Shown: positions 1-48,493 of the stretch, one piece after another
How the letters are laid out: each line of letters begins with the position of its first letter
Position numbering within the stretch: position 1 is the first letter of the stretch
Source of the DNA: Octopus bimaculoides
Lineage: Eukaryota
Direction of reading: 5' to 3'
Length of the DNA stretch: 48,493 bases
NCBI RefSeq assembly: GCF_001194135.2
Contig: NC_069008.1
Location: 17,471,750 to 17,520,242, forward strand
Translations under genes and position numbers: made by a program
Notes under the pieces: model-generated
The model's input: only the letters and a program-made list of their open reading frames with translations
What the model was told of the DNA's origin: nothing
Databases searched by the model: none

Positions 1-90
1 AGACAGAGGGATGGACGGAGGGACGGAAAAATGGACAGATGGACGGATTGATAGACAGATAGATAGATCGATAGATGGATGGATGGACGA

Positions 91-134
<44 letters not shown>

Positions 135-233
135 GATAGATAGATAGATACACAGACAGACACACAGACAGACAGACAGATAGATAGATAGATAGATAGA
201 AAGATAGATAGATAGATAGATACACAGACAGAC

Positions 234-271
<38 letters not shown>

Positions 272-630
272 GATAGATAGATAGACAGACAGACACACAG
301 ACAGGCATACAAACAGACAGACAGACAGATAGATAGATAGATAGATAGACAGGCAGACGGATAGAGAGGTAGACAGATAGATAGGTAGATAGATAGAGAG
401 AGGGAGGGAGAGATGAATCGAAAGCAAAAAGAAGAGATCTGTAGACAGAAAAATAGATTAAATAGATTGAGAGACAGAGAGGAAGAGCAAGAAATAAAAG
501 ATTAATGGAGACGGAAACAAATTGATAGATTGTGAACAAAAGAGAAAGATGTGTAGAGAGATTCCTAGAGAGATATAATGATATTTGAATAGAGAGAGCA
601 AGAGAGAGAGAGAGAGAAGGGAGAGAGAAG
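1..630. repeat. Compound (GATA)n/(GACA)n/(GA)n microsatellite
   Basis: Directly visible. Confidence 0.95.
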
Positions 631-1125
631 GGGAGACCGATTTGGTTTGTACCTAGAGGTATGGCATAAACACGCGCCCATGCACGAGGCTGTGTTCACA
701 CATGTGGATAACAAACATGTGACTGTATGACCAGATGGTAAGTCACTGAGCCAGGCTTGTGGTTAACTGGTTAACTGCAGTATGTAGGGGACACATGCAC
801 GTGCATGCAGCCATGTTCATGCACACACACACACACGCACGTGTGTGCATGCAGATGCTCACCTGCAGAAATATTTATGCAAATAAATGCACATTAACAT
901 GTAGACAGACATATGCTTATACACATGTGTATATGGTAACGTGTATAAGCATGATGTTATTAAAAAAAATTGTGTGTATATGTGTGTATATATTACTCTA
1001 TCTCTATCACTCTTTCTCTCTCTGTCTCTCTGTCCATCTCTTTATCTAGCCGTCTATCTATCTATCTATCTATCTTTCTATATCTCTCGCTCTCTCTCTC
1101 TCTCTCTATCTATCTATCTATTGCG

Positions 1126-1159
<34 letters not shown>

Positions 1160-1858
1160 TTCTTTATTGCCCACACGGGGCTAAACATAGAGGGTACAAA
1201 CAAGGACAGCCAAAGGGATTAAGTCAATTACATCGACCCCAGTGTGTAACTGGTACTTATTCAATCGACCCCTCCCCCCCAAAGGATAAATCAGAACGTA
1301 ATGGCAGATGAAATACCACTAAGCATTTCACCCGGTGTGCTAACGATTCTGCCAGCTCCCCNNNNNNNNNNNNNNNNNNNNNNNNNNNNNNNNNNNNNNN
1401 NNNNNNNNNNNNNNNNNNNNNNNNNNNNNNNNNNNNNNNNNNNNNNNNNNNNNNNNNNNNNNNNNNNNNNNNNNNNNNNNNNNNNNNNNNNNNNNNNNNN
1501 NNNNNNNNNNNNNNNNNNNNNNNNNNNNNNNNNNNNNNNNNNNNNNNNNNNNNNNNNNNNNNNNNNNNNNNNNNNNNNNNNNNNNNNNNNNNNNNNNNNN
1601 NNNNNNNNNNNNNNNNNNNNNNNNNNNNNNNNNNNNNNNNNNNNNNNNNNNNNNNNNNNNNNNNNNNNNNNNNNNNNNNNNNNNNNNNNNNNNNNNNNNN
1701 NNNNNNNNNNNNNNNNNNNNNNNNNNNNNNNNNNNNNNNNNNNNNNNNNNNNNNNNNNNNNNNNNNNNNNNNNNNNNNNNNNNNNNNNNNNNNNNNNNNN
1801 NNNNNNNNNNNNNNNNNNNNNNNNNNNNNNNNNNNNNNNNNNNNNNNNNNNNNNNNNN

Positions 1859-1933
1859 GCCAGGTATCAGCCGCCAGGTATCATCCACCAGGTGTCTTCC
1901 ACCAGGTGTCATCCGCCAGGTGTCATCCGCCAA
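1859..1933. repeat. 14-bp minisatellite (CCAGGTGTCATCCG) x ~5, continuing into gap
   Basis: Directly visible. Confidence 0.85.
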
Positions 1934-3004
1934 GAATAGTAGGGAATCACCATTAAATGGTGGATGCAGTGATGCCCTGTTACAGCGAATGACACCCCCC
2001 ACCCCACCCAAACAACAACTACTACTACTACGTACAGTCTGTATGTATGTATGTATGTATGTATATAGGTGTTTGTACTTCTGTATTTATATATGTACAT
2101 GTATGTATGTTTACATGCATGTATGTATGTGTGTATATGTATGTGTGTGTATATGCATGTGTGTGTGTATGAATATATGTGTGTGTATGTGTATGTTTGT
2201 ATATATCTAATGAAAATCCCATGAAAATTCCTGCAAATATCTCTGCCATAAACCAATAATTAAAAACATTAACGAACACATTAGAGAAAGACATTTAAAG
2301 CATAACAACAAACAACAACACAAAAACAACTACACAAAGCATAAAAAAACAAGACCAAAGCGATGGAATGGCGTCACCAAATGAAAGCTAATTTTTCAGG
2401 AATGAAATTTTCTCCAAGAAATGTCAGCCGGAATCTTTAAGAAAATGTCAAAATAATGAAGAAAATGGTAGATTGTGTTCTAAAGAGTCTTGTCTGAGAA
2501 TGTATATTATTGAATTGAAGAAATTCTAGAATATATTTCTTGGATTTCACTTTGGTTCAGTGAATCGGAACTTGTTGAGAAAATGTCAAAGAGATTCTCT
2601 GAGAGAGATTTTTGTGGGGGTTGTTTTGTTTTTTTCTGATTCAGTTTTTTTTTTTATTTTCTTTTTTTTTTTTTTGATCTCAAAAGAAATGATGCTTGTT
2701 GTAACAAACCAATATTGGTGTCTGTCTTTCTTTGATATATGTCTGGCATTCAACACCTTGAGAACATACACAACAGGACGTGTGTGTGTGTGTGTGTGTG
2801 TGTGTGGTAAGTCAAAGAACAGCACCAGGCCTCAGTTGTCAGCTTTGGCATGGTTTCCACAGTTGGATGCCCTTCCTAATGCCAACCACTTTACAGAGTG
2901 GCACTGGGTGCTTTGTGTGTGGCACTGCCATGGGCACGTTAACGTGATACTGGTATGGGTGCATTTTACATGACACCAATCATCATTATTATTATTATTA
3001 TTAT

Positions 3005-3307
3005 TAAAGAATAAAAAGTTTAGAAAGGTGTAACAATGCACTATAGAACAAAAAATGGACTATATACCTGTTGTAATTTAGTTATCTATAGTCCGATGAA
3101 ATTTCGGAATTAGAATTCCTTCTTCAGAAAAAAAGGAAAACCGTTGGAAAACAGTTTATAGCAGAGACTCCAGCAAATAAGTTCTGAAGAAGGAATTCTA
3201 ATTCCGAAATATCATCGGACTATAAATAACCAAGTTACAACAGGTATACAGTCCATTTTTTTGTTCTATAGTGCATTGTTGTACCTTTCTAAACTTTTTA
3301 TTCTTTA
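3005..3307. repeat. Long inverted repeat (arms 3005-3129 / 3182-3307)
   Basis: ~125-bp arms, few mismatches, 52-bp spacer. Confidence 0.9.
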
Positions 3308-3402
3308 CAAATAATACACAATGCTTCAAGCGAACTACAATACTCTCTTATTATTATTATTATTATTATTTAAAGGATTGATGTTACTCCTCCAGAAAGT
3401 AA

Positions 3403-3582
3403 AGAAACAATAAAGAAGAGTGCGACTGTTATGGAACGAACAATATTTTGCCATCTCGTGCGTCTTCCACAGGTTCAAAATAAACATCTCAGTCTACTTC
3501 GTTTATTTTGAACTTGTGGAAGACACACGAGATGTTGAAATATTGTTTATTTGATAACAGTCACACTCTTCTTATTGTTTCT
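3403..3582. repeat. Second long inverted repeat (arms 3403-3485 / 3501-3582)
   Basis: ~83-bp arms, 15-bp spacer. Confidence 0.85.
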
Positions 3583-3980
3583 GTTATTATTAATATTATT
3601 ATTATTATTATTATTATTATTATCATTACTATTGTTGTTGTGTGGTTTCTAATTAGTATTGTTAATTCACTGATTACTAATTAATTTTCTGTAATTAGTC
3701 AACCACAGCAGCAGGTTCACTAATTAGGTTTCTCTGCTATTAATTTACATCGGTTTTTTTTTTTCTATTTGTTTTTAGTTTTAGCTGGTGTCTGACAATG
3801 CAATCTTCCTTCTTCACGTGGACCGTTATACAGCCACCACCACCACCACCACCACCATTAACACAACACCACCACCACATCATCATCATCATCACCACTG
3901 GAATTCCTTATCTCCATGTCAAATAACAAACCATTACTGACATCAGAAACTGTACCTGGAAACGGACTGGAAGCCTGTCG

Positions 3981-4015
<35 letters not shown>

Positions 4016-4399
4016 ATGTCTATGTGTTCCACCCACCCACCATCCACTGCTTGACGACAGGTGTTGGTTAGGTTATGTCCTCGTAAATTAGTGGTTTGGC
4101 ACAAGAAACTGATACAATGTGTGCCAGATTTAGAAAAACAAGTCCCGGGGTCGATTTATTCGACTAAAGCCTTTACGGTGGTGCCCCAGCATGGCCACAC
4201 TTCAATGGCTGAAACAAGGAAAAGAAAAGAGAAACAGAATCACTGCTTTATATGAAAACCGCAAATCGCATAAAGCTCGCTTATGTCAGCGGTAAATTGG
4301 TAAGGGGAAGTAACTCTTACATAAATACTGGCTCGGCTGGTTTTCATGACGGGGTCCCAGTTTGATCCGGGCAATGGAACAGCCTGCTCGTGGTATTAA

Positions 4400-4620
4400 C
4401 CCTTTCGATGCCAACCCGGCTGAAACCCCCTCTGGCTCTGAGTACAAATGTCTTGTTTTCATAAGTTCTCAACTGAAATCTTCCACCAAACCTTAGTCAC
4501 AATTTATGTTCCTAACACTAGCTGAATGATAACGAAGTTATTTTACTAAATTCTTTGTTATATTTAAAATTAATTGAAAGAAACACAGAGCATCTCAACA
4601 GAAATAGGGTAACGAAAGGG
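4400..4620. mobile_element. piggyBac-type MITE (family P1) nested in a SINE D
   Basis: TTAA|CCCTTTCG...CGAAAGGG|TTAA; uninterrupted SINE D copies (~6920, ~16405) carry a single TTAA here. Confidence 0.85.
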
Positions 4621-6064
4621 TTAACGTGTATGTGACCGAGTACTCCACAGACACACGTGTACCCTTAATGTAGTTCTCATGGAGATTCAGTTTGACACGG
4701 AATGTGACAAGGCTGGTCCTTTTTGAAATGCAGGTTCTATTCATTTCTGCCAGACGAAGAGACCCGAGCAACGTGAAGTAACTGACGCATAAGACACGAA
4801 AAGGTAAAGATGAGTTTTATGGTATCTGATATGTTGAAGGATGCTTGTGAATTTGGAACTGCTTATGCTGTTCAATATTTCAATATTGCTGTTTTGTGAA
4901 ATCTCAGACGAACCCCTTGAAATGTCCAATGCATTTTCCAAAGTTCGCTCTGAACGCCCTTGCTTGTTTTCTGATTTTTAGTTCGTCCTCATTTCTGAGA
5001 AATCCAAAGAAGCAGAATAGCTGATGGGAAGCAACTCTTAGAGAAATTTCGTTTTGGGATTTGGTTTGCAAGATTCTTTATGTGAGTTCGTGTGTTGAAG
5101 CATATTCTGTTGTGTCTGGGGAGAGTCATTCTCTCTTTTGGTGCCTTGTAATTTAACAGACTCACCGGTAAAATTTCTACTTATTTATTTTTTATTTTTC
5201 TAAAATTTTCGTTGTGTCTTGCAACCTTTTCAATAGTTGTTGACTCTTTCCGTTACACACGCTGTGTTCCTTTTTGTTTGTTTGTGCACATGTGTGTGTG
5301 TGTACCTCTACATCCATGCATGTGTGTGCGTAAATACTTACTATTAAAGGGAGGCGACTGAAGGAAGACCTACTGGGACATCACGGTTTTATGAACCAAC
5401 GACCAAATTGAAGAATCTCAGATCAGCATCGATAGAAGATGGCAAAGGGGATTATGTTTGGCAACGGCAGAACTGTTCTGGTGTTTTACGCTGATGGCAA
5501 TAGTAAAGGAGTGGTTGGGTGGGTAGGAAGGTTACATCCCGACCATGGAATTTCGAGTTTGGGGCACTGGGGGGGCATGTGTCTGCATCTAGTAGTGGGG
5601 CCTTGGTACAGGGGTTCCAGGGTTTGGAAACACCTCTTAACCACTACTGTTCCCCAGTCTACTCCGAACCCAGAATAGCAGTCCCTGTTAGGGTCCCGGA
5701 CATGGGTTAAGTAACATGTGAATCACATGGAAATAAAGACCTCCCCTAATTCTCATTACAACTTACTGATCTCTGATTGTCTCAACCGTTTTTTGGTGCC
5801 ATTGGTTCTTATAGCTGATTGTACCGAAAATTGGGTTCACTGGTAAGCAACACTTTATCCACTCAAAACAATTCCATTCACAGGAATTTCTCAGACTCTC
5901 AGAACATTTCCATGGAAACCATGTTCGTATGCACTATTTGTGAGGTTTATAGTGTTTTGATAGTAATTCAATGATCATGCTGCGTTTGGGTTGTTTTGAG
6001 AGTGGTACCATATTGGCCCTAGTACATATAGTGGTGACTGTTTCATACACAAGTAAAAAAATAA

Positions 6065-6241
6065 GGAGTGGCTGTGTGGTAAGTAGCTAGCTTACCAACC
6101 ACATGGTCCCGGGTTCAGTCCCACTGCGCGGCATCTTGGGCAAGTGTCTTCTACTATAGCCTCGGGCCGACCAAAGCCTTGTGAGTGGATTTGGTAGACG
6201 GAAACAGAAAGAAGCCCGTCGTATATATGTATATATATGTC

Positions 6242-6280
<39 letters not shown>

Positions 6281-6500
6281 GTTTGTATGTGTGTGTTTGT
6301 CCCCCCAACATCGCTTGACAACCGATGCTGGTGTGTTTATGTCCCCGTAACTTAGCGGTTCGGCAAAAGAGATCGATAGAATAAGTACTAGGCTTCTAAA
6401 GAATAAGTCCTGGGGTCGATTTGCTCGACTAAAAGGCGGTGCTCCAGCATGGCCACAGTCAAAAGACTGAAACAAGTAAAAGAGTAAAAGAGTAAAAGAG
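6065..6500 (+). mobile_element. SINE family A, full length (tRNA-derived head, CORE-like segment, internal microsatellite)
   Basis: GGCTGTGTGGTAAG...GGGTTCAGTCCC (A/B-box-like), GCATCTTGGGCAAGTGTCTT, AAAGAGT tail. At least 15 copies or fragments in the window. Confidence 0.85.
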
Positions 6501-6660
6501 TAATATATATAGACTTGAGAAATTGATGCAAAATATAATTTTATTCGGACGTTTATTTAAACCAGAAATTGTGTATAAAAGACATAAAAAAATTTTTTAG
6601 CTGCCATAGTGAAGGTGTGTGTATGTGTGCACATAAAACATATATATATATACACATATG

Positions 6661-6985
6661 AAGGCACGTGGCTTAGTGGTTAGGGCATTCAGCTGACGAT
6701 TGTAAGGTCGTGAGTTCAATTCCCTGCGACGCGTTGTGTCTTTGAGCAAGACACTTTATTTCACGTTGCTCCAGTCCACTCAGCTGGCAAAAATGAGTAG
6801 TACCTGTAATTCAAAAAGGGCCAGCCTTCTCACATTCTGTGTCACGCTGAATTTCCCCGAGAACTACGTTAAGGGCACACGTGTCTGTGGAGTGCTCAGC
6901 CACTTGCACATTAATTTCATGAGCAAGCTGTTCTGTTGATCGTATCAGCTGAGACCCTCGTCATAGTAACCGATGGAGTGCTCCT
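6661..6985 (+). mobile_element. SINE family D (tRNA-derived)
   Basis: A-box GTGGCTTAGTGGTTAGG, B-box GAGTTCAATTCC, TTGAGCAAGACACT core. Copies at 16337-16545 (-) and 4320-4740 (-, interrupted). Confidence 0.85.
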
Positions 6986-6988
6986 CAT

Positions 6989-7034
<46 letters not shown>

Positions 7035-7125
7035 GTTATATATATACATATGTTATATATATACATATATATTATATAAATATATATTATGTATATATAT
7101 GTGTATTGTGTGGGTTTATACACAT

Positions 7126-7158
<33 letters not shown>

Positions 7159-7177
7159 CATACATACATACATTTAA

Positions 7178-7395
7178 CCATTTAGCATTCAAATTATTCT
7201 GTCAAATGTAATGCTTATTTATTCATATTGTTTTCTGTTAATCATGCATTTATTTCATAGCTTCGAGATTTCAATGATGTGATTATTTAAAAAATGACAT
7301 TGTAGGGTAGGTGTGAGAGGCCGGATCTGGCCAGTCTGAACATAAAACAGGTTGAAAATTTGGGCCCAAATATGATTGGTCCATATACTAAAGGG
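7178..7395. mobile_element. MITE P2 copy downstream of FAH stop
   Basis: TTAA|CCATTTAGCATT...CTAAAGGG; reverse complement of 40532-40750. Confidence 0.7.
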
Positions 7396-7717
7396 CTATG
7401 AGTATGTATGTATTTTAGTATGCATGTCTTTATAGTGTGTGTGTGTGTGTGTGTGTGTAATGCCTTGCCTTTAACACATCAATGATTATTGTCTTCTTTT
7501 TTCCCCCCTTCCACGCTTTCTCGTAATACAATACAGCAGAATGATAAAGAAGGTTCTGCAAATGAGAGGTGTCAATTGTCTCAACTAAGCCAATTAACTA
7601 AACTAATTAAAATGAAGTCAATTAAGCAAACAAACACTCAAGATAAAAAATAGCCAAAAGACCCCCACCTCAGAAAAGGAAAGAATAATGAATGGAAGAA
7701 AAGTAAGGGGTCAGTGT

Positions 7718-7794
7718 TTAGATAGGATTTGCTGGGAGAACTGTACCACGACAGGTTCCAAAACCTATTTTGTAGCCATTTCCTTCGCAATAAC
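7718..7794 (-). CDS. FAH: FAH exon 13 (terminal, 77 nt to TAA)
   Basis: tttcag|[25 protein letters not shown]. Confidence 0.95.
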
Positions 7795-10700
7795 CTGAAA
7801 ATAGAAAGAAAAGGTAAGTTATGCTTCGTTTATATAAAAGTAAACATAAGTAATGGTATTTGGATAGTTCTGTCACTCTCATATTTATTTATGAATAATT
7901 TCATGTATTTTGTTTGTTTAAATGGTGTTTTGGTCACCTCAAAAGAATTTGCAGGTAGGGTGGGGACAAATTTTACAAGTTGTTAGCTGGCAGACTCTGG
8001 CTGAGGAGAAACAGACACCTATTTGGCACTCATTTCGAAACCATGGTTAACAGGTTGACCAGTATTACTTGTGCTGACCTAGCAGGGGTGAGACGTTTTT
8101 AATGTTCACTGACAAGACCCGGCAAGCCAAGTGAGACTGTGACCGTGGCCTATGCCCGTGCAGCATAACCGGCCCCTTTTATGAGCACCCTTCACTCATT
8201 GGGCAATTAACTGCACTTGTGAAGACTTGCTGAGTCAAGTGAAGTCATTGTCGTGGCCGATGACAGTACCGCCTGATCGGCACCCATGCTGGTGGCATAT
8301 AAAAAGCACCATTCGAGTGTGGTCGATGCCAGTGCTGACTGACTGGTCCCGTACCAGTGGAATGTAAAAAGCACCATTCAAATATGGTCGATGCCAGTAC
8401 CACCTGACTGGCTCCTGTACTGGTAGCACGTAAAAACACCCACTCCACTCTCAGAGTGGTTGATGTTAGGAAGGGCATCCAGCTGTAGGAACTCTGCCAC
8501 ATCAGATTGGTGCCTGGTGCAGCCTTCTGGTTCTCCAGCCCTCAGTCAAACCGTCCAACCCATGCCAGCATGGAAAGTGGATGTTAAACAACGATGATGA
8601 TGGTGATGATGACAGTGTATATACATGTGTGTGTGTGTGTGCACTTGTTCACTCAAATGTAGTAAAACCACCACGCACCTCCCACCGACACTCCTCCATC
8701 CACTTCTTCTTACCTGTTAAGATAGCCTCATCTCCATCTTGGAGGAACTTTCTGGTTTGACCACCACCTACGTCCACAGTCTTGCTGCCTTTCCATGTTA
8801 GTTCCAACAGAGAGCCATACGAATCCTCAGTCTGAAATATTCGAGAGGGGTGGTCATTTTATATATATATATATATATATTGTAGTGTTTGATTTGGTTT
8901 GCAATAAGGGTAATATAATTTAGTGTTTCAATTGTGATGTCTAAACAGTTTTTAAAATGTTCTTATCTATATTTTTATCTTTTATTACTATATTATTGCT
9001 ATGTTTCTACACTCATATCTATATATTCATATATCTATATATATATTTATTGATCCTATATTTTTCTATGTTCGATATCTTAATATGTTTTAATTTTGGA
9101 TGAATTTCATCTTGATCAAATGTGCACACACATATATATATGTTGATAGTGGTTTCGTAAGAAAAATTTAACTATATATATATAAAAGACGATATACCGT
9201 CCCACTGATTGTTCCGGAACCCATCAAATCTCCAGCATTCACGTTGCAGCCATTACTGGTGTGATGAACAAGTTGCTGTTTCATAGTCCAATACATGTAC
9301 TGTGTGAAAGAGAGAAAGAGAGAGAAAGAAGATAAAAACAGATTTGTGCATGCATTATTTTTCTTTTAACTCAAAGTTTATTTTGAAATTCCTCATGTCT
9401 TGCATGTGTCTGCAGCCTGTGGTACCATGTTATTAGTTCTCTTCAACTATCTTCGGTACTTCCGTAAGGATTCTGGCTGTGCCAGGGAGGAAAACTTTTT
9501 GCAACAGCTCAACAGGACACTCTTCCCATTTCTTTATTATTATCATTATTATCATTTTGGTTTGGCTCAGGTTTGGTCTTATTCTTGGCAGGAATTCTGT
9601 AGATAGTGGGTTACTACCTATAACCTTAAGTATCCAAAAGTTTTCAGCAGTCTTCAAGTGCTTAGAACCCTCCTGATAATCCTTGCTGTTCCTAAGAGAC
9701 AAACTTTCTGTAGGAACTCTACCAGGCATTCTATTCTAATCTCCTTCAACCATTTATCTACATCTTGGCTTACTGTTCCTAATGCACCAATTATTATAGG
9801 CACAACCATTACTGTTCGCCTGATCCAAATTCTTCCTATTTCAAATTTTAAGGAATTGTATTTTTTTTTGTTTTTCTTTCTCTTTCTTTATGATCCAGTG
9901 CTACCTGACTGGCTCCCATGCTGGTGGCACATAAAAAGCTCCATTTGTGAGTGGTCAATGCCAGTGCCGCCTTACTGGCACCTGTGCCGGTGACACATAA
10001 ATGCACCATTCAAGCATGGTCGATGCCAGTGCCACCTGACTGGCTCCCGTGCCAGCGGTACATAAAAAGCACTCTTAGAGTGGTTGACATTAGGAAGGGC
10101 ATCCAGCTGTAGAAACCTTGTCAGATCAGATTGGAGCCTGGTGCAGCCTCCTGGCTTGCCAGCCCTCAGTCAAACCGTCCAGCCCATGCCAGCATGGAAA
10201 GCGGACATTAAACGATGATGATGATATGTATATACATGCCCATTCACACACACACTATAAAAACTGAATCCAAAAGAGAACTTACCTTGAAGTTGGAACG
10301 AGATACGACGGCAGGTTCTGACACATCAGGAACTAAAAAATAACATAAATGCACATATATATATCTATATATATAAATATACATATACCAGGGTAAAAAG
10401 AAAACTATACTCTGTTAGTGATGTCACAACTCATTTCTACAGCTGAGTGAACTGGAGCAACGTGAAATAAAGTGTCTTGCTCAAGAACACAACACACAGC
10501 CCGGTCTGGGAATTGAACTCACTACTTCATGATTGTGAACCTGACGCTCTAACCACTGTATAGATACAAACATATCTATACATTTACATATGTTAGATAA
10601 AGCAGTCAAGTGTGTGTGCACAGAAAAGAGCAATGATTGTAGGTGGAGGAACACCTTCAACTATAAATCAGCAGGACCAGGGCTGACCCAGGAACTAAAT

Positions 10701-12658
10701 TACCACAAGTCACCATAAAGATCACTGAGAGAGAAAGAGAGAGAGAGAGAGAATGATTGTTGATCATCTTACCTTTTATGGACACATCCAGCTTGATATC
10801 AAAGTTATAGTTGTCTGGATGGCTGAGGTGGGGTAATGCTGGTGGGTCCTGTCAAAATAGCATTTATACGTCTATACAATCATCTGCTGGTTCATTTGCT
10901 CGTTATACATTAATTAGTTAAAGATATGGAGCTGATATAATATGTCTTGGAACTTATTGCAAAGCATCATAATAAACATTTTTTTGTCTTCCCATTCAGG
11001 GGAATCAGTACAGTTTCTTTTTTTTTGTATCTAACCTCTTTCTTTCTCTCTCTCTCTCTCTCTTTCTACTGATTGTTTTCAACCATCACCAACGCCACCA
11101 CCATCGCCACCGCAACTGCCATACACACACCATTCAGACTTCTGACGCCACCACCATCAACAACGCCTTCCCCTCCACCACCATCACTTACTATCACTGT
11201 CATGCTTGACTGCCTCAGCTACCACCACCACCACCATCACCTCCGCCTCTATCACAACTACAGCTCATACTATTACAATGACCCCATTACCATTTCAAAT
11301 GTCAATATACTACAGCCTTCACCATGCCTACTATTACTCTCACCCCAGCAAGAGGAATAGTAGAAGTGTTATTGAATAGTGAGAGAGCGGGGTTCAAAGT
11401 GTGACACACTGACACACAGAAATTCGTTTTGGCATTTATTATTATAGATGGTTTAAAATTATACAAAAAGTCGAAAACAGAAGACAGAGGCAGGAGAGGA
11501 AAAGGTGTAGTAGTCTGATGCTGAGAAAAAATAGAAGTCTTAGACATTTCTAACCAGAATGAGAAAAAACAGATGGAGAGAAGATAATGTCTGGATTAAC
11601 AGTTGCACGTGTGTGTGTGTGTACTTTGCAGAGAAACTCATTTAACAAAATGGAACAATATCTTACCTGAGGCAGATTGTCTGTGACAAAAGGTTTGAGG
11701 GCTTCCATAGTGACCACCCAAGGAGAAATACTGGTGCCGATGCTTTTAGCAAGGAACGGTCCAAGAGGAACATATTCCCACTTTTGAATGTCACGAGCTG
11801 TAAATAACCCAAAGAAAAGAAAACAAATAAAGAAATGAATCATGGCTGCCTCCCAACCACATGGTTCAGGGTTCAGTCCCACTGCGTGGCACCTTGGGCA
11901 AGTGTCTTCTACTATAGCCTTGGGCTGACCAAAACCTTGTGAATAGATTTGGTAGACGGAAACTGAAAGAAGCCTGTCATGTATATATGTGTGCTTGTGT
12001 GTGTGTCACCAACATCACTGCTTGATAACCGGTGTTGGTGTGTTTACGTCCCCATAGCTAAGTGGCCGACCAAAGCCTTGTGAGTGGATTTGGTAGACGG
12101 AAACTGGAAGNNNNNNNNNNTGTCACCAACATCACTGCTTGATAACCGGTGTTGGTGTGTTTACGTCCCCATAGCTAAGTGGCCGACCAAAGCCTTGTGA
12201 GTGGATTTGGTAGACGGAAACTGGAAGAAGCCCATCGTATATGTATGTGTATGTGTGTGTTTGTGTGTCTGTGTTTGTCCTCCCACCATCGCTTGACAAC
12301 CGATGCTGGTGTGTTTACGTCCCCGTAACTTAGTGGTTCGGCAAAAGAGGCCAATAGAATAAGTACTAGGCTTACAAAAAATAAGCTCTCGGGTTGATTT
12401 GCTCGACTAAAGGTGGTGCTCCAGCATGGCTGCAGTCAAATGACTGAAACAAGTAAATAAATAAGTATATATATATATATATATAAAAATATATATATAT
12501 ATATATGTGAATAAGTAAATGATAGGTTTGCCTCAATCCTCCAGGGGTAGTCTGAAGCATCCAAGCAACCAGGGGATACATAACCTCCACATAATAAAAC
12601 AATGGCTAACTAGCCCAACAGAATTGCTTCTTCTTGTATTTGTTGCTCCATTCTCCAC

Positions 12659-12695
<37 letters not shown>

Positions 12696-13927
12696 TACTT
12701 TATTTAAAAGCAGGAGAAATATAACAAAAAAACCGTTACTCTGAGTTTCACGTTCCCGTTCATCGGACAGTTTTGTTGCACATTTCATGTGCTTACTCCG
12801 GTATATACATACATGTATATATATAATACGTGTGGATATATGATGCAAATATGTATAATATACATACATTATAAACAAAATCTCAGATGCTAAGGGGTCA
12901 TTCAACAACTGCAGGAACCACACACAAATGCAAAGAGATTCCCTTACTTAATCTGGATACACCAAGAACTCTTTTTTTGCCCAAATTCCTCCAATCTCAA
13001 ATTCCAACAAAAATCAAAAAGCGAATGAAGTCCACACAGGTACGACCATCAACATACAGCAGCATCCATGAAGTCTCATTTCTACTTACCGCTCCAATCA
13101 TTCATGACAACCATTCCAAAGATATGATCCTCTGCCTTCCCCATGGGGATGCTGGTGCCAAGGTTGTTGGACGCACCTCCCACGAAGAAAGCCATCTCGA
13201 GCTCAATGTCCATGAGGCGGCAAGGGCCAAAAACAGGGGGTTTGCCTGGAAGCAAAACAAACAAGTATACAGTTTAGCTCTCTCTCTCCGTCACTCTCAG
13301 GGTTCACAAAAGGTGTAATTATGCTTTGTAGCTTTGCTTCTCTCTCAATATCTATACACCTGTTTCTTTGTCTTTTGCTTTTTCCTGTAAATTTCAACTA
13401 TATATATATATTTAAGAATTTAAGGAATGGAGAAAACGCATGTTATAATTGCATACTTTATTCCTACATGTTTCAAAGGATTACAACCTGTGTGATCCAT
13501 AGGGATCTTTGATATTAAAATTGTAACCTTCTCATCAGGGAAAGCATGGGAATCATCTTAAACGTAAGAAATACACATAATTATATATATATATATATAT
13601 ATAACAGTAGAAGAATGTTATTTTCTCGGATGAGTCATCCTTTACCTTATTTCTAATGTGCCATTAGATAACGTAGTCCTAGATACACTATGGCTGAATA
13701 AAAGACAAGATGGCTGCAAACTGAAGCGCCTTTGATCACAGGTCTGTTGGATCAAGGCTGACCTGGGGCTTTTAATAACAACAAGTGAATACAATATACT
13801 TACTTTCATCAGCTCTTGTTTGTCCATTTGGTCTGCGCACAGGTGTGCCAGAGATTATAACTGATGAGGCTCTGCCATGGTAACCAACAGGTAGGTAAGT
13901 CCTGTAAAATAATTGACAAAAGAAACC

Positions 13928-13980
<53 letters not shown>

Positions 13981-14202
13981 GGCAGCAAGCTAGCAGAATC
14001 GTTAGCCCAGCGGTGGAAATGCTTAGCGGTATTTCATCTGCTGCTATGTTCCGAGTTCAAATTCCACCGAGGTTGACCTTTGCCTTTCATCTTTTCAGGG
14101 GGTCGATAAATTAAGTACCAGTTGCGTACCGGGTTAGGGTTCAATGTAATCAACTCATCCCTTCTCCAAAATTTCAGGCCTTGTGCGTATAGTAGAAAGG
14201 GC

Positions 14203-14236
<34 letters not shown>

Positions 14237-17200
14237 GGTAAGGTGACAAGTTAGCAGAATCGTTAACACGTTGGGCAAAATGCTTAGCAGTATTTTGCTC
14301 ATTGCTATGTTCTGAGTTCAAATTCTGCTGAGGTTAACTTTGTATTTCATCCTTTTGAGAGTCAATAGCACCTTGCTGAACACGATGCACTCAATACTCA
14401 CCAGTTTGGCATCAAGGCATTCTCAGGGCCCCTAAACATGCATCCAACATTGTAGGCATGGTTCTTAGATGAGTAGAAGTCAGTATAGTCACCTGCAAAA
14501 CATAATGAGCATTATGATAATTACAATGATTATAATGATGATGATGATAATAATTAAAGCAGCTCAGCCCCACCCAATCACCCACCCACCCATGTATTTT
14601 CTAAAAGAAAACCGCCCATGCTGGTGCTACATGAAAGTGCTTGTGTCACTGTTATGTAAAGAGCACCGAAGTTAGTGCCACGTAATAAGCACTTGTGCCA
14701 GTGCCACTTGCAGAATGCACCTGTGTTGGTGCCATGTGAAAGTCACATAAAAGGGGAGACATCTAGGGGATGTCTTTCAGTGTGGACACGACCACCTTGT
14801 CTCTTTCAATAAAGTAAACACATCGGCACTGAATATATATTGGCTCTTAAAGTCCAGTTGAAAACTCTCTAAGATGGAGAGAGAGAGAGAGAGAGAAAAA
14901 AAGAAAAAGAGGGAGAAAGAAAGAGAGAAAGTAAGAAAGAAAGAAAGAAAGACAGTGGTAGGAAGGAAGACACACAGACAGACAAACAGAGAAGCAAAGA
15001 AACAGTTAAAGCGCCGTTACCGATTCTGGCAGGAAGATGCATTTTCGCTTTATTCTGAGGAACAAAGGCTCTGCAAAACAACAAAAAACAAAAACAAATC
15101 ATTATGGAATAATTAAGAAGAATCTCTTCAAATTTCGTCTTTTATTTGGCCATGCTGGGGCACAGCCTTGAAGAATTTTAGCCAAAGAAATCGACCCCAG
15201 TACTTCTGTTTTTTTTTTTGAAGCCTGGTACTTATTCTATCAGACTCTTTTACCAAACTGCTTAGTCACGGAGTCGCAAATACACCAGCACAGATTATTA
15301 AGTAGTGGTGGGGGACAAACACACACACACAAGTGACAACTTGACAGTGAAAACAGAGGGAGCACTGTGCAACTGATGTGTGTTTCTTTAGCTGAAAAAA
15401 ACGTAAAGCTATAGAGGTGAAACTTACTTCTGCCTGAGCCCCACATCGTCCTTTAAAGTTGCTTCCGACGCTGATAGCATTTTCTGCAGGGTCGCTCTCG
15501 CTTCGCACCATGCTGCACGGGTCATGCCCATGAAGGCGTTTAGAGTTTCCTGAAATCATAAAACAAGGAAAGCTGCAGAACGAGACAAATATATAGACAA
15601 AACTTCAAAAACAAACCTATGTTTGTTTACAACCATAACTTAGCGGTTCGGCAAAAGAGACCGATAGAATAAGTACTAGGCATCCAAGGAATAAGTCCTG
15701 GGGTCAATTTGCTCGACTAAAAGGCGGTGCTCCAGCATGGCCACAATCAAATAACTGAAATGAGTAAAAGAGAGAGTATATGACACCTAGCATTCCTGGA
15801 TGACTTTATAACTTCTAAAAATTGCAGAAGAATTTGTCGGTCGGCAGTTTAGCTTAAAGGTAGAGCACTCTAACCGGATACTAGAGGGGTGTGAGTTCAA
15901 TCGTCATGGCTGGTTGCTGACAAATTTTCCTGCTCTAAAAGGATTTTATCCTATATACGATGTTCTGTCAACATTTATGCATTGAAAAATATATCCTTCT
16001 ACTTGTTCCACAATATATTTCAATACTTCAAAGACAAACTTATGTTGGTTCAAATCATCATCATCGTTTAACGTCCACTTTCCAGGCTAGCATGGGTTGG
16101 ACGATTTGACTGAGGACTGGCAAGCCAGAAGGCTGCACCAGGCTCCATGACATTATTTATAGACAGATAGATATACTAGTTTCAAATTTTGGCACAAGGC
16201 CTGCAATTTCAAGCAGTGGTAGTGATTAAGTTGATTACAACTCAATTGGTACTATTCTATATTTTTCAAGGTAATATAGATCCGAAGAGCCAGCCTTTTA
16301 TACCTGCATTCGTTTGTACAAGTGTATTCTGTTATAATTAACTAACTGGCACTCCGTTGCTTACGAGAATGAGGGTTCCAGTTGATTTGATCAACGGAAC
16401 AGCCTGCTCGTGAATTTAACTTGCAAGTGGCTGAGCACTCCACAGACATGTGTACCCTTAACGTAGTTCTCGGGGATATTCAGCGTGACACAGTGTGACA
16501 AGGCTGGCCCCTTTGAATTACAGGTACAACAGAAACAGGAAGAAAGAGTGAGAGAAAGTTTGTGGTGAAAGAGTACAGCAGGGTTTGCCACCGACCCCTG
16601 GCCCCTGCTGGAGCCTCGTGAGCAAAGTTTGATAAGTAAAATAAACAAGGAGGAAATGTGGTGAAGGGGGTTAAGTTTGTTGTGGAACAATCTGTTGGAC
16701 GGTGCCGTCTGTATACTTTANNNNNNNNNNNNNNNNNNNNNNNNNNNNNNNNNNNNNNNNNNNNNNNNNNNNNNNNNNNNNNNNNNNNNNNNNNNNNNNN
16801 NNNNNNNNNNNNNNNNNNNNNNNNNNNNNNNNNNNNNNNNNNNNNNNNNNNNNNNNNNNNNNNNNNNNNNNNNNNNNNNNNNNNNNNNNNNNNNNNNNNN
16901 NNNNNNNNNNNNNNNNNNTCTGGTCACCAATGGCAACACCAATTCTATGGCGAGGCTGCAAAGAGTACAAAAAAAAACAATAACAACAATAATAATAATA
17001 ATCCTTTCTGTTATAGGCACAAGGACTGAAATTTGTGGGGAGTGAAATTTGTCTGGTCTGGGAATCGAAACTGCAATCTTACGACCGCAAGTCCGCTGCC
17101 CTAACCCCTGGGCTATTGCATCTCCACACACACACACACACACACACACACTATGGGCTTCTTTCAGTTTCCATCTACCAAATCCACTCACAAGGCTTTG

Positions 17201-17431
17201 GTCGGCCCGAGGCTATAGTGGAAGACACTTGGCCAAGGTGCCACGCAGTGGGACTGAACCTGGAACCACGTAGTTGAGAAGCAAGCTTCTTACGGTGGCA
17301 AGCTGGTAGAACCATTAGCATAACATCTGCCTTTATGAGTTCAAATTCTGCTGAAGGTTGAGCACTGGGCTCAATATAACGGACTATCTCCTCCAGTAAA
17401 CTTGCTGCCCTTGAAATTATTATTATCATCA

Positions 17432-17493
<62 letters not shown>

Positions 17494-20400
17494 CTTTGTA
17501 ATCAGTTATAGTTTGAGTAAACTTGCACCTGGAAGAAACTTCGCACTTCAAAGTCCCTGACGACAAAATTAAAATAACTATATGCACAACCACGCACGCA
17601 TACGTCTATTTGGATGCATGTGCATGTGTGTGCATGTTGTCAGGGGGGTGGGGGAGTGGTTTGTGGTGGTCAGAGATATACAGGTGGTTAAAGAAACAGC
17701 GCCATCCCGTCCATGACTACCCCTCCTTTACGTGATAAAGCAAAGACGTGGGAGCGAGACAGCTTGATCAGAAAACCACTGAAAGCTAAACACGGGAGAT
17801 AGACATTATCCTATTATCATCCTGCCACCACCACCATTACTACCACCACCACCACTACGACTGCTACTACTACCACTACTACCACTACCACCAACACTAC
17901 TGCTACTACTACCACTACCACCAACACTACTGCTACTACTACCACCACTACTGCTACTATGACCACCACAACTACCACCACTGCTACTACTATTACTACC
18001 GCCACCACTACTACTGCCAACATCATCAGCTCCCCAACAACCACTACAACTACCANNNNNNNNNNNNNNNNNNNNNNNNNNNNNNNNNNNNNNNNNNNNN
18101 NNNNNNNNNNNNNNNNNNNNNNNNNNNNNNNNNNNNNNNNNNNNNNNNNNNNNNNNNNNNNNNNNNNNNNNNNNNNNNNNNNNNNNNNNNNNNNNNNNNN
18201 NNNNNNNNNNNNNNNNNNNNNNNNNNNNNNNNNNNNNNNNNNNNNNNNNNNNNNNNNNNNNNNNNNNNNNNNNNNNNNNNNNNNNNNNNNNNNNNNNNNN
18301 NNNNNNNNNNNNNNNNNNNNNNNNNNNNNNNNNNNNNNNNNNNNNNNNNNNNNNNNNNNNNNNNNNNNNNNNNNNNNNNNNNNNNNNNNNNNNNNNNNNN
18401 NNNNNNNNNNNNNNNTATGACCACCACAACTACCACCACTGCTACTACTATTACTACCGCCACCACTACTACTGCCAACATCATCAGCTCCCCAACAACC
18501 ACTACAACTACCACCACCACCACCACCAATGTCATCAATCATCACCACCACCACCACCACTACGACTGCTACTACTACCACTACTATGACCACCACCACT
18601 ACCACCACTGCTACTACCATTACTACCACTACCACCACTACCACTACCACCCCCACCTCTCACTGCTTGACACCCACCCAGGTCAAAATGAACTTCTGCT
18701 CCAAAGAGTAAATCCAGAATCTAACAGGGAGCGGGGGTGGGGTGGGGGTTCAGGTGCAACACAGGTAAACAAACAATTATATTTGAAGACCCAAGGTAGA
18801 AAGACTTTGGTGAGATCATCCAATAGCAGCCACAAAATCATACATACACATATATGTGTATGTATGTATATATATACACACACACACATATATATCTATA
18901 TATATATATACACACACACAACCACACAACCACACGCTCACAGATTTTGTTTTCAATTTATTCTCCACAAAAGTTGTTTACAAAAACAAAATCCAAAACA
19001 CATCAAATCAAGGTCAAGGAGGTCAAAAACACTCCAACCATACCCACCCCTACAGATCCCCCCTGCACTGACAACTCCTCCGCCTCCCCCCATCTGTTGT
19101 GTCAATCTGTGCTTTGAGGCTATCAACAAACAAAAGTTAATAAATTCAAAAACTGAAAGGTTATCTTTGCCGTGTATGTATGTGTGTATATATGTGTGTA
19201 TATATGTGTGTGTGCATGTATGTGTATATATGTATATATATGAATGTGTGGACATATATGTATGTGTGCATGGATATATATGTATCTGTATGTATTTGTG
19301 CATGTGTGTCTGTGTGTGAATGTATTTATATGTGTATGTATGTGTATGTACATATGCATGTATATGCGTATGTATGCATATGTGTGTGTGTGTGTGTGTG
19401 GTGTTAGGCCACTGAGAATAAAGAACAGAAAGAGGCCCCAAGAGTGTGTGTGTGTGTATCTGTGTTAAATTCCATTCCAGCCATGACCATCCCATCTACT
19501 TAACAGTGTCTCTAATTACATTAACCATTATACCTTTTTCTTTTCCAACGACAATAAGCCTTCACATATACAGCCAACAAAGAAAAAAAAGAGATTTAAC
19601 TGCTATTTCTAACACGTTGAACGACCACATAGAAGCCAGCCCAGGTCACCAGCAGGTCACCACTAGATGTCAGCTCTCACCCTCATCACACAGAGAGCGC
19701 AAATGTATCTAATGCATGCTAGACATCCATCATGTGAGGCAAGTCGGCCTGACTTTTTAGCTGTCAACCATTTGAGCTGTGACACACTAACTCACAACCA
19801 AACCAGCCCCTTTTGTCATACAGACTCCCTTGCTCCTACCCTCCTTTGCTATGTGTGAGGCTCGAAAAAGGGGACAGATAAATTGCCAGGTATAAAACAA
19901 TAGGATTATAAAACTGTTTAACCTTTTTCTTATGGTATTTCTTCTGAAATACGCTGCTTTTTTGTTTCAAATAATTTTGAAAATAACAAAGAATTTAGTA
20001 AAATAACTTCGTTATCATTCATCTAGTGTTAGGAACATAAATTGTGACTAAGGTTTGGTGGAAGATTTCAATTGAGAACTTATGAAAACAAGACATTTGT
20101 ACTACAGAGCCAGAAGTGGTTTCAGCCGGGTTGATAACAAAAGGGTTAAACACAATTCTACATTTGGGCAGATGCACATTAGAAGCAGTTGGAAGGGTGT
20201 GGATAGAAGGAAATTTAGGCTATTATTTCTAGCATATAGAATGACCACATTGAGGTCTCCTTCTCTCATGTCTTCTGCTGATTATTTTTCTTCTTAACCC
20301 TTTCGTTACCCTATTTCTGTTGAGATACTCTGTTTCTTTCAATTGATTTTAAATATAACAAAGAGTTTAATAAAATAACTTCGTTATCATTCAGCTAGTG

Positions 20401-23400
20401 TTAGGAACATAAATTATATATACACCGGGGGTACATTAGATGATCTTCTTCAACAGAGGTTTTCAAGACAGCTTCTCCTCTCTTTGGCTCTCTCTCTCTA
20501 TCTATCTGTCTGTCTGTCTCTCCCTCTCTCTCTCTCTCTTTCTCATGTATGTGTGTGAGTGTTCTTGTGTGTATGCATGCACGTGTATGTATGTCTGTGC
20601 CTGTGTGTATGTATGTGTTCCTTAAGTGTGTTTTTTCTGTGTGCGTGTGTGCATCTAAAAGAGAAGAGGAATTAGAAAACAGAATAGAAAGAGGGGGAAG
20701 GAGTATTGTTGAGAGAGAGAGAGAGATAAGGAAGGGGAGGAAAGGTTTAAGAGTCTGAGAGAGGGGGGAGAGAAGTAAAGTGAAGCAGACAGAAGGGGTA
20801 GGGAGGGGGTGATGGGAAGAATGTGTTTTTTTTACAGAAGAAGAAGGTGAAATGGAAGATGATGGTGATAATGATGAAGATGGCAGTGAGGAGGAGGAGG
20901 AGGAGAGACAAAGGAAATGGTCGGGTCTTGAATGTGTACTGTTAAGAAAGGTATTCTAGTAACTTCTGTGGCATGAAGGAAGATGGTACGGGGAAGGGCG
21001 GAGGGCGAGGATGGAGGCGAGACAGACAGACAAATAAATAAATAAATAACATTAATAATATTGAGGTGATGGTGGTGTATGTGGGGGTGGGAGGAGGCTT
21101 GTTTGGCAAGAAACTTGATCCGTGTGTGTGTGTGAGAGAGAGAACAACGTTTTGAAAGTAAGGTATGGCTTTGTGGTAAGATGCTTGCTTCCCGACCAGA
21201 TGGCTTGGAGTTCAATCCCATTTCATGGCACCTTGAGTGAGCACTTACTTTCCTATTATAGCTGTGGGCTGACTGATGCCTTGTCAGTGGACTTGGAAAC
21301 TAAAAGGAAGCCTGTCGTATGTATAATGATACAGATAAACGTGGCTAAATTTGATATTTATAAAAAACATACAAAAACAGATTATAAATTCCATGCTTTT
21401 AAAGTGACACATGTTTGGTGGCTGCTTCGTTCTTTCTAACACACACACACACACACGTATATATACTTACATATATACAGACATACTTGGCAAATAGTCT
21501 TTATATAAAGCCAGTCCGGGGGACGGAGGGGACACAATGGCATTGACCACATTCGGATGGGGCATTTTACTTGCCACTGGCACGGGAGCCAGTTGGGGGG
21601 GGGAGCACTGGCATTGACCACATTCGGATGGTGCATTTTATGTTCCACTGGCNNNNNNNNNNTGACCACATTCGGATGGGGCATTTTACGTGCCACCGGT
21701 ACATCTCTCAAGCCAAACAGTTTATCTACATCACTATCTCTCTCTCTCTCATATATGGCTGTGTGGTAAGAAGCTTGCTTCCCAACTACATGGTTCTGGG
21801 TTCAGTCCCACTGCATGGCACCTAGGGCAAGTGTCTTCTACTATTGTCTTGGGCCGACCAATGCCTTGTGAGTGGATTTAGTAAACGGAAACTGAAAGAA
21901 GCCCATCATATATGTGTGTCTGTCCACCATCGCTTGACAAAACGATATTGGTATGTTTACATCCCCGTCACTTAGCGGTTCGGCAAAAGGGGGGACGATA
22001 GGATATGTACTTGACTTACAAAGAATAAGTCCTGGGGTCGATTTGTTCGACTAAAGGCGGTGCTCCAGCATGGCCGCAGTCAAGAATACACACACGCACC
22101 TTCGCGCGCGCGCACCTGTACCATTCTTCTTTCAAAGCTACGCAGTCGAAAAACAAGAGAGCTTCGTTTGAGGCCGAGAGAAAGATTGGAGGTGCGTGAG
22201 GAATGCTGCTTTCTGATTGGTCAGAATCCAAATGAGCCAAACTTCGAAACAAGTTCGTTTTCACCTTGTGTGTGTTTGGGTCAAGGTGCGCGGGCGCGCG
22301 AGTCCCCAGACCCGTTTTGCGTGTTAAGTGTTGTCTCACTTCGAAGAATTACAAATANNNNNNNNNNNNNNNNNNNNNNNNNNNNNNNNNNNNNNNGAAT
22401 CTTCGTTTATTTATTTATTTTTTTTACGTGGAAAAAATGGGAAAAACGAATAATAATAATAATGAAATTTCAAATGCTAATTATTTTAGCATAATCTCCA
22501 TTGTCGAAAAAGTTGAATCCCATGAAAAAGAAAGAAAGAAAAGATTTTTTTTTAAATCGCAAATGGTTGGGGTGAAGGCAGAATTCTCGACATATAACCC
22601 CTGATTTCGTTTTTTATTTTTTGGAATTTTTAAAAAGTTTTTGTGAATTTGTATTCTAAATATGGTAAAGTTTTTTACTATTTCGAAATTAAAATTTTTT
22701 TTTTAATATTTCGAATTTAAAAAAAAAACAAACTTTTAAATGCAGACAGTTCGAAGTTTTGGCTTAAATCCCAGCAATGGACCATTATGGGAAGAAAGAT
22801 ATTAAAAAAAAACATCTTTACGTCAGACTGACAAACAACGAGGTGGGCATGAGATGTGCTAAAAATAACAGCTAAATGCTCCTTAAATCACACACAAAGA
22901 ATTTTTTATGTTTCCGTTTTTGCATGGTCGTATGATTTCGCGTATGCAAACATTTTCTGAAAATTCCAAAAAAATAACAAAGTTATAAGGGGTTAATTAT
23001 AGCATGCTTAAACCAGAATTCCGCCTGGCTGCATATTCCATACCGCCACTTATTAACTTGTTACCATTTGAAAATATGCTTGAGACATATTGGAACCCGT
23101 AGGAAACCCATTTACTGTATTTTATCACCGAGAAAGTTTCTCGCTGTAGACAAATAGATGTAAACACACCCACGTTGTGCGACCACACAATTTCTGTCTA
23201 CCAAAGATGCCACGCAGCAGGATTGAACCCCAAACTACGTGAGATTGTTAACCATAGAGCCCTAATGCTAAATGTTGCAAATATATAAATCTGGAAAGGT
23301 AAAAAAAAGGTCCTATTTAAATAAAGAGGTCCCGACGCAGCTACGTAACCTTAACCAACAATAAAACTAATCCTAACCAACAATAAAACTAATCCTAACC

Positions 23401-24299
23401 AACAATAAAACTAACCCTAACCCTCTAACGAGTGCGCACTGTAAAAACGTATCGTTACGAAGATGCATCGGGGCCTCTGTATTTAAGTGGGGCCGGCAAA
23501 AAAAAAAACAGGAACGAAAAATACTGAAGTTAATGGAAATTGTTAATAGCAAAGTCGGCGGGAAAAAAAGAGAAGATCCGAAACTCCTCCATAATTCTTT
23601 TCTTCGGAACTTTTATCTGGCGTGACAGTGTGGTAAGAAGTGTGTTTCCAAACCACATGATTCCGGGTTCAGTTCCACTGCGTGGTACCTCAGACAACAG
23701 TCTTCTATTATAGCTCGTGTCGACAACGCACGCACACACACACACACACACAAACTTATACGTACGAGTGTAGGTCTTTGTTCCCCCCCCCCCACCTCAG
23801 TGCTTGACAACCGGTGTTGGTTTATTTATACCCCTGAAACTTAGCGGTTCGGCAAAATAGACCGGTAGAATAAGTATCAGGTTTAACAAAAAATGGACTG
23901 GAGGTGATTCGCGCTCGACTAAAAACTCTTCGAGGCGGCGCCCCAGTATGGCCGCAGTCTAATGACCGAAGTAAGTAAAATATGAAAATAACCATAATCT
24001 ACACACTCGAAAAAATATAGATGCAAAATGTCATTAAAAGACACGCATTACCCAGAAAGTTATAGAGGAAACAATTACTGTGAGATGGGGCACTAAAGTG
24101 TAGTTATGCTCTAATATCCAACGCTATTATAATTACGATGATAGACCTTGATATTTTTATCTAATTGACCCCAAAAGGATGAAAGGCCGAACAAGAAAGC
24201 AAAACAAGACAAACTTACATTTTCTTCTGTTGAGAAAACGCCATAAGGTAGATTTTGGATCGGGAAATGGCTTTCGGCATCGACGGGAATAAAAGACAT
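7718..24299 (-). CDS. FAH: Fumarylacetoacetase gene, 13 coding exons (span), ~419 aa
   Basis: Spliced translation [24 protein letters not shown]...[17 protein letters not shown]...DIELEMAF...[23 protein letters not shown]...[15 protein letters not shown]. All visible splice sites are GT-AG with matching phases. Residues equivalent to human D126, H133, E199, E201, D233 and K253 are present. CDS totals 1260 nt if exon 2 is 111 nt. Confidence 0.97.
8095..8612 (+). mobile_element. SINE family B with (GAT)n tail and internal ~63-bp repeats
   Basis: Ends GGAAGGGCATCCAGCTGTAG...CCAACCCATGCCAGCATGGAAAG..GTTAAA..GATGATGAT. Copies at 9895-10226, 25813-25952, 28587-28802, 31575-31715, 43262-43525 (+) and 2830-2985, 16062-16148, 34253-34410, 35507-35720, 39480-39735, 45190-45420 (-). 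Confidence 0.8.
8714..8831 (-). CDS. FAH: FAH exon 12 (118 nt)
   Basis: tttcag|[39 protein letters not shown](G)|gtaaga. Confidence 0.95.
9198..9299 (-). CDS. FAH: FAH exon 11 (102 nt)
   Basis: acacag|[34 protein letters not shown]|gtatat. Confidence 0.95.
9433..9531 (-). mobile_element. Second, more decayed RLE-LINE C-terminal fragment
   Basis: [22 protein letters not shown] parallels [22 protein letters not shown] of the adjacent copy. Confidence 0.65.
9654..9863 (-). mobile_element. Non-LTR retrotransposon 3' remnant, restriction-like endonuclease (R4/Dong/NeSL-type) C-terminus
   Basis: [69 protein letters not shown]; 3' UTR and (ATA)n tail to ~9535. Confidence 0.8.
10286..10332 (-). 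CDS. FAH: FAH exon 10 (47 nt)
   Basis: ttttag|[16 protein letters not shown]|gtaagt. Confidence 0.93.
10773..10848 (-). CDS. FAH: FAH exon 9 (76 nt)
   Basis: tgacag|[25 protein letters not shown]|gtaaga. Confidence 0.94.
11667..11797 (-). CDS. FAH: FAH exon 8 (131 nt)
   Basis: ttacag|[44 protein letters not shown]|gtaaga. Confidence 0.96.
11841..12465 (+). mobile_element. SINE family A (with gap-associated duplication)
   Basis: Colinear with 6065-6500. Confidence 0.8.
12729..12774 (-). ncRNA. Type I hammerhead-like ribozyme with U4C core variant, FAH intron 7, sense
   Basis: Minus strand: AAAACUGU-CCGAUGA-ACG(GGAA)CGU-GAA-ACUC(A)GAGU-A-ACGGUUUU; 8-bp stem I. Confidence 0.65.
13090..13245 (-). 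CDS. FAH: FAH exon 7 (156 nt; equals human exons 7+8 fused)
   Basis: ttccag|[51 protein letters not shown]|gtaagt. Confidence 0.96.
13461..13542 (-). ncRNA. Type I hammerhead ribozyme (Penelope-like minimal type), FAH intron 6, sense
   Basis: Minus strand: UUCC-CUGAUGA-GAAGGUUACAA...UUGUAAUCCUUU-GAA-ACAUGU-A-GGAA. Intact core, GUA cleavage triplet, palindromic stem III, 4-bp stem I. Confidence 0.75.
13804..13901 (-). CDS. FAH: FAH exon 6 (98 nt)
   Basis: ttacag|[32 protein letters not shown]|gtaagt. Confidence 0.96.
13981..14235 (+). mobile_element. SINE family C with (TTA)n tail
   Basis: GAGTTCAAATTCC B-box-like, GCCTTTCATC, GGTCGATAAATTAAGTACCAG, GTAGAAAGG-(ATT)n. Copies at 26465-26630, 43080-43245, 1177-1358 (-) and 47818-47878 (-). 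Confidence 0.8.
14402..14492 (-). CDS. FAH: FAH exon 5 (91 nt)
   Basis: ttgcag|[31 protein letters not shown]|gtgagt. Confidence 0.96.
15021..15070 (-). CDS. FAH: FAH exon 4 (50 nt)
   Basis: ttgcag|[16 protein letters not shown](G)|gtaacg. Confidence 0.94.
15428..15549 (-). CDS. FAH: FAH exon 3 (122 nt)
   Basis: tttcag|[40 protein letters not shown](K)|gtaagt. Confidence 0.94.
16919..16955 (-). CDS. FAH: FAH exon 2, visible 5' part only (runs into N-gap 16721-16918)
   Basis: ctttgcag acceptor then [12 protein letters not shown]; 3' end hidden (about 16845 if 111 nt). Confidence 0.9.
17153..17292 (-). mobile_element. SINE family A, 5' half
   Basis: Reverse complement of the family A head; similar minus copy at 31750-31905. 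Confidence 0.75.
17820..18656. repeat. (ACC/ACT)n compound microsatellite spanning a gap
   Basis: Directly visible. Confidence 0.9.
19922..20145. mobile_element. MITE P1 full copy (opposite orientation to 4400)
   Basis: TTAA|CCTTTT...AAAAGGG|TTAA; internal sequence is reverse complement of 4400-4620. Truncated copies at 20298-20415 and ~44971-45120. Confidence 0.8.
21756..22082 (+). mobile_element. SINE family A
   Basis: Colinear with 6065-6500. Confidence 0.8.
23317..23485. mobile_element. Small foldback/MITE with ~32-bp imperfect TIRs and 3 x 22-bp internal repeat
   Basis: TTAAATAAAGAGGTCCCGACGCAGCTACGTAAC versus revcomp TTAAATACAGAGGCCCGATGCATCTTCGTAAC; core (TAACCAACAATAAAACTAATCC)x3 at 23352-23417. 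Confidence 0.7.
24219..24299 (-). CDS. FAH: FAH exon 1 (81 nt, ATG at 24299)
   Basis: [27 protein letters not shown] followed by GTAAGT donor. Confidence 0.96.
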
Positions 24300-27174
24300 T
24301 TTGGGGAAAGGTTTAAATGTAGAGACAAACCGGTGGGAGAGGAAATTCGAAATGGCTTTTCTCATAGACTGAGAGGAGGAGGAGAGAGAGAGATGGGGGA
24401 AGTGATAAAGGAGAAAGTGATAGAGAGAGAGAGATAGACGGATAAAGGGATAGAGAGAGAGATAAGCAGAGAGAGAGAGAGACAGACAGTGGGAGAGATA
24501 TAGAGATAGGAAGACAGATAGATAAAGAGATAGACAGAGAGAGAGAGGGGGGGAGGGGAGAGATAAATAGACAAAGATATGCAGTGAGGGACAAACAGAG
24601 AGAGATATAGATAGAGAGACAGATAAAGAAACAGACAGACAGAAATAAAGAGAGAGGGGGTGGTGATAAGAATTTGAAGATACCCGTTTCAATGAGGGGA
24701 GGGGGATCGAGTGGAAGGAGGGACCGAAGTTGGATTTGGGCGAAAGCAAAACTTTCGCTAAAGTTCCGCTCGCGCACAATCTGTGTGTGTGTGTGTGTAA
24801 CATGTTTGAGCGATTGTGTGCAAAAATCTTGTAGGGGCATACCTACACAAATATGCTCCGCCGATTTTGCTTCCTCATAACTTCCAGAAAAATTAATATT
24901 TTCCAATGAAATTTTTTTATAAATATGCTTCAAATGGGGTAGATTCCGATTCTATAGGGGAATATGTTGGATAAAATAATAATTAACTGATCCTCCTCTA
25001 TTTTCTTTTACCCAAAATCAAAAACTTTTCAACACCCCCTTGTATATATACCTACATACATACATACATAAATATATATGCAAAGAGTGCTGAAAAGCTC
25101 CTGGCTTTTAAGGGTGTTATGAAAGGCCTGGTTGGAGACCCCGCTTTCTGAGTTCTTTTATAGGGTTTAGAAAAACTGAAGGACCCCTGCAATAAGTGCG
25201 TGAATATCTGAGAAGGGGAATATGTTGAATAGAATCATAATTAACTGATCCGCCTCTATTTTCTTTTACCCAAAGCCAGGAACTTTTCAGCACCCCTGCG
25301 CGCGCGCGTGTGTGTGTGCGTGCGTGTTTGTGTATGTGTGATAGATACACGATGGGCTTCTTTCAGTTTGTGTCTACCAAACAGTCAGACAGACAGACAG
25401 ATTTTCTTCAAATATGGGAAACGTAAGTCTACTGCGAAGAATAAAAGTAGCATCAGTAAGAGCATGTAACTGAGAACTAGGGGTTTCAGTACATACGATG
25501 TGGGGTGGGGAGTTAAATATGAATGGGGAGAAGAGAGGAGGGGGGAAGGGGGTTCCGAATCAGGCAACAATATGAACTTACACATTCTTCCCCTTCTAAA
25601 CTCGTGTGTGTGTGTGTGTGTGCCTTTCATAAGTTCAGGCGTGGCTGTGTGGTAACAAGCTTGCTTCCCAAACACGTTTCTGGGTTCAGTCCCACTGCAT
25701 GGCACCTTGGGCAAGTGTCTTCTACTATAGCTTCAGGCTGACCAAAGCCTTGTGAGTGGATTTGTTAGAAGGAAACTGAAAGAAGCCCGTCAAGCAACGA
25801 TTACACTCTCGGAGTGGTTGGCATGTTAGGAAGGGCATCCAGCTGTAGAAAACCCTGCCAAATCAGACTGGAGTCTGGTGCAGCCTTTCAGCGTGGCAGC
25901 CCAGTCAAACCGGCCGACCCATGCCAGCACGGACAACGGACGTTAAATGATGTGTGTGTGTGTGTGTGTGTGTATGTATACGTGTGTATGTATACGTGTG
26001 TATGTATGTCTTTTGTGTCTGTGTTTGTTCCCATTTCCGCTTGATACACACACGTAACTTAGTGGTTGGGCAAACGAAACCGATAAAATAAGCACCAGGC
26101 TCTAAAATTTTGAGTATTCGAGTCGATTCTTTCAAATTAAAAAGTCTTGAAGGTGGTGCCCCAGCATGACCACGTCGTAAAATATAGAATCTCGCTCAAG
26201 GACACGACGCACCTTCGGAATTCGAACCCATAACCTTACGACCGCCAGCCAAGTACTCTAACCCCTAAACCACGTTCTTAAAGCAATTACATAAAACTAC
26301 AAAAAAGTACGAAACTAAAAGGGCAAAAGCATTCGACAAAGTTTACATAAAAAATAAAGATTGAATTTAATTGTAGTTTATGGATTTTTAGATAATTTGC
26401 GATTGCATTCTGTGGGAACGTTCCAACGTTTTTTTAATGCAAATGTAAGTTATAATTACATAAGTCCTAGAGTTCAAATTCCACCGAGGTCGAATTGGCC
26501 TTTCATCTCTTCGGGGGGTCGATAAAATAAGTATCAATCGAACACTGGGGGGCGATGTAATCGATTCATCCACGTCCTCTGAAATGACTGGCCTTGTGTC
26601 TATATAGTAGAAGGGATTATCATAATTGTTTGTTGATGTTGTAGTTAGAAAGATACGAAACTAAAAAAGGTCCTGTTTGACTTTGCCAATCCGCATGGCA
26701 AAGACATCCGGCGAGGTTTTGCAGCTGGTTGCGAAGGAGCACCTTGCTCTCACTCAATTACTGTCTCTAACACACACACACACACGCATATATAACATAA
26801 CAATACTATATTCCCTACTGTACGGGCTGCCCCGATCCCTCTGTGCCACTTGTAAATACACTATATATACATATATATATAAAATATAACATTACCTGTG
26901 TGAACACCTTTCCCGTTGCTTTCTCTTACACACAGACATAATCTAATATATTTTTATACATTGTATTATATACCATACAGACTGTCCCGCCCCATCTATG
27001 CCATCTGTATAGATATATGTATATATATATATATATTATAGGACACTGCTCGATTATCGTGAAGGACCTTGCCCTCCGTTTGTGGTTATAAACATACATA
27101 CATAAACACGTATATATATATATACACAGAGGTATTATACAAGTTGTGTGACTTAGTGGCTTTCATCCTTCGTG
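24300..27174. promoter_or_regulatory. Divergent (possibly bidirectional) promoter region between FAH and MCCC2 start codons
   Basis: Head-to-head ATGs 2875 bp apart; TSSs cannot be located from sequence. Confidence 0.5.
25080..25299 (+). mobile_element. Mariner-derived MITE
   Basis: ~28-bp TIR (GTGCTGAAAAGCTCCTGGCTTT / AAAGCCAGGAACTTTTCAGCACCCCT). Internal KCVN..GEYVE* resembles the mariner transposase C-terminus. Second 3' fragment at 24957-25044 ends in TA. Confidence 0.75.
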
Positions 27175-39964
<12,790 letters not shown>

Positions 39965-40340
39965 ATTTTATATTTCAGGAAAAAAAAATGAAGAAACAAA
40001 ACCTACAAAAAATTTTAAAAAAGGAAGAGACACAAATGAGTGTATGTTTGTGTGTATGTGTATATATAGATATGTGTGTGTGTGTTGATGCAGTATAGAC
40101 CTATTTGTAGTAAGATCATACCCCTTTCAGTCTGGCCCCATTTCTGCCTAAACTAAACAAAAATGGATATCTCGCTTTGCTTCAGAGTTACTGTCTGGGT
40201 CACAAGATCTTTTATAGTTTTAAATGGCAAAGGCATGAACCCCACTAATTCCCATGTCTTCTCGCACCTTCCATTCCGCCTCCACGCACCTATTCCCCGG
40301 CCAGTCCTCACCTTCTCGTTCCTTGCCGTTGCCACCACGA

Positions 40341-40346
40341 AATAAA
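40341..40346 (+). terminator. Candidate polyadenylation signal for MCCC2
   Basis: First AATAAA I noticed after the stop (~380 nt downstream), followed by GT-rich sequence; unconfirmed. Confidence 0.35.
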
Positions 40347-40531
40347 GACAGTGTGTGATTTCAGATGTGATTTGGCTGTTGTTTCTAGCAGATTATGTAA
40401 CCACATATAGCCTACTTCTTTGATGTTTTTTAAAAAATTTATGACATCACAAGGGTGTTTATATTTATGACATTACTGGTGTATTTGTGACATCACAGTT
40501 CTGTTTAGATATAGGACCCCACTGGTTTTAT

Positions 40532-40750
40532 CCCTTTTGCATATAAACCAGCCATATCCAGCCCCAATATTCTACCTGTCTCAAGTTCAAACTGGCCATA
40601 TCAGGCCTCTTATACTTCCCCTACAATGTCATTCTAAAATGAACAATCACGTCATTGAAATCTCAAAGCTATGAGATAATCCAGGATTAATTGAAAACCA
40701 TCTGAATAAATAAGGATTACATTTGACAGGGTAATCTGAGTGCTAAAGGG
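40532..40750. mobile_element. piggyBac-type MITE family P2
   Basis: CCCTTTTGCAT...TGCTAAAGGG termini. Homologous copies at 7178-7395, 29525-29695, 36591-36790 and ~36790-36905. Confidence 0.7.
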
Positions 40751-40769
40751 TTAGGTTAAGATTTCATCT

Positions 40770-41078
40770 TAAAGACCCTCCTTCGGTCATGAATGACCAT
40801 GGGATTGCATCTAGAAAGTTCCCCTCCGAGGCACAAGTCTGGGCAAGGTTGCTTATGGAAGACCAGCGGTTGTCCATGCATACCAGCCTCCACCTCTCCA
40901 CACGACTGATGTTATCCAAGGGAGAGGCAAAGGGGCCGATACATTTTGGCACCAGTGACGTCGCAACTCAGTGAACTGGAGCAACATAAAATGAAGTGTC
41001 TTGCTCAAGACCACAACACACAGCCCAGTCTGGAAATCGAACTCACAACCTCATGGTTGTGAACCTGACACTCTAACC
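40770..41078 (-). mobile_element. SINE with family D head but different 3' body
   Basis: Shares TTGAGCAAGACACT..TTGCTCCAGT head/core with 6661 copy, then diverges; head also at 10418-10558. Confidence 0.7.
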
Positions 41079-42337
41079 ACAGCTATCAGCTAAATTAATG
41101 CAAACTCTTGACCGAAGGTCACAACTAGAAAATGACTATTTTTAAATCTCACAACCTGAGATATTCAGCAACATTACTTTGGAGCAAAGATTGTTTGCCA
41201 ACATAACATGGCAGTCCTGGTCTCCTGGGGCTAAATTACAGCAACATTCATCCTAGACCGGGACTGCCATGTTATGTTGGCAAACAACCTTTACTACAAA
41301 GGCCACAACCTTTTCATGTGAGATTTCATAGCTATCTTCACACAACAACTGGCTAAACAAACACATTTGGATTCCAATGGTCACGACCACAATTTTTGGA
41401 GCTGTGACCTCATATATGAGGTCATTATGATCTTTGCCAGGTTATGACTTTGTTTTGAAGTCATAAGCTCGTTTTTGCAGCTATGACCTCCTATATAAGG
41501 TTATGATGTCTGAAGTCATAATCTCAATCATAAAGTTATGACCTCGTTTATAAAGTCATAACCTTGTTTTTACAGTTATGACCTTATATAAAGTCATGAT
41601 TTTATATTTTAAAATTATGACCTCATGTTACAAGTTATGATCCCATGCAGGGGTCACCACTGCATGCATAAGGTCCTATGTTTGGAACTCTGACCTTGTA
41701 CAAAAGGTCAATATATTTGGGGTTTTTTTAAAATTTTTCTTATTTTATTTATTTATATATTTCACATTCTTTTTTATTGTTTTCGGGAACTTTTCAATAG
41801 TTTTGCAGAATATTTGTTTTTGGTTATTGGAATCGGGTCGGAATTGAACTGGGGTCCCCTAGGTTATGGGTACTAAAACTCATGTTAATAATGTTTCTGT
41901 TATTGCAAAAGAAAAGAAAAGAAAAAAAAAAACAGAAAAGAAAAGTAAAAAGTTAGTAAATAAATCACTTGACATATTTCCACTGTTGTTTTTGTTTTTT
42001 TTTGTACCAGTCATATACTTGGGCTGCATTCAGTCCCAAGTACACTTCAACAGATTTCTCTCTCTGTTCATCTACACCATCATCATTTTACTTAATGTCC
42101 ACTTTTCCATACTTGCATGGGTCGGGGAGGAATTTGTTGAGGCAGAGGTTTCTGCAGTTGGGAAGCCCTTCCTGTCAGCAACCCTCCCAGAAGATTACAA
42201 ATGAACGACACTGCTTGTATGAAGGTGATGCTTGTTTACAACTATTATGTCATGTCAAGACAAGGGGACACTGACACACACACACAAACACACACATTCA
42301 TACAACACACTATATATCTCTCTCTTTATATATGTAT

Positions 42338-42373
42338 ATAGCTTTTTGGCCTTCTGGATTAGATCAAAGTGTA
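42338..42373 (+). pseudogene. U2 snRNA 5' fragment (nt ~1-36), degenerate
   Basis: ATAGCTTTTTGGCCTTCTGGATTAGATCAAAGTGTA aligns ungapped at 30/36 to my recalled invertebrate U2 5' end ATCGCTTCTCGGCCTTATGGCTAAGATCAAAGTGTA. Confidence 0.75.
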
Positions 42374-42397
42374 ATATATATATATATATATATATAT

Positions 42398-42714
42398 TAT
42401 GATGGAATAATTAAGGAACACATGAAGGCAGAGAGTTCCGTGAAGAAACATCTACAGAAATGCCAGACCCAGGAGTTCTCAGTGCACATCAAAGCAACAC
42501 AGCGTAACAGGGGCAACCTTAGAATCTCTGAGGCAATCCTCATACACCACAAGAAACCGAAGATCAACAATAGAAGGGAGTTACAGGAAGCTAGCTGGTT
42601 GCTATAGCAACACCCTTCTACACATGTCCACTCCTCACATGCTTATACACACGTACATCGTCAACATTCGTCTATTTCTTGAGGATGGGCATCATAACCG
42701 CGAAATATTGAATA
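42398..42714 (+). mobile_element. Penelope-like element 3' remnant (GIY-YIG endonuclease C-terminus plus degenerate hammerhead)
   Basis: IIKEHMKAESSVKKHLQKC...NLRISEAILIHHKKPKINNRRE* matches the PLE GIY-YIG tail pattern (KEH..SSV.KHL..C / RI.EAI.I...KP.IN). It is followed by TTGAGGA...GAAATATT. Confidence 0.7.
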
Positions 42715-43789
42715 CAAGGTAAGTCTACATTAATTCACATATTTGTTTCCTTGTGATTTACTTGCATTTACTTCACATTGTTTTGGCCTTACCCAGGATC
42801 TTTTATACGATATATATATATATATGTGTGTGTGTTCGGTGCAAGCATGGTTGTGTGGTAAGAAGTTTGCTTCCCAACCACATGGTTCTGGGTTCAGTCC
42901 CACTGCGTGGCACCTTGGGCAAGTGTCTTCTACTATAGCCTCGGGCAAACCAAAGCCTTGTGATTGGATTTGGTAGACGGAAACTGAAAGAAGCCCGTCG
43001 TGTGTGTGCGTGTGTGTATGTATGTATGTATGTATGTATGTATGAATGAATGAATGATCAATAAGTATCCGGACTATAAGTTCTGAGTTCAAATTCCACT
43101 TTGGTTGACTTTGCCTTTCATCCTTTCAGGGTCAATAAATTTAGTACCAGTGAAACACTGGGGGTTGATGTAATCAACTAGCCCTTTCTCCAAAATTTCA
43201 GGTCTTGTATCTTTAGTAGTAGAAAGGATTATTATTATTATTACAAAGTGTCCAGTTCACACTGTGAAGTGGTTGGTGACTGGAAGAGCATCCAGCTGTA
43301 AAAACCCTGCCAAAACTGACCTCACCTGTGCTGGTGCCATGTAAAAAGCACCGAGTCCACTCTGTAGGTTGGTTGGTGTTAGGAAGGGCATCCGGCAGCC
43401 GTAAAAACCATGCTGAAACAGACCCAGAGGTGTGCTGCAGTCTTCTGCCTGGTCAGCTTCTGTCGAACTGTCCAACCCATGCCAGCATGGAAGGTAGACA
43501 TTAAATGATGATGATGATGATGGTGATTTAAGCATCAGACAAAACCTAGAGACACATTTACACAATCCTGTATACAGGCACACACACATATATCAACACA
43601 TATATGTACGCACACCATTCAAACATACCCACACACACATAAACACAAACATACAAAGACACATGCACACACACACACACTTCTATGTACAACATGCTCG
43701 GACAAGAATCAATGAGGGTCAGTCTGCAAGAAATAGCAGCCAAATCTCCCTGAAAACCACTCTAATGCCTTAAAAAAAAGAAGGAAACA

Positions 43790-44376
43790 GCACATGATAT
43801 AGTCGTAGATATACCCCTAAAACGATGGAATGGTCAAGGCTGGAGTGTCTTTGATCAAAGCTCTGTTGGATTTGGGCTGATCCAGGACTAAATAACCAGG
43901 ATGATCACAGCTGGAACATCTCTGATCATAGGCCTACTGGATCAGGACTGACCTGGGGCTAAACAACAGCAACAGGGGAGAACACATCAGATAATGTAGT
44001 CCTAGACACACTTATATCTGAATAAATGATGGGGTGGTCATAACTGGAATGTCTCTGATCATAACCCCCTTGGATTTTGGCTGACTTGGGGTTAAACAAC
44101 ATCAACAAGGATGGATACATTGGATAATGTAGTCCTAGATGCACTATGTCTGAATAAAAGATGGGGTGGTCATGCCTGGAACACCTTTAATCATAGGTCT
44201 ATCTGAGTCAGGATTCACCAGGGCTAAACAATAATAACTACAGGGAAGGGCACATTGTATAATGTAGTCCAAGATATGCTATGCCAGGACTAAGAAAAGG
44301 CTGGTCACAACTGGATTGATTCTGATTACAGGTGGTCTGCTGGATCTAGACTGACCCAGGGCTAAATGGCCACAAC
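43790..44376 (-). repeat. Tandem array, ~5 family F units, inverted
   Basis: Reverse complement of the 32211 unit, each ending GGGGCTAAACAACAAC; single unit at 13660-13780. Confidence 0.8.
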
Positions 44377-44735
44377 ATGTTCAGGCTTGGTATGTTTGCT
44401 ATTGAGGCCTACCACCACCACTACCTCCATCTCCACCACCACCACCACCATCACTATCACCACCACCACCACCACCCTCCTCCTTTCAACAAATTTAGTA
44501 GGGTATAATTTAGCCGAGTGTGTGACACTGCCACCTTGGAAGATAGGGTAGTATAAGGGTATAACAGGGTGGTGTGTGTGTGAGTGAGTGAGGGTGTACT
44601 TGATACCCTCATTTTATTGTGTGTGTGTGTGTGTGAGTACGCGCACGCATTCTGTTATATCTTATTTTCTCACTTTCACAATACACACATACACCACACA
44701 CACACACACATTTGTAAGCATGCATGTATATAAAT

Positions 44736-44767
<32 letters not shown>

Positions 44768-45995
44768 GTGTGTGTAGGTTTAGGAATGGCTGTGTGGTAA
44801 GTAGCTTGCTTACCAACTACATGGTTCCAGGTTCATTTCCACTGCGTGGCATCTTGGGCAAGTGTCTTCTACTATAGCCTCGGGCCGACCAAAGCCTTGT
44901 GAGTGGATTTGGTAGACGGAAACTGACAGAAGCCCGTCGTATATATATATATATATATATACACACACATAACAAAGAATTTAGTAAAATAACTTCATTA
45001 AACTAGTGTTAAATTGTGACCAAGGTTTGGTGGAAGATTTTAATTCAAAATTTTTGAAAATAAGACATTTGTACTACACAGCCAGAGCCGGTTTCAGCCA
45101 GGTTGGTATCAAAGAGGTTAGGGTTAGAGAAGCACTTCAGTAGACTTCCATCAAATTCTGGAAGGTGCACTATCATATTCTGCACCTTCCAGGGTTGGAC
45201 GATCTGACTGAGGACTGGTGAAACCGGATGGCAACACCAGGCTCCAATCTAATTTGGCAGAGTTTCTACAGCTGGATGCCCTTCCTAACGCCAACCACTC
45301 AGAGAGTGTAGTGGGTGCTTTTACGTGTCACCCGCACGAAAACGGCCACGCTCGAAATGGTGTCTTTTATGTGCCACCCGCACAAGAGCCAGTCCAGGGG
45401 CACCGGCAACGATCTCGCTCGATGAATATATATATATAAAATATACAAGAATAAGGGCAGGGAATCGTCAATTAATAATAGAATTAATAATTAACAATTT
45501 TGCTAAGTAGTTCAGTATGAAAAAACCTTTATCGGTAAAACCATTTATCATCATAAATATACAGGNNNNNNNNNNNNNNNNNNNNNNNNNNNNNNNNNNN
45601 NNNNNNNNNNNNNNNNNNNNNNNNNNNNNNNNNNNNNNNNNNNNNNNNNNNNNNNNNNNNNNNNNNNNNNNNNNNNNNNNNNNNNNNNNNNNNNNNNNNN
45701 NNNNNNNNNNNNNNNNNNNNNNNNNNNNNNNNNNNNNNNNNNNNNNNNNNNNNNNNNNNNNNNNNNNNNNNNNNNNNNNNNNNNNNNNNNNNNNNNNNNN
45801 NNNNNNNNNNNNNNNNNNNNNNNNNNNNNNNNNNNNNNNNNNNNNNNNNNNNNNNNNNNNNNNNNNNNNNNNNNNNNNNNNNNNNNNNNNNNNNNNNNNN
45901 NNNNNNNNNNNNNNNNNNNNNNNNNNNNNNNNNNNNNNNNNNNNNNNNNNNNNNNNNNNNNNNNNNNNNNNNNNNNNNNNNNNNNNNNNNNNNNN

Positions 45996-46240
45996 ATGAA
46001 TATATATACTTATACATACATGTATATATATATATATATATACATACATGTATATATATATATATATGAATATATATACTTATACATACATGTATATATA
46101 TAAGTATGTAGATATTCATGTCTGTAATGAATCCTGCAGGTGGAGGTAAAAGAAAAAGTGTTGTAAATAAGACAGCATTTAAACATGTCTGCAAAGGTGA
46201 GAAAAGTCTACAGCACCTTGTTATGTTAAGCACATATATA

Positions 46241-46290
<50 letters not shown>

Positions 46291-47344
46291 GTTAATATAT
46301 ATACGTGTGTGTATATATATATATATATTTATATATATATAATATATACATACATATATATATAATATATACATATATATATAATATATACATACATATA
46401 TATATNNNNNNNNNNNNNNNNNNNNNNNNNNNNNNNNNNNNNNNNNNNNNNNNNNNNNNNNNNNNNNNNNNNNNNNNNNNNNNNNNNNNNNNNNNNNNNN
46501 NNNNNNNNNNNNNNNNNNNNNNNNNNNNNNNNNNNNNNNNNNNNNNNNNNNNNNNNNNNNNNNNNNNNNNNNNNNNNNNNNNNNNNNNNNNNNNNNNNNN
46601 NNNNNNNNNNNNNNNNNNNNNNNNNNNNNNNNNNNNNNNNNNNNNNNNNNNNNNNNNNNNNNNNNNNNNNNNNNNNNNNNNNNNNNNNNNNNNNNNNNNN
46701 NNNNNNNNNNNNNNNNNNNNNNNNNNNNNNNNNNNNNNNNNNNNNNNNNNNNNNNNNNNNNNNNNNNNNNNNNNNNNNNNNNNNNNNNNNNNNNNNNNNN
46801 NNNNNNNNNNNNNNNNNNNNNNNNNNNNNNNNNNNNNNNNNNNNNNNNNNNNNNNNNNNNNNNNNNNNNNNNNNNNNNNNNNNNNNNNNNNNNNNNNNNN
46901 NNNNNNNNNNNNNNNNNNNNNNNNNNNNNNNNNNNNNNNNNNNNNNNNNNNNNNNNNNNNNNNNNNNNNNNNNNNNNNNNNNNNNNNNNNNNNNNNNNNN
47001 NNNNNNNNNNNNNNNNNNNNNNNNNNNNNNNNNNNNNNNNNNNNNNNNNNNNNNNNNNNNNNNNNNNNNNNNNNNNNNNNNNNNNNNNNNNNNNNNNNNN
47101 NNNNNNNNNNNNNNNNNNNNNNNNNNNNNNNNNNNNNNNNNNNNNNNNNNNNNNNNNNNNNNNNNNNNNNNNNNNNNNNNNNNNNNNNNNNNNNNNNNNN
47201 NNNNNNNNNNNNNNNNNNNNNNNNNNNNNNNNNNNNNNNNNNNNNNNNNNNNNNNNNNNNNNNNNNNNNNNNNNNNNNNNNNNNNNNNNNNNNNNNNNNN
47301 NNNNNNNNNNNNNNNNNNNNNNNNNNNNNNNNNNNNNNNNNNNN

Positions 47345-47414
<70 letters not shown>

Positions 47415-47527
47415 TATATATATGTATATGTATTTATATAAGTATATCTATATATATATATATGTATGTATATACATACATATATATGCATACATATGCA
47501 TGTATGTGTCTGTGTGTATGTATGTAT

Positions 47528-47590
<63 letters not shown>
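45996..47590. repeat. (TA)n-rich microsatellite tract with gaps
   Basis: Directly visible. Confidence 0.9.
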
Positions 47591-47593
<3 letters not shown>

Positions 47594-48493
47594 CCCCCAT
47601 CCCAACCACCACCATCATCATCATCACCACCACCACCATCATCATAAACACACGCCTCTCTGCTTCCTTTCTCAATGTTTTATATTCTTCGTTAAACACA
47701 GCCTTCGCACATAAATATTTACAAGTCCTTCCTGCCCTACACACGCACACAACACGTGCATGTGAGCCACACACCTACAAACGCTACCAAACACAGCTCC
47801 ACACCCTATGCCTGTCTCTTTGATCGACCCCCAGTACACAACTGGTACTTAATTTATCGACCCCGAAAGGATGAGAGGNNNNNNNNNNNNNNNNNNNNNN
47901 NNNNNNNNNNNNNNNNNNNNNNNNNNNNNNNNNNNNNNNNNNNNNNNNNNNNNNNNNNNNNNNNNNNNNNNNNNNNNNTTGTGCCTTAATGGTGAGTGTG
48001 TTTAATTTTATGGCACAATAAGAAAACGACTCTCCCCAGACACAACATGAAAAATCTTACAAACCAAATCCAAAAACGAAATATATATATATATACATAC
48101 ATATATCGTCCTCTATCCATCTATCTATCTATCTAACTATCTACCTGTCTGTTAAACCTATCAACCTATCTGCCTATCTATCTACACAAGTATGTATGTT
48201 TGTGTGTGTGCATGCATGTTTATACACACACACACACACCTGCATATATATCAACTAAATCCTGCTAGCATTGTCTTCATGACTTTCTTACTACATACCT
48301 GTCTTCCCCCCCCCTCTTCCCCCTCTCTCTTTCGACCCTCCCTCTGTCTCTTCTCCTTTCCTTTCCATTCATCCCCCCTCTTCTGTGTCACCTTACCACC
48401 CTACTCCACCCTTTACCTCAAACAGTCTAGTTTAAAATAGGGGGCAGCCCCTAAAACCATATCCTTCCTACTCCCTACTCGCACCTAAAAACT

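What the first reader, a model, noticed from the sequence alone, without database searches (positions are those of the whole stretch)
13461..13542. Intact-core hammerhead ribozyme in FAH intron 6, on the transcribed strand
Seen, minus strand: stem I UUCC/GGAA; core CUGAUGA; long stem II (GAAGG-UUACAA / UUGUAA-U-CCUUU, with an inner GAUCC/GGAUC hairpin); GAA; palindromic stem III ACAUGU; cleavage triplet GUA (predicted cut between 13465 and 13464); then AAUAAA at 13462-13457. Known: Penelope-like elements carry minimal type I hammerheads with palindromic stem III that cleave as dimers. Inference: a PLE-derived ribozyme is transcribed as part of every FAH pre-mRNA and might cut it.
Basis: partly seen in the sequence, partly recalled or inferred. 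Interest (0 to 1): 0.8.

Follow-up and report, generated by a model that had tools for sequence, protein, structure and literature searches.

The report
Lone hammerhead-like motif, octopus FAH intron
A short sequence with the signature of a minimal hammerhead ribozyme does sit in an intron of the octopus FAH gene, but it is a single copy found in only one species, most likely transposon debris, and is not expected to cut the gene's RNA.

Summary
On the minus strand, 13542-13461 reads UUCC / CUGAUGA / 57-nt helix II / GAA / ACAUGU / A / GGAA. It lies in the sense strand of intron 6 (13803-13246) of a fumarylacetoacetase gene whose exons match Octopus bimaculoides.

A relaxed minimal-hammerhead descriptor is expected by chance 4e-4 times per window, about 26 times per 2.7-Gb genome. 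An observed-like descriptor is expected 1e-5 times per window.

The motif is not conserved. In O. vulgaris and O. sinensis the 171-nt segment that carries it is absent, and other insertions and microsatellites fill the site. In the window the segment is bracketed by (TA)n, a documented target of Penelope-like elements (PLEs).

It departs from published PLE minimal hammerheads in three ways: G.U instead of G10.1-C11.1, no extra base after A9, and a very long helix II. No partner copy lies within 48 kb, and no PLE ORF is nearby. The Rfam negative carries no weight, because Rfam also missed a genuine PLE hammerhead in my control.

Best reading (about 0.55): a relic of a 5'-truncated PLE-type insertion that is catalytically inert here. 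Chance resemblance is about 0.35. Functional cleavage of FAH pre-mRNA is about 0.04. Membership of an octopus repeat family could not be tested. Ordinary; low interest.

The parts
13539..13542 (-). Helix I, 5' strand (UUCC; positions 2.4-2.1)
   Evidence: Read directly. Four Watson-Crick pairs with GGAA at 13464-13461.
13532..13538 (-). Core box C3-A9 (CUGAUGA)
   Evidence: Exact match. This is one of 8 such heptamers in the window, against 7.3 expected by chance, so the box alone means nothing.
13475..13531 (-). Helix II domain, 57 nt: GAAGG-UUACAA(UU) pairs with (GG)UUGUAA-U-CCUUU, with an inner hairpin GAUCC-CUAU-GGAUC. The closing pair 10.1/11.1 is G.U.
   Evidence: Folds as drawn at -13.2 kcal/mol. 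The closing pairs have probability 0.87-0.96 in the whole-intron ensemble. The domain is far longer than the 6-8 bp compact helix II of PLE minimal hammerheads (PMC4209133; the control has an 18-nt domain).
13472..13474 (-). Core G12 A13 A14 (GAA)
   Evidence: Read directly.
13466..13471 (-). Helix III: A15.1-U16.1 closing the palindromic CAUG. The hexamer ACAUGU is self-complementary.
   Evidence: Read directly. As a monomer it forms only 1 bp. It could form 6 bp with a second copy (double-hammerhead model).
13465..13465 (-). A17; predicted scissile bond between 13465 and 13464 (triplet GUA)
   Evidence: Follows from hammerhead numbering. Cleavage was not tested.
13461..13464 (-). Helix I, 3' strand (GGAA; positions 1.1-1.4)
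   Evidence: Read directly. The pairing probability of helix I in the intron ensemble is below 0.1.
13411..13581 (-). 171-nt single-copy segment that carries the motif. It is absent from the orthologous intron of O. vulgaris and O. sinensis and is the putative inserted element fragment.
   Evidence: There is no blastn match in L001 or L003, although both flanks align at 86-93%. The sequences of the other species are shown. The window holds no other copy, and the segment has no terminal inverted repeats.
13582..13603 (.). (TA)11 microsatellite on the upstream (gene-sense) side of the segment
13399..13410 (.). (TA)6 microsatellite on the downstream side of the segment
   Evidence: (TA)n is a reported preferred target of PLE insertion (PMC8557442).
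13246..13803 (-). FAH intron 6 (558 nt, GT..AG, phase 1)
   Evidence: The exon ends were read against the tblastn alignments. The exon numbering comes from O. vulgaris.
13804..13900 (-). FAH coding exon 6
   Evidence: tblastn.
13085..13245 (-). FAH coding exon 7
   Evidence: tblastn.

Best explanation
The motif is a relic of a mobile element and is not a working part of the FAH gene. A fragment of about 171 nt (13581-13411) landed in a (TA)n microsatellite inside FAH intron 6 in the lineage leading to O. bimaculoides. It is most likely the 3' end of a 5'-truncated Penelope-like element (PLE), or of a non-autonomous element that PLEs mobilise.

The fragment carries a minimal type-I hammerhead motif with a one-pair helix III closed by a palindromic loop. 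In the parent element such motifs are thought to pair with a second copy, forming a double hammerhead with a 6-bp helix III, so as to process tandem element transcripts.

Here the motif is transcribed passively as part of the FAH intron. It is expected to be catalytically silent for four reasons: it has no partner copy; its helix I is only 4 bp; its 10.1/11.1 pair is G.U; and the RNA is predicted to sit in a closed hairpin that buries the CUGAUG box.

Shown: the anatomy, the intron and strand, absence from sister species, the (TA)n bracketing, single-copy status within reach, and the chance rates. Inferred: PLE origin, insertion polarity and catalytic inactivity.
For: 1. All hammerhead core positions, A15.1-U16.1, H17 and the palindromic loop 3 are present. 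The chance expectation is 4e-4 per window for the relaxed descriptor and 1e-5 for the observed-like one.

2. Helix I of 4 bp, a larger-than-usual helix II and a palindromic 15.2-16.2/loop 3 are published traits of PLE minimal hammerheads. Most such motifs occur as single, dispersed copies 'probably related to truncated PLEs' (PMC4209133).

3. The carrying segment is missing from O. vulgaris and O. sinensis while both flanks align. It is bracketed by (TA)11 and (TA)6. PLEs show an insertion bias for microsatellites, (TA)n included, and carry their hammerhead near the 3' end (PMC8557442). My Patiria control has it in the 3' UTR, about 265 nt after the ORF.

4. PLEs are abundant and recently active in Octopus (PMC13282606).

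5. The one core-adjacent defect, U at 11.1, sits at a CpG (C11.1pG12) in a region with CpG o/e 0.47 and TpG o/e 1.29. It is therefore the likeliest single mutation of a canonical G10.1-C11.1 pair.

6. The hammerhead-compatible fold takes about 0.14% of the predicted ensemble. A bona fide PLE hammerhead gives about 0.11%, so the closed-hairpin tendency is a family trait and does not count against the motif.

7. For inactivity: a single minimal hammerhead showed no detectable cleavage, and dimers cleaved only weakly, in PMC4209133. Eight of nine Xenopus dimers did not cleave in bioRxiv 10.64898/2026.07.22.740005.
Against: No PLE reverse-transcriptase or GIY-YIG coding remnant lies in the window or in the orthologous loci.

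No second copy of the segment or of the motif was found in the window, L001, L002 or L003, about 135 kb in all. Family membership is therefore untested.

Three published hallmarks are not met: the G10.1-C11.1 pair, the unpaired base between A9 and 10.1, and a compact 6-8 bp helix II (PMC4209133; control).

If the insertion postdates the split from O. vulgaris, little decay is expected. The odd 57-nt helix II would then have to be a trait of an as yet unseen source family.

Insertion polarity is not proven. The other two species carry different insertions at the same microsatellite, and the Argonauta intron cannot be aligned.
Confidence: 0.55

Rival explanations
1. Chance resemblance. The 97-nt stretch 13548-13452 is simply an imperfect inverted repeat, a long hairpin, in lineage-specific intronic sequence of some other origin. 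In such a hairpin helices I and II come for free, and CUGAUGA happens to face GAAACAUGUA in an internal loop.
For: The MFE structure is one long hairpin in which CCUGAUG pairs with CAU-GUAGG and CAUGCUUU pairs with AAAGUAUG, both in isolation and in the whole intron. The fold z-score is only -1.5.

The relaxed descriptor is expected about 26 times per 2.7-Gb genome by chance, and the first-stage screen looked at an unknown number of windows. PMC4209133 itself reports unclassifiable descriptor hits that were discarded.

Three family hallmarks are missing: G10.1-C11.1, the 9/10.1 bulge and a compact helix II. No family copies or PLE ORF were seen.
Against: The observed-like combination (4 Watson-Crick pairs in helix I, >=5 closing pairs in helix II, a 4-nt palindrome) is expected only about 0.6 times per genome, or about 0.1 with >=10 bp in helix II.

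A real PLE hammerhead has the same closed-hairpin MFE behaviour, so that feature does not discriminate.

The (TA)n bracketing and the lineage-specific presence point to a mobile-element insertion of the class that carries such motifs.
Confidence: 0.35
2. Functional intronic ribozyme. The motif cleaves FAH pre-mRNA, either in trans-dimers between nascent transcripts or with help from chaperones, and so modulates FAH expression.
For: The motif is on the sense strand, so it is part of every pre-mRNA. The core boxes are intact.

There is precedent: conserved intronic type-I hammerheads occur in the amniote RECK, CTCL and DTNB genes (PMC6155905).
Against: It is not conserved even in the sister species O. 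vulgaris and O. sinensis, whereas the amniote precedents are defined by conservation.

No second copy lies within 48 kb for dimer formation. The double-hammerhead dimer is predicted at -36.6 kcal/mol, against -47.8 for two closed monomers.

G.U at 10.1/11.1 replaces a highly conserved pair. Helix I pairing probability is below 0.1. Minimal hammerheads are inactive as monomers in vitro (PMC4209133).
Confidence: 0.04
3. A lineage-specific hairpin RNA gene, for example an intronic pre-miRNA, or a foldback element unrelated to hammerheads.
For: The region is a long imperfect hairpin and lies in an intron.
Against: Rfam gives no miRNA or other family match at the motif. The only weak hits nearby are chance-level and fall on the TA repeat or upstream.

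Stability is low for a 97-nt hairpin (-23.9 kcal/mol, z = -1.5). The terminal region is a branched 29 nt. The hairpin is absent from the sister species.
Confidence: 0.03

Closest known systems
Minimal hammerhead ribozymes (min-HHRs) of Penelope-like retroelements (Cervera & de la Pena 2014, PMC4209133; dimer cleavage: Lunse, Weinberg & Breaker, RNA Biol, as cited in PMC6765202)
   Same: Type-I topology, with CUGAUGA and GAAA boxes. Short helix I (4 bp), enlarged helix II, and helix III reduced to A15.1-U16.1 plus a palindromic loop, so that two copies could build a 6-bp helix III. It occurs as a dispersed single motif, which is the commonest genomic state reported. It sits at a (TA)n microsatellite.
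   Different: G.U instead of the highly conserved G10.1-C11.1. No unpaired base between A9 and 10.1. The helix II domain is 57 nt with an inner hairpin, against about 18 nt in the Patiria control. No PLE ORF, pseudo-LTR or second copy is nearby. No family of related copies could be demonstrated.
Conserved intronic type-I hammerheads of amniotes (RECK, CTCL and DTNB introns; Rfam Hammerhead_HH9 / HH10; reviewed in PMC6155905)
   Same: A type-I hammerhead motif on the sense strand of an intron of a protein-coding gene, thought to derive from retroelement hammerheads.
   Different: Those are canonical hammerheads with loop-loop tertiary contacts, and they are conserved across whole vertebrate classes. 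This one is minimal, is not detected by the Rfam models, and is absent from the orthologous intron of two congeneric species.
Animal non-LTR retrozymes: tandem repeats of 170-400 nt with type-I hammerheads, expressed as circRNAs (PMC7229834; bioRxiv 10.64898/2026.07.22.740005)
   Same: The size of the carrying segment (171 nt) is in the monomer range. 'Solo' monomers exist, and about 44% of Xenopus copies overlap introns. Retrozymes are related to the pseudo-LTRs of PLEs.
   Different: No tandem arrangement here. The hammerhead lacks the canonical helix I and II loops. No related copies were seen. Rfam Hammerhead_1, which reported 235 hits in the giant squid genome (PMC6962438), does not match here.

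Membership tests
Hammerhead ribozyme (general definition) | Conserved core C3 U4 G5 A6 N7 G8 A9 ... G12 A13 A14, with A15.1-U16.1 and H17 | tested here: met
   CUGAUGA is at 13538-32, GAA at 13474-72, A15.1 at 13471, U16.1 at 13466 and A17 at 13465.
Hammerhead ribozyme (general definition) | Three helices around the core | tested here: inconclusive
   Helix I has 4 bp and helix II has 5+6(+2) bp. Helix III is a single pair as a monomer and needs a second copy. The hammerhead-compatible fold is -16.0 kcal/mol against an MFE of -23.9, but a real PLE hammerhead behaves the same way.
Hammerhead ribozyme (general definition) | G10.1-C11.1 closing pair of helix II | tested here: not met
   The pair is G13531.U13475. 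The U lies at a former-CpG-type position, and the region has CpG o/e 0.47, so decay from C is plausible but unproven.
Hammerhead ribozyme (general definition) | Site-specific self-cleavage | not testable with these tools
   This needs in vitro transcription or RNA end mapping.
Hammerhead ribozyme (general definition) | Match to Rfam hammerhead covariance models (Hammerhead_1, _3, _II, HH9, HH10) | tested here: not met
   No hit at gathering score on the window, nor at E<=10 on 13350-13650. The control limits the weight of this: the same search at E<=1 also misses two textbook PLE minimal hammerheads in L004. The test therefore has no power for this subclass.
PLE minimal hammerhead (Cervera & de la Pena 2014) | Short helix I (4-5 bp) and palindromic 15.2-16.2 / loop 3 | tested here: met
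   UUCC/GGAA for helix I, and the self-complementary ACAUGU for helix III.
PLE minimal hammerhead (Cervera & de la Pena 2014) | Unpaired nucleotide between A9 and 10.1 | tested here: not met
   The best register has no bulge. The bulged register leaves only 4 closing pairs with A10.1-U11.1.
PLE minimal hammerhead (Cervera & de la Pena 2014) | Compact helix II of about 6-8 bp | tested here: not met
   The helix II domain is 57 nt with a bulge, an internal loop and an inner hairpin. The Patiria control has 6 bp plus a 6-nt loop.
PLE minimal hammerhead (Cervera & de la Pena 2014) | Lies in the pseudo-LTR / 3' region of an element encoding RT + GIY-YIG, or belongs to a genome-wide consensus family with covariation | not testable with these tools
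   No PLE coding remnant is present in the window or in L001-L003. The octopus genomes could not be searched by DNA. No octopus PLE protein appeared among the 120 listed hits of the probe search.
PLE minimal hammerhead (Cervera & de la Pena 2014) | Second copy in tandem or nearby (<50 kb) to allow the dimer | tested here: not met
   A relaxed scan (CUGANGA or UUGANAA core, any palindromic or hairpin helix III) finds only this motif in the 48.5-kb window, and none in L001-L003.
Conserved intronic hammerheads (HH9/HH10 type) | Conservation in the orthologous intron across species | tested here: not met
   The motif is absent from O. vulgaris L001 and O. sinensis L003, although the flanks align. 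The Argonauta intron is unrelated microsatellite.
Animal non-LTR retrozyme | Head-to-tail tandem repeats, each with a type-I hammerhead | tested here: not met
   The segment is single-copy. The tandem repeat next to it (126-nt unit) carries no hammerhead box.

The most novel reading that the evidence does not exclude
This would be a young, species-specific hammerhead with an unusually long, structured helix II that is nevertheless active in vivo. It would act through pairing of two nascent FAH transcripts or with protein help, and so trim FAH pre-mRNA levels in O. bimaculoides. That would be a ribozyme caught at the start of domestication in an intron.
Probability: 0.04. Interest if true: 0.6.

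Novelty: new member of a known kind. Interest (0 to 1): 0.17.

Why it matters
If the best reading holds, this is one more dispersed, decaying minimal hammerhead of the kind already counted in thousands per metazoan genome. Its position in an intron is unremarkable: about 44% of Xenopus retrozyme copies overlap introns.

Three things are useful. It is a clean example of a lineage-specific insertion at a (TA)n hot spot where the sister species took different insertions. It warns that the Rfam hammerhead models do not see PLE-type minimal hammerheads. It points to a possible long-helix-II hammerhead family in octopus that a genome-wide search could confirm or dismiss in minutes.

It would matter more only if cleavage of FAH pre-mRNA were shown, and nothing here suggests that.

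Tried and rejected
Rfam at gathering score on the window, and at E<=10 on the locus, found no hammerhead. I do not count this as evidence against, because the same models miss genuine PLE hammerheads.

I first read the long-hairpin MFE and the 0.14% hammerhead-compatible ensemble fraction as evidence against a real hammerhead. I withdrew that after the Patiria control gave the same picture.

My first dimer model was a pseudoknot and could not be evaluated. I rebuilt it as a proper double hammerhead.

To find other copies I ran blastn of the intron and of the 94-nt motif against the window and L001-L003. Only TA-repeat hits and the 126-nt repeat came back.

To reach more octopus DNA I made an exact look-up of the 63-aa ORF overlapping the motif, which is not on record. 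The look-up of the O. bimaculoides UniRef FAH fragment also found nothing on record. A protein search with an octopus SINE-derived ORF returned no candidates. A recalled PLE RT/GIY-YIG probe hit thousands of real PLE proteins, but no octopus protein was among the 120 listed. The probe also found no PLE remnant in the loci held.

The supplements of PMC8557442 are not held. The Lunse et al. paper and the 2010 intronic-hammerhead paper are not held either.

A terminal-inverted-repeat (MITE) explanation for the 171-nt segment was rejected: the only inverted repeats are the TA runs. The AAUAAA was dismissed as meaningless, with 93 copies in the window. The weak Rfam hits MIR8041, snoZ5 and GlsR14 are chance-level and fall on the TA repeat or upstream.

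I did not scan the metagenome, viral or prokaryotic DNA collections, because they hold no octopus DNA.

Full report
**1. What is there**

On the minus strand, 13542-13461 reads:

UUCC | CUGAUGA | GAAGGUUACAAUUUUAAUAUCAAAGAUCCCUAUGGAUCACACAGGUUGUAAUCCUUU | GAA | ACAUGU | A | GGAA

AAUAAA overlaps the last bases.

In hammerhead numbering:
- The core C3-A9 and G12-A14, the A15.1-U16.1 pair and H17 (an A) are all present.
- Helix I has four Watson-Crick pairs.
- Helix II closes with G.U, A-U, A-U, G-C, G-C. After a bulged U it continues with six more pairs and two G.U pairs, and it ends in an internal loop and a small hairpin.
- Helix III is one pair around the palindromic CAUG.

**2. Where it is**

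A tblastn probe shows a fumarylacetoacetase (FAH) gene on the minus strand.
- The exons match the O. bimaculoides UniRef FAH fragments at 100% in clean exon alignments, against 87-100% for O. vulgaris and O. sinensis. The window is therefore O. bimaculoides or something very close to it.
- The motif lies in the 558-nt GT..AG intron 13803-13246, between coding exons 6 and 7. This numbering was confirmed on the gap-free O. vulgaris gene.
- It is on the transcribed strand.

**3. Is it more than chance?**

CUGAUGA alone is at chance frequency: 8 seen, 7.3 expected.

I wrote a minimal-hammerhead descriptor: helix I >=4 bp, helix II >=4 closing pairs, helix II domain <=80 nt, A + 2- or 4-nt palindrome + U, H17. 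It finds only this site in the window, and nothing in about 88 kb of orthologous DNA from O. vulgaris, O. sinensis and Argonauta.

Chance rates come from an order-3 Markov model of the window, with 16 million planted boxes, equivalent to about 31 genomes:

| Descriptor | Expected per window | Expected per 2.7-Gb genome |
|---|---|---|
| Relaxed | 4.3e-4 | about 26 |
| Observed-like (4 WC pairs in helix I, >=5 closing pairs in helix II, 4-nt palindrome) | 1e-5 | about 0.6 |
| Observed-like with >=10 bp in helix II | 2e-6 | about 0.1 |

The motif is thus unlikely to arise by chance in one given window. A screen of many windows or genomes will still turn up occasional chance hits, as the authors of the original descriptor also found (PMC4209133).

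**4. Database models and a control**

Rfam 15 gives no hammerhead hit at gathering score, nor at E<=10 in a 301-nt search.

To learn what that negative is worth, I fetched a real Penelope-like element (PLE).
- A recalled RT/GIY-YIG probe hit thousands of real PLE proteins.
- The Patiria miniata locus L004 carries two identical textbook minimal hammerheads: GUCUC CUGACGA U GACUAG-AGCAGG-CUAGUC GAAA CG U U|GAGAC.
- My scanner finds both. Rfam at E<=1 finds neither.

The Rfam negative therefore says nothing about this subclass.

The control also shows what a typical member looks like: a bulged base after A9, G10.1-C11.1, a 6-bp helix II with a 6-nt loop, a 5-bp helix I and a 2-nt palindrome. It lies in the 3' UTR, about 265 nt after the ORF.

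**5. Comparison with the published family**

Cervera & de la Pena (PMC4209133) list these traits of metazoan PLE minimal hammerheads:
- helix I of 4-5 bp;
- helix II larger than usual, at 6-8 bp;
- an unpaired base between 9 and 10.1;
- a highly conserved G10.1-C11.1 pair;
- palindromic 15.2-16.2 or loop 3.

They also note that most copies are dispersed single motifs, probably from truncated PLEs.

The candidate meets the helix I and palindrome criteria and occurs as a single dispersed copy. It fails three traits: it has G.U at 10.1/11.1, no 9/10.1 bulge, and a 57-nt rather than compact helix II.

The U at 11.1 is followed by G12, so a canonical C11.1 would have been a CpG. The window has CpG o/e 0.47 and TpG o/e 1.29. 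C-to-T at that spot is therefore the most likely single change. This is an inference and has not been demonstrated.

**6. Conservation and origin of the segment**

I fetched the orthologous FAH genes of O. vulgaris (L001), O. sinensis (L003) and Argonauta hians (L002).
- Exon 6, the start of the intron and the end of the intron align to the two Octopus species at 86-93%.
- Window 13604-13415 has no counterpart in either.
- At that position the window has (TA)11, 171 nt of unique sequence, then (TA)6.
- O. sinensis and O. vulgaris have 750-1000 nt of SINE-like sequence plus CT and TA microsatellites there, and no CUGAUGA on the sense strand.
- The Argonauta intron is an unrelated CAT-type microsatellite.

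The 171-nt segment has no terminal inverted repeats and no other copy in the window.

The simplest history is an old (TA)n microsatellite into which different elements inserted in different lineages. PLEs have a documented insertion bias for microsatellites, (TA)n included. They are usually 5'-truncated and carry their hammerhead near the 3' end (PMC8557442). PLEs are abundant and recently active in Octopus (PMC13282606).

This supports the relic reading, but it is circumstantial:
- No RT or endonuclease remnant is nearby.
- I could not search any octopus genome for sister copies.
- The routes I tried all failed.

**7. Would it cut?**

- As a monomer, helix III is a single pair.
- No second copy lies in the window to form the double hammerhead.
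- The predicted double-hammerhead dimer (-36.6 kcal/mol) is less stable than two closed monomers (-47.8).
- The monomer MFE is a long hairpin in which the CUGAUG box pairs with CAU-GUAGG. The hammerhead-compatible ensemble fraction is about 0.14%, and helix I pairs have probability below 0.1 in the whole-intron fold.

The genuine Patiria hammerhead shows the same closed fold and about 0.11%. This is therefore a family property and does not count against authenticity. It also agrees with the literature. Single minimal hammerheads show no detectable cleavage and dimers cleave only weakly (PMC4209133). Eight of nine Xenopus retrozyme dimers did not cleave in vitro (bioRxiv 10.64898/2026.07.22.740005).

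Taken together with the G.U at 10.1/11.1 and the absence from sister species, nothing supports a role in FAH expression.

From my own knowledge, not checked here: even efficient ribozymes placed in introns do not necessarily block splicing, which is the 'exon tethering' result of Dye, Gromak and Proudfoot (2006).

The AAUAAA is irrelevant. The hexamer occurs 93 times in the window.

**8. Verdict**

| Reading | Confidence |
|---|---|
| Inert relic of a PLE-type insertion | about 0.55 |
| Chance resemblance within an imperfect inverted repeat | about 0.35 |
| Functional intronic ribozyme | about 0.04 |
| Unrelated hairpin RNA | about 0.03 |

Dispersed minimal hammerheads number in the thousands in many animal genomes and are often intronic. 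Interest is therefore low, and the finding is at most a new member of a known kind.

Noticed in passing
window 13662-13778; 32212-32739; 30740-30979; 43840-44363; L001 16590-17104; L003 19780-20290: A tandem repeat with a unit of about 126 nt (GTTGTTGTTTAGCCCCAGGTCAATCCTGATCC...). The window's FAH intron 6 holds about one unit, but the same intron of O. vulgaris and O. sinensis holds 4-5 units. The window also has arrays at three other places. None of these arrays carries a hammerhead box.
   Followed up: partly
L003 20456-21205; L001 17271-18267: At the exact intron position where the window carries the hammerhead segment, O. sinensis and O. vulgaris carry two SINE-like pieces plus long CT and TA microsatellites. 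One piece looks tRNA-related on the reverse strand (...TGGAGGCGCAATGGCCCAGTGGTTAGGGCAG...). This microsatellite is a recurrent insertion hot spot.
   Followed up: partly
L004 2690-2735 (-) and 5347-5395 (+): The Patiria miniata PLE carries two identical minimal hammerheads in inverted orientation, about 265 nt after the RT ORF. The Rfam 15 hammerhead models miss both, even at E<=1. Rfam-based hammerhead counts in animal genomes therefore leave out this class.
   Followed up: yes
window 1362-1858, 16721-16918, 18056-18415, 27420-28341, 45566-45995, 46406-47344 and four shorter runs: Ten runs of N make up 7.2% of the window. The run at 16721-16918 removes part of FAH exon 2, which probably explains why the O. 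bimaculoides FAH models in UniRef are fragments of 349 and 294 aa.
   Followed up: partly
window, many sites (e.g. 5369-5761, 11805-11867, 31584-31955, 36489-36941, 42730-43092) and L001/L003: A very abundant octopus interspersed repeat translates as ...[42 protein letters not shown]... One copy abuts FAH exon 8 and is open in the exon's reading frame, so a tblastn hit to FAH runs on into it. No protein in the 5.8-billion-cluster collection shares words with it.
   Followed up: partly
whole window: AATAAA occurs 93 times, against 53 +/- 7 expected from dinucleotide shuffles. CpG o/e is 0.47 with a TpG/CpA excess, which points to CpG decay across this gene region.
   Followed up: no
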